From positions 288,001 through 352,000 of the forward strand of contig CBDCQT010000013.1 of assembly GCA_965220745.1 (NCBI GenBank): 64,000 nucleotides of DNA. Reading direction: 5' to 3'. The stretch comes from Alphaproteobacteria bacterium. Its GTDB lineage: Bacteria > Pseudomonadota > Alphaproteobacteria > UBA828. Position numbers and translations under genes: made by a program. Of the stretch, positions 1 through 64,000 are shown in pieces (position 1 is the first letter of the stretch; every line of letters begins with the position of its first letter). The notes below the pieces were generated by a model, which did not search any database, was not told where the DNA came from, and saw nothing but the letters and a program-made list of their open reading frames with translations.

Positions 1-2347
<2,347 letters not shown>

Positions 2348-2382
2348 CTGTGAGCCAAACGAGAATCTAGGGGAGAACTGCC

Positions 2383-2781
2383 ATGACGCTAACGCTCGAC
2401 GAAGCCAACCGCGTTGCCGAGGGCGCAATGGAACACGCGCGCAGTATCCATATCCTGGTCTGCGTCGCGGTCTGCGATGCCGGCGGGAAGCTGGTTTCGT
2501 TCCAGCGCATGGATGGCGCGATCTGGGCCGCCGTCTACGGCAGCCAGGGCAAGGCCGCCGCGTCCGCCGCCTTCGGCCGGCCGAGCGGCGACCTCACCGA
2601 GAGGGCGGACCATCCCACCTTCCGCGGCATCGTCGCGAAAGACGGCGGCCACATGATCCTGGGCCGCGGCGCCGTGCCCATCGTGCGCGACGGCCAGGTG
2701 ATCGGCGCGTGCGGAGTCGGCGGCGGCACCGGCGAGGAGGACGAGGATTGCGCGCGCGTCGGCGTCGCGCGAATTGAGTAA
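2383..2781 (+). CDS. GlcG/HbpS-family heme-binding protein
   Basis: 132 aa; VAVCDAGG..RMDGA..KA...GAVPI...IGACGVGGG..EDE pattern; GGAGA RBS. Confidence 0.85.
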   Translation: MTLTLDEANRVAEGAMEHARSIHILVCVAVCDAGGKLVSFQRMDGAIWAAVYGSQGKAAASAAFGRPSGDLTERADHPTFRGIVAKDGGHMILGRGAVPIVRDGQVIGACGVGGGTGEEDEDCARVGVARIE

Positions 2782-2827
2782 GGGGATAGGGCGGCACCGC
2801 CGTCGCACGCATTCAGTAAGTAGGGTC

Positions 2828-2960
2828 AGCGCGCGGGACGCTATCGCGCCGCCCGGCCTGACTCTTCTTGTTCCCTCAGACGCCGGGGCGCTGCCTCATT
2901 CATTTCCCTCAGACGCCGGGCGCTCGCTCCGCTCGCTTGGCTTACGCGCTACGCGCGCGG
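2828..2960 (+). repeat. Dispersed GC-rich repeat, copy 1 (with internal duplication of TTCCCTCAGACGCCGGG)
   Basis: AGCGCGCGGGACGCTATCGCGCCG...TTCCCTCAGACGCCGGGCGCTCGCTCCG..CGCTTGGCTTACGCGCTACGCGCGCGG recurs at 5136 and partly, inverted, at 35126-35245. Confidence 0.85.
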
Positions 2961-3428
2961 AGCTTTGCGACTAATGCGGTTCTGTTTCCGGCGACATCTC
3001 CATTGGTAAGTCGAAGCACCGTAATATCGAGCTTGGCGCAATCTTCGTCTGACCTGCCTCCGTCGATCCGCGTCCAGAAGGCCCACACGCGGAAACCGAA
3101 GGCAACTCAATAGCCGATCTGTGAAGCCTAGAGACTGACGGGCGATCGCCGAGGCCGCCATTGTCTTGAGTGCGCCTCTGATTCCCCAAGAATTCTTCGG
3201 AAACTAAACCTCTAGGAGCCAGTTTCCTGATTACATGATCCGGTGATTGGAGCGAAGCTCACGCCATGAGGGCACCCGAGCCGCGGAAAAGGTCCACAGC
3301 TTTTCCCCAGCGGAAAGCGGGAGCACCGGGGAAAGTGATTTCCACAGCGATCCGATCGCGGGGATACCGTCAAGTCCGACAGTTCCCCCGTTGCACAGCA
3401 CGTTGTCCAAAGGCAATGTGGGAATGGG

Positions 3429-3505
3429 TGGTGGGCCCGGCGAGACTCGAACTCGCGACCTCAACCTTGGGATGGATGCGCTCTATCCGGCTGAGCTACG
3501 GACCC
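3429..3505 (-). tRNA. Atypical tRNA: anticodon CCC (Gly) in an Arg-like body; may be a pseudo-tRNA
   Basis: Reverse strand GGGTCCG TA GCTC AGCCGGATA GAGC G CATCC ATCCCAA GGTTG AGGTC GCGAG TTCGAGT CTCGC CGGGCCC A CCA folds as a 77-nt cloverleaf with encoded CCA. Confidence 0.85.
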
Positions 3506-3512
3506 ACCACCC

Positions 3513-3542
3513 ACCATATCCACCTCGCGCTCGGCGCGTCAA
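3513..3542 (-). promoter_or_regulatory. Sigma70-like promoter of the tRNA
   Basis: TTGACG-N18-TATGGT on the minus strand, 7 nt upstream of tRNA G1. Confidence 0.55.
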
Positions 3543-3766
3543 CGCTACCCCTAGCGGTAATCCCCGTGGATAGCGGGGAAAGCATGGTGAATTTCGGGGA
3601 AAGCACTAAATCTTCGGCTAGATGACCGGCGCGTTGGCTAGTTGGGCGTACAAGTCCCGGAAAAAGTGGGGGTGCCCGGCGCCGGGCCGCTGCGCGGCCC
3701 GGTCCCAATTTGGCAAACACCTCGACTGTTGCCGCGCGGCGCGCATCGGCTCTCGCTCCCCTTTCT

Positions 3767-3786
3767 CGTCATGCCCGGACTTGATC
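3767..3786. repeat. REP-like palindrome, left part, interrupted by the IS
   Basis: CGTCATGCCCGGACTTGATC is the exact reverse complement of 5107-5126. Confidence 0.8.
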
Positions 3787-5045
3787 CATTGCTGTCCGGT
3801 TTAGATTTTGGCGAAGGGGATTTGGAGTTGGTCATGGGTTTGTGGCTCATCGGGCGGCGGTTCGAAGAGGTCGGTGAGCGCCCGGCGCTGGAAGGTCGTC
3901 TTGGCGACGAGGCGGGCGATGGCCTGGAGGCCGAGCCGGGTTCCGGTTCCGATCTGCGCCAGCCGCAGCAGCAGGTAGGCGATCAGCGCGGTGACGATCT
4001 GGATGCGCACGGCATTCTCGCTGGTGCCGAGGAAGTGCCGGATCTTCAGGTTCTGCTTGATCCACTTGAAGAACAGCTCGACCTGCCAGCGCCGCTTGTA
4101 GAGCGCCGCGATCTCTTCGGCTGGGGCATTGAGGTCGTTGCTGACCAGCATGATCTCCCTGCCGCTGTCGATGCGCACGGTGACCAGACGCACCGGCTTG
4201 TCGAAGGGGTTCTGGCGGCTCGCCGCCAGGCGCTTCGACAGCAAGGCGACGCGGTCGGCCACGACCGGGCCGTCCGGCTTGACCGGGCGGGTCTCGATCA
4301 GGCTTGTGGGCGAGTTCTTCTTCAGCCGGGTGACGAAGCGGCTCCCCTTGGCGTCGATGTCTGCCCAGAAGGCGAAGTCGTAATAGCCCTTGTCGAAGAC
4401 GTAAGTCGCGCCGGGCTCGATGGGGAGGCGCTTGGCCGGCGTGATGTCGTTGACCCTGGCCGAGGTCACGGCAAAGCAAACGGGCGCATCTGCGTCCGGG
4501 TCGTAGACCACGTGCAGCTTGACGGCACCGTCGACCTCCCAGCTCTCGATCCGCTTGCCAACCAGGACCCGGGTCGCATCGACGAGGCGCAGCATCTCCC
4601 GCCCGCGCTGGCCCGCAGATGCGCCCAGCCGGGCGACCAGGGCCTCGAGTACGTCCTCGAACAGGGCCGCCGGACGTACCCGGTTGGCATCCGCGAGCGT
4701 AGACCGCCGCACCGGCGCCAGACCCAGATGGGCATGGACGCCCGGAAAGCGTTCCAGCGCACCGACCGCCTCGCGCAACGAGCGCGAGCCCGACAGCTGG
4801 GCGAACACCATCGCCTGGAACTGGCTCCACGACGAAAGGCGCCGGACCCGGTAGTCCGCTCCGTGGCGCTCTGCCAGCTTGTCGAAGCGCCAGCGCGGAA
4901 ACGCCTTCATCAGTCCGCCGAAAATCGTATCCTGGTAGGGCATGGCTTGGGCTCCATTGCGAGCTTCGATTCAACAGGTCTTGCAAAAACCAAGTTGAAT
5001 CCAAGCCATGCACCTTGTCTACCCAAGCTAAACCGGACAGCAATG
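3787..5045 (-). mobile_element. IS4-family insertion sequence (1259 bp)
   Basis: Perfect 18-bp terminal inverted repeats CATTGCTGTCCGGTTTAG (3787-3804) / CTAAACCGGACAGCAATG (5028-5045) enclosing a transposase. Confidence 0.95.
3801..4943 (-). CDS. IS4-family DDE transposase
   Basis: 380 aa; DAT, VFDKGY, and YKRRWQVELFFKWIKQ (YREK motif); N-terminal RSTLADAN typical of this IS4 group. Confidence 0.95.
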   Translation of the reverse strand: MPYQDTIFGGLMKAFPRWRFDKLAERHGADYRVRRLSSWSQFQAMVFAQLSGSRSLREAVGALERFPGVHAHLGLAPVRRSTLADANRVRPAALFEDVLEALVARLGASAGQRGREMLRLVDATRVLVGKRIESWEVDGAVKLHVVYDPDADAPVCFAVTSARVNDITPAKRLPIEPGATYVFDKGYYDFAFWADIDAKGSRFVTRLKKNSPTSLIETRPVKPDGPVVADRVALLSKRLAASRQNPFDKPVRLVTVRIDSGREIMLVSNDLNAPAEEIAALYKRRWQVELFFKWIKQNLKIRHFLGTSENAVRIQIVTALIAYLLLRLAQIGTGTRLGLQAIARLVAKTTFQRRALTDLFEPPPDEPQTHDQLQIPFAKI

Positions 5046-5126
5046 GGCTTGACCCGGCCATCCACGTTTTCGTTTCTTTACAGTGTGTTGTGGAGAGAGA
5101 TGCCCGGATCAAGTCCGGGCATGACG
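5046..5126. repeat. REP-like palindromes: right remnant plus an inverted full copy
   Basis: GGCTTGACCCGGCCATCCACG (5046-5066) and GATGCCCGGATCAAGTCCGGGCATGACG (about 5099-5126). Confidence 0.8.
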
Positions 5127-5135
5127 ATGAAAGGA

Positions 5136-5267
5136 AGCGCGCGGGACGCTATCGCGCCGTCCGGGCCTGACTCTTTCAGTTCCCTCAGACGCCGGGCGCT
5201 CGCTCCGTTCGCTTGGCTTACGCGCTACGCGCGCGGCGCATGCGCGCCGTCCGGGCCTGCGGCCCGG
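5136..5267 (+). repeat. Dispersed GC-rich repeat, copy 2
   Basis: Near-identical to 2828-2960 without the internal duplication; its 3' tail CGCGCCGTCCGGGCCT..GGCCCGG is shared with the 35.1-kb copy. Confidence 0.85.
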
Positions 5268-5594
5268 TTCGCCTCAATGGCAAACTCCTCGTCTGACGCC
5301 CCGGACCATGGTGCGGTGCACAGCGCCCGTCGGGTGCGCCACTATTGCGCCCGTACGGTGCGGGAACGATGAGGCCGCCGCAGGCAGAGGCGGGAATTAG
5401 TTGGGAGTGCCCGGCGCCGGGGCACTGCGAAGCGGTTCCGCTCGCGCGGCTCCAGGTCTTGGAGCTTGCGGCGAGCAACGCGGAATCCCACCAAATCCCG
5501 GCGAGGCTCGCTTCTCTTTTGGGGCCCGCCGCCCCAGGCGGAGCGAGCGCGGCGGCGCGGCAGGGTTCGGACCCCGGGTCTCGGGCGCGGCCGC

Positions 5595-7283
5595 TCAGCC
5601 GTAGCGGTAGTCGCGCCGCGCGCCCTCGGGCGTGATCCAGCCCTCGCTCAGGTCTTCGGCGATCATGGCTGGGTCGCGCTCGGCCGGATCGCCGTAGCCG
5701 CCCGCGCCCGGTGCGATCAGGCGGATGCGGTCGCCGGGGCCGATAGTCGCGTTGGCGAACTTGCTGGGCGAGGTCTTGCCGAAGGCCTCGGTGAAGGGGC
5801 GCCAGCCGTTGCCGCCGGCCTGCTGGTAGAAGAGCCCGCCCGTCGCCCCCGCGCCGCCCCCGAGCAGGCCCCAGGGGCGCATCTTGTGACGGTCCGAGAC
5901 GGAACTCACGGTGATCTCCGTGTCCATGCAGCGCAGGATCTTGGCGAGCGCATGGGCGCCCCGGAACTGGCCGGGCCCGGCGGTGTCCGGCTGCAGCGCG
6001 TATTCCTCCACCATCCACGGATAGCGCACCTCGAACACCTCGATCGGCACCATGCGCGAGTTGCCGTTAATGCAGTTGATGACCTCGTTGCCGTCGGCGA
6101 AGGGTCGCCCGCCCCAGGCCGCGCAGGTGAAGTCGTAGCAGACCACGTAGTCGCCGGAGCGCGGGTCGGTGGCACCGAACAGGAAGTTGCTGTGGGTGCC
6201 CGCGTCGGTGGCGAAGGCGCGATCCGGCACGCATTGCGAGAGCGCCGCGATGATGGTGTAGGCGATTCGGATGTGGGTCTCGGTGTTGCCGCCGACGCAG
6301 GTCGCCGGATAGTCCGCGTTCACCATGGAGCCGCCGGGCGCCACGATCTTGATCGGGCGGAAGCAGCCCGAGTTCTTGGGGATCGACGGGTCGGTGAGGT
6401 GCAGGATCGCGTTGTAGGCCGAGGACCAGGCGACCGCGAGCACGGCGTTGATCGGACCCTGCGCTTGCGCATCCGAGCCGCCGTAGTCGACCACCACCTC
6501 GTCGCCCTGGACGTGGACATCGACGTGGATCTTGTACGGGCGGTCCTCGATGCCGTCGTCCTCCATGTAATCTTCGAAGCTGTAGACCCCGTCGCTGAAG
6601 GCGGAGAGCTCGGCCCGCATGCGCGATTCGGCGTAGTCCATCAGGTCGTCGGCGGTCTTGCGGAAGGTGTCCGGCCCGTACTTCTCGATCAGCGCGGTGA
6701 GGCGCGCGGCGCCCACGTCGACGGCGCTGATGAGGGCGCGGAAGTCGCCGTAGTTGGTGCGGGGCGTGCGGTAGTTGGCGAGCAGCAGCTTCCACACCTC
6801 GACCACGTCCTCGCCGTGCTCCTTGATCTTGACCGGGGGCACGCGCATGCCCTCGTGGAAGATCTCGGTGGCCTCGCCGGCGAAGCCGCCGGGCACCATG
6901 CCGCCCACCTCCGCCACGTGGCCGATGGCGACGGCGTAGCCCATGAGCTCGCCCCGGTAGAACACGGGCTTGATGAAGGTGTGCTCGGGCGTGTGCATGC
7001 CGCCCCGGTAAGGGTCGTTGTGGACGATGACGTCGCCTTCCTCGACCTCGTCGTGCGGGATCTCCTGGGCCGAGGTCTGCAGGACCAGCGGCAATCCGCC
7101 GATCTGCGAGGGGTTGAACTCGGCAACCCCGATCAGGTCGCCCCGTGTGTTGCCGAGACCGCAGGTGAAGTCGAGGCCCTCGTTGAAGATGGTCGAGTAG
7201 GAGGTCTTCATCATCGTGATGCCCATCTCGCGGCAGATGGACACCATCGTGGAATCGATGATGTTCATGGTGACCATGTCCAT
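5595..7283 (-). CDS. Hydantoinase B/oxoprolinase family protein
   Basis: 562 aa; YSTIFNEGLDF, HNDPYRGGMHTPE, GHVAEVGG, PGAGGYGDP. Confidence 0.9.
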   Translation of the reverse strand: MDMVTMNIIDSTMVSICREMGITMMKTSYSTIFNEGLDFTCGLGNTRGDLIGVAEFNPSQIGGLPLVLQTSAQEIPHDEVEEGDVIVHNDPYRGGMHTPEHTFIKPVFYRGELMGYAVAIGHVAEVGGMVPGGFAGEATEIFHEGMRVPPVKIKEHGEDVVEVWKLLLANYRTPRTNYGDFRALISAVDVGAARLTALIEKYGPDTFRKTADDLMDYAESRMRAELSAFSDGVYSFEDYMEDDGIEDRPYKIHVDVHVQGDEVVVDYGGSDAQAQGPINAVLAVAWSSAYNAILHLTDPSIPKNSGCFRPIKIVAPGGSMVNADYPATCVGGNTETHIRIAYTIIAALSQCVPDRAFATDAGTHSNFLFGATDPRSGDYVVCYDFTCAAWGGRPFADGNEVINCINGNSRMVPIEVFEVRYPWMVEEYALQPDTAGPGQFRGAHALAKILRCMDTEITVSSVSDRHKMRPWGLLGGGAGATGGLFYQQAGGNGWRPFTEAFGKTSPSKFANATIGPGDRIRLIAPGAGGYGDPAERDPAMIAEDLSEGWITPEGARRDYRYG

Positions 7284-7407
7284 GGCCGGAACCTCCTGTC
7301 GGATGGCGCTCTCGGGGCGGCGGCCGTCACAGTGGCCGAGCGCGGGCTGCCTCGCAAGCGGACGGGTGGCACTCCCGTCGCTGGTCTTGCTCGGCGTTCC
7401 AGCGGGG

Positions 7408-7465
7408 GTTGACTCATGATCAACTATGCCCCATATTTGGGCTCAAGAGTTGATGTCTAATCAAC
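7408..7465 (+). promoter_or_regulatory. Promoter with two palindromic operators GTTGA-N7-TCAAC
   Basis: GTTGActcatgaTCAAC (7408-7424) and GTTGAtgtctaaTCAAC (7449-7465); TTGACT-N17-CATATT overlaps the first. Confidence 0.65.
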
Positions 7466-7571
7466 CTGTCTGCGGGCCTGACGAGCGCGTGGCCAAACAA
7501 ATCAAATGGAAGGGTAGGAGCGATGACTGAGGCAACAAGACGATGGCCGAAGGGTCTAAGGAGACGACGCA

Positions 7572-7976
7572 ATGGCAGCGAGTACGCCACCCGGTAAATT
7601 CCGCTCGTATTACGCCAAATTCTTTCGTGATTTTCCTAATTTTGGCATCAGACTTACACGACATGCGCGTGACCGAATGGAAGAACGAGGTATTCGGTTG
7701 CCACAGATTAGAACGGTCTTGATGACCGGGGCCTTAGTGCATGTCGAGCCCGATATTCGAACGGGGCTGGACAAGTACCGGGTAGCCGGCGGCGATGCAG
7801 ACGGCCGGCGCCTGGAGGTCGTGGCCAATCTCGACGAATCCGGCCCAGGCCGCGTCATCGTCATCACTGTGATCGATACGCCAGACGCCGGTGGTAGTGG
7901 ACGCCGGGCCAAATGCAGAGGAACGGGAGACAGGGCAACGGAGACTGATCAAGGTTCGGTCTCTGAAACGCCCTAG
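7572..7976 (+). CDS. DUF4258-like putative toxin
   Basis: LTRHARDRMEERGI....I..VL..G and KYRVAG...GRRLEVV...VIVITV pattern; AAGGAG RBS. Confidence 0.7.
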   Translation: MAASTPPGKFRSYYAKFFRDFPNFGIRLTRHARDRMEERGIRLPQIRTVLMTGALVHVEPDIRTGLDKYRVAGGDADGRRLEVVANLDESGPGRVIVITVIDTPDAGGSGRRAKCRGTGDRATETDQGSVSETP

Positions 7977-7988
7977 ACCAAAGCAGAC

Positions 7989-8483
7989 ATGCAGACGAAG
8001 AAAGAACACGACGCCACGGTCGAGATGGGACTACCGGTGACCCTGATTGACACCGTGCTGGAGGACGATGACGGCAACTTGGAAATCCCTAACCTGGACA
8101 TGCTGCTGGCAACCGTTGCCGTGGCTCGTGTGCTTGCGCCCGTGCAAATGGTGGGGGCGGAACTCCGTTTCCTACGCCACGTCCTGCATCTGACGGGAAC
8201 TGAATTTGCTCGTGCCATCGATCTCAGCGACAAGACCGTCGTTTCACGCTGGGAGAATGGCAAGACGCGCCCTGGCGGCTATACGGAAAAGATCATCCGG
8301 CAGCTCATCCTGAACGTGCTGGGCCACCGTGCGCCCGGCATCGAGGTTCCGGAAAACGCAATTCCCGGTATGAGGATTCGCCAACGCGAAGCTTCGGAAG
8401 GCCCGCTCCCGATGGCGTTTGCCTTCAAGAGCCGCTCGGGGTCGGAGGGTCAGCCCATAGACTGTTATGCCGAGGCGGCGTGA
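7989..8483 (+). CDS. XRE/HTH putative antitoxin (MqsA-like HTH, no zinc-finger cysteines)
   Basis: GAELRFLRHVLHLTGTEFARAIDL...VSRWENG HTH, 12 nt after the DUF4258-like gene. Confidence 0.75.
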   Translation: MQTKKEHDATVEMGLPVTLIDTVLEDDDGNLEIPNLDMLLATVAVARVLAPVQMVGAELRFLRHVLHLTGTEFARAIDLSDKTVVSRWENGKTRPGGYTEKIIRQLILNVLGHRAPGIEVPENAIPGMRIRQREASEGPLPMAFAFKSRSGSEGQPIDCYAEAA

Positions 8484-8522
8484 TCGGCCGCGATGGAGCC
8501 GATCGCTGCGGATTTCCCGCGA

Positions 8523-8867
8523 TCAGTCGAAGGGGGCGAGGCTCGCCTGCGCCTTGCGCGTGAGGCCCTTGCGCACGATGCGGTAGGAGTCCGCGAGCCG
8601 CTGGCGGAGCTCGTCCTCCGGCAGGTCCAAGGGAACGTTGATCCAGGAGCGGTGGAAGTAGGGCGCCTTGCGGCCCACGCCCATCTCGATGAGCATTTCG
8701 GCGGTTTCGATGCTGTCGGTCTTGATGTTGACGCCCGGCAGCTTCGAGCCGATGCAGGCGAACATCTTGCCGCCCACCTTCCAGGCGTCGTGCCCGCCGC
8801 CCCAGGGATCCGACAGCTCGGCGCCGGGAAACGTCTCGCAGATCGCGTTGACCGTATCGCGGCTCAT
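8523..8867 (-). CDS. MmcQ/YjbR family protein
   Basis: PWG...WKVGGKMFA, APYFHRSW, DSYRIVRKGLT. Confidence 0.85.
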   Translation of the reverse strand: MSRDTVNAICETFPGAELSDPWGGGHDAWKVGGKMFACIGSKLPGVNIKTDSIETAEMLIEMGVGRKAPYFHRSWINVPLDLPEDELRQRLADSYRIVRKGLTRKAQASLAPFD

Positions 8868-8894
8868 CCGTCGCCTCCCGCTCGCCGCACCGGA

Positions 8895-10010
8895 TCAGAC
8901 GAAGATGTCGTCCGGCAGGATCGCGGAGACCACGGTGTTGGGCACGGCGGCAATGCCGTCCACGGTCACGTCGACGCCCACGCTCGCGATCACGTAGGCC
9001 TGCATCCGCGTGAAGCCGCGCTCGTGCACCAGGTGGTCGATCACGTTGAGCAGCGCGTTCTTCGTCGCGAGATTGATGTCCTCGGCGCGGTTCGTGCCGT
9101 CGTCCTCGATGCAGAGCCCGGTGGTGGCGTAGTAGCCGCCGCGCTCCAGCGCGTGCCCTACCGGTGCGGTATCCTTGCGCGAATAGTGGATGTCTCGGAT
9201 GCCGCGCTCGGCGGCGAGGCCCTTGCGCAGATCGAAGCGCACGCGCAGCGTCGGGTCGGTCTCGATGGCCGTGCCGCAGCACTCGCTGCTGCCCTGGGCG
9301 AAGTGGCCGTCGCCCGCCGAGAACAGCGCACCTTCGGTGTAGACCGGGAAGTAGACCGTGGTTCCGGCGGTCATCTGCTTGGTGTCGAAATTGCCACCAT
9401 GCTCGCGGGGCGGCATGGTGCGCAGAGCCTCGCCGTCGATGATGGGGTTGCGTGTGATCGCGCCCTCGGCCGAGGGCGGCAGTGCCATACCGCCGGCGGC
9501 GAGAAGGTCGTTCTCCCGCGCCGCGATGCGCGCCAGCAGCTCGTGCGAGGGGGCGACCCCCATCGCCCCCATGAACGGTGCGCCGGGGATTCGCACGCCC
9601 GGTATCTCCTCGCAGACGGCGCCGTCTGCGGTCTGCTCCCACTTGGCGAGGAAGGGCTCGGTGAAGACATCGCGCAGGTAGCCGAAGCCCGGAATCGCAA
9701 GAGTGAAGCCGAAGTCGTCGGGGTTCACGTCCAGGATTTCGACGACCAGCAGATCGCCCGGCTCCGCGTCCTTGACGTAGATCGGGCCGGTCAGCGGATG
9801 CACCAGGTTGAGGTCCAGCCGCAGGAGATCGTCCAGGGTCGAGTCACGCGAAATCTGCTGGTCGCCGCCGTCCCGCGTCTCCATGAGCACCTCGTCGCCC
9901 GGCTCGATGGTGAGGATGGGCGGGATGTCGGGATGCCAGCGGTTGTGGCCGGTCCCCGGCTCGTCGGAGAGCGTCTTGGACTGGTCGATACGAATCTCGT
10001 GTGCGGCCAT
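8895..10010 (-). CDS. Acetamidase/formamidase family protein
   Basis: HNRWHPDIPP, HPLTGPIYV, PREHGGNFD, GDGHFAQG. Confidence 0.9.
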   Translation of the reverse strand: MAAHEIRIDQSKTLSDEPGTGHNRWHPDIPPILTIEPGDEVLMETRDGGDQQISRDSTLDDLLRLDLNLVHPLTGPIYVKDAEPGDLLVVEILDVNPDDFGFTLAIPGFGYLRDVFTEPFLAKWEQTADGAVCEEIPGVRIPGAPFMGAMGVAPSHELLARIAARENDLLAAGGMALPPSAEGAITRNPIIDGEALRTMPPREHGGNFDTKQMTAGTTVYFPVYTEGALFSAGDGHFAQGSSECCGTAIETDPTLRVRFDLRKGLAAERGIRDIHYSRKDTAPVGHALERGGYYATTGLCIEDDGTNRAEDINLATKNALLNVIDHLVHERGFTRMQAYVIASVGVDVTVDGIAAVPNTVVSAILPDDIFV

Positions 10011-10319
10011 CTCAGGTCTCCTCGCGGGAATTCTGGGATGCTCGACGATCGGGAGCGCTCCGATCTTACACGGCTGTCGAGGAGCGCGGGAGCCGGTGCC
10101 CCCGGCTCGGGACTGCTAAGTGCATAGGCGCGCGATGCAGGCTGCAACCGTGGTGAGCAATGCGATATGGCGCCACGTCGGGCGCGGTTGTCCCCGTTGC
10201 TCGTTTTGGCGAGACTTCATTGGAGAGTGCTGCCCTGGCAGGCGCACGCGATCGGCGAGACCGGGCGGATGAATGGGAATGAACATGGCGCCGGAATCCA
10301 GCCACCCCATGCTCGTGTC

Positions 10320-10961
10320 ATGAGACGCTGCCTTCTCCCTCTTCTGGCAATGGTTCTGTTCACGCTGCCGGCGCACGCCGAGCCGCTGGTTCTCGAATGG
10401 CCCTCGCGCGGTGACAGCGGGGACTGGGAGATCGAGGAGTTCGAGGGCGAGACCCGCTATCAAGTGGTCAAGATCGACGGGCGGCGCGTGCTGGAGGCCG
10501 ACAGCTCTGCTACGGCGTCGAGCCTCTATCTCGAGCGGGAGATCGATATCGCGGCGACGCCGATCCTCGAATGGAGCTGGCGGATCGAGAGGCCGCTCGC
10601 GGTGGACGACGAGCGGATCAAGGACGGCGACGACTACGCCGCCCGGGTCTACGTAGTGGCGCCCGGAGAGGGATTGTTCGGGCTGCCCCGAGCGATCAAC
10701 TATGTGTGGGCCAACCGCGCGGAGGTAGGCGAAAGCTGGCCCAATCCGTTCACCTCCAAAGTGATGATGGTTGCGATGGATACCGGGGTTGCCGAGGCAG
10801 GCACCTGGCGGACCCACCGGCGGGACGTCCGTGCCGACTTCCTCCGCCTGTTTGACATGGAGGTCGACGAGCTCGAAGGCATCGCGGTCATGACCGACTC
10901 CGATAACTGCGGGCAGAGCGCCCGCGCCTGGTACGGAGAGTTGGCGTTCCACCCCGAGTAG
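10320..10961 (+). CDS. DUF3047 family exported protein
   Basis: Signal peptide; GDDYAARVYV, AINYVWAN, IAVMTDSDN; start taken at MRRCLL. Confidence 0.85.
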   Translation: MRRCLLPLLAMVLFTLPAHAEPLVLEWPSRGDSGDWEIEEFEGETRYQVVKIDGRRVLEADSSATASSLYLEREIDIAATPILEWSWRIERPLAVDDERIKDGDDYAARVYVVAPGEGLFGLPRAINYVWANRAEVGESWPNPFTSKVMMVAMDTGVAEAGTWRTHRRDVRADFLRLFDMEVDELEGIAVMTDSDNCGQSARAWYGELAFHPE

Positions 10962-11025
10962 CGGAGGCCGCCTTGATCGGGGCGGGGGGCTGTGGTTGTT
11001 TGGCCCGAGCCACCTGCGAGTTCCC

Positions 11026-11910
11026 ATGAATCTGCACCGCACCTATCTGTTCGCTCCCGGCAATCACCCGCGCAAGGTCGCCAAAGTCTTTGGCGCCGGC
11101 GCCGATGCGGTGGTGCTCGATCTCGAAGATGCGGTGGCCGCGGCGGAGAAGGAGGCCACGCGGGCGGTCGTGGTCGAGGCGCTGCAGGCGCCGCGCCCCT
11201 GCCTCGGCTATGTGCGGGTGAACGGGCTCGATACCGACTATTGCTACGGCGACCTCCAGGCCGTCGTCGCGGCGGGCGTGGACGGTATCCTGCTGCCCAA
11301 GGTCGAGGCGCCTGGCCAGCTGGAGACGGCGGACTGGCTGCTCGGCCAGCTGGAGCGCGAGCGGGGGCTGGAGCAGGGCGCGATCGACCTGTTGCCGATC
11401 ATCGAGACCGGCCAAGGTGTTGCCGCCGCCCAGGCAATTGCCGGCGCGGAGACGCGGGTGCGCCGGCTCTCCTTCGGTGCCGGCGACTACACCCGCGACA
11501 TGGGCATGGTCTGGACCGGGGCGGAGGCCGAGCTTGCGCACGCACGCGCGTGCATCGTGCTCGCCTCCCGCGTCGGCGGGCTGGAGGCGCCCATCGATAC
11601 GGTCTTCATCGACTTGGCCGACGACGAAAACCTGGAGCGCTCGGCCGAGACCGCGCTCAGCTTCGGCTTCCAGGGCAAGCTCTGCATCCACCCCAAGCAG
11701 GTGGAGCCGGTCAACCGCGTGTTCACGCCGAGTGCCGACGCCGTGGCCCAGGCGGAGAAGCATGTTGCCGCCTTCAAGGAGGCGGAGGCGGCGGGCTCCG
11801 CCTCGATTCAGGTGGACGGCTACTTCATCGATTACCCGATCTACGAGAAGGCCGAGCGGGTGCTGCGGATCGCCGAAGCGATCCGGCAGAGGGACTCGCA
11901 GGCCGGCTGA
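11026..11910 (+). CDS. CitE/HpcH-like CoA-ester lyase
   Basis: LFAPG, DAVVLDLEDAV, YVRVN, IIET, GKLCIHPKQ. Confidence 0.9.
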   Translation: MNLHRTYLFAPGNHPRKVAKVFGAGADAVVLDLEDAVAAAEKEATRAVVVEALQAPRPCLGYVRVNGLDTDYCYGDLQAVVAAGVDGILLPKVEAPGQLETADWLLGQLERERGLEQGAIDLLPIIETGQGVAAAQAIAGAETRVRRLSFGAGDYTRDMGMVWTGAEAELAHARACIVLASRVGGLEAPIDTVFIDLADDENLERSAETALSFGFQGKLCIHPKQVEPVNRVFTPSADAVAQAEKHVAAFKEAEAAGSASIQVDGYFIDYPIYEKAERVLRIAEAIRQRDSQAG

Positions 11911-11924
11911 ACGGGAGACGCGGG

Positions 11925-13472
11925 ATGTTGATGTCCGGCGAGGAATACCGGGAGTCGCTCAGGCGACTCACGCCCAGGGTCTATGTCGATGGCGATGAGG
12001 TCGCCTCCGTCGCCGACGAGCCGCGCTTCGGGCCGGGAGTCGCAGCGCTTGGACTGGTGTACGATTTCGCGCGCGACGAGCAGCACAAGCACACGATGGT
12101 GGCGGTGGAGGAGAGCACCGGCGCCGAGGTCCACCGCTTCCTCCACATCAACCGCTCGACCACCGACCAGCTCCACAAGTTGGAGGCGGTGCGCCTCGTC
12201 TGCCAATACACCGGCTGTGCCCAGCGCTATCTGACCCAGGACGGCCTCAACGCCATTCACCAGACGACGTGGCGCATCGACCAGGAGAATGGCGGCGCGC
12301 TCCACGAGCGCTTCCTCGCTTACCTCCATCGGGTGCAGGCGGAGGACCTCACCCTCGGCGTCGCCATGACCGATGGCAAGGGCGACCGCTCGCGCCGCCC
12401 CCATGCCCAAGCCGTGCGCGACTCATACGTCCACATCACACGGCGGCGGCCGGATGGCATCGTGATCCGGGGGGCCAAGGCGATCGTCACCGCGGCGCCC
12501 TACGTCCACGAGTATCTGGTCATGCCCTGCCGCAATATGACCGAGGACGACAAGGATTTCGCGCTCTGCTGCGCGGTGCCGGTGGATGCGGACGGCGTCA
12601 CCATCGTCGCGCGGCCGGCGGGCCGGCCGGGAGAGAAGGCCGCCACGTTCAGCGCCCGCTACGGTCAGTCGACCGGCGTGGTGATCTTCGACGACGTGTT
12701 CGTGCCTTGGGAGCGCGTGTTCCTGGCCGGCGAGTGGGAGCATTCGCAGTATCTGACCCAGGCCTACGCGACCCATCACCGGCATTCCTGCATCGGCGCG
12801 CGCGCGGGTTTTGGGGACCTGCTAATCGGCGCCGGCGTGCTGATGGCCGAGGCCAACGGGCTCGAAGTCGAGCGCACCTCGCACCTGCGGGACCGCATGG
12901 TGGAGCTGATCAAGATCGTCGAGGGCTTCTATGCCTGTGGCGTGGCAAGCTCGGTGTACGCGACGGCAGATGGCTCCGGCTGCGTCGAGCCCGACCGCGT
13001 GTTCGCCAACATTGGCAAGCTGCTGCTGTCCACGCAGATCTACGACATGCACCGCATCGCGCACGAGGTCTCGGGCGGGCTGGTGGTGGCCCTGCCAGGG
13101 CCGGACGAGGACCACAACCCGGCGACCGCAGGAACGCTTGCCGAGATGCTGAAGGGGCGGGAAGACCTGCCCTACGGCGAGCGCATGGAGGTCGCGCGCC
13201 TGATCGAGGACCTGACCGCCTCCGGCACCGCCGGCTGGTACTCGGTCATCAGCCTGCACGGCGGCGGCTCGCCGCAGGCGACGGGACTCGAAATCTTCCG
13301 CAGCTATCCGGTCGAAGACAAGGTGGCGCTGGTCGAGAAGCTGCTCGACCGAGGCGTGCTCGCCGACGAGAGCGGGGCCGAGAGTCGCGACCGCCAGCCG
13401 GGGCGGTGCTGCCCCATCGGCTGCAAGGAGCCGTCGGAGGCACCGGCCCTGCCGAAACGAGCACACAATTGA
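11925..13472 (+). CDS. 4-hydroxybutyryl-CoA dehydratase / HpaB-fold flavoprotein
   Basis: MSGEEYRESLR, AMTDGKGDRS, GIVIRGAK, FDDVFVPWERVF, LHGGGSP. Confidence 0.8.
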   Translation: MLMSGEEYRESLRRLTPRVYVDGDEVASVADEPRFGPGVAALGLVYDFARDEQHKHTMVAVEESTGAEVHRFLHINRSTTDQLHKLEAVRLVCQYTGCAQRYLTQDGLNAIHQTTWRIDQENGGALHERFLAYLHRVQAEDLTLGVAMTDGKGDRSRRPHAQAVRDSYVHITRRRPDGIVIRGAKAIVTAAPYVHEYLVMPCRNMTEDDKDFALCCAVPVDADGVTIVARPAGRPGEKAATFSARYGQSTGVVIFDDVFVPWERVFLAGEWEHSQYLTQAYATHHRHSCIGARAGFGDLLIGAGVLMAEANGLEVERTSHLRDRMVELIKIVEGFYACGVASSVYATADGSGCVEPDRVFANIGKLLLSTQIYDMHRIAHEVSGGLVVALPGPDEDHNPATAGTLAEMLKGREDLPYGERMEVARLIEDLTASGTAGWYSVISLHGGGSPQATGLEIFRSYPVEDKVALVEKLLDRGVLADESGAESRDRQPGRCCPIGCKEPSEAPALPKRAHN

Positions 13473-13507
13473 ACACATGACCTGAACAGCCAAAGGAAAA
13501 ACAGACC

Positions 13508-13996
13508 ATGTCCGTCGAACAACGCCTTCAGCGCCTGGAAGATATCGAGGCAATCAAGCAGCTCATCGCCCGCTACATGACGGCGGCGGATAAGAATGGC
13601 GATCCGGAGTTGATGGAGCCCTGCTTCACCGAGGATGCGGTCTGGAACGCCGAAGGGATCGGGCGTTGGGAAGGCCGGGACAATATCGTCCAGGGTCTGC
13701 ACGAGACTTCCACCAAGGTGCTCTCGTGGGCGCTGCACTATGCGACCCAGCCGATCATCGAGGTTGCGGACGACGGCCAGAGCGCTACCGGCGAGTATTA
13801 CCTGTGGGAGCTCGCCAAGGCGGTGCAGGAGGACGGCAGCCCGGACCAGGACACTTGGATCGGCGGCTGGTACGAGTCCAAGTTCCGCAAGGAGGGCGGC
13901 GACTGGAAGTTCAGCCACATCGAACTGATTCTCAAGCTGCTGAGCCCCGCCAACGCGCCCTCATGGGAGACGCCGATCCCGCCCTGGACGGGCTGA
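13508..13996 (+). CDS. SnoaL/NTF2-like (LinA/BaiE-type) protein, paralog 1
   Basis: RLEDIEAIKQLIARY...D, FTEDAVW..EGIG, H in WALHY, Y...F.K.GG.WKF. Confidence 0.85.
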   Translation: MSVEQRLQRLEDIEAIKQLIARYMTAADKNGDPELMEPCFTEDAVWNAEGIGRWEGRDNIVQGLHETSTKVLSWALHYATQPIIEVADDGQSATGEYYLWELAKAVQEDGSPDQDTWIGGWYESKFRKEGGDWKFSHIELILKLLSPANAPSWETPIPPWTG

Positions 13997-14015
13997 CCGC
14001 GCAAGGGAGACGCCC

Positions 14016-14507
14016 GTGGGAATCGAAGAGCGGCTGCAGCGCCTCGAGGATATCGAGGCGATCAACCAGCTGATCGCGCGCTACGCGCAGGCGGTGGATC
14101 ACAACGGCGACCCGGCGCTGGTCGAGCCGCTGTTCACCGAGGATGCGGTATGGCATTGCGAGGGCATCGGCCATTGGGAGACGCGCGCGGGCATCCTGCG
14201 CGACATTCGCCCCAACTGCACCACCTTCATGCCCTGGGCCATGCATTACATGACCCAGCCGGTCGTCGATGTGGCGGCGGATGGCCTGAGTGCCACCTCC
14301 AACCACTATCTGTGGGAGCTCGCCAAGGTGACGACGGAGGAGGGCGGCGCGACGCGGGATACCTGGATCGGCGGCTGGTACGATTCTCGGTTGCGCAAGG
14401 AGGATGGCGCCTGGAAGTTCGCCCGTATCGACCTCACGCTCAAGCTCTTCAGCCCGGCCGATGGCCGCGCCTGGGAGACCCGGATCGCGCCCTGGACTCC
14501 TGATTAG
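14016..14507 (+). CDS. SnoaL/NTF2-like (LinA/BaiE-type) protein, paralog 2
   Basis: Co-linear with the previous ORF (shared YLWELAK and DTWIGGWY); GTG start. Confidence 0.85.
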   Translation: MGIEERLQRLEDIEAINQLIARYAQAVDHNGDPALVEPLFTEDAVWHCEGIGHWETRAGILRDIRPNCTTFMPWAMHYMTQPVVDVAADGLSATSNHYLWELAKVTTEEGGATRDTWIGGWYDSRLRKEDGAWKFARIDLTLKLFSPADGRAWETRIAPWTPD

Positions 14508-14579
14508 GGCGTTTCCCGACCTGATGGAGTCGTACTCAGTCGTTGTACGTTCGCTTGTCCGCATACCGTGTGGTCCAAG

Positions 14580-14692
14580 CCCCCCACCTCACCCCGGCCC
14601 TCTCCGCCCCCAGGGGCGGAGAGGGAGAGCAGGCGGCGCCTTCTACGTTCCCCCTCCGCCCTTCGGGGGGAGGGGGACAGGGGGAAGTGGGG
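14580..14692. repeat. Second REP-like double-hairpin family, copy A
   Basis: CCTCACCCCGGCCCTCTCC...GGAGAGGGAG...GGGGGAGGGGGACAGGGGGA; lies between convergent genes; second copy at 28301. Confidence 0.8.
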
Positions 14693-14778
14693 CCGTGCGG
14701 GCCACCGTAACTCGCTAAGCTCGGATAGTGTTTGGGCTGGCGGCTTCTGGTGGGGCCGCCGGCGTCGAACCTCGGGTG

Positions 14779-15549
14779 TTACTTGGGCGCCATCCGGAGC
14801 GCGCCGTCGAAGCGGATCACCGAGCCGTTCATGAAGGTGTTCTCGGCGATGTGCACGGCGAGCGCGCCGTACTCGTCGGCGGTGCCGAGGCGCTTCGGGT
14901 AGACCGTCGTCTCCAGCAGGGACTGCTTCACCGGCTCGGAGAGGCCGGCCATCATCGGCGTGTCCATCAGCCCCGGCGCGATGCAGTTCACGCGGATGCC
15001 GTCGCGGGCGAGCTCGCGCGCCATCGGAATGGTCATCGCGGCGACCCCGCCCTTCGACGCCGCGTAGTCGAGCTGGCCGATCTGCCCCTCGAAGGCCGCG
15101 ACCGAGGCGGTGGTGACGATGCAGCCGCGCTCGTTGTCCTCCATCGGCTCCATCGCGGCCATGTCGGCGGCGGCCAGGCGGCACGAGTTGATCGTGCCGA
15201 TCAGGTTGACGTGGACCGCGCGGGTGAGCTTTTCCAGCGGGCTCGCGTTGCCGTCCCGGCCCACCAGCTTGGCGCCCGGCGCAATGCCGGCACAGGCGAC
15301 CATGATGCGCGCGGGTCCAAGCGCGTCCCGCACCTGGACGACGGCGGCCTCGTGGCTCGCCGCATCGACCACGTCGCAGACGGCTGCCGCGCCGCCGATC
15401 TCGGCTGCGACCTTCTGCGCCAGCTCCTCGTTCATGTCGAGGATGCCGACCTTGGCGCCAGCGGCGGCGAGCTGCCGCGCCGTCGCTTCGCCCAGTCCCG
15501 ACGCGCCGCCGGTAACGATCGCCGTTTGCCCGCTGATGTTCATGTCCAA
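14779..15549 (-). CDS. SDR, 3-hydroxyacyl-CoA dehydrogenase type II (HSD10-like)
   Basis: TGGASGLG, ASVAAFEGQIGQ, YAASKGG, RFDGALRM. Confidence 0.9.
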   Translation of the reverse strand: MDMNISGQTAIVTGGASGLGEATARQLAAAGAKVGILDMNEELAQKVAAEIGGAAAVCDVVDAASHEAAVVQVRDALGPARIMVACAGIAPGAKLVGRDGNASPLEKLTRAVHVNLIGTINSCRLAAADMAAMEPMEDNERGCIVTTASVAAFEGQIGQLDYAASKGGVAAMTIPMARELARDGIRVNCIAPGLMDTPMMAGLSEPVKQSLLETTVYPKRLGTADEYGALAVHIAENTFMNGSVIRFDGALRMAPK

Positions 15550-15620
15550 CTCCCTTCGAATTCCGGGCGTCTACATAGCAAACCGCCGGTGCGCGCAAAA
15601 GACGCGGGGCAAGCGGCAGG

Positions 15621-16538
15621 CTACGGGCCGATGGCGGTGGGGCGGCGGCCGGCGAGGAGCGCTTCACGGCGGGCGATGTAGACAGCGCTCGCTACGATGA
15701 AGACCGCGCCGACCCAGGTCCAGATTCCCGGAAACTCGCCGAACGCGAACCAGCCGATCGCGACCGCGAAGGGGAGGCGGGTGAAGTCCAGCGGCACGAT
15801 GGCCGTCGCTTCCATGATCGAGAGCGCGCGCGCCATCGAGAAGTGCGCGATCGTGAGCACGCAGCCGATGCCGAGCAGCCAGCCCAGCTGCTCCATGGTT
15901 GGCATCTGCCACCACCAGAGAGCGGGGCCGAGCGAGATCGGGGTCATGATCAGGTTCATGTAGAAGACGATGGCCAGGGGCGATTCCGAGCGAGCGAGCA
16001 GGCGCACCAGCGCCATCGAGGTGGCGAACATCAGCGCCGCGAAGATCGCGAGCAGGCCGCCGACCGACATGGTCTCCGCGCCCGGTTGCAGGACGATCAA
16101 GACGCCGGCGAAGCCCACCACGGTGGCGACCCAGCGGCGCGGGCCCACGCGCTCGCCCAGCATCAGGATGGCGACCGGGATCATCCAGAGAGAGACCGTG
16201 AAGTTCAGCGTGATGGCTTCCGCGAGCGGTGTGATCTGCAGCGCCGAATACCAGGCCCACATGGCGCAGACGCCGATCACGGCGCGAATGGCGAAGAGGC
16301 AGAAGCGGCCCGGCTCGAACGAGCCGAAGCCGATGCGAAACATGAAGGGCACCAGGATCAGGGTGCCGATGCCGTTGCGGATGAAGGCGATCTGAAACAC
16401 CGAGATTTCCGCCGAAATGTGGCGGATCGCCGCCGACATGCCGGCGAAGCAGGCGCAGGTAAAGACCATCAGGAGCACGCCTTCCCAGGTGCGCCCGATG
16501 GCGCGGCCGCCCGCCCGTTCCGTCGACTGCGTGCTCAT
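15621..16538 (-). CDS. DMT/EamA transporter
   Basis: About 10 TM helices; LGERVGPRRW and FGEFP motifs. Confidence 0.9.
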   Translation of the reverse strand: MSTQSTERAGGRAIGRTWEGVLLMVFTCACFAGMSAAIRHISAEISVFQIAFIRNGIGTLILVPFMFRIGFGSFEPGRFCLFAIRAVIGVCAMWAWYSALQITPLAEAITLNFTVSLWMIPVAILMLGERVGPRRWVATVVGFAGVLIVLQPGAETMSVGGLLAIFAALMFATSMALVRLLARSESPLAIVFYMNLIMTPISLGPALWWWQMPTMEQLGWLLGIGCVLTIAHFSMARALSIMEATAIVPLDFTRLPFAVAIGWFAFGEFPGIWTWVGAVFIVASAVYIARREALLAGRRPTAIGP

Positions 16539-16698
16539 GGCGGGCGGCCTGCTCCCTTGCGCCGCTCGCCTGGCGTCCCTCCGTTGCGAGAATGTCAGTG
16601 GTTACAGGCGGCGGATTCGTTCGCTCACGCCACCATGCCACATCGGCCCGCCGGTCGCAGCGGGGGCAGCAGGCGGGAGCGCCCGCCTGCAAGCCGGT

Positions 16699-17412
16699 TC
16701 AGTACTTGTGGCAGCCGAGGCAGGTGAGCTGAGCGCGCTCCTCCGGCTGGTCGAGCTGGCGCTGCGCCATGAGCGCGTAGGGAGTCTCCGGCAGCTCGGT
16801 GATGATTCGGTTGAGATAGATTTGCGCCTCGTCGCGTCTCTCCAACAGCCACAGGGCCTCGGCGAGCGCGCCCAGCAACTCGCCCTGGCCGTGCAGCGAG
16901 AGAGAATCGAAATAGGGTTCTTGCAGCTCGAGAGCCTTGGTGTAGTCGCCGACCACCGTCTCCAGGAGCCCGATACGGGTCGGGGCGTGCGTGATATACG
17001 GAGCGACAGAGAGGTAAACTGCCGCTCGCGGGATCAGCGTCTGCAGGCTGTCGGGAGCGAGCGCCACGGCGCGGTCGAATTGGGCGACGCTCTTGTTGTA
17101 GAGCGCCATGCCCGCATCCCGATCGCCCTGGGCAAAGGCGAAGCTTGACTCATAGAACCAGCCCGACGCCTGCCAGACCAGGGCGCCCGGATGGTCCGGG
17201 TCGTCTGCGAGCGTCTCTTCGCACATCGCCATGCCGCGCTGCAGCGCGTCTTGGTTTCCGGCGAAGCCGGCGAAGAAGAGCTCCCGGACCTTCTCGTCGA
17301 AGCGCTCCGGCTCTTGCGCTGCGACCGGGAGGGTGAGCACGAGCGCCGCCAGTAGAGCGATGAGGCCGAGGACGAGGCTGCCCCGGCGCCCACGGTTCGC
17401 CATGATGTGCAT
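16699..17412 (-). CDS. Exported TPR-like helical protein with a C-terminal CxxCH
   Basis: N-terminal signal peptide (VAA|QE); helical repeats (FDRAVALAPD); ends TCLGCHKY. Confidence 0.65.
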   Translation of the reverse strand: MHIMANRGRRGSLVLGLIALLAALVLTLPVAAQEPERFDEKVRELFFAGFAGNQDALQRGMAMCEETLADDPDHPGALVWQASGWFYESSFAFAQGDRDAGMALYNKSVAQFDRAVALAPDSLQTLIPRAAVYLSVAPYITHAPTRIGLLETVVGDYTKALELQEPYFDSLSLHGQGELLGALAEALWLLERRDEAQIYLNRIITELPETPYALMAQRQLDQPEERAQLTCLGCHKY

Positions 17413-17430
17413 GTCGTCTCTCCCCTTCGT

Positions 17431-17736
17431 TTATACGCCGGCGCCTTCGCTCTCCAGAATCTCACGCAGATAGGTGACATGGTTCTGGAAGGCGCGCCGT
17501 CCCGGCGCGGTGATGCGGACGCGGGTTCGCGGCCGCTTGCCCGCAAAATCCTTCACGACGGTCACGTATCCGGTCTTCTCCAGCGTGGTGAGGTGCGACC
17601 CGAGGTTGCCGTCGGTGGCGCCGGTAATCGCCTTGAGCCGGACGAACTCCAGCATCTCGCGGCGCGGCAGGGCGTTCAGCGCCGACATGATCTTGAGCCG
17701 CGTCGACTGGTGGACGATCTCATCGGGGGCGCTCAT
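17431..17736 (-). CDS. Winged-HTH transcriptional regulator (HTH_34/MarR-like)
   Basis: HQSTRLKIMSAL, TDGNLGSHLTTLEKTGYV, K.F.GKRPRT. Confidence 0.9.
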   Translation of the reverse strand: MSAPDEIVHQSTRLKIMSALNALPRREMLEFVRLKAITGATDGNLGSHLTTLEKTGYVTVVKDFAGKRPRTRVRITAPGRRAFQNHVTYLREILESEGAGV

Positions 17737-18299
17737 CAGGCCCGCCGCATCCAGACGCCGCCGAGGACGAGGGCGCCGCCACCCGCAAGCGGAACGATCA
17801 AGTGCAGGTGCGCCGGCGCCAGGACGAACACTCCAACCGCGAGACCGCCCAGAGCCACGCCTACGACTGCATAGCGGAGACCTATCCAGCACCCCGCGAT
17901 GGCGTAGCCCGCCGCGACCAGCAGGGTGAAAAACATCAACACTCTGCCACCCGAGGTCGGCGCGAAGATCATCAGAGTGAGCCCGATGAATGCCGCGAGC
18001 ACGGCGGCCGACCCCACGTAACGGAGGAGGCGCACGCGATCGCCCGGCTCGCCGCAGCGCCGCGCGTGACGGACGATCAGGAGGGCGGTGCCGAGGAAAC
18101 CCGCGATATCGACCGCGCCCCAGACGATGCCCGGATTCGCGGTTGAGAGGGCATTGACGGCGCCGGCGACGATCCATAGCGCGCCCCACAGCAGCAGGTA
18201 GGGGCTCGCCACGCCGTACCCGAAGAGCGTCCGGCTGCGGCGTTCCGTGGTCTCGATGTCGTGCAGTGCCGACTGGGCGTCGTCCTTGCTCACGCTCAT
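17736..18299 (-). CDS. Membrane protein (about 6 TM)
   Basis: Hydrophobic; stop overlaps the regulator start (TGATG). Confidence 0.75.
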   Translation of the reverse strand: MSVSKDDAQSALHDIETTERRSRTLFGYGVASPYLLLWGALWIVAGAVNALSTANPGIVWGAVDIAGFLGTALLIVRHARRCGEPGDRVRLLRYVGSAAVLAAFIGLTLMIFAPTSGGRVLMFFTLLVAAGYAIAGCWIGLRYAVVGVALGGLAVGVFVLAPAHLHLIVPLAGGGALVLGGVWMRRA

Positions 18300-18348
18300 G
18301 GCTCGCTCCACGCCTTCGGACCAGTGACGACGGGCAGTATACGCGAAT

Positions 18349-18369
18349 TTGCTCTGCAATGCAGAGTAA
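18349..18369. promoter_or_regulatory. Palindromic operator of the membrane protein-regulator operon
   Basis: TTGCTCTGCA-A-TGCAGAGTAA (9/10 symmetric) about 50 nt upstream of the first gene. Confidence 0.6.
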
Positions 18370-18386
18370 TCTGTATGCCAAAACGT

Positions 18387-18416
18387 CTTGATTCAGGCCA
18401 ACGCGCTCCCCACATT
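18387..18416 (+). promoter_or_regulatory. RpoH (sigma32)-type promoter
   Basis: CTTGAT-N15-CCCCACATT upstream of a small heat-shock gene. Confidence 0.65.
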
Positions 18417-18421
18417 CAGGA

Positions 18422-18531
18422 TTGAGAGGTAGCCGGCCGCGTAAGGGCTACCGCGATCGGTCGCTTCAGGGTGCGCGCCGCTACCGGGCGCACCCACCGA
18501 CACTCGCTCGACGGAGGAGGGCAAGGCGATG
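18422..18531 (+). promoter_or_regulatory. ROSE-like RNA thermometer in the Hsp20 5' UTR
   Basis: Hairpins GGTAGCC/GGCTACC and GGGTGCGC/GCGCACCC, then CTCGCTC-gacg-GAGGAG pairing UCGCU with the SD and a bulged G. Confidence 0.6.
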
Positions 18532-18957
18532 GCACGCGTTTCACCGTTCAGCAGCCCTCTTCTGCTCGGCTTCGACCGCCTGGAGGAAATGGTCGACCGG
18601 CTCAGCCGTTCCACGACCGACGGGTATCCCCCTTACAACGTCGTGCACCTGGGGGATGAGCGGCTGCGCATCAGCCTCGCGGTGGCCGGCTTCGACGAGG
18701 ACGATCTCGACGTCACCATCGAACGCAACGAGCTGCACATCAGAGGACGGCAAGCGGAGGAGAACGGTGCCGTCTACCTGTATCAGGGCATCGCTGCGCG
18801 CCAGTTCCACCGCACGTTCCTGCTTGCGGACGGGATCGAGGTAACTGGCGCTTCACTCGACAGCGGATTGCTTCACATCGAGCTGACTCGCCCCACCGCA
18901 CCTGAGATCGTGAGGACCATTGCGATCAAAAGCGGCGGCGGAGCAGGCAATGACTAA
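18529..18957 (+). CDS. Hsp20/IbpA small heat-shock protein
   Basis: LLGFDRL, YPPYNV, LAVAGF, GIAARQF.R.F.LAD, GLLHI.L. Confidence 0.95.
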   Translation: MARVSPFSSPLLLGFDRLEEMVDRLSRSTTDGYPPYNVVHLGDERLRISLAVAGFDEDDLDVTIERNELHIRGRQAEENGAVYLYQGIAARQFHRTFLLADGIEVTGASLDSGLLHIELTRPTAPEIVRTIAIKSGGGAGND

Positions 18958-19031
18958 GGGAGGTGTGTCGTGTGTGAACGGCGCGGCGGGTGCTGCTGCA
19001 GCTACCGCGCCTCGGCCCAAGGAGGATGGTC

Positions 19032-19247
19032 ATGAATGATGGCGATCGGGCGACTGCCGGCGAGCGGAGGGAGTATGTGCACTTCCTCACCGGCAACGAA
19101 GCGTACATCCGGGAAGTCCTGGTGGACGGTGCTGCCGTCTACGGCATCCATGCACCGGACGGCCGCCTCCTTGGCGTCGCGCCGGACCGCGACCTCGCGT
19201 TCGCCGCGGCGCGCCAGCACCAGCTGGAGCCGCTCAGCGTCCACTGA
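19032..19247 (+). CDS. DUF1150 family protein
   Basis: AYIR..., YGIHAPDGR.L, A.AAARQHQLEPLSVH; GGAGG RBS. Confidence 0.8.
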   Translation: MNDGDRATAGERREYVHFLTGNEAYIREVLVDGAAVYGIHAPDGRLLGVAPDRDLAFAAARQHQLEPLSVH

Positions 19248-19277
19248 AAGGTGAGATCTGCGCGTCGCTTAGCGCGC

Positions 19278-20990
19278 CTAGCCTGAATCTGTCAGCCTAA
19301 CAGAGTCCGCGGCGGGAAGCTCCAGTCGGAAGCTTGCGCCGACAATGGCGCCCGCACCATCGCGCCGGTTGACGCAACTCAGCTGGCCGCCGTGGGCCTC
19401 GGCGATCTGGCGCGAGATGCTGAGACCGAGACCGGAGTGGGCGCCGAACGGCTCACCCTCCGGACGGTCGGTGTAGAAGCGCCGGAAGATCGCCTCCTCC
19501 ATGCCGGCCGGCACGCCGGGGCCGTCATCGTGCACGCTGACCATGACCGCGGCGCCGTCCCGGCGCAGCCCGAGCGTGATCGTCCCGCCCGGCGGGCTGA
19601 ACGAACGGGCGTTGTTGATGAGGTTCTGGAGCACCTGGGCGAGGCGGTCCTCGACGCCGAGCACCACGAATGGACCCTCGCCTTCGACTTCGACTCGTAT
19701 GGCCGCGGGGGCCTCGCCCATCGAGGCGGCAGCGCTGTGCATCTCGGCGAGCGTTGTCAGCATGGCGCCGACATTGACCGGCTCCAGTCGGGCACGGAAC
19801 AGTTCGGTATCGATCTTGGAGGCGTCGGCAATCTGGCTGAGCAGCCGGTCCAGCCGCTTCACGTCCTCGCCGACAAGCGCCAGCAGCTTCGCTCGCTTCT
19901 CTTCGTCGTCGACGCGGCGGGCGGTGTCGACGGCGGTGAGCACGGAACTCAGAGGATTCTTCACCTCGTGCGCGACATCGGCGACGAAACGTTCGATCGC
20001 GTCCATGCGCACCCAGAGCGCCTCGGTCATGTCGCGCAACGCACCGGAGAGCCGCCCGATCTCGTCGTTGCGCGACGTGAAGTCGGGAATGGCCACCTTG
20101 CGCCCGCCGCCGGCGCGCACTCGCTCCGCCGCCCGCGCAAGCCGGCGCACGGGCCGGGTGATCGTGCCTGCGAAGTAGAGGCTGAGGAGGATGGTGATCC
20201 CGAGCGCGATGCTGAACGCCTGGAGGATGGTGAAGCGGGCGTTGCGCACGCTCTCCAGCACGTCGTTGGCATCCGCCACCAACAGCAGGGCGCCCTGAAT
20301 CCGGCGGAACGGCTGGATCGGCGCGGACACGACGGCGACCAGCCGGGCGTCCTGCGTTCTGTGCATGGCGCGCCCGGCGGTACCCTGCAGCGCGCTCAGC
20401 ACCTTCGGGAAGTCGGCCGCTTGCGGGTTGAGCGGCTCGATGTAGAGCGGCACCGTCGTGCGCGGGGGCAGCCGCGCGGTGATCCAATCGTAAGCCGCGT
20501 CCGCCGCCCGGCCGAGGACTCCTCGGCCTTCCTCCGGGGGCGGCAACTCCGTCGTCTGCACAGGCGCCATCGGCAGCCGCCATGAATCGACGGCGAGGGT
20601 CCCATCGGCGTTGAAGAGCAGCGCGCGCGTATCGACCGGCAGGTTCAGTCGGTAGATCAGGCTCGCGGCGTCGGCCGGGCCGAGACCCGCTTCCGACGGG
20701 CTGGCGGTGTCCACCGCGCTTTCACCGAGCGCAGCGGCCAGCAGGGTGGCCTCGCGCGCGAGCGCGTCCAGCCTGTCGTCCATCAAATCGCGCTGCATTT
20801 GGTCGAGATAGAAGAAGCCCGCGACCAGCACCCCCAGAGCCATGACGTTGATGGCGAGGATTCGGGCCGTCAGCGGGAAGCCGATGCGCGGCCGCCGGCC
20901 CCGGCCGGCCTGCGCCCGGGGAGCGGTCGGCGCCGCCTTCAGATCGTCTTCGACCCGATCACGGCGTGGTGTATCGGTAGCCGACACCAT
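19278..20990 (-). CDS. chvG: Sensor histidine kinase ChvG/ExoS
   Basis: [43 protein letters not shown]; overlaps chvI. Confidence 0.85.
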
Positions 20991-21648
20991 AGAGCGTCTC
21001 GATCTGCGAGAAGGCCGGATCGATGGCCCTGAACTTCTTGCGGATGCGCTTGACGTGACTGTCGATGGTGCGGTCCTCGACGTAGATCTGGTCGCCGTAG
21101 GCGGCATCCATCAGCTGGTTCCTGCTCTTGACGTGGCCGGGGCGCTGGGCCAACGCCTTCAGCAGCAGGAACTCGGTCACCGTGAGGGAGAGCGCCTTGC
21201 CCTGCCAGGTGCAGAGGTGACGGTCCTCGTCCAGCACCAGCGCGCCCCGCACCATGAGCGCAGCCCCGTCGGCGCTCTGGGCCGGCTCGGCACGCCGCAG
21301 GACCGCCCGGATCCGCTCAACCAGAAGGCGAATCGAGAAGGGCTTGGTGATGTAGTCGTCCGCGCCCTGGCTGAGCCCATAGAGCTGGTCGTCCTCGGCG
21401 TCCTTCGAGGTCAGGAACACCACGGGGAGCGTCGAATGCTCCCGCAGCTGGGCGAGCAGCTCCAGACCGTCCATCTGCGGCATCTTGATGTCGAGTACCG
21501 CGAGGTCGACCGGCCGGCTCAGCAGGTCCTGCAACGCCTTCACCGGGTCGCTGTGGGGCCGGACCACGAAGCCCTCGGCCTCAAGCGCCATGGTGACCGA
21601 GGTGAGCAGGTGCTGGTCGTCGTCGACCAGCGCGATGGTCGCAGGCAC
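20959..21648 (-). CDS. chvI: Response regulator ChvI
   Basis: [61 protein letters not shown]. Confidence 0.9.
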
Positions 21649-21727
21649 CGTATCCCTCCTCCTCCTGCGGCCGCCCCGAGTATGGCTTCACTGTGGCGAT
21701 TTTAGGGCGCCGGATCGGCAGGTCACG

Positions 21728-23110
21728 TCAGTAGCGGGCGATCGGTCGCCGGGCGACGGCGAGAAAGCGGCCAGAAAGGAGAATGCTCGCACTAAGCGCG
21801 CCCGCCAGAATGCCCCACATCAGGCCGTCCACGCCAATCCCCACCACGAAAGCCAGCACGTAACCGATGGGCACCGTGATGAACCACCAGGAGATGAGCT
21901 GAAGTCCTGGCGGCACCCACACGTCGGCGACGCCGCGCAACGCGCCCATCAGCACCGCCTGCATGCCGTCGAACACCAGGATGATACCGCAAATGCCGAT
22001 GAGCGAGGCGGCAAGCGGCAGCACCAGGGGATCATCGGTGTAGAGCTTCGCGAGGGGCAGTCCGAGGCCAATGAACGGGCCGGCGAAGCACGCCATGAGG
22101 AATGCGATGAGCAGGACGCCCGCCCAGCCGGCGCGCACGATATCGGTGGCGTTGCGCCGGCCGACTGCGTTGCCGACCCGGACCATGCTCGCCCCGGCGG
22201 TGCCGATGGCGACCATGAAGACGAGCCCGATCAGGTTGTAGCCGATCTGATAGGCGGCGAGCGACACCGTGCCGAGATGGCCGGCGAACATGACCAGCGC
22301 GGCGAACGCCGCGGTCTCGAGACCCCGCGCGGCGCCGAGGGGGTAGCCGAGGCGCCTGAGCCGCTTCGAGATCACCCAGAAGTCGCCGGCGGGGCGGTGG
22401 ATGCCGAGCGCGCGGGCGTCCGCCTGGCGCAGCACGACGAGCAACAGAGCCCCGAACATGACCCAGCGCACCAGCGAGGTCGCGATGGCGGCGCCTTCCG
22501 CCCCCATCTCCGGGCCGCCCAGGTTGCCGAAGATGAGGATCCAGTTGAGCAGCGCGTTGAGCAGCACCGCGCCGAACATGACCAGCATGCCGGGGATCGG
22601 CCGGCTGAGGCCTTCCAGGAAGTGCGTGCACACCACCCACATCATCAGGGGCGGCGAGCCCCAGGCGATCATGTCGAGCACGCGGCCGCCGCCGGCGACG
22701 ACTTCGGGCGACTGGCCGGTCGCATCGAGGGTGTAGCGGCCGAGCAGGCAGATCAGGCCCATGACGACGCCGAGGACCGCGCCGTGGACGAAGCTCACGC
22801 GCCAGTACGCGCCGCAGGCGGCGTGGTCGCGCGCGCCGTGCGCCTGGGAGACCACGATCACCGTGCCCTGCAGCAGGCCCACGCCGATCAGGATCATGAC
22901 CACCTGCGCGGCATTCGCCGCCGCGTAGTAGGCCAGCGATGCGGTGCCGTAGTGGCCCAGCATGGCGGAATCGATCGCGACCATCACGAGCAGGCCCGCG
23001 CGCGCGAGGATCACCGGGCCGGCGAACCGGGCGGTCCGAATCAGATGGCGCTCGAACGACATGGCCCGGCTGGCGGGCCGCTCGGGCGCGACGGCGACTC
23101 CCTTGGTCAT
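21728..23110 (-). CDS. MATE family efflux transporter
   Basis: About 12 TM; IDSAMLGH, PEMGAEGAAIAT, FDGMQ...GALRG. Confidence 0.9.
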   Translation of the reverse strand: MTKGVAVAPERPASRAMSFERHLIRTARFAGPVILARAGLLVMVAIDSAMLGHYGTASLAYYAAANAAQVVMILIGVGLLQGTVIVVSQAHGARDHAACGAYWRVSFVHGAVLGVVMGLICLLGRYTLDATGQSPEVVAGGGRVLDMIAWGSPPLMMWVVCTHFLEGLSRPIPGMLVMFGAVLLNALLNWILIFGNLGGPEMGAEGAAIATSLVRWVMFGALLLVVLRQADARALGIHRPAGDFWVISKRLRRLGYPLGAARGLETAAFAALVMFAGHLGTVSLAAYQIGYNLIGLVFMVAIGTAGASMVRVGNAVGRRNATDIVRAGWAGVLLIAFLMACFAGPFIGLGLPLAKLYTDDPLVLPLAASLIGICGIILVFDGMQAVLMGALRGVADVWVPPGLQLISWWFITVPIGYVLAFVVGIGVDGLMWGILAGALSASILLSGRFLAVARRPIARY

Positions 23111-23174
23111 GGCGCCGGACCTTAGCCCGGAATTCTCACCAAGGTCATGGATTGCTGCCGCAACGGCAGCCCGT

Positions 23175-24491
23175 TTACTGCCCGTCCGGCGTCTTGGCGT
23201 TTAGGCCGGGATAGATGGGGAAGGCTTGGCAGAGTGTCCGCACCTCGGCACGGACGGCGTGCTCGACTGCCTCGTCGCGCGCGCCTGACGGCGCCATCGC
23301 GTGGAGCACATCGGCGATCCAGCCGCCGATACGGCGGAACTCGGCCTCGCCGAAGCCCCGCGTGGTCCCGGCTGCCGAGCCGAAGCGGAGGCCCGAGGTC
23401 ACGCGGGGAGGCTGCGTGTCGCCCGGCACCGCGTTCTTGTTGCAGGTGAGGCCGGCGGTTTCCAGGCTGTCGGAAGCGGCGGCTCCGGTGAGTCCGAGCG
23501 GGCGCAGGTCGGCGACCAGCAGCGGCGTGTCGGTGCCGCCGGCGACGATGGCGATGTCGCGCTGCATGAGCGAGTCTGCGAGGGCGCGGGCGTTGGCCAG
23601 CACCTGGGCGGCGTAAGCCTTGAACGAGGGCTTGAGCGCTTCGCCCAGGCAGACCGCCTTGGCCGCGACGGCGTTGAGGATCACGCTGCCCTGCACGCCG
23701 GGGAAGACGGCGCTGTCGAGCTTGCGCGCGAGCGCGGGATCGTCGGTGAGGATGAGGCCGCCGCGCGCGCCGCGCAGGTTCTTGTAGGTGGTCGCCGTGG
23801 TGACGTGGGCGTGGGGCAGGGGGCTCGGGTGCGCCCCGCCGGCGACCAGCCCGGCGAAGTGGGCCATGTCGGCGAGCAGGGTGGCGCCGACCGAGTCGGC
23901 GATGGCCCGAAAGCCGGCGAAGTCGATCGCCCTGGGGTAGGCCGAGCCGCCGCAGATGATGAGCCTGGGGCGGTGCTCTCGCGCCAGGAGCGCAACTTCG
24001 TCCATGTCAATGAAGCCCGCCGCATCGGTGCGATAGCGGATCGGATTGAACCACTTGCCGGTCAGGTTCACCGCTGCGCCGTGGCTCAGGTGGCCACCGG
24101 CATCGAGGGCCATGCTCAATACCGTGTCGCCCGGCTGCAGCAGCGCAAGAAAGGCCGCCTGGTTGGCCTGGCTGCCGGAATGGGGCTGGACGTTGGCGAA
24201 GGCGCAGCCGAAGAGCTGCTTGGCGCGCTCGATGGCGAGGGCCTCGATCTTGTCGGCGAACGCGGCGCCGCCGTAGTAGCGCGCGCCGGGCCGGCCTTCG
24301 ACGGTCTTGTTGACGATGACCGAGCCCAGGGCGTCGAGGCTCGCGCGGCTCACCAGGTTTTCCGACGCGATCAGCTCGATCCCGTCCTGCTGGCGGACGA
24401 GTTCGCCCGCGAGCGCCGCGTGGACCTCTGGGTCAACTGTTTGCAGGTGATCGAGGAAGTAACCCGGCTCGCGCGCCGGGGTGTCGCTCAT
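23175..24491 (-). CDS. Serine hydroxymethyltransferase-family PLP enzyme (non-canonical active site)
   Basis: [31 protein letters not shown]; PLP lysine in [11 protein letters not shown]. Confidence 0.9.
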
Positions 24492-25276
24492 TGGGCGGCC
24501 GCCGGGGCGAACAGGCAATCGTCGGCGAGCGGCACCACCGGCGAGAAATCGGTGTGATGCTTGTACTCGGGCCGGGCGAACGCGGTCTGGGCGTTGGCGA
24601 CCGGGTTGAGGATGAGCGAGAAGATCGCGCGGTCCCACGGCGACATGTTGCCCGGCGAGCCGTGGACCATCAGGTCGCCGAAGATGAGCACCGTGCCGGG
24701 CGGGCCGAGCGCGGGCGTGATGCCGCCCACGGCAATGAGGTTCGTGACGGTCTCGCGATCCACCACCCAGAGCGGATAGCTCGTGCTCGTCACGTCGTGG
24801 AAGGTCGGCAGCGGCTCGTGCCGGTGGGAGCCGGGGATGAAATAGAGCGGCCCGTTATAGTGGCTCACCTCGTCCAGCAGGATGTGCAGGTTGAGCGCTT
24901 GGGGGGCAGGAACGCCGTCGTCCCGGTGATGGGTAGCGAAGTCGTAGTGCCACTGCCAGACATCGCCCTCGAACGCCGCCTTAACATTGACCTTGACCTG
25001 CTGGATGTAGAGGTCGGGGCCGGCGATCTGCCGCGCCGGTTCGACCAGGCGCGGATGGCGCACGAGGCGGTCGATGAGGTCGCTCCGCTGGTGCAGTCCC
25101 ATGATGGTACGGGGCGCGGTGCCCGCCTTTTCCCCGATATTGGCCTCGCTCTCCTCATCGAAGAGCGGCGGCAGGGAGGCACGGATCGCCGCCACCTCGG
25201 CCGCGGAGAAGAGGCCGGGGAGGATCAGCAGGCCGTCCCGGCGGAAGACCTCAAGCTGTTCGTCGTTCAACTTCAA
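24488..25276 (-). CDS. PhyH-family 2-oxoglutarate/Fe(II) dioxygenase (EctD/proline-hydroxylase-like)
   Basis: WQWHYDF (HxD), [20 protein letters not shown]; TTG start; 4-nt overlap with the SHMT gene. Confidence 0.85.
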
Positions 25277-25380
25277 CGGGCCGGCCTCGCCGCCCGCTCG
25301 GAGTCCCAGGCGAGAAGGGAGTGGGGCTCTCCCGCCAGCGGCAGGGAGAAGCCCCGAACCCCGTTACGGATCGCGACAGC

Positions 25381-26679
25381 CTATTCGGCGGCGGCAGGCG
25401 TGACGGCCCGGCGGCGCTTGGCCAGTGCGATCTCGTTCGGCGCGCGGTGATAGGCGCCGTCCTTCATGATCATGAGCAGGTTGTCGGCGTCCTGCATGAT
25501 GGAGACGTCCTTGGTCGGGTCGCCGTCCACCAGCAGCAGGTCGGCGAGGTAGCCTTCCTTGACCATGCCGACGTTGAGCCCCATGAGCTCGCCGCCCCAC
25601 TTCGTGGCGCCGATCAGCGCCTCGGCCGGCGAGTAGCCGAAGTGGTTGACGAAGTGCTCCATGTCGCGGGCATTGGCGCCGATCGGGTTCCAGGCGAAGC
25701 CGTAGTCGCCACCCGGCATGGCCCGGATGCCGCGCTTCCGCACTTCCTGATAGGTGCGGATGGTGTGCTCCATCTTGTAGAACATGTTGTAGCTCTCGGC
25801 GATCTCGCGGGTGATGCCCCACTCGCCGGCCTCGTGCGCGAACGTGTAGACGATGCCGAAAGCCGGGGCCATGAAGATGCTCTTCTTCTTGGCTTCCAGC
25901 ATGTCGAGGGTCTTATTGGTCGCGTAGTCGGCGTGGTAGATGATGTTGATGCCGTGCTTGAGCGCGAGGCGCACCGCCTTGTCCGCCCTGGCATGGGTGA
26001 TGATGTTGACGCCGGCTTCGCGGGCGACTTCGGCGGCCGCTGCGACCTCGGCATCGAAGTAGGTGATTTTCTCGGACTGCCCGGGCTGGCAGAATTCGTC
26101 GCCCGAGATGTTGATCTTCAGGTTGTCCACGCCCTCGCGCACGCAGAGCCGGCAGGCCTTGCGCACTTCGTCCGGCCCGTCGGCGATGAAGCCCACTGAC
26201 TCCTGGTGCATGTGCCACTTGCGTTCGTCGCCGAGCCCGCCTGACGACACGATCTCGGGCGAGGCCGCCTTGATGCGCGGCCCCGGATAGCGCCCGGCAT
26301 TGATCACGTTGCGCAGTACCGGCTCGATACGGATCTTGTTGTAGCCGACGCCGGCAGCCGAGAAGAGGCTCGTGAAGCCGTGGTCGATCATCGTGCGCGC
26401 ATTGTCGAGTGCGAGCACCATGTGCTCCTCCGGCGGGAGCGCCCCGATCTCCGGCAGGGTCGTACTGTCGATGTAGCAGACGTGGGCGTGGGGCTCGACA
26501 AGCCCTGGCATCAGGGTGGCGCCCGCGCCGTCCACCACGGTCGCGCCGTTGGCCCTGATCTTGCCCTTGCCGCGGGCGACCTTCTTGATGAGGTTGCCCT
26601 GCAGCTTCACCTCGCCCGCGAACGGGCGCTTGGCGTTGCCGTCGAAAATCATCACGTTCTTGAAGAGGGTCTCTGCCAT
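25381..26679 (-). CDS. Metal-dependent amidohydrolase (prolidase-like)
   Basis: LMPGLVEPHAH, GVDNLK, THAR, IYH, GGDYG, ADLLLVDGDP. Confidence 0.9.
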   Translation of the reverse strand: MAETLFKNVMIFDGNAKRPFAGEVKLQGNLIKKVARGKGKIRANGATVVDGAGATLMPGLVEPHAHVCYIDSTTLPEIGALPPEEHMVLALDNARTMIDHGFTSLFSAAGVGYNKIRIEPVLRNVINAGRYPGPRIKAASPEIVSSGGLGDERKWHMHQESVGFIADGPDEVRKACRLCVREGVDNLKINISGDEFCQPGQSEKITYFDAEVAAAAEVAREAGVNIITHARADKAVRLALKHGINIIYHADYATNKTLDMLEAKKKSIFMAPAFGIVYTFAHEAGEWGITREIAESYNMFYKMEHTIRTYQEVRKRGIRAMPGGDYGFAWNPIGANARDMEHFVNHFGYSPAEALIGATKWGGELMGLNVGMVKEGYLADLLLVDGDPTKDVSIMQDADNLLMIMKDGAYHRAPNEIALAKRRRAVTPAAAE

Positions 26680-26955
26680 CGTCTCAGCCTCCGTCTCGGG
26701 CGTGCGCTCCCCTGGTTCCCTGTGCCGCACGCCTCAGTAATCGGTTCGGCGCCCCGCGTCGCGCGACGCACGCCGCTGCGCACAGATTAGGCGCCCATTT
26801 AGGCCCCCGCAATCGCTAACCGGCGTGTGTGATCGAATTCTACGCGGTCTCTCGGTGTCTCCCCGTGCGGTATAGGCGCCTGAATGCGCGACGCAGGCCG
26901 TGACATTGGTGCGAAATCCGGGCTAAGACGCGCCCGCCAGTGCGGAGGACACCCC

Positions 26956-27543
26956 ATGAAGCTCTATTCCAGCCCGGCCACGCCCTTCGGCCGCAAGGCG
27001 GTGATCGTCGCGCGCGAGCACGGCATCGCGCTCGACATCGTGAATGTGAACCCCTTCGAGTCGGAGGAGCTGGAGCGGCTCAATCCGATCAAGCTCATCC
27101 CGGTGCTGGTGATGGACGACGGCACCGTGCTCTACGACAGCCACGCGATTTGTGCCTATTTCGACGGGATCGGGGAAGGACCATCGCTCTATCCCGACGA
27201 CGACCGCTGGGGTTGGCAGCGCCGCATGACGCTCGGCACGGCGCTCACGGAGTCGAGCGTCTTGTGGCTCTTCCAGAAGCGCCAGCCGGCGGACCAGCAG
27301 AGCGACAACCTCAAGACCCATTACGTGAAGCGGGTGCGGCGCATCACCGCGGCGCTCGAGGCCGAGGTGGATACGCTGGCCGCCGCGCCGTTCCGCATCG
27401 ATCACATCGCGGTCATTTGCGGCATCGGCCACCTGGAGTTCCGCCACGACGACTCGTGGCGGGCGGACTGCCCTGCGCTCACGGCGTGGTACGAAGGAAT
27501 CCAGAGCCGGCCGAGCGTCGCCGCGACGCAGCCCACCGACTGA
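26956..27543 (+). CDS. Glutathione S-transferase family protein
   Basis: MKLYSSPATPFGRK, NPIKLIPVL, YDSHAICAY. Confidence 0.9.
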   Translation: MKLYSSPATPFGRKAVIVAREHGIALDIVNVNPFESEELERLNPIKLIPVLVMDDGTVLYDSHAICAYFDGIGEGPSLYPDDDRWGWQRRMTLGTALTESSVLWLFQKRQPADQQSDNLKTHYVKRVRRITAALEAEVDTLAAAPFRIDHIAVICGIGHLEFRHDDSWRADCPALTAWYEGIQSRPSVAATQPTD

Positions 27544-27564
27544 CCCTGGCGGAAGGAAAGACCC

Positions 27565-28287
27565 ATGATCGACGTGCACTACTGGCCGACGCCCAACGGC
27601 AAGAAGGTGACCATTCTGCTGGAGGAATGCGGCATGCCCTATCGCCTAGTTCCTTGCCACATCGGGAAGGGCGATCAGTTCGAGGACTCGTTCCTCAGTA
27701 TCAGTCCCAACAACCGTATGCCCGCGCTGGTGGACGACGACCCGCCCGGCGGCGGCGCGCCGGTGAGCGTCTTCGAATCGGGCGCGATGATGATGTACAT
27801 CGCCGAGAAGGCCGGTCGCTTCTACCCGCAGGACCTGCACGGCCGCTACGAGGTCAACCAGTGGATCATGTGGCAGATGGCGAACCAGGGGCCGAAGTTC
27901 GGCGAGTTCGGCCACTTCCGCCGGCTGGGCGACGACGAGGGCGATCAGACCTACGCCATCACGCGCTTCGGCAACGAGGTCAACCGGCTCTACGGCGTCA
28001 TGAACAACCGGCTCTACGACCGGGCCTATCTCGCGGGCGAGGGCTACACGATCGCCGACATGATCTCCTATCCTTGGGCCGTCTATTGGGAATCGCAGGG
28101 GCAGGACATAAACGAATTCAAATACTTCAAGCGCTGGTTTGAGCAACTATCTGAACGCGAGGCGGTGCAGCGCGGCATGGCGGCCGGTGAAGACTTACCC
28201 GAGGACCCTGACACCCTCTCCGACGAAGAGAAGGAGCGGCGGCGCGCGCTGCTCTACAACCAGCGAGCGCGCCCCGCGCCGGGCTGA
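27565..28287 (+). CDS. GST, YfcG/YghU-type disulfide oxidoreductase
   Basis: WPTPNGKK, ISPNNRMPA, FESGA, QMANQGP. Confidence 0.9.
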   Translation: MIDVHYWPTPNGKKVTILLEECGMPYRLVPCHIGKGDQFEDSFLSISPNNRMPALVDDDPPGGGAPVSVFESGAMMMYIAEKAGRFYPQDLHGRYEVNQWIMWQMANQGPKFGEFGHFRRLGDDEGDQTYAITRFGNEVNRLYGVMNNRLYDRAYLAGEGYTIADMISYPWAVYWESQGQDINEFKYFKRWFEQLSEREAVQRGMAAGEDLPEDPDTLSDEEKERRRALLYNQRARPAPG

Positions 28288-28300
28288 GCGAACGTCTGCG

Positions 28301-28412
28301 CCCCCTCCTCACCCCGGCCCTCTCCTCCCCGCCGGGGAGGAGAGGGAGAAATTGAAGAGCGTCCCCTCAGCCTGCGTTCCCCCTTCGGGGGAGGGGGACA
28401 GGGGGAGGTGGG
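28301..28412. repeat. Second REP-like double-hairpin family, copy B
   Basis: Same CCTCACCCCGGCCCTCTCC...GGAGAGGGAG...GGGGGAGGGGGACAGGGGGAGG layout as 14580; between convergent genes. Confidence 0.8.
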
Positions 28413-28443
28413 CGTCGGCTAAGCTGCGTCGGCCTTCCGTGCG

Positions 28444-29475
28444 TCAGTCGACGGGTTTCCAGTCCCCGGCCGGCTTGAGCTTCTTGGCTTCGGGGATCAC
28501 CTCGGTGCCGAAGCGCTCGATCTGGTCTAGCTGCTCGGAAAGTTCGCCCGAGGGGCACTCCAGCATGCAGACCGCCATCGAGAAGCCGGCGTCGGCCAGC
28601 GCCGCGAGATCCTCGACGATCTGCTCGCCGGTGCCGGTACAGGTTTGGCGTGGATTGGCTTGAGAAGCCGGGTCGCTGGCGTCAGTGATGCGCGCGGTCG
28701 CGGCGCATAGCATCAGGAAGTCGGATGGGCTCCGGCCTTGCGCCTCCAGCTCGCGGCACACCTCGTCTTGGAGGCCGGTGTAGCGGTCGGCCTGTGTGTA
28801 CGAATCGAGGAAGAGCGGATAGAGGCCGTCGCAGAAGCGCGCGGCACGCCGTGCGCCCCTGATCGTGTTGCCGCCGAAGACGATGGGCGGGTGCGGGTTC
28901 TGCTGCACCGGCTTCGGGTCCTGGGAGACGTCCTTGAAGCTGTAGTAGTTGCCCTCGAAGGTGGCGAGGTCGCCGGTCCACGAAGCCTTATAGATCTGGA
29001 TGCACTCCTCGGTGCGCCGGTTGCGCTCCTCGTAGTCGATGCCGACCGCGTCGAACTCCTCGACCATCCAGCCGACCCCGACGCCCAGCATGAGCCGGCC
29101 GCCCGAGAGCTGGTCCACGGTCATGAACTGGCGCGCGTCCGAGAGGGGATGGCGATAGGGCGCGATGAGCACGCTGGTGGCGAGCTTGATGGTCGTGGTC
29201 TGCACCGCGACCGCGCCCATGACCACGGCGGCGTCCAGCATGTTGTGGCGGCGCTGGTAGGCGCGCTGGCCGGAGACGTTCGCGGTGTGGTGGCTCTCGG
29301 AATCGTAGGGCATGCAGACATGGTCGGGATACCAGATCGAGTGAATGCCCGCGCGCTCGGCGGTCTGGGCGACCCGGATCGGGTCCATCTGCTCCGCCGG
29401 CGTGTGGTGGAGGAACATGTTGACGTCGTCGCGGTAGGACTGACCGTGGGTGTTTCCGTAAAGCCCGACTTCCAT
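28444..29475 (-). CDS. LLM-class flavin/F420-dependent oxidoreductase
   Basis: W.PDHV, T.DQLSGGR..LGVGVGW..EEF, PKPVQ..HPPI..GG. Confidence 0.85.
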   Translation of the reverse strand: MEVGLYGNTHGQSYRDDVNMFLHHTPAEQMDPIRVAQTAERAGIHSIWYPDHVCMPYDSESHHTANVSGQRAYQRRHNMLDAAVVMGAVAVQTTTIKLATSVLIAPYRHPLSDARQFMTVDQLSGGRLMLGVGVGWMVEEFDAVGIDYEERNRRTEECIQIYKASWTGDLATFEGNYYSFKDVSQDPKPVQQNPHPPIVFGGNTIRGARRAARFCDGLYPLFLDSYTQADRYTGLQDEVCRELEAQGRSPSDFLMLCAATARITDASDPASQANPRQTCTGTGEQIVEDLAALADAGFSMAVCMLECPSGELSEQLDQIERFGTEVIPEAKKLKPAGDWKPVD

Positions 29476-29629
29476 GATGCATTCCCTTTCGTTCGCCCGG
29501 TTGCTGGCGCGGCGCGATTATGCCGCCCGCACCGCCTGCCTGGAAGCGCCGTCGCGCGCACGGTAGCCTCGAGCCGCCGGGCGAGTCGCGGGACCGCGCG
29601 GCCCTGACGCACACGGAGCGAGGGCGGTC

Positions 29630-31090
29630 ATGCGGGTTTTCATCGCCTGTCTCGGGACCGAGACCAACACCTTCTCGTCGCTGCCGACGGGCGAGCAGAC
29701 TTACCGGGACACCGCCGTCTTCGACAGCGATGCGACCTGCCATTCGCCCAATCCCTTCAGCCTGCCCCTGCACATCTGGCGCGAGCGCGCCGAGGCGGAG
29801 GGGCACGAGGTGATCGAGGGGCTCTGCGCCTTCGCCCAGCCGGGGGGGCGGACGATCCGCCGCGTCTACGAGGACTATCGCGATCGCATCCTCGAGCAGG
29901 CCGAAGCCGCGCTGCCGCTTGACCTCGTGCTGGTCAACATGCACGGCGCGATGGTGGCGGAGGGCTACGACGACTGCGAGGGCGACTTGTTGGCCCGGCT
30001 GCGCGCGGTGGTGGGCCCTGACGCGGTGATCGGTGGCGAGCTCGACCTGCACTGCCACATCACGCCGCTGATGCTGGAGGCGGCGACCGCGCTCGTCACC
30101 TACAAGGAATACCCCCACATCGACATCGGCGAGCGGGCGGAGGACCTGTTCCGGCTCTGCCACGACGCGGCCCGCGGGCGCACCCGGCCCGTGATGGCCG
30201 CTCACGACTGCCGCATGATCAGCATGTGGCGCACCACGGCTGAGCCGATGCAGACCTTCGTCGCCGACATGAAGGCGCGCGAGGGGAGCGACGGAATTCT
30301 CGCCGTCTCCTTCGGCCACGGCTTCCCCTGGGGCGACGTGGCGGAGGTGGGCGCCAAGACCCTGGTGGTAACCGATGGCGATGAGGGCAAGGCGGCGGCG
30401 CTGGCCGCCGATCTCGGCGCCCGGCTCTGGGCGATGCGCGAGGAGACGCGGCCCACCGCAATCGGGATCGACGAGGCTATCGACCGAGCGTTGGCGGTAG
30501 ACGGCGGGCCCGTGGTGCTGGCGGACGTCTCCGACAATGCCGGCGGCGGCGCGCCCAGCGATTCCACCTTCATCCTGGAGCGCTTGATCGCGCGAGGCGT
30601 CGGCGATGTCGCGAGCGGTCTCTACTGGGACCCGGTGGCGGTGCGCTTCTGCATGGAGGCGGGGGAGGGGGCGTCGCTCCGCTTACGTATCGGCGGCAAG
30701 TGCGGCCCGGACTCGGGCAACCCGGTGGACCTCGCGGTCACGGTCGAGCGGATCGTGATCGGCGCCAAGCAGACCTTCGGCGCGGCCCGCAACAGGATCG
30801 GCGATGCGGTGTGGGTGCGCGCGGAAGGCGGCCTCGACCTCGTGCTCAATACGGTGCGCACACAGGTCTTCCATCCCGACGCGTTCGCCGCCGTCGGGCT
30901 CGATCCGGCGGGCAAGAAGATCGTGGTGGTGAAATCCACCCAGCATTTTCATGCGGGCTTCGCGCCCATGGCAAAGGAAATTCTCTACGTCGCTGCACCG
31001 GGTGCCATCGCGCCCGACTTCGCGGCGATCCCCTACACTAAACTGGCGAAGCCCTACTGGCCGCGGGTCGAGGACCCCTGGGCAGGATAG
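29630..31090 (+). CDS. M81 metallopeptidase (MlrC family)
   Basis: ETNTFS, MHGAMV..DDCEGD, LDLHC, YPHID, DNAGGG, VKS..HF. Confidence 0.9.
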   Translation: MRVFIACLGTETNTFSSLPTGEQTYRDTAVFDSDATCHSPNPFSLPLHIWRERAEAEGHEVIEGLCAFAQPGGRTIRRVYEDYRDRILEQAEAALPLDLVLVNMHGAMVAEGYDDCEGDLLARLRAVVGPDAVIGGELDLHCHITPLMLEAATALVTYKEYPHIDIGERAEDLFRLCHDAARGRTRPVMAAHDCRMISMWRTTAEPMQTFVADMKAREGSDGILAVSFGHGFPWGDVAEVGAKTLVVTDGDEGKAAALAADLGARLWAMREETRPTAIGIDEAIDRALAVDGGPVVLADVSDNAGGGAPSDSTFILERLIARGVGDVASGLYWDPVAVRFCMEAGEGASLRLRIGGKCGPDSGNPVDLAVTVERIVIGAKQTFGAARNRIGDAVWVRAEGGLDLVLNTVRTQVFHPDAFAAVGLDPAGKKIVVVKSTQHFHAGFAPMAKEILYVAAPGAIAPDFAAIPYTKLAKPYWPRVEDPWAG

Positions 31091-31114
31091 GAGAGGCCCG
31101 GCGGGCGCTGCTGC

Positions 31115-32008
31115 TTATTCCGCCGCCTCCGCCTCGGGGCGGGCCCAGCGGCGCTCGAAGGCCCAGACGTCCTCGAAGCCCATGAGCGCGTGCATCTCGG
31201 GCAGCGAGATCATCGGCGCATCGACGTTGGCGGTCGAGCCGTCGCGCTTGAGGGACGCGAAGGCACTCTTCATGGCGCCGGCCGCCGGCAGCATGCCGAT
31301 GGCGGGATAGATCGCGATGTTGAAACCCAAGGCCGCGAGGCGCTCCGCCGGCACGATGGGGGTCTTGCCGCTGTCCACCATGTTGGCGAGCAGCGGCTTG
31401 TCGAAAGTCTCGCCGATCCGCGCGATCTCGTCTTCGTTCTCCGGCGCCTCGATGAAGATCACGTCGGCGCCCGCGTCGGCGAAGGCCTGGCCCCGCGCGA
31501 GGGCCTCGTCGAGTCCGAGGCTCGTGCGTGCATCGGTGCGCGCGATGATCAGGAAGTTGGGGTCGCGGCGCGCCTCGGCGGCGACCCTGATCTTCTCCAC
31601 CATGTCCTCGATGGGGACCACGCGGCGCCCCGGCGTGTGGCCGCACTTCTTGGGGATTTCCTGGTCCTCGAGCTGGATCGCGCTGCAGCCCGCGTCCTCG
31701 TAGCCCCGCACGGTGTGCTGCACGTTGAGCAGGCCGCCGAAGCCCGTGTCCGCATCGCAGATCAGCGGCGAGGCGGTGCCGCCCGCGATGGTGCGCACGC
31801 GGCTCACGACATCGGCGTAGCTCGCGATGCCGGCATCGGGCAGGCCGAGGTGCGAGGCCGCGACGCCGTAGCCGGTCATGTAGAGCGCCCGAAAACCCAT
31901 GCCGTCGGCGACCTTGGCGGAGATCATGTCGTAGACGCCCGGCGCCACGACGAACTGGCCCTCCCGGATCGCGCCGGCGAGCGCGGCGCGCTTCTCGCTT
32001 GCGTTCAT
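31115..32008 (-). CDS. Isocitrate lyase/PEP mutase family protein
   Basis: DADTGFG, LEDQ..PKKCGH, IARTDA. Confidence 0.9.
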   Translation of the reverse strand: MNASEKRAALAGAIREGQFVVAPGVYDMISAKVADGMGFRALYMTGYGVAASHLGLPDAGIASYADVVSRVRTIAGGTASPLICDADTGFGGLLNVQHTVRGYEDAGCSAIQLEDQEIPKKCGHTPGRRVVPIEDMVEKIRVAAEARRDPNFLIIARTDARTSLGLDEALARGQAFADAGADVIFIEAPENEDEIARIGETFDKPLLANMVDSGKTPIVPAERLAALGFNIAIYPAIGMLPAAGAMKSAFASLKRDGSTANVDAPMISLPEMHALMGFEDVWAFERRWARPEAEAAE

Positions 32009-32023
32009 CTCTCTTAACTCCGT

Positions 32024-32911
32024 CTAGCCGCGATGGGCGTCCAGAAAACCCAGCAGGGTCTCGAAATAGGGCTCCGGCTCCTCGTACATCGGCAGGTGCG
32101 ACGAGTTCGGGAACACCTTGATCTGGGAATTGGGCAGCGCCGCGTGAATCTTCATCGAACACGCGGGCGTCAGCTCGTCGTGCTGGCCGCAGAGCACCAG
32201 CGCCGGCTGGTGGATGCGGTGCAGCTCCGGCAGCCAGTTCTTGTCCTTGATGCTGCCGGTGTAGCAGAACTCGTTGGGCCCCTGGATCGCCTCGTAGGGC
32301 CCCATGTTCCAGTCGCCCAGCGAGCGCATCACCGGCGCCGGCCACGTGTCGAGCCGGCAGACGTGGCGGTAGTTGAGGATGGTGATCGCGGCCTGATAGG
32401 TGGGGTGGGCGATGGTGCCTTCCGCCTCGTGGCGCTGCATCATCGCCTCGGTCTCATGGCCAAGCGCGTGGCGAAGCCGGTGCAGCTCGCTCACGAGATG
32501 CGGGATGTCACCGGCGCCATTGGCGAGCGTGATCGTCTTGAAGCTCTCGGGATAAGCGAGCGCCCATTCCTGGCCGAGCCAGGTGCCCCAGGATTGCCCG
32601 TAGTAGTGCACGGGGCCGAGCCCAAGCGCGGTGCGCACGGTCTCCGTCTCCTCGACGTAGCGCTCGATGGTCCAGAGCGCGGCGTCATCCGGCCGGTCGG
32701 ACTTGCCGGTGCCGAGCTGGTCGAAGGCCACCACCCGGTAGCCCTTGTCCGCGAGCCAGGAGTGCGCGTCCCGCACGTAGTCGCAGGGGAGCCCCGGCCC
32801 GCCGTTGACGCAGAACAGCACCTCGTCGCCGGAGCCGAAGCTGTAGGCCACGACGTTGTAACCGTCGACGGTGACGTTGATGGTCTCGTCCGGCGCGCGA
32901 TCGTCCATCAT
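32024..32911 (-). CDS. Proline iminopeptidase family hydrolase
   Basis: GGPG, DQLGTGKSDRP, GQSWG, GPNEF, SSHLP. Confidence 0.9.
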   Translation of the reverse strand: MMDDRAPDETINVTVDGYNVVAYSFGSGDEVLFCVNGGPGLPCDYVRDAHSWLADKGYRVVAFDQLGTGKSDRPDDAALWTIERYVEETETVRTALGLGPVHYYGQSWGTWLGQEWALAYPESFKTITLANGAGDIPHLVSELHRLRHALGHETEAMMQRHEAEGTIAHPTYQAAITILNYRHVCRLDTWPAPVMRSLGDWNMGPYEAIQGPNEFCYTGSIKDKNWLPELHRIHQPALVLCGQHDELTPACSMKIHAALPNSQIKVFPNSSHLPMYEEPEPYFETLLGFLDAHRG

Positions 32912-33105
32912 GGCCTGCGTCCCCCTCCCACGTGGCGCGGCGGAGTGTTCCACATTTGCTGAACGCCTCCAAGCCGGGCCGGCGGCAAGCGAGCGGCTCG
33001 TGCTAGGATGGTTGCACGACCGCCCGGCGCCGCAAGAACAAGCAACAATGGCGCCCGCAATCGCCGCGCCCCGGCGGCGGCGACGGAGGAGGGAAGGAGA
33101 GCGAG

Positions 33106-34380
33106 ATGGCGCGCATTCTCATCACCGATGTGACGATCTTCGACGGCTCCGGCCGCGAGCCCTTCGCGGGCGAGGTCCTGGTGCAGGGCAACCGCATCGC
33201 CAAGGTGGCGGCCGGCGGCTTCCCCAGCGGCACGGCGGCCGACCGGGTGATCGACGGCGGCGGCGCCACGCTGATGCCGGGCCTGGTCAACTGCCACGGC
33301 CACCCGACCTACCCCAACATGGGCGCGGACTTCTACTCGACCGGCGAGCTCCCGGTGGAGGAGCACGTCTACCGCACCATGCACAACGTGAAGGCGATGC
33401 TGGATGCGGGCTTCACCGCCTCGGTCAACGGCTCCTCGGCCAAGACCCGGCTCGACATCGCGACCCGCAACGAGATCGACGCGGGCGGCATCCCCGGCCC
33501 CCGGATGCGCGCGGCCACGCCCGAGATCACCGTCACCGGCGGCCTCGGCGACCTGCGCCAGTACCACATGCACCACGAGGGCTTCGCGGTGGTCTGCGAC
33601 GGGCCCGAGGAGATCCGCAAGTTCTCCCGCCTGATGATCCGCGAGGGCGCGGACAGCCTCAAGCTGATGATCTCCGGCGACTTCTTCGTCCACGACACCG
33701 CCACCGGCGACATGACCGTGATGCAGGAGGACGAGATCGTCGCCTGCACCAGCATCGCCCACATCCACAAGCGCCGCGTCATCGCGCACGCGCGCACGGC
33801 GGAGGCGGTCAAGCGCTGCGTGAAGCACGGGATCGACCTGATTTACCACGCCAACTTCTGCGACGAGGAGGCGCTGGACCTGCTGGAGGCGAACAAGGAC
33901 CGCTTCTTCGTCAACCCCGCCATCGGCCTCACCTACACCACCCTCTACGAGATGGCGGACTACGGGATGCCGCAGGAGAAGGCCGAGGAATGGGGCTTCA
34001 AGCGCGAGCTCGACGGCGCCATCGCGGTGACGAAGGAGCTGCACCGGCGCGGCGTGCGCGTGCTGCCCTTCGGCGACTACGGCTTCGAGTGGAACCCAGT
34101 GGGCCGCGACGCCCGCGACCTGGAGCTCTGGCAGGAACTGATGGGCTTCTCGTCCATCGACCTGCTCACCATGGCGACCCGCTACGGCGGCGAGTGTTTT
34201 GGGGACGCCGTGGGCCTGGTGGCGGAGGGCTACCTCGCCGACCTGATCATGGTGGACGGCGACCCGCTCGCCGATGTCCGAATCCTGCAGGACACCGACC
34301 GGATCGCGATGATCATGAAGGACGGCGCCGTCTACAAAGAGCCGCGCGAACGCCAGCGCCAGCAGGCCGCCGCCGAGTAG
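33106..34380 (+). CDS. Metal-dependent amidohydrolase, paralog of 25381-26679
   Basis: LMPGLVNCHGH, P.EEH, AHAR, IYHA, GDYGF.WNP.G..ARD. Confidence 0.9.
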   Translation: MARILITDVTIFDGSGREPFAGEVLVQGNRIAKVAAGGFPSGTAADRVIDGGGATLMPGLVNCHGHPTYPNMGADFYSTGELPVEEHVYRTMHNVKAMLDAGFTASVNGSSAKTRLDIATRNEIDAGGIPGPRMRAATPEITVTGGLGDLRQYHMHHEGFAVVCDGPEEIRKFSRLMIREGADSLKLMISGDFFVHDTATGDMTVMQEDEIVACTSIAHIHKRRVIAHARTAEAVKRCVKHGIDLIYHANFCDEEALDLLEANKDRFFVNPAIGLTYTTLYEMADYGMPQEKAEEWGFKRELDGAIAVTKELHRRGVRVLPFGDYGFEWNPVGRDARDLELWQELMGFSSIDLLTMATRYGGECFGDAVGLVAEGYLADLIMVDGDPLADVRILQDTDRIAMIMKDGAVYKEPRERQRQQAAAE

Positions 34381-34445
34381 GTGCACGCCTTCGCGGCTCG
34401 ATTCCCTTACGGCGGGCGGCGGCCTCGCTGCCGCTCAACGTCGGT

Positions 34446-34474
34446 CTTGATGCACGCCCCGGTTGCTTCTATAT
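34446..34474 (+). promoter_or_regulatory. Alphaproteobacterial-type promoter
   Basis: CTTGAT-N17-CTATAT upstream of ORF 34530. Confidence 0.55.
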
Positions 34475-34529
34475 CCGGCCCGCACGCCCGACGAGGGCGG
34501 GGATTTGGAGACGTTATTGAGCGAGAGAG

Positions 34530-35084
34530 ATGAGCGAAGCCAAGAGCACCAAGAAGGCATCGAAAGCCAAGACCGAGTCGGCGCCCAAGGCCAAGAGCGA
34601 GAGCGCCGACACCAAGACCAAGGCGAAGGACGACACGGCGAGTACGTCCGACGCCTCCTCCGATACCAAGTCGTCGGAGGGCGCCAAGGACTCCGGCAAG
34701 GACTCGGCAACGGACGCCGGCAAGTCCGCGCGTGACTCGGCCGGCGGCAAGGCCGACGTGCACTACGGCTATTTCTCCAGCGTGAGGACGCCGGCCTACC
34801 GCAGCGGTTGGGACGAGATCTGGGGCGGCAAGAACGGCGGGAACGACGCGGACGAAGACGAGGCGCCGCGCCAGCGCCGGGCGGCGCGCGCAAGCCGGCC
34901 CGCGAAGGCGCGCAAGCGGCGCGACCCGATCACCGTCACCCTCGACCTCGACACGCTGCCGCCCGAGCTGAAGGACGGCCTGGTGGAGATCGCCAGCGCC
35001 GAGCTCAAGAAGTCCCGCGTGAGCTACGCGCGGCGCGACAAGGCCGGCGCCATCGACTGGCGCATCACCTGCCGCGTGGACTGA
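34530..35084 (+). CDS. Hypothetical protein with a K/S/A/D-rich low-complexity N-terminus
   Basis: Host-like codon usage and an upstream promoter; central HYGYFSSVRTPAYRSGWDEIWG block. Confidence 0.7.
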   Translation: MSEAKSTKKASKAKTESAPKAKSESADTKTKAKDDTASTSDASSDTKSSEGAKDSGKDSATDAGKSARDSAGGKADVHYGYFSSVRTPAYRSGWDEIWGGKNGGNDADEDEAPRQRRAARASRPAKARKRRDPITVTLDLDTLPPELKDGLVEIASAELKKSRVSYARRDKAGAIDWRITCRVD

Positions 35085-35125
35085 GCGCGCAACCCGAGAT
35101 CGCAGGATTTACGGCAAGGGGAGGA

Positions 35126-35245
35126 CCGGGCCGATAGGCCCGGACGGCGCGACTGCGCCGCGCGCGAAGCGCGGAGCGTCGCGCGTCCACGCGCGCGGAG
35201 CGCACGATCGAGCGGAGCGAGCGCCCGGCGACTGAGGGAAATGAA
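35126..35245 (-). repeat. Dispersed GC-rich repeat, copy 3 (inverted)
   Basis: Reverse complement TTCATTTCCCTCAGTCGCCGGGCGCTCGCTCCGCTCG...CGCGCGCGGCGCA..CGCGCCGTCCGGGCCT matches copies 1 and 2. Confidence 0.8.
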
Positions 35246-35321
35246 TAAGTAATCGATATTCGTTGCAAACGGGGGCATGTCGGTCCATCTGTAGGGAGAC
35301 GGCCGACGGAGGGCTCGGGCG

Positions 35322-35732
35322 ATGCTGAGGATTGTCGTTTTCTGCGCCTTGCTGGTCGTTGGCGCCATGCCGCTTCATGCGGACGTCATCCAGGTGGACA
35401 GTGCCGGACTTGAGCGGCTGCGGGCAGAGGGAGTCGCCGTCGTCGACGTCCGGAGGCCGGAGGAGTGGCGCAAGACCGGCGTCATCGAAGGCAGCCACTT
35501 GATGACCTTCTTCGACAAGAAGGGACGCTACGACCTGGACCAGTGGCTGCCGGCCCTCGCCGCGATCGCAGAATCCGACCAGCCCGTTGCGTTCATCTGC
35601 CGTAGTGGAAAGCGCAGCGGCAGGGTCGCCCGCCTGCTGGACGAGCAGTTCGGATACCGGCACGTCTACACTGCGCGCGATGGCATCCTGGGATGGCTCG
35701 AGGAGGGGCGGTCCACGATGGATCGCCAATAG
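35322..35732 (+). CDS. Exported rhodanese-like protein
   Basis: Signal peptide; VDVRRPEEW..TGVI.G; CRSGKRS active loop. Confidence 0.85.
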   Translation: MLRIVVFCALLVVGAMPLHADVIQVDSAGLERLRAEGVAVVDVRRPEEWRKTGVIEGSHLMTFFDKKGRYDLDQWLPALAAIAESDQPVAFICRSGKRSGRVARLLDEQFGYRHVYTARDGILGWLEEGRSTMDRQ

Positions 35733-35867
35733 CGGCCGCCGCCCGAGGGCTGCCAAATCCGCGGACCGCTGGGCATTTCTGGTAGCCACATGGAAAAAAG
35801 CCGCTATATGTAGCGGTTTAGTCACATTCGAGTCGCCAGAGGATAAAGACAGAGGGGACCTCCGACC

Positions 35868-36155
35868 ATGAGCAGAGCCGCATTCATCGAGAACGTCGCC
35901 AAGAAGGGCAAGATGAGCAAGGCCGAGGCCAAGCGCACCGTGGACCTGGTGCTGGGCGAGATCGAGGCCGGAATCAAGAAGTCGAAGAAGGAAGGCCGCT
36001 ACACCATCGGCAACTTCGGCACCTTCAGCATCGTCAAGCGCAAGGGGCGCAAGGGCCGCAACCCGCAGACCGGCGAGGCGATCCGGATCAGGGCCTCCAA
36101 GGCCCTCCGCTTCCGCCCCTCCGCCCAGCTCCGGAGAGCCGCCGGCGCGAAGTAA
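35868..36155 (+). CDS. hup: HU family DNA-binding protein
   Basis: FGTFSIVKRKGRKGRNPQTGE.I.I.AS...FRP. Confidence 0.9.
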   Translation: MSRAAFIENVAKKGKMSKAEAKRTVDLVLGEIEAGIKKSKKEGRYTIGNFGTFSIVKRKGRKGRNPQTGEAIRIRASKALRFRPSAQLRRAAGAK

Positions 36156-36441
36156 TTCTCAGCCCAAGCGTATCGTATTTGGGTGTAACGGTGGCGCCGC
36201 TGACCATGCTACGCTGAGGCAACAAACGCAGTTAGACCCTTGTTTTGGCACGTTGAGTAGTGGCGTAGCCTCGAAGACGCCGGCGCTTCCAAGATTAGCG
36301 CCCGCGAACACAATGTCTTGTAAGATGGCGCCCATTTCAATCAGAAGTGCGACCAACATTACGCCGTAGAAATGCTGCATTTAGTGACTGTCACCTTCGC
36401 GTAATCCGGAAAGGACTGATGAAGCTTAGAGGTGATGTCCA

Positions 36442-37203
36442 TTACATCTTCTGGTAGCTCTTTCCTGACAGGCGCTCAAATTCCCTTAGAAGATTGTACA
36501 TTTTGTCGAAAGAGGGTTCATCTCCGAATGCCTTGTAGGCAAATGCGCAGGAGCATATTCCCCGATAGAAATAGTTAAAAATTTCTTCTCGGTGTCCATC
36601 GTAAATCGGAGTTCCCTTCATGCCGCGCACATGGAATCGAGCTGGACTTCCTCCATACATATCCATTATGTGAGGAGATGCGGCGTGAACATATCCAGAA
36701 TAGGCTCTGCTCATTGTCCTCAATAGTTCTGCTCCACTGCTTGGGTCAGTCGGAGAAAACTCACTACGGGCCAAGTATGCATGAATTTTCCGGCGAGGCA
36801 CTACATCGCGCTTTTGAGACGACTCTATTGCCGTGTCAGCGTCAAATTCTTCTGCGAAAAATGCGTCCAAGAATCGACAATGTAAAGGTGAGTTATCGTC
36901 ACCTCGTATCATGCCGATCACTAAAAATAGAATGTCCTCTTGAAGTTCGTCTAGCATTCTCTGTAATGAGGCCTGCTCTTGCACAAAACCAGCATTGAAG
37001 AGTAGGCGTGTTGCATGGAGAGTACTTACCATGCGTGCCAGTTTTTGAACGATTGCTTGATGGATTGACCGTTCCACATGACGAAAAGCCTGAATTCTCC
37101 TAATCTGCACAAATTGCGGCTGCGGTACTCGCGCTGCCAGTTGGTCAACAGTCCGCTCCAGGTGCTTCAAGACTTGTTCATAAAGGGCATCCATCGTTAT
37201 CAA
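36442..37203 (-). CDS. Low-GC hypothetical protein, DUF5677/HEPN-like
   Basis: AT-rich relative to its flanks; helical; R..LDE and RAYSGYVH motifs; true start may be MDALY. Confidence 0.55.
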   Translation of the reverse strand: MITMDALYEQVLKHLERTVDQLAARVPQPQFVQIRRIQAFRHVERSIHQAIVQKLARMVSTLHATRLLFNAGFVQEQASLQRMLDELQEDILFLVIGMIRGDDNSPLHCRFLDAFFAEEFDADTAIESSQKRDVVPRRKIHAYLARSEFSPTDPSSGAELLRTMSRAYSGYVHAASPHIMDMYGGSPARFHVRGMKGTPIYDGHREEIFNYFYRGICSCAFAYKAFGDEPSFDKMYNLLREFERLSGKSYQKM

Positions 37204-37327
37204 GCCTTTTTTCGGCGTTCAATGTTTTGCGGGTGCGGATAGCGCATGTTCTAGCGCGTCTTCAAGACGTTTTGTCTTGGCGAGAGAATGTCGGAGGAAT
37301 AGCGTCTCAGAACAAGTAGGGTCGAAG

Positions 37328-38020
37328 TCACGGCATTTCCAGCGGCTCCACACACTTCTCATCGTCGTTCGCGGGTTTGTTGACCAGCGTGCTTACGGGG
37401 TGAGCGGTCATGACCGCGGCCGGGTAGGGGGCGAGGGGGACCGCTTCGCCGCCAAGCCAGGGGTCGTAAGCGTCGGGCGGCAGGATCACGGGCATGCGGG
37501 GGTGGATTGGGGCCAGGGTGGCGTTGGCCTCGGTGGTGAGGATGGTGCAGGTCTCCAGCACGTCGCCGGGCGCGAGCTCGGATAGCGAGCCGGTGAGCGC
37601 GAGGCCCGCCGGCACGATCCAGCTCTCCCACAGCCCGGCGAAGACGAAGCCGCCGCCGTCCTTCATCCCGATCAGGTAGGGCTGCTTGGCCTTGCCCTCG
37701 CGCTTCCACTCGTAGAATCCGTCGGCCGGGATCAGGCAGCGGCGCGCCTCGAAGGCGGCGCGGAACGAGGGTTTCTCGTGCGCGGTCTCGGAGCGCGCGT
37801 TGATCAGCTTGTAGCCGATGCTGGGCTCCCTGGCCCACGCGGGAATCAGCCCCCAGCGCAGCATGGAGAGGCGGCGGCCGCCGTCGCTTACGCGCACCGT
37901 CGCGATGCTCTGCCCCGGTGCCACGTTGTAGCGCGGCTGCAGGTTCTGGGGTGTGCCGATGAGGCCGAGGCGTTCGTGAAGCTCGCGCCAGGAGAGGCGC
38001 TGGGTGAAGCGTCCGCACAT
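37328..38020 (-). CDS. SOS response-associated peptidase (SRAP/HMCES)
   Basis: MCGRF start, RYNVAP, WGLIP.W, INARSET, GFYEW, IH.RMPVIL. Confidence 0.95.
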   Translation of the reverse strand: MCGRFTQRLSWRELHERLGLIGTPQNLQPRYNVAPGQSIATVRVSDGGRRLSMLRWGLIPAWAREPSIGYKLINARSETAHEKPSFRAAFEARRCLIPADGFYEWKREGKAKQPYLIGMKDGGGFVFAGLWESWIVPAGLALTGSLSELAPGDVLETCTILTTEANATLAPIHPRMPVILPPDAYDPWLGGEAVPLAPYPAAVMTAHPVSTLVNKPANDDEKCVEPLEMP

Positions 38021-38049
38021 GGTGGTCGAGCGGCCGGGCGGCGCGCGGC

Positions 38050-38805
38050 CTACCAGGCGGTCCAGCCCAGGTCGATCATGAGGTGGGCGCCGTGTACCGC
38101 ATCGGCCTCTGACGACACGAGGTAGGCCACGGCGCCCGAGACATCGTCGGCCTCCATCCAGTAGCGGCCCATCGGCGCGATGGCCTCCATCCGCTCCTCC
38201 CTGCCGGGCTGGGCGCGGATCGCCGCGTTCATGTCGGTTCTCGTGGCGCCGGGCCCCACCGCGTTGACGTTGATCCCGTGCGGCCCGAGTTCCAGGCCGA
38301 GCGCCTTGGTCAGCAGCATCTGGCCGCCCTTCGATGCGCAATAAGCCGCGCCGGCGCTCGAGCCGACGACGCCGAGCGTGGACGTGATGTTGACGATCTT
38401 GCCCGCGCCCTTCGCCTTCATCACTGGTGCCACCGCCTTGGCCATGAAGAAGCTGCCCTTGAGGTTGATGTCGATCTGGGCGTCCCAGAGCGCCTCGGTG
38501 GTCTCCTCCATGGGCAGCGGGTGGTAGACGCCGGCGTTGTTGATGAGGATGTCGATGGTGCCGAAGGCGTCGGCCACCTCCGCTGCCAGCCGCTCGCAGT
38601 CCGACACCTGAGAGACATCCGCCTGGAACGGCGCGGCGCGACCGCCGGCGTCTGCGATCCCCTGCACCACGGCTTCCGCCTTGTCGCGCGCCGTGTGCGC
38701 GACCACCGCGATCACCGCGCCATCCGCAGCCAGTCGGCGCGCGATGCTTGCGCCGATCCCGCGCGAGCCTCCGGTGACGATCGCGACCTTGCCCTCAAGC
38801 CTCAT
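38050..38805 (-). CDS. SDR oxidoreductase (FabG-like)
   Basis: TGGSRGIG, NNAG, YCASKGG. Confidence 0.9.
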   Translation of the reverse strand: MRLEGKVAIVTGGSRGIGASIARRLAADGAVIAVVAHTARDKAEAVVQGIADAGGRAAPFQADVSQVSDCERLAAEVADAFGTIDILINNAGVYHPLPMEETTEALWDAQIDINLKGSFFMAKAVAPVMKAKGAGKIVNITSTLGVVGSSAGAAYCASKGGQMLLTKALGLELGPHGINVNAVGPGATRTDMNAAIRAQPGREERMEAIAPMGRYWMEADDVSGAVAYLVSSEADAVHGAHLMIDLGWTAW

Positions 38806-38890
38806 GCCCTGCCTCCGCTCGTTCGAGGCGGGCACGATAGCACGCGAGGTCGGCTCCGCTCCCCGTGCGGCGCGTCCCCCACGCGACCGA

Positions 38891-39361
38891 CTACTGCGCC
38901 TCCTCCATCTTCATCTCGCCGTGATCCATGTCGCTGTCGTGGTCCTTCATCTTCATCTCCCCGTGCTCGTGCCCGGATTCGCCGGAGGCCCGGCCGAAAT
39001 CCAGCTTCTTGACCACGCGGTCCCGCGTCGGGCCGCTGACGTCGAGGGTGAGCGCCCACTCGCCCAGCATCTCCAGCTCCAGCGTGGCGGTGTAGTGGCC
39101 CGGCATCGCGCCTGCCGCCGCCTTCACGGGCCGCACGTTGTGCGCCAGCGGCATCGACGGCATGTCGGCCTTGACCACGACCTCGGCGCCCGCCACGGGT
39201 TCGCCGCTCTTCTTGCCCTTGAGCATGATCATGCAGTCGTAGGTCAGCTTCTCCGCCGTCGCCGTGCAGCTCACGTCGGCCGCCACGCGCTCGCCCGCCA
39301 AGGCGACGCTGCCCGCGATCAGCATCGCCGACAGAGTCAGACCTGCGATGAAGATACGCAT
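38891..39361 (-). CDS. Exported FixH/YtkA-like protein with a His/Met-rich tail
   Basis: Signal peptide; ADMPSMP..H, PG.Y......M.GEW; tail HEHGEMKMKDHDSDMDHGEMKM. Confidence 0.7.
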   Translation of the reverse strand: MRIFIAGLTLSAMLIAGSVALAGERVAADVSCTATAEKLTYDCMIMLKGKKSGEPVAGAEVVVKADMPSMPLAHNVRPVKAAAGAMPGHYTATLELEMLGEWALTLDVSGPTRDRVVKKLDFGRASGESGHEHGEMKMKDHDSDMDHGEMKMEEAQ

Positions 39362-39364
39362 CGT

Positions 39365-40081
39365 TCACTCTCCCCTCGTTAGACCCAGATAGGCGCTGAC
39401 CAGCAGCTCGTGTTCGGCAAGCTCGGCTGCCTTGCCGTCCAGTATGATACGCCCGCTTTCCAGCACGTAGCCCCTGTCCGCGATCGCGAGCGCCTGGCGC
39501 ACGTTCTGCTCGACCAGAAGGATCGTGACGCCTGCGTCCCTGAGCCGGGGGATCAGGGCGAAGACATCCAGCGCGGCGATCGGGGCGAGGCCGAGGGAGG
39601 GCTCGTCGAGTATCAGGAGCTTCGGGCGCGCCATCAGCCCGCGGGCCAGCGCCAGCATCTGGGCCTGGCCGCCGCTGAGCGCCGCGCCCGGCTCGTCGAG
39701 GCGGTCCCGCAGCATGGGGAAGGACTCCAGCACGCGCTCGATGTCCGCCTCGGTCTTGGCGCGGCCTGCCACGTTATGGGCTCCCAGCCGCAGGTTCTGC
39801 GCGACGGTCAGCCCGCCGAAGATCAGACGACCCTCCGGCACCTGCACGATGCCGCGGCGCATGATGCGGTGCGGCGGCATGCGGGTGATCGCCTGGCCGA
39901 GAAAGCGAATATGTCCGCTGGACGGCCGCTCGATGCCGCACACCGCATGCATCGTCGAGCTCTTGCCGGCGCCGTTGGCGCCGATCAGGGCGACGATCTC
40001 GCCTTCCGCAACCTCCAGAGACACGCCCTGGACGGCGCGTACCTTGCCGTAGCTCAGGTGCAGGTCGCGGATCTCAAGCAT
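39365..40081 (-). CDS. BCAA-type ABC ATPase LivF (set 2)
   Basis: GANGAGKS, VPEGR, LSGGQ, DEPSLGLAP. Confidence 0.9.
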   Translation of the reverse strand: MLEIRDLHLSYGKVRAVQGVSLEVAEGEIVALIGANGAGKSSTMHAVCGIERPSSGHIRFLGQAITRMPPHRIMRRGIVQVPEGRLIFGGLTVAQNLRLGAHNVAGRAKTEADIERVLESFPMLRDRLDEPGAALSGGQAQMLALARGLMARPKLLILDEPSLGLAPIAALDVFALIPRLRDAGVTILLVEQNVRQALAIADRGYVLESGRIILDGKAAELAEHELLVSAYLGLTRGE

Positions 40082-40829
40082 CGGCTGCGTCCCGCCCAAG
40101 ATAGGCTTCGAGCACCTCGGGGTGCTCCAGGACCCGGCCCGGTTCGCCGTCCGCGATCTTGCGACCGAAATTGAGAACGCAGAGGCGCTGGCAGAGCGTC
40201 GAGATCAGGTCGAGCTTGTGCTCGATGACGATGCAGGTGCGGCCAGGCACCGCGAAATCGCGGATGAGGGCGGCCATCTCCGCGGTCTCGGCCGGGGTCA
40301 TGCCGCCCGCCGGCTCGTCGAGCAGCAGCAGCGCCGGGGAGCGCACGAGCGCCCGGGCCAGTTCGAGCCGGCGCTGATCGGGGAGCGGCAGGCTGCCGGC
40401 CAGCACGTTCCGCCGGTCCGCGAGGCCCACCGCGTCGAGCAGGCGATCGACCTCCGCCTTCCGCGCTCGCTCGGCCGAGGACCGGTTCGACAGCAACGCC
40501 ATCGGCCCGACATCGGGCAGGCTGTGCTGCGCCACCCAGACGTTCTCGCGCACGCTCATGCGCTGGAAGATGCGGAGGTTCTGGAAGGTTCGCGCGATAC
40601 CTTGGCGAACGATCCGGGCCGGCGTGCTCCTGGTTATGTCCGCGTCACGCAGGAGGACGCGGCCGGTATCGGCCTGGTGAACGCCGGTGATCACGTTGAA
40701 CAGCGTCGTCTTGCCCGAGCCGTTTGGGCCGATGAGGCCCACCACCTCGCCGTCCGCGACCGCGAGATCGAGCGCCTCCAGGGCGGCGACGCCCCCGAAG
40801 GACCGGCTCAGGCCCTCAACTCTCAGCAC
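40074..40829 (-). CDS. BCAA-type ABC ATPase LivG (set 2)
   Basis: FGGV.A, GPNGSGKTT, RTFQN, DEPAGGM. Confidence 0.9.
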   Translation of the reverse strand: MLRVEGLSRSFGGVAALEALDLAVADGEVVGLIGPNGSGKTTLFNVITGVHQADTGRVLLRDADITRSTPARIVRQGIARTFQNLRIFQRMSVRENVWVAQHSLPDVGPMALLSNRSSAERARKAEVDRLLDAVGLADRRNVLAGSLPLPDQRRLELARALVRSPALLLLDEPAGGMTPAETAEMAALIRDFAVPGRTCIVIEHKLDLISTLCQRLCVLNFGRKIADGEPGRVLEHPEVLEAYLGRDAADA

Positions 40830-41727
40830 GGATCAACCCTCGCCAGCGCCCACGCAGCCAGTGCATGGCGGCTTCGTCCAGCAGACCGCGCGGGCGCACG
40901 ATGAGCAGAACGGCAACCAGGCCGCCGAAGACGATCATGCGGTAGCCGGAGATCGCGCGGATCGATTCCAGGAGGCCGATATCGATGGCGACGCCGATCA
41001 GCGGTCCGAACGCCGTGCCCAGCCCGCCGATCAGGCCGTAAGCCAGCGCGTGCACGCCCAGCATCACGTTGAAGATCTTGGGCTCGACATAGGTCGCGAG
41101 GTGCGCATAGAGGGCGCCGCCGATGCCTGCGACGATGCCGGCCATGACGACGGCAAGGATCTTGTACTTGGTGACGTTGAGTCCTTGCATCTCCGTCAGC
41201 ATCGGGTCCTCGCCGATCATCCGGAAGATGGCGCCGAGGCGGGAGCGCTCGAGGATCAGAAAGCCGATGAGCACCACCGCCAGCAGCCCGTAGATGATCA
41301 GCATGTACTCGAAGGCCGAGACGTTGCTGTCGTAGATGGCGCGAATGTCGCGGAAGCCGTCGGAGCCGTCGGGGCCGACCAGCTCGCCGTCGATCTCCAC
41401 CTGGTAGGTGAATATCTCGAAGATCAGCCGCACCATCTCGGCGAAGGCGAGCGTTGCCACCGAGAAGTAGAGCCCCCTGAGCCGCACCGTCGGGATTGCC
41501 ACCACCAGCGCCGCCGCCCCGGCCACCAGCGCGCCCCACAGCAGGCCGAGCCAGATCGGCCAGCCCCACATTGCGGTCGCGATGCCGGAGCCGTAGGCGC
41601 TGACGGCGAAGAAGGCCTGCTGACCGAACGAGATTTCGCCGACCACGAGCAGCAGATAGGCCGAGAGCGCGATGAACGAGATCATGCCGATGTTGGAGAG
41701 GATCGTGATGAGATAGATGTCGTCCAT
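40816..41727 (-). CDS. BCAA-type ABC permease LivM (set 2)
   Basis: GEISFGQ, RLRGLYFSVATLAF.E. Confidence 0.9.
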   Translation of the reverse strand: MDDIYLITILSNIGMISFIALSAYLLLVVGEISFGQQAFFAVSAYGSGIATAMWGWPIWLGLLWGALVAGAAALVVAIPTVRLRGLYFSVATLAFAEMVRLIFEIFTYQVEIDGELVGPDGSDGFRDIRAIYDSNVSAFEYMLIIYGLLAVVLIGFLILERSRLGAIFRMIGEDPMLTEMQGLNVTKYKILAVVMAGIVAGIGGALYAHLATYVEPKIFNVMLGVHALAYGLIGGLGTAFGPLIGVAIDIGLLESIRAISGYRMIVFGGLVAVLLIVRPRGLLDEAAMHWLRGRWRGLIRAES

Positions 41728-41730
41728 GGT

Positions 41731-42630
41731 TCAGACGCGCCGCGTCGCCGCCAGCTCACGCTCGACGGCAAGCTGGCCCATGAGTCCGCCGGGCCGGAAA
41801 ACCAGGAACAGGAAGAGCAGAAAATAGGCGGAGAGGTCGCGGTACTCGGTGCCGAGATACCAGATGCTCTGGGCCTCGACGACGCCGAGCAGCAGCCCGC
41901 CGAGGATGGCGCCCGGGATCGAGCCCATGCCACCCAGCATCATGGCGATCAGCCCCTTGAACGTCGCCCAGAGCCCGAACAGCGGCGTGATCTGGCCGTC
42001 GGCGCTGACGATGAGATAGGCGGCGACGCCGCCGAAGGCCGACGCGATGGCGAAGGCCAGGAACATCACCGCGCCGACGTTGATGCCCATGAAGAGCGCC
42101 GCGCGCGGGTTCTCGGAGACGGCGCGGAGAGCCAGGCCAAATCGCGTGTACTGCAGCAGCCAGTGGAGCAGCACGGTCATGACCGCCGCAACGGCGAACA
42201 TCACGATGTTCTCCACCTTGAAGAAGAACGGGCCCAGGTCGATCGGATCGGCGGTGACCATGGGCGGGAAGAAGTAGGTCCGGTCGGGGAAGACCACGGT
42301 CACGATCTCTTCGAGCTGCATCCAGATGACGAAGCTCGAGACCATCGATGCCACCGCCGCGCCCCGGCGAATGGCCCTGAAGCACAGGCGCTCGACGTAG
42401 ATTCCGACGATCACCGCGCCCACCACGGTGGCCGCGGCAATCGCCACGGCATTGGCCTTGAATTCGAGATAGACCAGCGTGCCGACGAACGCGCCGACCA
42501 TGATCGACGGCCCGTAGGAGAGGTTGAGCCGGCGCATGACGCCGAAGATCAGGGTGAATCCTATGGCGAGCAGCGCATAGGACGAGCCCAGCATGATGCC
42601 GTCGAGGCAGTTCTGGATGAAATCAACCAC
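41731..42630 (-). CDS. BCAA-type ABC permease LivH (set 2)
   Basis: YALLAIGFTLIFGV, G.ALRAVSEN, GGMGSIPGA. Confidence 0.9.
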   Translation of the reverse strand: MVDFIQNCLDGIMLGSSYALLAIGFTLIFGVMRRLNLSYGPSIMVGAFVGTLVYLEFKANAVAIAAATVVGAVIVGIYVERLCFRAIRRGAAVASMVSSFVIWMQLEEIVTVVFPDRTYFFPPMVTADPIDLGPFFFKVENIVMFAVAAVMTVLLHWLLQYTRFGLALRAVSENPRAALFMGINVGAVMFLAFAIASAFGGVAAYLIVSADGQITPLFGLWATFKGLIAMMLGGMGSIPGAILGGLLLGVVEAQSIWYLGTEYRDLSAYFLLFLFLVFRPGGLMGQLAVERELAATRRV

Positions 42631-42672
42631 CGACCTGTTCCCGCGTCGCTGTCGGAGGGTCGGCCATCGACC

Positions 42673-43449
42673 TCAACCGCTCGGGAGCGTCGTCCTGTCA
42701 GGCCGGCCCTGATCCGCTGCAGGTTGATTGCGCTGCGGGCCCTTTCCCAGGTAGGCGCGCTGGATCACCTCGTGCTCGGAGAGCTGGCCGGGCTTGCCGC
42801 TGAAGGACACCTGCCCCTGTTCCAGCAGGAAGAAGTGATCGGCCACCTGCAGCGCCATGTGCGCATTCTGCTCGACCAGGAAGATCGTGGTGCCGTCCGC
42901 GTTGAGATCACTGATGATCCGGAAGATCTCCTCGACGACGAGAGGCGCGAGGCCGAGTGACGGCTCGTCCATCATCAGGAGCTTCGGCCGCGCCATCAGG
43001 GCACGCGCAACGGCCAGCATCTGCTGCTCGCCGCCGGAGAGCGTGCCCGCCATCTGCTTCGAGCGCTCCTGCAGCCTGGGAAAGCGCTCGAACACGTGGT
43101 CGATGTCCTGCTGCACCTGCGACTTGCGCTTGCCGAGCCTGAGATAAGCGCCGGCGACGAGGTTCTCGTGCACGTTCATGTCGGGAAAGACGAGCCGGTT
43201 CTCCGGCACCAGCGCGATCCCCCGCCGCACGACCCCGCTCGGCGTCATGCCGGTAATGTTCCGGTCGAGGAAGCTGATGGTGCCCCGTCTCGGCTTCAGA
43301 ATACCGGCGATGGTCATCATCAGCGTGGTCTTGCCGGCGCCGTTCGGGCCCAGCAGGCAGGTGATGCCGCCCTCCTCGACCGAGAGATCCACACCGCGCA
43401 GGGCTTCGATGTTGCCGTAGGCGGCCGCGATGCCGTCGATCTCAAGCAT
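42673..43449 (-). CDS. BCAA-type ABC ATPase LivF (set 1)
   Basis: GPNGAGKTT, LSGGEQQMLA, DEPSLGLAP. Confidence 0.9.
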   Translation of the reverse strand: MLEIDGIAAAYGNIEALRGVDLSVEEGGITCLLGPNGAGKTTLMMTIAGILKPRRGTISFLDRNITGMTPSGVVRRGIALVPENRLVFPDMNVHENLVAGAYLRLGKRKSQVQQDIDHVFERFPRLQERSKQMAGTLSGGEQQMLAVARALMARPKLLMMDEPSLGLAPLVVEEIFRIISDLNADGTTIFLVEQNAHMALQVADHFFLLEQGQVSFSGKPGQLSEHEVIQRAYLGKGPQRNQPAADQGRPDRTTLPSG

Positions 43450-44209
43450 GCGCCGTCTCCACGCCGCCGCCGAGGTAGGCCTGCTGTACTGCCGGATCCT
43501 CCTGGATCGCGGCCGGCAGGCCTTCCGCAATCTTGCGCCCGAAGTTGAGCACCGCGATGCGGTCGGTCACGCCCATGACCAGCTCCATGACGTGCTCGAC
43601 CAGCACGATTGTCATGCCCGCCTGCTGAAGCGCGCGTAAGCGCCCGTCGAGCGCGTGCACCTCCTCCAGGTTCATGCCGGCGGCGGGCTCGTCGAGCAGC
43701 AGGAGCCGGGGCTTGGTGGCGAGCGCGCGGGCCAGCTCGAGCCGGCGTTGTTCACCGAAGGCCAGGTTGGCGGCGAGCTCGTTCCGCTTGCCGGCCAGTC
43801 CGGCGAATTCGAGCTGCTCGTCCACCGCATCGCGGGTGGCGCCGGAGCCGAAGAACCATCGCTTCGCGAAATTTTCGCTTCGGCGGTCCTCCACCGAGTT
43901 CTGCGCCACCCACAGGTTCTGCCAGACCGTGAGGTGGCCGAACAGGCGGATGTTCTGGAACGTGCGTGCGACGCCTGCCGCCAGCACCCGGTGCGGTGCG
44001 GAGCCGGTGATATCGCGCCCCTCGAAGGCGACTCGTCCGGCGGTGACCGACACGACACCGCAGATCAGGTTGACCGTGGTGCTCTTGCCCGAGCCGTTGG
44101 GGCCGATCAGGCCGAAGATTTCGCCCTCTTCCACCGCGAGGTCGAGCTCGTCGACGGCATGGACTCCGCCAAAGTGCTTGGTGAGAGATGTGAGCTCCAA
44201 TATCGGCAT
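43442..44209 (-). CDS. BCAA-type ABC ATPase LivG (set 1)
   Basis: GPNGSGKST, RTFQNIRLF, DEPAAGMN. Confidence 0.9.
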   Translation of the reverse strand: MPILELTSLTKHFGGVHAVDELDLAVEEGEIFGLIGPNGSGKSTTVNLICGVVSVTAGRVAFEGRDITGSAPHRVLAAGVARTFQNIRLFGHLTVWQNLWVAQNSVEDRRSENFAKRWFFGSGATRDAVDEQLEFAGLAGKRNELAANLAFGEQRRLELARALATKPRLLLLDEPAAGMNLEEVHALDGRLRALQQAGMTIVLVEHVMELVMGVTDRIAVLNFGRKIAEGLPAAIQEDPAVQQAYLGGGVETAHA

Positions 44210-44213
44210 CGCG

Positions 44214-45116
44214 CTAGTTGCGGGTGTCGCGGGTGAACAGCCCGCGGACGAGTTTCACGGAGCGCTCGTCGATCAGCCCGCGCGGCTGGATGTTCATGGC
44301 GAGCACGATCAGCGCCCCGAACAGCAGGTTTCGCCAATCGCCCATGAAACGCAGGCCCTCGACGAGAAATCCCTGGATGAAGATCACCGCCACGAGGGTG
44401 CCGAAGACATTGCGGAGCCCGCCCAGGATCGGATAAGCGATGGCGAAGGTCGCCAACATGACGCCGAAGTTGAGGTGCTCGATGTGCGTCGTGTAGTGGG
44501 CGTAGATCGCGCCGCCGATGCCGGCGATGAAGCCGCCTGCGGCAAACGCGCCGACCTTCACCGCCGTCAGGTTGATACCGACGCTCTGCGCCGCTAGCTC
44601 ATCCTCACCCACCGCCCTGAGCACGGTGCCGGCGCGTGAGCGGTCCGTCCACCACAGCGCCAGCATGACGAGTGCCACGATCACCCAGATGAAGATCGCG
44701 ACATCCAGGGTGCTCCAGCCGTTCTCGGGGAAGAAGCGGATCTGCTTGAATCCCTCGCCGCCCTGCGGGCCGACGACGATGCCCTTCTTCTCGATCTGGT
44801 AGTCGAAATTGAACCAGAAGAGCCGGATGAATTCGCCGAAGGCGATCGTCGCAACCACCAGCATCAGGCCTTTGATCCTCAGTGCCGGGAACCCGACGAT
44901 GCCGGCCACGATGCCGGCAAGCGTGGCTGAGACCAGAAGCGCCGGAATGATGTGCCAGCCCGCCAGCACCGTGAGCATCGCCGAGACGTAGGCGCCGATG
45001 GAGAAGAACCCCGCCTGCGCCAACGTGACCTGGCCGGTCTGCAGAACGACGTAGGCGGAGAGCCCGAGAAGCGTGTGGACGCCGATGATCTGGAGGAGCC
45101 CGAAGAAGAAGTCCAT
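44214..45116 (-). CDS. BCAA-type ABC permease LivM (set 1)
   Basis: TGQVTLAQAGF, LRIKG...ATIAFGE, RAVGEDE.AA. Confidence 0.9.
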   Translation of the reverse strand: MDFFFGLLQIIGVHTLLGLSAYVVLQTGQVTLAQAGFFSIGAYVSAMLTVLAGWHIIPALLVSATLAGIVAGIVGFPALRIKGLMLVVATIAFGEFIRLFWFNFDYQIEKKGIVVGPQGGEGFKQIRFFPENGWSTLDVAIFIWVIVALVMLALWWTDRSRAGTVLRAVGEDELAAQSVGINLTAVKVGAFAAGGFIAGIGGAIYAHYTTHIEHLNFGVMLATFAIAYPILGGLRNVFGTLVAVIFIQGFLVEGLRFMGDWRNLLFGALIVLAMNIQPRGLIDERSVKLVRGLFTRDTRN

Positions 45117-45131
45117 CGCCTTCTCCCCCGC

Positions 45132-46013
45132 TCAGTCGCGCGCCACCGAGCGCGAGAAGATGCCGCCGGGCCGGAACACCAGGAACACGAACAGCAGCAG
45201 CATCACGTACATGTCCCGTTCGGTGACCCCCCTGAACGCCAGGAAGAAGTTCTCGAAGGCGCCGACCGCAAGGCCGGCAATGATCGCACCCGGGATGCTG
45301 CCCAGGCCGCCGATGACGCAGACGATGAGCCCCTTGACCGTGATCGGCACGACCAGCAGGGGTGAGAGCACGCCGACCGAGGCGCCGATCATGGCGCCCG
45401 CGAGCCCGCCCAGAAGGCCGGTAATGACGAAGGTGAGCGCGTTCGTGCGGTCCAGGCTGATGCCGGCGAGCTGGGCTGCGACCGGCTGCTGCGCCACCGC
45501 GCGGGTCGCGATGCCGAGGCGCGTGCGGTAGAGCATGAACATGAGCACGACCATGGCGATCAGCGAGAGCACGAAGATGAAGATCAGATCGCCGCGCAGG
45601 CCGAAATCGCCCCATTCGATATAGATGTCCGCGAAGAGCGCCGGGTAAGGCTGGGGCATTCCGTCGGTCGCGTGGACCACGATCTCGTCGATCAGGATCA
45701 GCATGCCGACGGTCGCCATCAGCGTCGCCAGCGGACTTGCGAGCGGAATGAAGCGGAAGTTGGCGAGGTAGATAAGGAACGCGATCCCGCCCGAGGCGAT
45801 CGCAGCGATGAGGAAGGTGACCAAGGCTGGCAGCGGCACGTAGGCGGCCACGGCGATGCTGACATAGGCGCCGGCGATGGAAGCTGCGCCATAGGCCAGA
45901 TTGATCTTGTGCATCACCCCGAAAATCAGGGTGAAGCCGATGCCGATAAGCGCGTAGATGGAACCGAACAGCAGGCCGTCGGTGATCGACTGAAAGAAGT
46001 CGAGCCAGTCCAC
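45132..46013 (-). CDS. BCAA-type ABC permease LivH (set 1)
   Basis: YALIGIGFTLIFGV, GGLGSIPGA. Confidence 0.9.
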   Translation of the reverse strand: MDWLDFFQSITDGLLFGSIYALIGIGFTLIFGVMHKINLAYGAASIAGAYVSIAVAAYVPLPALVTFLIAAIASGGIAFLIYLANFRFIPLASPLATLMATVGMLILIDEIVVHATDGMPQPYPALFADIYIEWGDFGLRGDLIFIFVLSLIAMVVLMFMLYRTRLGIATRAVAQQPVAAQLAGISLDRTNALTFVITGLLGGLAGAMIGASVGVLSPLLVVPITVKGLIVCVIGGLGSIPGAIIAGLAVGAFENFFLAFRGVTERDMYVMLLLFVFLVFRPGGIFSRSVARD

Positions 46014-46097
46014 CCGATCATCCCCCGCTCAAGAGGCGTCGGCGAAAACGGGACGGGTGTGCACCTGAGTGTGTGGCGCACACCCGCCCGAAAACGC

Positions 46098-47309
46098 TTA
46101 CTGCGACGGGTCGTGGAGAATGGCCCACTCGCCGGCCTGGGCGTGCACGTAGAGGTAAGGCTTGACCGCCTCGCCCTCGTCCGTGCGCTGGATCTTGCCG
46201 AGGAGCCCGTCGGTCTCCTTCAGGTTGGCCAGACCGTCGCGGATCTTGCGCCTGTCGGCGTCCACCGAATCGCCGTCGGCCGCGATCCCCTGGGCTTCCA
46301 TGACCTCCTTGAGGATCATCACGATTTCCCAGGCGGCAGCGCTGTGCAGATCGGCGCTCCCTTCGTGCTTCGCCGCTGCGTCGGCCGCAGCCTTGGCGGC
46401 CTCCGTGACCGGCGCGAAGCTGGTCGGGATGATGATGCCTTCGGCCTGCTCGGCGCAGCCCTGCAGCGTCTCCATGCTCGACGAGCTGGTGAGCCCGACC
46501 AGCAAGCTGGGCTTGACCCGCTGGCGCTTCATCTCCTTCAGCACGCCGCAGGTGGTGAAGGGATGCGCCGAGATCGCCACGATGTCGGCCTTCGCCTTCT
46601 TCATCTGGCGCACCTGGGTGGTGAAATTGGTGTCGTTCAGGAGCCACTTGGATTCACCGAGAACCTCGTAGCCGGCCTCGGGCGAACGCTCCTTCATCAC
46701 CTTGTGCCAAGTGAAGCGGGAATGGGCGAAATCCTCCTCAACGCCGCCATAGACGGTCTTGAGGTCCGGGTGCTCCGTCGCGATCCACTGGAACAGCGCC
46801 CTGTACATCTCGCTCTCGTTGGGAACGTTGCGGAACGCCCACTGGGAAATCTTCGCCAGCCCGCCCTTGATGGCGGTATCGGTGAAGACCGGGATTTGCA
46901 GCCCGGAATCGCCCTCGTCGCCGACCGTCTTCTGCAGGATGCCGAACAGCGGTTCGGCAACGTTCGAGCAGGTCGGGCCGATGGCGACAACCGCATCGCT
47001 GCCGGCGATACGGCGGAGCACCGAAATGCCCTCTTCCGCGTTACAGCGGTCGTCGTAGAACGAAAGCTCCATCATCGCCATGGAGCCGTCGGCCAGCTTG
47101 ACGCCGCCTGCTGCATTCACGGCTTCGATCGCGCCGCTCAACACCGCTTCCGTGTTGATGCCGAACGAGCGAACGACGCCGGACTTGGCGCCGAAGCCGG
47201 CGATCTGCACCGTCTTTTCTGCCGAGAACGCCTCGCTGTGCGCCCCGAAGCTTGCACCCACGGCAAGCGCGGCAACGGCGCCGAGCCTGACTAGCTTGCT
47301 ATCCCACAT
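46098..47309 (-). CDS. BCAA-type ABC substrate-binding protein
   Basis: Signal peptide; NAAGGV, YDDRC, IGPTCS, FRN. Confidence 0.9.
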   Translation of the reverse strand: MWDSKLVRLGAVAALAVGASFGAHSEAFSAEKTVQIAGFGAKSGVVRSFGINTEAVLSGAIEAVNAAGGVKLADGSMAMMELSFYDDRCNAEEGISVLRRIAGSDAVVAIGPTCSNVAEPLFGILQKTVGDEGDSGLQIPVFTDTAIKGGLAKISQWAFRNVPNESEMYRALFQWIATEHPDLKTVYGGVEEDFAHSRFTWHKVMKERSPEAGYEVLGESKWLLNDTNFTTQVRQMKKAKADIVAISAHPFTTCGVLKEMKRQRVKPSLLVGLTSSSSMETLQGCAEQAEGIIIPTSFAPVTEAAKAAADAAAKHEGSADLHSAAAWEIVMILKEVMEAQGIAADGDSVDADRRKIRDGLANLKETDGLLGKIQRTDEGEAVKPYLYVHAQAGEWAILHDPSQ

Positions 47310-47553
47310 CTGCCTCTCCCTCCTTCGATGAAACTCGAATCTGATCCGACCGACTCCGTGCGGTTCGGAGTTCACGCCTTGGACCGCCACGAACAATCGG
47401 TCCGCCGCAGCCGCCGTGCCACCAACTCAATCCTATACCCGCCTCGTTGTCGGAGTCAGCGAATACTTTCCGGGTGGCGTATTCTTTTCCGGCGACGGCC
47501 ACTGAAATGGGGGTGAGGGCCCGACAGAACGCCCCGCGGAGCGTCGGCTGGGA

Positions 47554-47982
47554 CTAGGACTGGCGCATCCTCGACGGCATGCCTTCGTCGTGGGTGAGGT
47601 CCGGGTGCAGGAGACACCAGGGCTGCGCGCTCGCCACGTAGATCTCCCGGCTCGGCTCGTATGAGCTCGGGTCGTCCAGGCTTCCCGCATAGAGAGCCCG
47701 AATCCCCGTGTGACTGTTGTTGGTCAGAAACAGCGGCGAGCCGCACGCGGGGCAGAATGCGCGGCCCATGAGATTTCCACTGTCGGCGGTTCTTTCGAAC
47801 CAGCTCGGCTCGCCGCTGAGCAGGGTGAACTCGCTCTCCTTCACCACCACCACCGGCATGTAGGCACCGCCGGTCGCCTGCTGGCAGTCACGGCAATGGC
47901 AGTTGCCCATGTAGCGCGGGGCCCCCGCACACTCGTAACGAATGGCACCGCATGCGCAGCTGCCGCCGAAAGGAACATCCAT
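47554..47982 (-). CDS. GFA/CENP-V family protein
   Basis: GSCACGAIRY, CHCRDCQ, FCPACGS. Confidence 0.9.
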   Translation of the reverse strand: MDVPFGGSCACGAIRYECAGAPRYMGNCHCRDCQQATGGAYMPVVVVKESEFTLLSGEPSWFERTADSGNLMGRAFCPACGSPLFLTNNSHTGIRALYAGSLDDPSSYEPSREIYVASAQPWCLLHPDLTHDEGMPSRMRQS

Positions 47983-48089
47983 GGCCGAGTCTCCTCGTAC
48001 TCTGCTGCCGGACTATAACCGCCCCAGAGCCGCATGGTAGAGAGGGCCGGAACTTTGGCTTCAGGCCGCAGGTCGAACCGGGAGAAACC

Positions 48090-49085
48090 ATGAGCAACAA
48101 AGCCGCCGTCATCCACGAAAAGGGCACGCCCGACGTTTTCCGCTGGGAGGAGTGGCCGGTCGGCGAGCCGGCACCGGGCGAGGCCCTGATCCGCCACGGT
48201 GCCATCGGGGTGAACTACATCGACACCTACAATCGGCGCGGCATGCCGCATCCGTGGCCGGTGCCGCCGCTCCCGGTCGTCCTGGGGATCGAAGGCGCTG
48301 GCACGGTCGAAGCGGTGGGCGAGGGCGTGACCGAGTGCGCGGTCGGCGACCGGGTCACCTATGCCAGCCCGCCGCACGGCGCCTATGCGCAGCGCCGGGT
48401 GATGCCGGCCAGGCGGCTGGTCAGGCTGCCCGACGGCATCTCCGATGAGGACGCCGCCGGCATCACGCTCAAGGGCCTCACCGCCCAGTATCTGCTGCGC
48501 CGAACCTGCCGCGTTCAGCCTGGCGACCCGGTGCTGGTCCACGCGGCGGCAGGCGGCATGGGGCTGATCCTGTGCCAGTGGGCCAAGCACCTGGGTGCCA
48601 CCGTGATCGGCACGGTCTCGACCGACGAGAAAGCGGAGCTCGCCAAGGCCCACGGTGCCGATCACGTCGCCGTCTATTCGCGCGAGGACTTCGTGCCGCT
48701 GGTCATGGAGGTGACCGAAGGCAAAGGCTGCCCAGTGGTCTATGAGAGCATCGGCAAGGACACCTTCACCCGCTCGCTGGACTGCTTGCGCCCGCTCGGC
48801 ATCTTGGCGTGCTACGGCCATGCCTCGGGCGCGCCCGACCCGGTCGATGTCGTGGAGCTGGGCGCGCGCGGCTCGCTGTTCGTCACCCGCCCGGCGCTCA
48901 TGCACTACATGGAAGAACGCGAAGACCTGGTCGCTGCGGCGCAGGAGCTGTTCGACGTGGTTTCGTCGGGGGCGGTGACGATCACCGTCCGCAACCGCTA
49001 TCCCCTGCGCGAGGTCGCCGAGGTCCACCGCGCCATCGAGGAGCGGCGCACCACGGGCTCGACGGTCCTCCTGCCGTTCGCGTAA
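48090..49085 (+). CDS. qor: NADPH:quinone oxidoreductase
   Basis: GVNYIDTY, LKGLTAQYL, HAAAGGMG, GSLFVTRP, TTGS.VL. Confidence 0.85.
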   Translation: MSNKAAVIHEKGTPDVFRWEEWPVGEPAPGEALIRHGAIGVNYIDTYNRRGMPHPWPVPPLPVVLGIEGAGTVEAVGEGVTECAVGDRVTYASPPHGAYAQRRVMPARRLVRLPDGISDEDAAGITLKGLTAQYLLRRTCRVQPGDPVLVHAAAGGMGLILCQWAKHLGATVIGTVSTDEKAELAKAHGADHVAVYSREDFVPLVMEVTEGKGCPVVYESIGKDTFTRSLDCLRPLGILACYGHASGAPDPVDVVELGARGSLFVTRPALMHYMEEREDLVAAAQELFDVVSSGAVTITVRNRYPLREVAEVHRAIEERRTTGSTVLLPFA

Positions 49086-49161
49086 CGCATTCCCGTGTCG
49101 ACGCCCTGCTCGACACCAGGTGTCCCGGCCGGTCGTCCCTGATCGCCGCCGGCGGCGAGTC

Positions 49162-49626
49162 ATGGCGATCTGCGAACTGAGCGAACTGAACGGCCTGCTG
49201 GCGGCCGATGCGCGCCTCATGGGGCTCGATCTCGGGACCAAGACCATCGGCGTCGCGGTCTCCGACGTGAGCCGCACGATCTCGACGGCGAGGATGACGC
49301 TTCGCCGGACCAAGCTCTCCCGCGATATCGAGACCCTGCGAGCGCTCATAGAGGACGAAGGGATCGGCGGCATTGTCGTGGGGCTTCCGGTCAACATGGA
49401 CGGCAGCGAAGGGCCGCGCGCACAGTCCGCCCGCGACACGGCCGCCCGGCTGGTCGAGGCGCTGGCGCTGCCGGTCGCCTTCTGGGACGAGCGCTGGTCC
49501 ACCGTCGCCGCCGAGCGCGCGATGCTCGACGCCGATCTCTCGCGCCGCAAGCGGGCGCGCAAGGTCGATCAGGTGGCGGCTGCCTACATTCTGCAGGGCG
49601 CGCTCGACCGCCTGCAAGCGGGGTAG
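49162..49626 (+). CDS. ruvX: YqgF/RuvX pre-16S rRNA nuclease
   Basis: GLDLGTKTIGVAVSD, GLP.NMDGSEG, WDER.ST, D..AA..ILQG. Confidence 0.95.
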   Translation: MAICELSELNGLLAADARLMGLDLGTKTIGVAVSDVSRTISTARMTLRRTKLSRDIETLRALIEDEGIGGIVVGLPVNMDGSEGPRAQSARDTAARLVEALALPVAFWDERWSTVAAERAMLDADLSRRKRARKVDQVAAAYILQGALDRLQAG

Positions 49627-49980
49627 CGGCACGATCCGGGCCGGGAGATTCGCTCGGGTCGAGGTGCGCCCGCGGGGGCGTTCAGGCCCCGGACCATGAT
49701 CCGGTGCACGGCGCGCAGCGGGTGCGCCAGTATCGCGCCATGGAACGGAGAGGAATCAGGGTCGAAACAGGCGGAGTTCGCGTGGGCGGACACTCGTTGC
49801 CTGGACATCTGCTACCTACAGTCCACGTCACCGCCGTCGACGCACGCGAGGACGGCGGCCCATCCTACTTTGGAATGTCCGTTATCCCTCCCATCCCGCC
49901 TAATCCCGGCGTGTCCCGCATCAAATTTTTGCGTCCGTCCCGCGCGAAGTGCCCCCGCGCGCCGCAATCCGCCGTCGCCA

Positions 49981-50925
49981 TCATTCGCGGAACTCGCGGA
50001 TCGCGCCGCGCTGCACCACCAGGCTTGCCGCGAGGACGATGGCGAGGCCGGGCACGGTCATCAGCGGCGGCGCGGGCTTGCCCAGCGCGAGGTCGAGCAG
50101 GAGCACGATTGCCGGCAGCGCGTAGCTGTAGGCCTGCACCCGGGTCGCGCCGATGCGGAGCGTTGTGTACTGGGTGATGAAGAAGGAAATGATGGTCGGA
50201 AAGATCGCGAGATAGACGATGCCGCCCAGCACCACCACCTCGACCCCGGACCAGTCGGTGCGCCAAAGCTTGACGTTGCTCGCCGCCACCAGCCAGAGCG
50301 CCGCCGCTACCAGGGTCCAGAAGGTCAGCACCAGGACCGGCTCGCCCCGATGCAGGCGCTTGATCATCGGGCCGTAGATGCCGAAGCCGATGCATCCGGC
50401 GAGGAAGATCCCGTCGCCGATGTTGACCTCGAGCCCGATCAGGCGCGCGGGGTCACCGCGGAAGATGATCCAGAGGGCGCCGATCATGCCGAGGAAAAGC
50501 GCGGCCAGACGATGGACGCCGAGCCGCTCGCCCACCAGCACCGCGCCGAAAATCGCGGAAAGGCCGGGCACGATGGTGAAGATCGCACTGGTGTTGAGGC
50601 CGCTCGTTGACCGCAACGCCTCGAACATGCACCAGAAGAAAAAGGCCAAGGGCGCGCCGAGCGCGAAATAGCGCAGGCACGACTTGGCGTCCGGCAGCTT
50701 CAGTCCTTCGCGCCAGGCCACGATCGGCGCCATGAGCAGCGCCGCGAGCACGAAGCGGATGCACATCATCACCGCGGGGTCGAGGCCGTGGGTGATGTGC
50801 TCGCCGAGCGGAAAGGACGCGGAGATGACGACGGTCATCAGGAAGGCGAGCACGTGCGCGTGCGCCTGGCCCGTGCGCGCCGGCCCGCTCGGGCTTGGCT
50901 CCGCCTGGGGAGTGTCCTGTCCCAT
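49981..50925 (-). CDS. DMT/EamA transporter
   Basis: About 10 TM helices with EamA-type repeats. Confidence 0.85.
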   Translation of the reverse strand: MGQDTPQAEPSPSGPARTGQAHAHVLAFLMTVVISASFPLGEHITHGLDPAVMMCIRFVLAALLMAPIVAWREGLKLPDAKSCLRYFALGAPLAFFFWCMFEALRSTSGLNTSAIFTIVPGLSAIFGAVLVGERLGVHRLAALFLGMIGALWIIFRGDPARLIGLEVNIGDGIFLAGCIGFGIYGPMIKRLHRGEPVLVLTFWTLVAAALWLVAASNVKLWRTDWSGVEVVVLGGIVYLAIFPTIISFFITQYTTLRIGATRVQAYSYALPAIVLLLDLALGKPAPPLMTVPGLAIVLAASLVVQRGAIREFRE

Positions 50926-51012
50926 GCCTCACACTATCGCCTGCATCACGGTGGGAAACAGCCCCGCTCCGGCGGAGCGGAGCGTCAGGCGGTCGAGCGC
51001 TCGCGCAGCGCG

Positions 51013-53094
51013 TTATGCATTCGCGCGCTCTCGGAGCGCGACAATGGCACCGAGCAGGACGAGGCCGTAGATGATGTTGCGCACGGCCTCGGGCAGCACC
51101 GTGCCCGACAGCATGATGCCGAGGCCGGTGAAGAGGATCGCGCCGCCCAGGATGCCCAGATAGTGGCCGCGGCCTCCGGTGATCAGCGTGCCGCCCAGCA
51201 CCACCACGGCGATGGACGAGAGCAGGTAGGGGTCACCCATGCCGTAGAACGCCTGGGCACTGAAGCCCGCGAGGAAGACCCCGACCAGAGCGGAGCAGAA
51301 GCCGCTCAGCACGTAGGCGCCGACGATGGGGAAGCCGGTGCGCACGCCGGAGAGGCGGCTCACCCGCTCGCTGTTACCCACGGCGAAGATACGCCGGCCC
51401 GGTGCGCTCCTGTTCAAGTAGAAGGTCGCGACGACGACGAAGGCGATGAGGAACCAACCGATGGGCGCGATGCCGGCGATGCGCCCGGTCACGAACCAGG
51501 CCAGCGCCGGCGGCGCCTTGCCGATGGGCGCGCCCGAGCTGAACAGCAGCGACACGCCCTCCAGGATGCCGTTCATGGCGAGCGTCACGATGATCGGCGA
51601 GAGCCCGAAGAGGACGATGGTCATGCCGTTGAGGAAGCCGATGGCGATGCCGATCGCGAGCGACACCGGAATCACCCACACCGCCGGCGCGTCGAGGCCG
51701 TTGCAGAGTGTGGTGACCACAATGGCCGGGAAGGTCATGGTCCAGGGGACCGAGAGGTCGAGCCCGCCGGTGATGATGACCGTGCCCTGCCCGAGGCCGA
51801 GGATCGCCAGGAAGGCGGTCAGGATCAGCATGGCGTTGAGGTAGGCGAGTGGCGAGAAGTCTCCGCCGAAGATGCCGATCGTCGCGCCCAGGATCACGAT
51901 GTAGATGAGGTAGGCGGGCACGGCGAAGCGCAGCACCGCTCGATGCCGGTCGAGCCAGGGGACGGCGACGGTGCCGGCGCCGCCCGCCGGCGGGTCCAGC
52001 CCGCCGAGGCGGATCGGCTCGCCCACGACGCGCAGCTTGGAGGGGAGCGAGGACTCCTTGAGCGCCCGCAGCGTCGCCCGCCAGAAGCGCGTGATCTCCA
52101 CCACCGGGGAATCACGGCCGAGGGAGAAGCCGAGCACGGCGAGGAGCAGGATCACGCCCTCGACGATCGGCGTGTAATAGGTGCGCACGCCGAGCACGAG
52201 GAAGATGTTGACCACGACGGTGAGCGTCAGGGCGCCGAAGATGGTGCCGACGGCGCCGCCCCGGCCGCCGCCGATCAGCGTGCCGCCCAGCACCACAGCC
52301 GCGAAGATCTGCAGCAGCATCTTGGCGCCGATCAGCGGGTCGCCGCCGCCCATGTTGGCGGTGATGAAGAGGCCGGCGGCGCCGTAGCACATGCCGGCGA
52401 AGGTGAAGGTGAGGAAACGCGTGCGGCGTACGTCGACCCCGTTGGCCTCGGCCGATCCCGCATCGCTGCCGATAGCGTAGATGCCGGTGCCGATGCGCGT
52501 GTTCTTGAGCAGCAGCCAGAACAGGATGGCGACCGCAAGGACGACGACCGGCGCGGGCAGGCCCTCGGTGATGACATCGCCGGTGAAGACCAGGCTGAAG
52601 TCCCACGGCATTTCGCCGCCGGGGAACTTGAGCACCAGCAGCGCCGCACCCTGGGCGATGAACATGGTGGCGAGCGTCACCACGATCGACTGCAGGCGCA
52701 CGTAGGCGACGAGGAAGCCGTTAAGTGCGCCGATGGCGGCGCCCAGGCCAAGCGCGATGACCAGCGCAACCAGGGTGAAGAGGCCGGTCCCCATGTCGGC
52801 GGCAGGGCCGAGCTGGGTAACCAGGACCACGTTGACCAGCGAGATCACCGCGCCCGCCGAGAGGTCGAGCCCGCCGGCGAGGATGACGATGGTCTCGCCG
52901 AGCGCAGCGAGTGCGAGGGTCGCGGCGCTCGCGCTGATGCTGCTGATGTCGAAATACGCGATGCCCTGGCCGGTGATGAGCTGTAGCGCGATCATGGTCG
53001 CGGCAAACACGGCGATGGCAATGATTGTGCCGCGCTGGCGCGACCAGCTGAACGGCGGCAGGTAGGATGCGCGTAGCGCGCCCGGCGGCGTCAT
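51013..53094 (-). CDS. Sugar (CUT2/RbsC-type) ABC permease with two fused permease domains
   Basis: GGLDLS, IVTLA and VVLGGTLI.GGRG each occur twice in one 693-aa frame. Confidence 0.85.
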   Translation of the reverse strand: MTPPGALRASYLPPFSWSRQRGTIIAIAVFAATMIALQLITGQGIAYFDISSISASAATLALAALGETIVILAGGLDLSAGAVISLVNVVLVTQLGPAADMGTGLFTLVALVIALGLGAAIGALNGFLVAYVRLQSIVVTLATMFIAQGAALLVLKFPGGEMPWDFSLVFTGDVITEGLPAPVVVLAVAILFWLLLKNTRIGTGIYAIGSDAGSAEANGVDVRRTRFLTFTFAGMCYGAAGLFITANMGGGDPLIGAKMLLQIFAAVVLGGTLIGGGRGGAVGTIFGALTLTVVVNIFLVLGVRTYYTPIVEGVILLLAVLGFSLGRDSPVVEITRFWRATLRALKESSLPSKLRVVGEPIRLGGLDPPAGGAGTVAVPWLDRHRAVLRFAVPAYLIYIVILGATIGIFGGDFSPLAYLNAMLILTAFLAILGLGQGTVIITGGLDLSVPWTMTFPAIVVTTLCNGLDAPAVWVIPVSLAIGIAIGFLNGMTIVLFGLSPIIVTLAMNGILEGVSLLFSSGAPIGKAPPALAWFVTGRIAGIAPIGWFLIAFVVVATFYLNRSAPGRRIFAVGNSERVSRLSGVRTGFPIVGAYVLSGFCSALVGVFLAGFSAQAFYGMGDPYLLSSIAVVVLGGTLITGGRGHYLGILGGAILFTGLGIMLSGTVLPEAVRNIIYGLVLLGAIVALRERANA

Positions 53095-54614
53095 CGCGAG
53101 CCCTCGCCGAGTGCTGCGCGCATGATGCTGGCCTCGGTGATCTCGGCCCCGGTGAGCGAGGCTGCCTTGCGACCGCGGTAGATCACCATCACGGAATCGC
53201 AGAGGTTCACCAGCTCCGGCACGTCGGTGGAGTAGTAGAGCACCGCGCCGCCCGCATCGGCGTAGGCCCGCACGAGGGCGTAGATCTCCGCCTTGGTGCC
53301 GACATCGACGCCGCGTGTGGGGTCGTACATGAGCAGCACGCGGCTCTCGGCCAGCAGCCACTTGGCGATGGCGATCTTCTGCTGGTTGCCGCCGCTGAAG
53401 ACGTTGCACGCGCTGTAGAGGGCGCGTCGGTCGACCTGCACCATGTCGAGCGCGCGGCCCACCGCTTGCGCTTCCTGCTCCAGGTTCACGAGGCCGAAGC
53501 GCACGCAGCGGTCGATGATGGGGAGCGAGATGTTCTCCCGCCCCGTCAGCGCGAGAAAGAGCGCTTCGGTCTTGCGGTCTTCCGGCACGAAGCTGATGCC
53601 GATGCGGCTGTTCACGGCGTCCTTCGGCGTGCGCAAGGTCACCCGCTGATCACCGATGCGGATGTCGCCGGCGCTGAGCCCCACCATGCCGAAGAGCGCG
53701 AGAAAGAGGTCGCGCTGGCCCATGCCTTCCAGCCCGCCGACGCCGAGAATCTCGCCAGACCAGAGATCGAAGGAGAAGTCCTGGACGCCGCCCTCGATGG
53801 CCAGGCCGTCGCCGGCCAGGATCGGCGTCTCTCCGCGCCGAGCCGGCTGCGCCGGCCTGGGCGGAAACGTCGCCGCAAGCGAGCGCCCGATCACCAGCTC
53901 GATCACGCGGTCGTCGGAGATTTCATCCGCCCTGAAGCTCCCCACCATGCGGCCGTTGCGCAGGATGGTCAGGCTGTCGCAAAAATCCCGCACCTCCTGC
54001 ATTCGGTGAGAGATGAAGACGATGGTCGTCCCTTCCGCGCGCAGCCGGTCGAAGAGCGCGCCCAGCCACTGCACGTCGTTGCCGGAGAGGGACGAGGTGG
54101 GCTCGTCGAGCAGCAGCAACTGAGGCTTGCGAGAGACGGCGCGGGCGATCTCGATTTTCTGCTGCGTCGGAAGCGCCAGCGTCCGCACCTCGGCGTGGAG
54201 GTCGATGTCGTCGAGGCCGAGGTCGGCGAGGGCGCGCCGCACGCGCTGCTCGGACTCGCGCCGCTTGATGTTGCCGCTCGGGCCTGTCGGCTCGTAGGGC
54301 AGCAGCATGTTCTGCACGACCGTGAGGTCGCCGATCAGCGAAATCTCCTGGTAGGCGGTCTGGATTCCGAGCCGATGGGAATCCCTTGGCGTATGAATGT
54401 GTGCGGGGCTGTCGAACAAGGCGATCTCGCCGGCGTCCGGCCGGCTGAGGCCGCTCAGGATCTTGACCAGCGTCGACTTGCCCGCACCGTTCTCGCCAAG
54501 GAGCGCATGGACTTCGCCGCGCGGAATGGCGAGCGAGACGTCGTCGAGCGCGACGGTCGCGCCGAAAGCCTTGCTCAGGCCATGGGTCTCTACCGCCGGC
54601 GCCTGCTCATCCAT
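53091..54614 (-). CDS. Sugar ABC ATPase (RbsA-type)
   Basis: GENGAGKST, DEPT, VPEDRK, SGGNQQK, DPTRGVDVG. Confidence 0.92.
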   Translation of the reverse strand: MDEQAPAVETHGLSKAFGATVALDDVSLAIPRGEVHALLGENGAGKSTLVKILSGLSRPDAGEIALFDSPAHIHTPRDSHRLGIQTAYQEISLIGDLTVVQNMLLPYEPTGPSGNIKRRESEQRVRRALADLGLDDIDLHAEVRTLALPTQQKIEIARAVSRKPQLLLLDEPTSSLSGNDVQWLGALFDRLRAEGTTIVFISHRMQEVRDFCDSLTILRNGRMVGSFRADEISDDRVIELVIGRSLAATFPPRPAQPARRGETPILAGDGLAIEGGVQDFSFDLWSGEILGVGGLEGMGQRDLFLALFGMVGLSAGDIRIGDQRVTLRTPKDAVNSRIGISFVPEDRKTEALFLALTGRENISLPIIDRCVRFGLVNLEQEAQAVGRALDMVQVDRRALYSACNVFSGGNQQKIAIAKWLLAESRVLLMYDPTRGVDVGTKAEIYALVRAYADAGGAVLYYSTDVPELVNLCDSVMVIYRGRKAASLTGAEITEASIMRAALGEGSR

Positions 54615-54741
54615 TGCCGGCTTCCGCGCGCCGCCGCCCGGTCATACCGAGGCACGAGGCGCAGCGACGAGCGCTGCGCCCCTCACGCCTCCGATCCGGC
54701 CGAGACCGGTCCGGCCCGCCAGCGCTGCCTTGGGGTTGCGA

Positions 54742-55863
54742 TCAGCTACCGTCGGGCACCTTGCCCTCGAGCGCGGAATAGACGTCGAGCTCCGGAACCT
54801 GCGAATGCCAGACGTCGATGAAGTAGTTCGACGGTGCGACGGAAAGCGGCACCGCATTGCAGGACCACTCCTTGGAGGTGAGCTCGGCCTTGTCTCCCGT
54901 GTCGCAGAGCTCCGTCTGCCCCGGCGTGACCAGGGGCATCGGGATTTCGGCGAAGCGCGGGATCTCGGCGCCGTCGAACTTTGCCATCCCGAGCTTGAAG
55001 GCATACGGCGCGGCCCAGGGCGGCGAGCCCATGGAGGCGCTGCGCAGCCCGTAAGCGCCCTCGGTCGTCCCCGGCGCGAGCTGGGCCACGCGGTGGCCGT
55101 TGGTGCCGTTGCCGGCGCAGGGCTTGAGCGAATCGCCGCGGCCTGCGTCCACCTGCATCTGGGTGAAGACGTAGCAGCCGGTCTGAGTCCACAGGCCGTC
55201 GATCTTGTCCCAGCCGTGGGTGGCCACGATCTCGGTCAGCTTCTGCTTCGCCGTGGCGTTGTTCCACATGCTCGGCGTGTCGGCGATGATCGTGATGTCC
55301 GGGAACTCGGCGAATACCGCTTTGGCCGCGGAGTTCCGCCGCAGGTCGACCATGTTGCCGGGGATGCCGCCCATGAAGACGATGTTGCCCTTGCCGCCAA
55401 GCTCCTCGGCCAGCCACTCGGCCGGGCCTGCGCCGGCCCAGTCCTGATTGATGCCGACGTGATGGGCGCAAGGCTCGGTAACCTGGGCGTCGAAGGTGAT
55501 AAAGACCACGCCCCGGCGGCAGGCGTTGCGAATGGCGCGGTTGAGCGCGGTCGGCGAGATCGCCCAGGAGACGATGACCTGCGCGCCGGCCTGCACCATG
55601 GCGTTGATCTGCTGGATCTGGGTCTGCGCATTGCCGCGCGCGGACTGGATTTCAATGTCCACCCGGTCCTTGTAGTCCTTGGTCCCGGCTATCGAGCTCA
55701 GCAGGTTGGTGGACGCATCCATCCAGGTGTTGCCCTCGAAACCCAGGCTCACATAGACCTTGATCTTGTCTTGTGCGGTGGCGGTTGCGACCGGCACCAT
55801 GCCACCCGCGAGAAACGCCAGCGCCGCAGCACCGAGCGCCGCATTGCGCAGAATTGTCTTCAT
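54742..55863 (-). CDS. Sugar ABC substrate-binding protein
   Basis: Signal peptide; QIQQINAMV; periplasmic-binding type I features. Confidence 0.85.
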   Translation of the reverse strand: MKTILRNAALGAAALAFLAGGMVPVATATAQDKIKVYVSLGFEGNTWMDASTNLLSSIAGTKDYKDRVDIEIQSARGNAQTQIQQINAMVQAGAQVIVSWAISPTALNRAIRNACRRGVVFITFDAQVTEPCAHHVGINQDWAGAGPAEWLAEELGGKGNIVFMGGIPGNMVDLRRNSAAKAVFAEFPDITIIADTPSMWNNATAKQKLTEIVATHGWDKIDGLWTQTGCYVFTQMQVDAGRGDSLKPCAGNGTNGHRVAQLAPGTTEGAYGLRSASMGSPPWAAPYAFKLGMAKFDGAEIPRFAEIPMPLVTPGQTELCDTGDKAELTSKEWSCNAVPLSVAPSNYFIDVWHSQVPELDVYSALEGKVPDGS

Positions 55864-56028
55864 TTCCGTAACCTCCTGTTTGTTTCGCCGGCCGCGCGCG
55901 CACTCTTGTTGTTGACCGTTGGCGGACACGCCTCCCTTTCCGGCACCGCAATCATAGGCGGTGCATTCTCATCGGGACAAGCGGGAGGGAATTGGCCTGG
56001 CCGAACCAGGCGGCTTTTCGTGCGCGGG

Positions 56029-56547
56029 TTAGAACGGCTGCGTGAGCATCGGGAAGCTTTGATCGCAGTTCGTGAGATCGACCCGCTTGAGGCGGATGCG
56101 CAGCCGCTCGTCCTCATGCACGATGGTGTGGGAGTAGCGGCCGCCGAAGACGCGCTGCGGATTGCCGGGGCGGTCCTCGACCATCACGAACTTCGAGCGG
56201 ACCAGCCAGGCGCCCTCCGAAGTCACCTCGTCGAGCCGGGTACCCGAGATCACGCGCACGCAGTTGGATGGCGGGCTCTGGCAGTGGATGCGGGGATGAT
56301 TGAGGCGCTGGACGCGGACCCGCATCGTGTGCTTGTCGTCGTAGAAGAGCGAGACGTGGTCCAGCCAGCTCTCCTGCTCCGGCGTGGCGGGCACCCAGTA
56401 GGCGGCGTCCTCCGTGTAGAGATCGCACCACTCGTCGAAGCGCCGCTCGTCCAGCAGCTCCGCCTCGTGCTCGATGAAGCGCCGCAGCTCCTCGAGCCGC
56501 ACGGCGTTCGAGCCCGCGACGGCGCGCATGTCAGCGGTGACGCTCAT
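56029..56547 (-). CDS. Aromatic ring-hydroxylating dioxygenase beta subunit
   Basis: EAELLD.RRF.EW..L, YWVP, RV.RL, KRVDL. Confidence 0.9.
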   Translation of the reverse strand: MSVTADMRAVAGSNAVRLEELRRFIEHEAELLDERRFDEWCDLYTEDAAYWVPATPEQESWLDHVSLFYDDKHTMRVRVQRLNHPRIHCQSPPSNCVRVISGTRLDEVTSEGAWLVRSKFVMVEDRPGNPQRVFGGRYSHTIVHEDERLRIRLKRVDLTNCDQSFPMLTQPF

Positions 56548-57827
56548 GCGCCCATCAGGTCGCGCCACGCCTCGTGCTGGGCGCGCTGGCCGACCTCGCT
56601 GGAGCGGGGGCCAAAGAACACCCCATCGCCCTCGTCGATCTCGGCGCCGAGACCGCGGGCGACCAGCACCCAGTCGGTGCCCTGGGTCCTGAGCCCCTCC
56701 TGGCAGCGCTCGAAGGCCTCCATGTCGTCGGACTGGATGAACGAGGCGGCGGCATGCGTCATGTTCACGAAGCGCACGAGGTCGTCGGAGATGCTCTCGG
56801 GCGCACCCTTGAGCCGCACCGGCCAGACCTCGACCTCGGTGAAGTCCACCGCCACCGGCCGGATCACCCGCACCGAAGTCTGCGCCAGCAGAATGTCGGA
56901 GCTGGGGAAGAAGGTCATGCTGTGACGGCGGTTCTTGAGGATGTCTGCCGTGCGCTCCTCGCCGTAGCGATCCACCAGGATGGCGCGGTAATCGTCCCAG
57001 TGCCCGCCCGACTGCTCCTTGTCGAAGAGCGAGGCCTCGGAGCTGTGCCGGTTGTTAAGGCCGCGCACACCGGTCTGAGCCACGATGGCCTCGCCGTTGG
57101 GGGCGAAGAACGCCGCATCGCCACCTTCGTCGCCGGCGCGGCGCTTGAACTGCCGGCCGTCGGGGCCGACGGTCGACGCGTGGCAGGCGGCGGGGTGGTA
57201 CATGTCCGCCAGGTTCTCGAGCTGGAGCTTCCAGTTGCCGCGATAGTGATAGCGGTGGCAGCCGGCGGAGAGCGCCACCTCGCCCTCCGGCGAGCGGTCG
57301 ACCAGCTCGTCGATGCCGCGCCGGGCTTCAGCCAGATAGTCCAGCAGGGGCTCGGCGTCCGCGTTGAACGAGGCGAACACGAAGCCGCGATAGCTCTCCA
57401 CCCGCGGCAGCCGCGCCATGCCGAACTGCGCGTCCTTGAGTGGCTCCTCGGGGAAGTCCTTGCGCATGGGCACGCCGGCGAGCGCGCCGTTCGGCCGGAA
57501 ACTCCAGCCGTGATACATGCAGGTGAAGACCTTGGCGTTGCCGCGCTCGCGGTTGAGCACCTTGGCGCCGCGATGGCCGCAGCGGTTGAACAGCACGCAG
57601 ATGCCGTCGTCCTTGTGGCGGCTCAGCACCACCGGCTGGCGGGCGAGGTGGGTGCAGTAGTAGTCGCCGGGGTTCGGCACCAGGCTCTCGTGGCCGACGT
57701 AGAGCCAGACCCGGCGGAAGATCTTCTCCATCTCGATCTCGAAGATCGCCGGGTCGATGTACATGGCGCGGTGCACCCGGTCGGGCCGCACCATCTCCCG
57801 CAACTCGTCGCTGGTATAGCCGGCCAT
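56544..57827 (-). CDS. Rieske ring-hydroxylating oxygenase alpha subunit
   Basis: Rieske CGH...CMYH; mononuclear-iron DMYH...H and DD.E. Confidence 0.92.
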   Translation of the reverse strand: MAGYTSDELREMVRPDRVHRAMYIDPAIFEIEMEKIFRRVWLYVGHESLVPNPGDYYCTHLARQPVVLSRHKDDGICVLFNRCGHRGAKVLNRERGNAKVFTCMYHGWSFRPNGALAGVPMRKDFPEEPLKDAQFGMARLPRVESYRGFVFASFNADAEPLLDYLAEARRGIDELVDRSPEGEVALSAGCHRYHYRGNWKLQLENLADMYHPAACHASTVGPDGRQFKRRAGDEGGDAAFFAPNGEAIVAQTGVRGLNNRHSSEASLFDKEQSGGHWDDYRAILVDRYGEERTADILKNRRHSMTFFPSSDILLAQTSVRVIRPVAVDFTEVEVWPVRLKGAPESISDDLVRFVNMTHAAASFIQSDDMEAFERCQEGLRTQGTDWVLVARGLGAEIDEGDGVFFGPRSSEVGQRAQHEAWRDLMGA

Positions 57828-57875
57828 CGCTCCCTCCGCCCCGTGCCGACACGGGAGCATCTTAGCCCGGATTCC

Positions 57876-59534
57876 TCAGTCGTCGAGCAGCGGACCTCTT
57901 GCTTGGCGTGCTTCGGCGAAGTTGTCGGCGAGGTGGTGGGCGGCGCGGTAGGCGAGGGCGCAGATGGTGCTCGTCGGATTGATGGCCGCGCCGGTCGCCA
58001 TCACGCTGCCGTCGGTGATGTAGAGATTGGGGCAGTCCCAGGCCTGGTGCCACCTGGTGACGACAGAGGTTTCGGGATCGTCCCCCATGCGCGCGGTGCC
58101 GAGCAGGTGCCAGGCTGGCGGCGCGTAGACGCCGTTCGCGTCGCGGAAGGGATTGACCTTGATGTCCCAGGCGTCCATCGCGCCCGCCAGCTCCGCGGCT
58201 CGGTCGATGCCGAAGCGCGCGAGCCGGGCGTCGTTCTCGCACATGCCGTAGGCGATGCGGGGCGCCGGCAGCCCGGAGGAATCGGCCACGGTGTCGGAGA
58301 GGGTGACGCGGTTGTCCGGCCGGGGCAGGTCGTCGCCCACGATGAGGATACCGATGCCGTGCCCGAAGTGCCGGGCGAACCACGCGTGGTGATCCGCGCC
58401 CCACGGCGCCATGTTGCCAGAGTGCGAGCCCAGCGCCTGATAGCCCGCACCGTTCTGCCGCACGATGTGCAGCGTGAAGCCGTTGACGAAGCCGCGTGCC
58501 GTGTCGCTCTCTGCGAACTCCTCGCAGATCGCGATGGCGGAAATCAGGCCCTTGTGCGCCTCGGTCGGTGCGTCGACCCAGCACTCCACCATACCGAGGG
58601 TGTGGTGCATCAGATTGCGGCCGACCTGATCGGAGCGGTTGGCGAGTCCGTTCGGATGCGCCGCGCTCTCCGACAGTAGCAGCAGGCGCGGCGTGCCGAC
58701 GCCGTTGGCGGCGAGGATCACGACATCCGCCGTCTGGACATGGCGCACGCCTGTGTTGCGCTCGACGTAGACGACGCCGGTGGCGCGGCCCGACGCATCC
58801 GTCTCGATGCGCTCCACGCGGCTGTCGGTGCGCAGCTCGACGCCCGCCGCAAGGGCCTTCGGCCAGTGGGTCACGGCCATGTCGTTGAGCGAGCCGCGCG
58901 GGCAGCCGCTCTGGCAGGCGCCGCAGTTGTTGCAGGCGAGGCGGCCGTCGTATCCCTCCGCGAGGATGGCGCAGGGCATGGGCCACCAGTGCCAGCCGAG
59001 CTTGTCGAAGCCACGCGTCACGACCTCGCCCATGGCGCCGCGCGGGCCGGGCCGGGTTTGGAAGGGGCCGCGCGGCGGCATCGCCGGATCGCCCGGCCAG
59101 CCGGAGACGCCGCAGGCCTCGTCCGCCATCTCGAAATAGGGCGCGAGGTCCTCGTAGGCGATGGGCCAGTCCGGCGCGAGGCCGTGCTCGGCGCCCTTAC
59201 GAAAGTCCGAGGGGCGATAGCGCGGCCATGTGGCCGTGTAGATGCCCGTGGAGCCGCCGACGCCGTTCCACATCAGCGTCGTCTCGTCGGTACTGTCCAC
59301 CGGGTAGTCGTGCGGGTGCGCGCGCACGTTGACGGCGATCGACCAGTCGGTGGCGCGACGCCATTCCCAGTCGCGCCCGTGATGAGGACGCTCGGCCGGC
59401 GGGAACCAGGAGCCCTGCTCCAGGCAGACCACCTTGATGCCCTTCCTGGCCAGCACGGCGGCGGGAATCACGCCGCCGGGGCCGGAGCCGACGATGACGA
59501 CGTCGGCGTGGTCGTGGGTGGTGCGCTCTGCCAT
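57876..59534 (-). CDS. GMC family oxidoreductase (flavoprotein subunit)
   Basis: GSGPGG, VGGST, CNNCGACQSGC, HLLGTARMG, NPT.T. Confidence 0.9.
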   Translation of the reverse strand: MAERTTHDHADVVIVGSGPGGVIPAAVLARKGIKVVCLEQGSWFPPAERPHHGRDWEWRRATDWSIAVNVRAHPHDYPVDSTDETTLMWNGVGGSTGIYTATWPRYRPSDFRKGAEHGLAPDWPIAYEDLAPYFEMADEACGVSGWPGDPAMPPRGPFQTRPGPRGAMGEVVTRGFDKLGWHWWPMPCAILAEGYDGRLACNNCGACQSGCPRGSLNDMAVTHWPKALAAGVELRTDSRVERIETDASGRATGVVYVERNTGVRHVQTADVVILAANGVGTPRLLLLSESAAHPNGLANRSDQVGRNLMHHTLGMVECWVDAPTEAHKGLISAIAICEEFAESDTARGFVNGFTLHIVRQNGAGYQALGSHSGNMAPWGADHHAWFARHFGHGIGILIVGDDLPRPDNRVTLSDTVADSSGLPAPRIAYGMCENDARLARFGIDRAAELAGAMDAWDIKVNPFRDANGVYAPPAWHLLGTARMGDDPETSVVTRWHQAWDCPNLYITDGSVMATGAAINPTSTICALAYRAAHHLADNFAEARQARGPLLDD

Positions 59535-59546
59535 GAGCCGCCCGCC

Positions 59547-60626
<1,080 letters not shown>

Positions 60627-60635
60627 GACCCGCCC

Positions 60636-61250
60636 CTATGTCCCGTCGTCCGCCGGGCCGGCGCCTGCCCGGCCGGCCGGCTTGCTCCCCGCGCCCTTGG
60701 CGATGGCGCCGCGGCCGGTCGCCACCGCGTCGTCCTGGGTAATCGTTTCCGGTGCGAGCGGTTCGGCCGGCAACGGCGTGAGGTCGAGGCGCGTCACATC
60801 GTCCGTCCCCACATAGTGGCCGCGCCGGTGCGCGGGCGCCTGATGCGGGTCGCTCTCGTCGAAGGCCGCCATGACGTAGCCCGCTGGCTGAGGCGCGTCG
60901 TTGTAGACATGGCCGAGGGAGCGGACGGCGCGCACCACGGCGGGGCTCTCGTAATAGGCGAGGTAGGCGATCATCCGAAGCGTCTCGAATTGCTCTGGGT
61001 GATCCGCCTCGAAGCGCCGCACGACGTCTTGCCGTTCCGTTGCTCCCAACGGCCCGAGCGGACCGCCGCAGGCCTCGATGGTCTGTGCCAGATCGTCCAG
61101 CGCAGCCTCGCCCGACCGCGCCACCAGCCGGTCAGCCACCACGCCGTGAGTGCCGACATCGCTCGCGGCCGGGAAGCGCCCGTCGCCCGGAAGCAGCACG
61201 TCCACCAGCTCTCGCAGCATGGCCGCCATCGCGGCGGGATCGGTCGCCAT
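60636..61250 (-). CDS. Gluconate 2-dehydrogenase subunit 3-like partner protein
   Basis: DVLLPGD..FP.AS..G, F..LR...Y..YY..P; near the GMC gene. Confidence 0.6.
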   Translation of the reverse strand: MATDPAAMAAMLRELVDVLLPGDGRFPAASDVGTHGVVADRLVARSGEAALDDLAQTIEACGGPLGPLGATERQDVVRRFEADHPEQFETLRMIAYLAYYESPAVVRAVRSLGHVYNDAPQPAGYVMAAFDESDPHQAPAHRRGHYVGTDDVTRLDLTPLPAEPLAPETITQDDAVATGRGAIAKGAGSKPAGRAGAGPADDGT

Positions 61251-61252
61251 CG

Positions 61253-62119
61253 CTACCTCGTGCTCCCTGCGGTCAGGCCGCGGATGAGCCAGCGTTGGAA
61301 GAACATCGCCAACAGGTAGACCGGCACGATGCCGATCAGCGACGCTACCGACATCTGCCCGTAGCGCAGTTGCCGGTCGCCCTGATAGAGCGAGAGGCCC
61401 ACCGGCAGGGTCTGCGTGCTCTCGCTGCGCGTGAGGAAGGAGGCCAGGAGGAACTCGTTGTAGGCCAGGATCAGGCAGATGATCCCGGTGCTGATGATCC
61501 CCGGCATGAGCAGCGGCACAGTGATGCGAAACAGCACGGAGCCGTAGCCCGCGCCGTCGATCCGCGCGGCGTCCTCCAGCTCCTCCGGCAGGCGGCGCAC
61601 GAAGCTCGAGAGCAGCCAGAACGCGACCGGCAGGTTCATCACGCCGTAGACCAGCGCCATGCCGAAGAGCGTGTTCACCAGCCCGATCGAGCGCAGCAGG
61701 AAGAAGAGCGGGAAGAGCGCAACGATTGGCGGCGCCACATAGGTGGCGAGGATGAACGCCGGCAGGAACTTGCCGCCGACGCGGTAGCGCACGATGGCGT
61801 GGGTCGCGGGCACCGCGATGACCAGCGTCACCAGCGCGCCCAAAGCGGCGGCGACAATCGAGTTGCGCAGGTAAGTGCCGACCGCGACGGAGTTCCATGC
61901 GTCCGGGTAGTTCTGCCAGAACCACTCCTCCGGTACGAAGCCGCCGCTCGCGATATCCGGCTGCGTCTTAAACGACACCATGAGCATGAAGATCATGGGG
62001 AAGATGAAGAACAGCACGACCGCCGCAGTCCCCGCCCAGCGGGCGAGGGTCCAGAGATCGACCGGCGCGTCTGCGAGCCAGGTGCCGCCGTCGAACTTTC
62101 TGACTCGGGTGGCCGTCAC
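61253..62119 (-). CDS. CUT1 ABC permease (MalG-type)
   Basis: LPEELEDAARIDGA EAA loop; GTG start overlapping the upstream stop. Confidence 0.9.
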   Translation of the reverse strand: MTATRVRKFDGGTWLADAPVDLWTLARWAGTAAVVLFFIFPMIFMLMVSFKTQPDIASGGFVPEEWFWQNYPDAWNSVAVGTYLRNSIVAAALGALVTLVIAVPATHAIVRYRVGGKFLPAFILATYVAPPIVALFPLFFLLRSIGLVNTLFGMALVYGVMNLPVAFWLLSSFVRRLPEELEDAARIDGAGYGSVLFRITVPLLMPGIISTGIICLILAYNEFLLASFLTRSESTQTLPVGLSLYQGDRQLRYGQMSVASLIGIVPVYLLAMFFQRWLIRGLTAGSTR

Positions 62120-63072
62120 GACAGCCTCTTCTCCGCGATGTCGTGGGCGGTGGTGAAGGGGATGGTGACGAGGCCCACCACCACCGCGAACACGAGGGTC
62201 TGCGCCGCCGCGGCGCCGATGTCGAATTGCTGGATCGCGACCCGGTAGATGTAGAAGCTCGATACCGTCGTCGCCTGGCCGGGCCCGCCGCCGGTCAGCA
62301 CGAAGACGAGGTCGAAGACCTTGAAGGCGATGACCAGCTTGAGCACCGCGATGGCGATTAGCGCCGGTGCCAGCATCGGCAGCGTGATGGACCAGAACAT
62401 CGCAGGGCCTGAGGCACCGTCGAGCTTCGCCGCCTCGTAGATGTCCTCCGGCAGGGTCTGCAGCGCGGCATAGGTCATCAGCGCGATGAAGGGCGTCCAC
62501 TGCCACACGTCCGCCAGACACACGAACGGGAACGCCATGGTGGGCGAGCCCAAGAAACTCACCGGCTGGCTGAAGAGAGCCATGTCCATCAGGAAGCTGT
62601 TGAGCCAGCCGCCCTTGGGCATGAGCAGGAGCTGCCACATGACGGCGACGGTGATAGGCGGAGTCATCAGCGGCAGGAGAATGAGCGTGCGCAGGATCTG
62701 CCGCCCCTTCACCGCGCGGTCGATGAGAAGGGCCACGCAAACGCCGAGGATGACCGACGCCAGCGTCGTCATCAGCGCGAAGACGATGGAGCGGAGGAGG
62801 GACGTGGTGAACTTCGCCTGGCCGATGGAGTCCGTGTAATGCTCGACGCCGACCCATCCTCGGAACAGCGTGCCGAGGTTGGAATCGGAAAAGGAGAGAA
62901 AGATCAGGTAGATGAACGGATAGACGGCGAACACGATCAAGCCGCCGATGAGCGGCATTACCACCGCCCAGCCGATCAGCCGGCGCCGGTCGATCCCGCC
63001 CGTGCCGGGCCAGCGCCGGCTTGTCGGCGGCCCTTGGCGCGTACGCTGCGGCGCGGTGTCGAGGTCAGCCAT
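62116..63072 (-). CDS. CUT1 ABC permease (MalF-type)
   Basis: DVWQWTPF, YEAAKLDGA, TGGGPG. Confidence 0.92.
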   Translation of the reverse strand: MADLDTAPQRTRQGPPTSRRWPGTGGIDRRRLIGWAVVMPLIGGLIVFAVYPFIYLIFLSFSDSNLGTLFRGWVGVEHYTDSIGQAKFTTSLLRSIVFALMTTLASVILGVCVALLIDRAVKGRQILRTLILLPLMTPPITVAVMWQLLLMPKGGWLNSFLMDMALFSQPVSFLGSPTMAFPFVCLADVWQWTPFIALMTYAALQTLPEDIYEAAKLDGASGPAMFWSITLPMLAPALIAIAVLKLVIAFKVFDLVFVLTGGGPGQATTVSSFYIYRVAIQQFDIGAAAAQTLVFAVVVGLVTIPFTTAHDIAEKRLS

Positions 63073-63140
63073 AACGGGAGGACAGGGCGGCCGCAGTCAG
63101 GGTAGTCCCTGAGCGTGCGGCCGCCCGTCCCATGGCTGTA

Positions 63141-64000
63141 CTAACCGAGGATATCCTCCCAGGAGGCCTGGGCATCGGCCATGGCCTGCTCGGCGGTCTT
63201 GTCGCCGGCCATCATCAGTCCAAGCTCGTCCGTGAGCGACTGCATGAGCTTGGGCGATTCCGGCTTCATCGGCCACGGGAAGGCATCGTCGATGGCCTGC
63301 TCCACGGCGTCCGCCTGCAGCGGCGCGAAGTCGCGATAGGCGGGCATCGCCGAGCGCCGGGTCGGGTCCACGCCGGTCGTGTTGTCGGTGAGCACGCGCA
63401 CGTGGAAGTCCTTGCTCGACGACATGCGCACGAACTCCCAGGCCATCTCGGGGTTGTGCGATCCGGACGAGACGCCGAAGGCCCAGCCCGCGTTCATCGC
63501 CGGCCGGTTGACCGTATTGCTGCCGGCGACCGGCATGGGCGACACGCCCCATTTGTCGACGATCTGGCTCTGATTAGCGTCCTGCGCCCAGGTGCCGAGG
63601 TCGGTCCAGAACTCGATCATGGCGGCGCCGCCGCTCAGGAACACCGGGATCGAGTTGCCGAACTCGGTCTCCAGCGGCGTCGGCACCGCAGAGGGACCGG
63701 CATCGAGCATCGTTTGCGCGGCGCCGATCGCGGCGTCGCTGGTCAATGCCGGCGCGCCATTGGCGTCGAGGAAGTCGCCGCCGTAGCCGCCCAGCCGGTT
63801 CGCGTAGGTGGAGCACAGGATGATCGGGAACTGCTTGCACATCAGCAGCGCGCCATAGACGCCGTTGGCCGACTCAGCATCCGTTACCGCCTTGGCGACC
63901 GCATTGTACTCGTCCCACGTCGCCGGCGGCGTCAGCCCGTTCCGGTCGAGAATTTCCTTGTTGTAGAAGAGGACGTGCGTGTCGCCGTCATAGGGCAGGC
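63141..64000 (-). CDS. CUT1 ABC substrate-binding protein, 5' end outside window
   Basis: Frame open to the window edge (LPYDGD..VLFYNK, PATWDEY); SBP_bac_1-like C-terminus. Confidence 0.85.
   Translation of the reverse strand, partial: LPYDGDTHVLFYNKEILDRNGLTPPATWDEYNAVAKAVTDAESANGVYGALLMCKQFPIILCSTYANRLGGYGGDFLDANGAPALTSDAAIGAAQTMLDAGPSAVPTPLETEFGNSIPVFLSGGAAMIEFWTDLGTWAQDANQSQIVDKWGVSPMPVAGSNTVNRPAMNAGWAFGVSSGSHNPEMAWEFVRMSSSKDFHVRVLTDNTTGVDPTRRSAMPAYRDFAPLQADAVEQAIDDAFPWPMKPESPKLMQSLTDELGLMMAGDKTAEQAMADAQASWEDILG

Follow-up and report, generated by a model that had tools for sequence, protein, structure and literature searches.

Natural tRNAs in which anticodon and body disagree are rare, and to our knowledge little is known of how they spread. 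IS1595-family insertion sequences are reportedly able to carry passenger genes.

In Actinomycetes, the body and the anticodon of the dual-identity tRNAProX name different amino acids, and a dedicated extra synthetase, ProRSx, accompanies it (PMC11415595, accessible part). The tRNA analyzed here, encoded in a 64,000-nt stretch of DNA (the window), is likewise a natural bacterial tRNA with a body/anticodon contradiction, but its genome has one ArgRS gene and one glyQ and its probable carrier is a transposon. Among the dual-identity tRNAs, the accessible part of PMC11415595 names no Arg/Gly pairing. Mukai et al. (PMC5389517, accessible part) describe irregular tRNAs and allo-tRNAs of Acidobacteria and other bacteria, also rare, in which the anticodon and the identity elements disagree; irregular tRNAs occurred in the neighborhood of toxin-antitoxin genes, one of them overlaps an ORF related to transposons, and some were suggested to be nontranslational. 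We found two Sec-like (allo-like) tRNAs beside IS1595 transposases (loci L116 and L169), whereas the window tRNA has the ordinary 7/5 geometry (7-bp acceptor stem, 5-bp T stem) and not the 8/4 or 9/3 acceptor/T-stem arrangement of allo-tRNAs. The accessible part of PMC5389517 does not describe a cargo position within IS1595-family inverted repeats, and a search of the literature for IS1595 or ISXO2 elements with a tRNA passenger found nothing relevant; the supplements of PMC5389517 and PMC13092985 might contain similar genes. The tRNAs with 4-bp anticodon stems (PMC13092985, accessible part) were considered as a parallel and set aside, as terminal pairs are concerned there and an internal U-U in the window tRNA.

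The elements described below share with the IS1595 family a DDE_Tnp_IS1595 plus Zn-ribbon transposase, inverted repeats starting with GGGG.TTATA, an 8-bp target duplication (in the C5 element), and extra genes between the transposase and the right end. They differ in that the passenger is a tRNA gene.

A complete tRNA with contradictory identity elements

The initial annotation had described a complete 77-nt cloverleaf with anticodon CCC, A20, G2-C71, A73, and an encoded CCA, and direct reading, ARAGORN, and Rfam all bear this out (Table 1). The gene is the only tRNA that ARAGORN calls in the whole window (anticodon ccc), and Rfam family RF00005 matches positions 3432 to 3505 (-) over the full model (1 to 71) with 58.5 bits (E value, 4.6e-10; gathering score, 29). 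By direct reading, the acceptor stem consists of G1-C72, G2-C71, G3-C70, U4-G69, C5-G68, C6-G67, and G7-C66, followed by A73 and CCA, and the D arm is GCUC/AGCCGGAUA/GAGC with A at the position-20 site. The anticodon loop is A32-U33-C34-C35-C36-A37-A38, on a stem of the pairs C-G, A-U, U.U, C-G, and C-G that contains one internal mismatch, U29-U41. The universal bases are complete (U8, A14, G18G19, G15/C48, U33, T54-T55-C56, A58, and G53-C61).

Table 1. Features of the tRNA locus (positions in the window)
Feature	Position	Strand	Remarks and basis
Dispersed REP-like repeat (neighbor)	2828..2963	(+)	Stands in place of the transposon's left part; second copy at 5136-5254
Conserved block A: 3' end (last codons and stop) of a gene for a small basic (AT-hook-like) protein	3059..3117	(+)	Only the C-terminal ..PSIRVQKAHTRKPKATQ and the stop codon survive; stop codon ends at 3113
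Variable cargo cassette	3118..3633	.	58.7% G+C versus 67% in the window; tRNA opposite in strand to the transposon genes
Motif GGGGAAAG, related to the 19-nt direct repeats	3336-3358		Sequence reading
tRNA gene, 77 nt	3429..3505	(-)	Anticodon CCC, Arg-type D-loop (A20), G2-C71, A73, encoded CCA, U29-U41 mismatch, A32; ARAGORN, Rfam RF00005, direct reading
C36 of the tRNA	3468		First G of the plus-strand GGG
Sigma-70-like promoter site TTGACG-N18-TATGGT	3513..3542	(-)	Consensus scan; tRNA position 1 follows the end of the -10 hexamer by 7 nt
Two 19-nt direct repeats, GTGGATAGCGGGGAAAGCA and GTGAATTTCGGGGAAAGCA	3566..3605	(+)	24-63 nt upstream of the -35 hexamer; repeat search
Degenerate right terminal inverted repeat TTGGCTAGTTGGGCGTACAAGTCCC	3634..3658	.	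17/19 core bases (3636-3654) match the repeat bounding intact copies in relatives
IS4-family insertion sequence (neighbor, outside the transposon)	3759..5066	(-)	DDE_Tnp_1 + DUF4372 transposase at 3801-4943 (Pfam)

The weak points named earlier, the U-U mismatch and A32, proved real, and they go together with a low Rfam score (rank 40 of 45 in the genome, at the bottom of the tRNAs with a short variable arm and 9 to 12 bits under the genome's four Arg tRNAs). The cloverleaf lies 8.0 kcal/mol above the minimum free energy (MFE) structure, the largest gap among 32 tRNAs compared. This gap was our measure, not the mere shape of the MFE structure; a non-cloverleaf MFE structure is not decisive here because several genuine tRNAs of the genome fail in the same way. 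In these models, the weak anticodon stem and the competing fold argue for a low activity of the window tRNA.

We then compared the tRNA with the two isotypes it recalls. With bacterial tRNA-Arg, to which its closest matches in this genome and its relatives belong, it shares the D-loop GGAUAGAGC with A20, C35, a purine discriminator (A73), a length of 77 nt, and a 5-nt variable loop. It departs from tRNA-Arg by C36, by an acceptor strand GGGUCCG in place of GCRCCCG, by A73 where the four host Arg tRNAs all have G73, and by U29-U41 and A32. With bacterial tRNA-Gly(CCC) it has in common the anticodon, G1-C72, and G3-C70, but it carries A73 and G2-C71 instead of U73 and C2-G71, and a long D-loop of Arg type instead of AAUGGUA or AGGGGUA. 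The Arg-type D-loop motif GGATAGAGC occurs in 5 of the 50 ARAGORN calls of the genome, namely, four Arg tRNAs and the window tRNA, and all three host Gly tRNAs start with GCGGG.. and have U73. Judged from its sequence, the molecule is thus a hybrid, in which the Gly anticodon CCC is joined to a body that is not of Gly type and has an Arg-type D-loop. Annotation pipelines will call it tRNA-Gly.

According to the accessible part of PMC9976931, the bacterial ArgRS identity set consists of A20, C35, U/G36, and A/G73 (Table 1 of that paper; its running text gives, inconsistently, U/C36 for position 36), and the bacterial GlyRS set consists of U73, C2-G71, G1-C72, G3-C70, C35, and C36. Compared with the tabulated Arg set, the window tRNA has A20, C35, and A73 and deviates at position 36 (C); from the Gly set it has C35, C36, G1-C72, and G3-C70 and lacks U73 and C2-G71. 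The earlier reading that the body is not of Gly type, and that A20 and C35 are available to ArgRS, therefore stands, and these published rules favor ArgRS over the genome's GlyRS as the candidate charging enzyme. The genome has one ArgRS gene (PF00750, in two pieces of a single 628-aa frame, at C13:∼388.6 kb) and one glyQ (PF02091, at C7:91525), which indicates a GlyRS of the alpha2beta2 type; a dedicated second synthetase was not found genome-wide, and neither gene lies near the tRNA.

The canonical Arg-CCT and Gly-CCC genes, whose presence the initial annotation had proposed to check, were both found. The tRNA set includes Gly-CCC (U73, C2-G71; C13:61562-61635), Gly-TCC, Gly-GCC, Arg-CCT, Arg-TCT, Arg-CCG, and Arg-ACG.

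Origin of the tRNA body

The closest tRNAs in the genome are Arg-TCT (62/77 identical bases), Arg-CCG and Ile-GAT (59/77 each), and Arg-CCT (58/77), so every other tRNA of the genome differs from the window tRNA at 15 or more of the 77 positions. The resemblance to tRNA-Arg(CCT) claimed in the initial annotation holds for the D arm, which is identical to those of Arg-CCT and Arg-TCT; it does not extend to the whole body, given the 58 shared bases and an acceptor stem, GGGUCCG, that is Ile-like. BLAST of the 77 nt against 40 relatives matched only Arg and Ile tRNAs (best, Arg-CCG, 85% over 73 nt) and found no counterpart. In plasmid and phage collections, where a counterpart was not found either, the best full-length matches were Ile tRNAs (∼80%), while positions 8 to 65 were 84.5% identical to gammaproteobacterial Gly-GCC genes; overall similarity is thus unable to assign the isotype.

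We also scanned sequence collections with a pattern that required exact GGATAGAGC, TCCCA, and GGTC and that covers only an Arg-type D-loop combined with a UCCCA anticodon loop. It yielded 16 stretches from genome contigs, 1 from viral contigs, and 30 from metagenome contigs, none of which is a close match to the window tRNA (the best among the matches listed reaches 61/77). The search for the same tRNA in related genomes suggested earlier was thus negative in the 40 relatives and in three collection scans.

A truncated IS1595-family transposon as the probable carrier of the tRNA

The flanks of the tRNA link it to a transposon type that is present in relatives. Searches of the genus with the flanking sequences matched only block A, a block close to the right repeat, and REP-like repeats. 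Block A holds the final 55 bases of a small basic-protein gene, which reads as 65 aa in full in one copy (L079). It is kept in all six transposon copies of relatives (two in G009 and one each in G008, G004, G013, and G003), with 86 to 95% identity over the full block in G009, G008, G004, and G013 and 85% over the first 41 nt in G003. The 19-nt core of the right repeat (17 of 19 bases) also has its matches in these copies. In these six copies, the slot between block A and the right end holds 250 to 570 bp of unrelated sequence, and none of the six has a tRNA there. Both inverted repeats are present in the four whole copies examined (two in G009, one each in G008 and G004), all four of which encode a PF12762 transposase (E values, 1e-33 to 1e-39). 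Both ends were seen in L095 to L098, and the L095 and L096 copies are flanked by direct repeats of about 8 bp (read by eye), consistent with a target-site duplication.

In the window, the right end alone survives. Neither tblastn nor Pfam detected an IS1595 transposase (PF12762) in positions 1 to 9000, and the left inverted repeat of this transposon type was not found anywhere in the genome. The REP-like repeat occupying the left side has dozens of copies across the genome. The core of the inverted repeat occurs in 5 of 401 genomes of the class, including that of the window (G000), so this type of element is rare outside the genus. Taken together, these sequence comparisons make it very probable that the window tRNA is passenger cargo of an IS1595-family transposon. 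Its likely foreign origin is further supported by the lack of a counterpart in relatives and collections and by the lower G+C content of the cassette compared with the window.

The promoter-like site reported upstream of the tRNA, TTGACG-N18-TATGGT, is present at 3542 to 3513 (-). It is the only such site in the region scanned, 2900 to 3800, and matches the consensus at 9 of 12 positions; since shuffles of the same region average 0.3 sites, it is weak evidence by itself. Identical hexamers with the same spacing precede a transposon-borne Ser-like tRNA in locus L116. A terminator-like site after the tRNA was not found in the scan of 2900 to 3800.

Mismatched tRNAs at other IS1595-family loci

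An intact 2.5-kb IS1595-family transposon with 31-nt inverted repeats and an 8-bp duplication, CGTTGTTC, is located elsewhere in the window's own genome, at G000:C5:22951-25475. Its cargo is a Leu-like class II tRNA with the Pro anticodon UGG, which ARAGORN misses. This tRNA has no relatives in the 40 related genomes at an E value of 1e-5, although a distant analogue (72% identity) occurs in L179, and no plasmid homologue of the C5 transposase reaches 46% identity.

We found 12 tRNAs that are noncanonical in anticodon or structure at 10 of 90 sampled PF12762 loci of the genus, and one further locus has two canonical tRNAs. The tRNA lies within the inverted repeats in L168, L175, L147, L038, and C5; by motif search, both transposon ends were located for L147 and one or both for L116, L140, L141, and L175. 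The types found beside or inside IS1595 elements are Arg-like with CCC, UCC, or GAC, Leu-like with UGG, Ser-like with UUA (ochre), AGG, or GUU, and Sec-like with GAC or GCG. As LeuRS and SerRS do not read the anticodon, carriers such as the C5 Leu-like/UGG tRNA and the L157 Ser-like/UUA tRNA would be the best candidates for true misdecoding. The L168 tRNA, in an intact element with perfect repeats (L168:554-3703), is Arg-like with the Gly anticodon UCC and has U-U mismatches at 28-42 and 29-41. In Acidobacteria, L038 and L071 have Arg-like/CCC tRNAs 1.6 to 2.2 kb downstream of an oppositely oriented IS1595 transposase; the L038 tRNA was placed inside the inverted repeats, and L071 is an IS1595 locus only. 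The 47 pattern loci include 17 with an Arg-like/CCC tRNA, and in the others of these the sequence examined contains no IS1595 transposase. IS1595-family transposons of the genus and IS1595 loci of Acidobacteria thus repeatedly carry tRNAs with mismatched anticodon and body.

The window tRNA shares 58/77 bases (75%) with the Arg-like cargo tRNA of L168, 49 with that of L140, and 52 with that of L141. As it is closer to the host Arg-TCT than to this other cargo, the class is one of analogy, and homology is not demonstrated. We find it reasonably likely that the window tRNA belongs to a selected class of mobile mismatched tRNAs. We propose more tentatively that IS1595 transposons may be vehicles for a repertoire of missense- and nonsense-suppressor-like tRNAs, with the cargo selected either as a mobile module for recoding or mistranslation or as an RNA that partners toxin-like cargo, and with the Arg-body/Gly-anticodon combination recruited more than once.

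Proposed explanation and its alternatives

With moderate confidence, we favor the explanation that the gene encodes a complete hybrid-identity tRNA, a passenger of an IS1595-family transposon, that would insert Arg at GGG at a low level. The tRNA would have entered the genome with the transposon and would be transcribed from its own sigma-70-like promoter, with a start at or just before position 1. Charging, if any, would be by the single ArgRS, the likelier enzyme because the tRNA has A20, C35, and A73 (and G2-C71) and deviates only at position 36; for the alpha2beta2 GlyRS it would be a poorer substrate, lacking U73 and C2-G71. In competing with the canonical tRNA-Gly(CCC), the Arg-tRNA would then be held back by its U29-U41 mismatch, by A32, and by an alternative hairpin that hides the anticodon. 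GGG is common in the genome (16.5 per 1,000 codons; 17.6% of Gly codons), so efficient Gly-to-Arg decoding would do harm. That the tRNA is actually charged with Arg and decodes GGG is, on the sequence features available, rather doubtful.

Several observations are counterpoints to this explanation. The exact gene is a singleton, without covariation support; the transposon is dead here, and the tRNA may merely not have decayed yet; and C36 falls outside the U/G36 of the Arg set in Table 1 of PMC9976931 (accessible part).

Here a mismatched tRNA can be tied, in all likelihood, to a defined vehicle, and that vehicle bears a dozen others in the genus as well as comparable ones in a second phylum. 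Provided that such tRNAs are active, a potential for mistranslation, stop codon read-through, or codon reassignment could travel between genomes by transposition, with a bearing on how changes of the genetic code begin and on what genomes tolerate. Should they have no role in translation, they would suggest an RNA function tied to transposon cargo, such as toxin-like genes. Either way the question is testable, since intact elements with perfect repeats exist (the C5 and L168 elements).

It is possible, though somewhat unlikely, that the gene is an inert relic, a barely functional or nonfunctional leftover in a dead transposon that is neither usefully expressed nor charged and is bound to decay. 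That the transposon has lost its transposase, its left repeat, and the greater part of the small-protein gene would fit, as would the singleton status of the gene in the relatives and collections searched, the U-U mismatch, A32, the lowest short-arm Rfam score, and the largest cloverleaf energy deficit. The other odd tRNA of the genome, Ser-like and located at C10:520540, has clearly decayed (8-nt anticodon loop, T-loop CTCGAAG, missed by Rfam). However, the universal bases, the CCA end, and the promoter-like site of the window tRNA are all intact, and comparable tRNAs are carried by intact transposons; IS1595 loci of two phyla have Arg-like/Gly-anticodon tRNAs, which in L168 and L038 lie within the repeats. 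The adjoining block A, still 95% identical to a relative's copy, also speaks against a relic, although it implies that little time has passed, either way. The transposon context and the repeated occurrence of mismatched tRNAs as cargo argue against a simple pseudogene.

An unlikely alternative is an RNA that serves the element or its cargo outside translation, as a decoy for, or an antidote to, a toxin that targets tRNAs or as the structured 5' end of an RNA antisense to the transposon genes. The co-cargo of L038 is an IrrE/M78-HTH protein with DUF4411, L071 has a weak HEPN match (E value, 0.004, below Pfam's cutoff), and each of these loci has an inverted partial copy of the tRNA 5' half ∼100 nt away. 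The tRNA converges on the transposon genes in 7 of 12 mapped tRNA-bearing loci (the window, C5, L116, L141, L157, L168, and L038), and a terminator was not found after the window tRNA; the irregular tRNAs near toxin-antitoxin genes, some suggested to be unused in translation (PMC5389517, accessible part), are a precedent. In the window, however, Pfam detected no toxin-like gene beside the tRNA, the tRNAs of L135/L147 and L140 diverge from the transposase, and the full tRNA features, including the CCA end and the T-loop, are retained.

We consider it improbable that the gene is a harmless extra glycine tRNA, charged by GlyRS through C35 and C36 and adding to GGG decoding. C35, C36, G1-C72, and G3-C70 do belong to the bacterial Gly set, the similarity of positions 8 to 65 to Gly-GCC genes points the same way, and the 3' half of the anticodon stem is the same as in the host Gly-GCC; but A73 and G2-C71 replace two elements of that set (PMC9976931, accessible part), the GlyRS is of the alpha2beta2 type, none of the host Gly tRNAs departs from GCGGG../U73, and the genome already has Gly-CCC.

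The derivation put forward in the initial annotation, a chromosomal tRNA-Arg(CCU) paralogue with a single U36-to-C change in place, can be given up as highly improbable. The identical D arm and A20 agree with it, but Arg-TCT is nearer than Arg-CCT, from which the acceptor, anticodon, and T stems and the discriminator all differ; no Arg tRNA locus of the genome has related flanks; the gene sits in the cargo slot of a transposon remnant; and an orthologue, at the same or another site, was not found in 20 congeners. tRNA totals in five congeners were 49, 46, 49, 46, and 46.

An assembly or sequencing error masking a true CCT or CCG anticodon is hardly credible, even with a genome that looks metagenome derived (13 contigs, 5.18% contamination) and a modest depth at the locus (4 to 24×), as separately assembled contigs show no difference and the remaining body is also unlike every Arg tRNA. 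The contigs, one from each of four public runs, cover 3000 to 3791 with 0 differences, and all have CCC. CCC is therefore not one assembler's slip, although the agreement is not independent support, as a single sample, probably the source, underlies all four runs.

The IS4-family element to the right of the transposon has five more copies in the genome, four with 99 to 100% identity and one with 92%. The run-wise contigs break at 3758 to 3771, at this element.

The CCC tRNA gene and its signals

The sole tRNA gene of the window, called by ARAGORN, carries the anticodon CCC and matched the Rfam tRNA model over its full length (58.5 bits, E = 4.6e-10). Every detail listed in the initial annotation can be read in the sequence: 77 nt with an encoded CCA, an anticodon loop AUCCCAA, a D arm GCUC-AGCCGGAUA-GAGC whose position-20 site is A, a G2-C71 pair, A73, an anticodon stem with a central U29-U41 mismatch, and A32. 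No universally conserved tRNA base is missing. The promoter-like hexamers reported directly upstream were also found, the -10 hexamer ending 7 nt before position 1, though the match is weak taken alone (one site against a shuffle mean of 0.3); a scan of nt 2900 to 3800 found no terminator-like site downstream of the tRNA. Positions 3000 to 3791 were covered by one contig in each of four public runs with 0 differences, and the anticodon CCC is not the slip of a single assembler; the four runs represent one sample, from which the assembly probably derives, and the confirmation is not independent.

The tRNA is preceded by 8 nt (UGGGUGGU) complementary to A73-CCA and the 4 nt after it, so that the acceptor stem could reach 15 bp in a leader-bearing precursor. 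Repeated GGGGAAAG and GTGGA(A/T)A motifs, which may be protein-binding sites, flank the gene on both sides, with two 19-nt direct repeats among those upstream of the promoter.

Locations of the tRNA genes and mobile or repeated features
Feature	Location	Strand	Remarks
tRNA gene, anticodon CCC	window 3429-3505	minus	ARAGORN
Promoter-like site TTGACG-N18-TATGGT	window 3542-3513	minus	only such site in 2900-3800
Leader complementarity	window 3425-3439 and 3499-3513		
Repeated motifs	window 3296-3358 and 3566-3605		19-nt direct repeats in the second stretch
IS4-family insertion sequence	window 3759-5066		DUF4372 + DDE_Tnp_1; downstream of tRNA region
REP-like dispersed repeat copies	window 2828-2963 and 5136-5254		flank tRNA region
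Canonical tRNA-Gly(CCC)	G000:C13:61562-61635		
tRNA, 99 nt	C5:24291-24389		genome-wide Rfam scan, 60.9 bits; missed by ARAGORN
Intact IS1595-family transposon, 2.5 kb	G000:C5:22951-25475 (L106:4952-7476)		outside window
Arg-like tRNAs	L140, L141; L168		anticodons GAC; UCC
Leu-like tRNA	L179		anticodon UGG
Ser-like tRNAs	L157; L116; L175		anticodons UUA (ochre); AGG; GUU
Sec-like tRNAs	L116; L169		anticodons GAC; GCG
U73-scaffold tRNAs	L135 and its second copy L147; L140		anticodons GGA; GGC
Inverted partial tRNA copies	L038:5851-5887 vs 5990-6026; L071:3460-3497 vs 3591-3628		37-38 nt, 79-81% complementary
Ser-like tRNA, 8-nt anticodon loop	G000:C10:520540-520630 (L107:4541-4631)		ARAGORN call "tRNA-???"; no Rfam match
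Arg-like tRNA, anticodon CUU (Lys)	L028:2336-2412 (G040, same class)		

The tRNA occupies a transposon cargo slot

The tRNA is bracketed by two short blocks, nt 3059 to 3117 (block A) and 3624 to 3662, that are matched in several congeners, where they lie 250 to 570 bp apart and enclose DNA that is unrelated between copies. Block A is the end of a gene for a 65-aa basic protein (..IRVQKTHTRKPKAAQ*), the last codons of which alone are kept in the window, and the second block forms the right-hand terminal inverted repeat of a 5- to 5.7-kb transposon. All four whole copies examined have the repeat core GGCTAGTTAGGCGTATAAG (at the left end within GGGGACTTATACGCCTAACTAGCCAA) inverted at both ends and encode an IS1595-family transposase (PF12762 plus a zinc ribbon, E = 1e-33 to 1e-39); the ends of two copies (L095 and L096) show flanking direct repeats of ~8 bp, read by eye and consistent with a target-site duplication. 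The right repeat of the window has 2 mismatches in 19, and neither a left repeat nor an IS1595 transposase was found at this remnant. Since the tRNA lies between block A and the right repeat, its position as occupant of the variable cargo slot of a truncated IS1595-family transposon is well supported, and the transposon context accounts for its origin.

The tRNA and the transposon's genes are on opposite strands, and the tRNA cassette (nt 3118 to 3633) has 58.7% G+C versus 67% for the window. Apart from block A, the repeat-proximal block, and the REP-like repeats, the cassette flanks had no match in the genome or the genus, and no tRNA was found in the cargo slot of any of the six transposon copies in relatives. 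Upstream genes encode a hydantoinase/oxoprolinase and an HbpS-like protein. The IS4-family element has five more copies in the genome, four at 99 to 100% and one at 92% identity, and the REP-like family has dozens, one of which adjoins the host Arg-CCG gene on contig C3.

The proposed derivation from host tRNA-Arg(CCU) by a U36-to-C change did not hold: the two genes agree at 58/77 positions, the tRNA sits in transposon cargo, and no counterpart was found in 40 relatives, 20 of them congeneric, in which the best match was Arg-CCG (85% over 73 nt).

Isotype of the CCC tRNA

The genome (4.82 Mb, 13 contigs, 67% G+C) has its own Gly tRNAs (canonical Gly-CCC [GCGGGUG.., U73], Gly-UCC, and Gly-GCC) and Arg tRNAs (Arg-CCU, -UCU, -CCG, and -ACG), both Arg-CCU and canonical Gly-CCC thus being present, and it has no need of the cargo tRNA. 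One ArgRS and one glyQ are encoded, the latter indicating a GlyRS of the alpha2beta2 type. GGG makes up 16.5 per 1,000 codons and 17.6% of Gly codons in 1,460 long high-GC3 frames. The canonical tRNA-Gly(CCC) has a G-A mismatch atop its anticodon stem, leaving a 4-bp stem.

Within the genome, the cargo tRNA is nearest to Arg-UCU (62/77), followed by Arg-CCG and Ile-GAU (59/77 each), Arg-CCU, and Gly-GCC (56/77), and only the four Arg tRNAs share its motif GGATAGAGC. Its acceptor stem (GGGUCCG/CGGGCCC-A73) resembles that of Ile tRNAs, which also give its best full-length plasmid matches (~80%), and positions 8 to 65 are 84.5% identical to gammaproteobacterial Gly-GCC genes. Because similarity is split among Arg, Ile, and Gly-GCC, it cannot settle the isotype, which must rest on identity elements. 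Table 1 of Giege and Eriani (PMC9976931) gives A/G73, A20, C35, and U/G36 for bacterial Arg and U73, G1-C72, C2-G71, G3-C70, C35, and C36 for bacterial Gly. The cargo tRNA has three elements of the Arg set, with only position 36 off, and lacks both U73 and C2-G71 of the Gly set; on paper, ArgRS would be the better candidate than GlyRS, in agreement with the initial annotation.

The suspected signs of reduced function are real. Besides the U-U mismatch and A32, the Rfam score ranks 40th of 45, 9 to 12 bits under the Arg tRNAs and below every other tRNA with a short variable arm. A competing hairpin, in which the D arm pairs with the anticodon loop, is more stable than the cloverleaf by 8.0 kcal/mol; of 32 comparable tRNAs in the genome, none has a larger gap (0 to 5.7 in the others).

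Mismatched tRNAs recur at IS1595 loci

An intact IS1595-family transposon on contig C5 of the same genome also carries a tRNA, which combines a class-II, Leu-like body (28-nt variable arm, A73-CCA) with the Pro anticodon UGG. This element is bounded by 31-nt inverted repeats and an 8-bp duplication (CGTTGTTC). It encodes a transposase, a 45-aa protein homologous to the small basic protein, and, on the strand opposite to the transposase gene, the tRNA. A 16- to 17-nt tandem repeat lies near its right end.

We then sampled 90 of ~155 PF12762 matches in 21 genomes of the genus, searching flanks of ±1.5 kb at 30 loci and ±2.2 kb at 60 loci; from the latter set, loci examined before and most members of multi-copy identical families were excluded. 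Rfam detected tRNAs at 11/90 loci. One had two ordinary tRNAs (Asp and Val), and the other 10 had 12 non-canonical tRNAs beside or inside IS1595-family elements, in congeners G020, G004, G006, G008, G011, G003, and G019 (body and anticodon types in the table are our own parses). The tRNA is enclosed by inverted repeats in L168 (perfect 30-nt repeats), L175, and L147, and one element end could be placed in each of L116, L140, and L141. G004 and G020, the two genomes in which three cargo tRNAs score against RF00005, each gave 49 tRNA matches, compared with 46 in the three other genomes counted.

The hexamers preceding the CCC tRNA also precede, with the same N18 spacing, the Ser-like tRNA of L116. 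A GA(T/C)AAATAG motif ending 4 to 5 nt before position 1 is common to the 70-nt upstream stretches of L135, L140 (second tRNA), L168, and L169, and TAAGGTCGC stands directly before position 1 in L116 (Ser-like) and L140 (Arg-like). These abutting motifs suggest that transcripts of these cargo tRNAs have almost no leader.

Beyond the genus, we searched one genome each of 185,579 species, viral contigs, and metagenome contigs with a pattern combining an Arg-type D-loop and a UCCCA loop. It matched 16 stretches in the genomes, 1 in viral contigs, and 30 in metagenome contigs, none of them close to the CCC tRNA (best, 61/77). ARAGORN called 18 ccc tRNAs in these 47 loci, 17 with an Arg-type D-loop, so that Arg-type/CCC tRNAs recur in unrelated taxa, at very low frequency. 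An IS1595 transposase, identified by tblastn and confirmed by Pfam, is encoded opposite to the tRNA and 1.6 to 2.2 kb away from it at two loci, one in a Bryobacterales MAG (L038) and one on a metagenome contig (L071); no such transposase was found within the sequence examined at the remaining Arg-like/CCC loci. Inverted repeats of 26 nt bound the L038 element, whose further cargo encodes an IrrE/M78-HTH protein and a DUF4411 protein; a HEPN match in L071 is weak. At both acidobacterial loci, part of the tRNA's 5' half recurs in inverted orientation ~100 nt away, and this copy could base-pair with the tRNA if read-through placed the two on one transcript.

Possible roles of cargo tRNAs

The recurrence of mismatched tRNAs in intact, recently moved elements, the presence of Arg-like tRNAs with Gly anticodons at IS1595 loci of two phyla, and the promoter hexamers common to the CCC tRNA and the L116 Ser-like tRNA suggest, and do not prove, that mismatched IS1595-borne tRNAs are a selected class. 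The CCC tRNA agrees with the Arg-like cargo tRNAs at 58/77 (L168), 49 (L140), and 52 (L141) positions and is closer to host Arg-UCU, so that the likeness is one of kind rather than of demonstrated descent.

By the identity rules, charging, if any, would be with Arg rather than Gly, and an Arg-charged tRNA would misread GGG at a low level. Equally, the tRNA may be inert in a dead transposon copy, or it may have a non-translational role linked to transposon cargo, as Mukai et al. proposed for irregular tRNAs near toxin-antitoxin genes (PMC5389517). Known bacterial tRNAs of hybrid identity in the sources consulted include tRNAProX with ProRSx, Sec/Cys hybrids, and allo-tRNAs (PMC11415595; PMC5389517). 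The CCC tRNA differs from them in its ordinary 7/5 geometry, in the lack of a second ArgRS or glyQ gene in its genome, and in having a transposon as vehicle. The literature searched, with most subscription journals outside its coverage, contained no description of tRNA genes as IS1595/ISXO2 cargo.

Other irregular tRNA genes

The Arg-like CUU tRNA of L028 (GAUAGAGC D-loop, G73) lies 760 bp after a normal Arg-CCU gene and looks like a tandem duplicate with an altered anticodon. On contig C10 of the source genome lies a Ser-like tRNA whose anticodon loop has 8 nt (CCUUAAAA) and whose T-loop is degenerate, with no IS1595 transposase nearby. The gene, flanks included, shares 90.7% identity over 344 bp with L157 of G008, where the counterpart is an intact Ser-like tRNA adjoining an IS1595 transposase.
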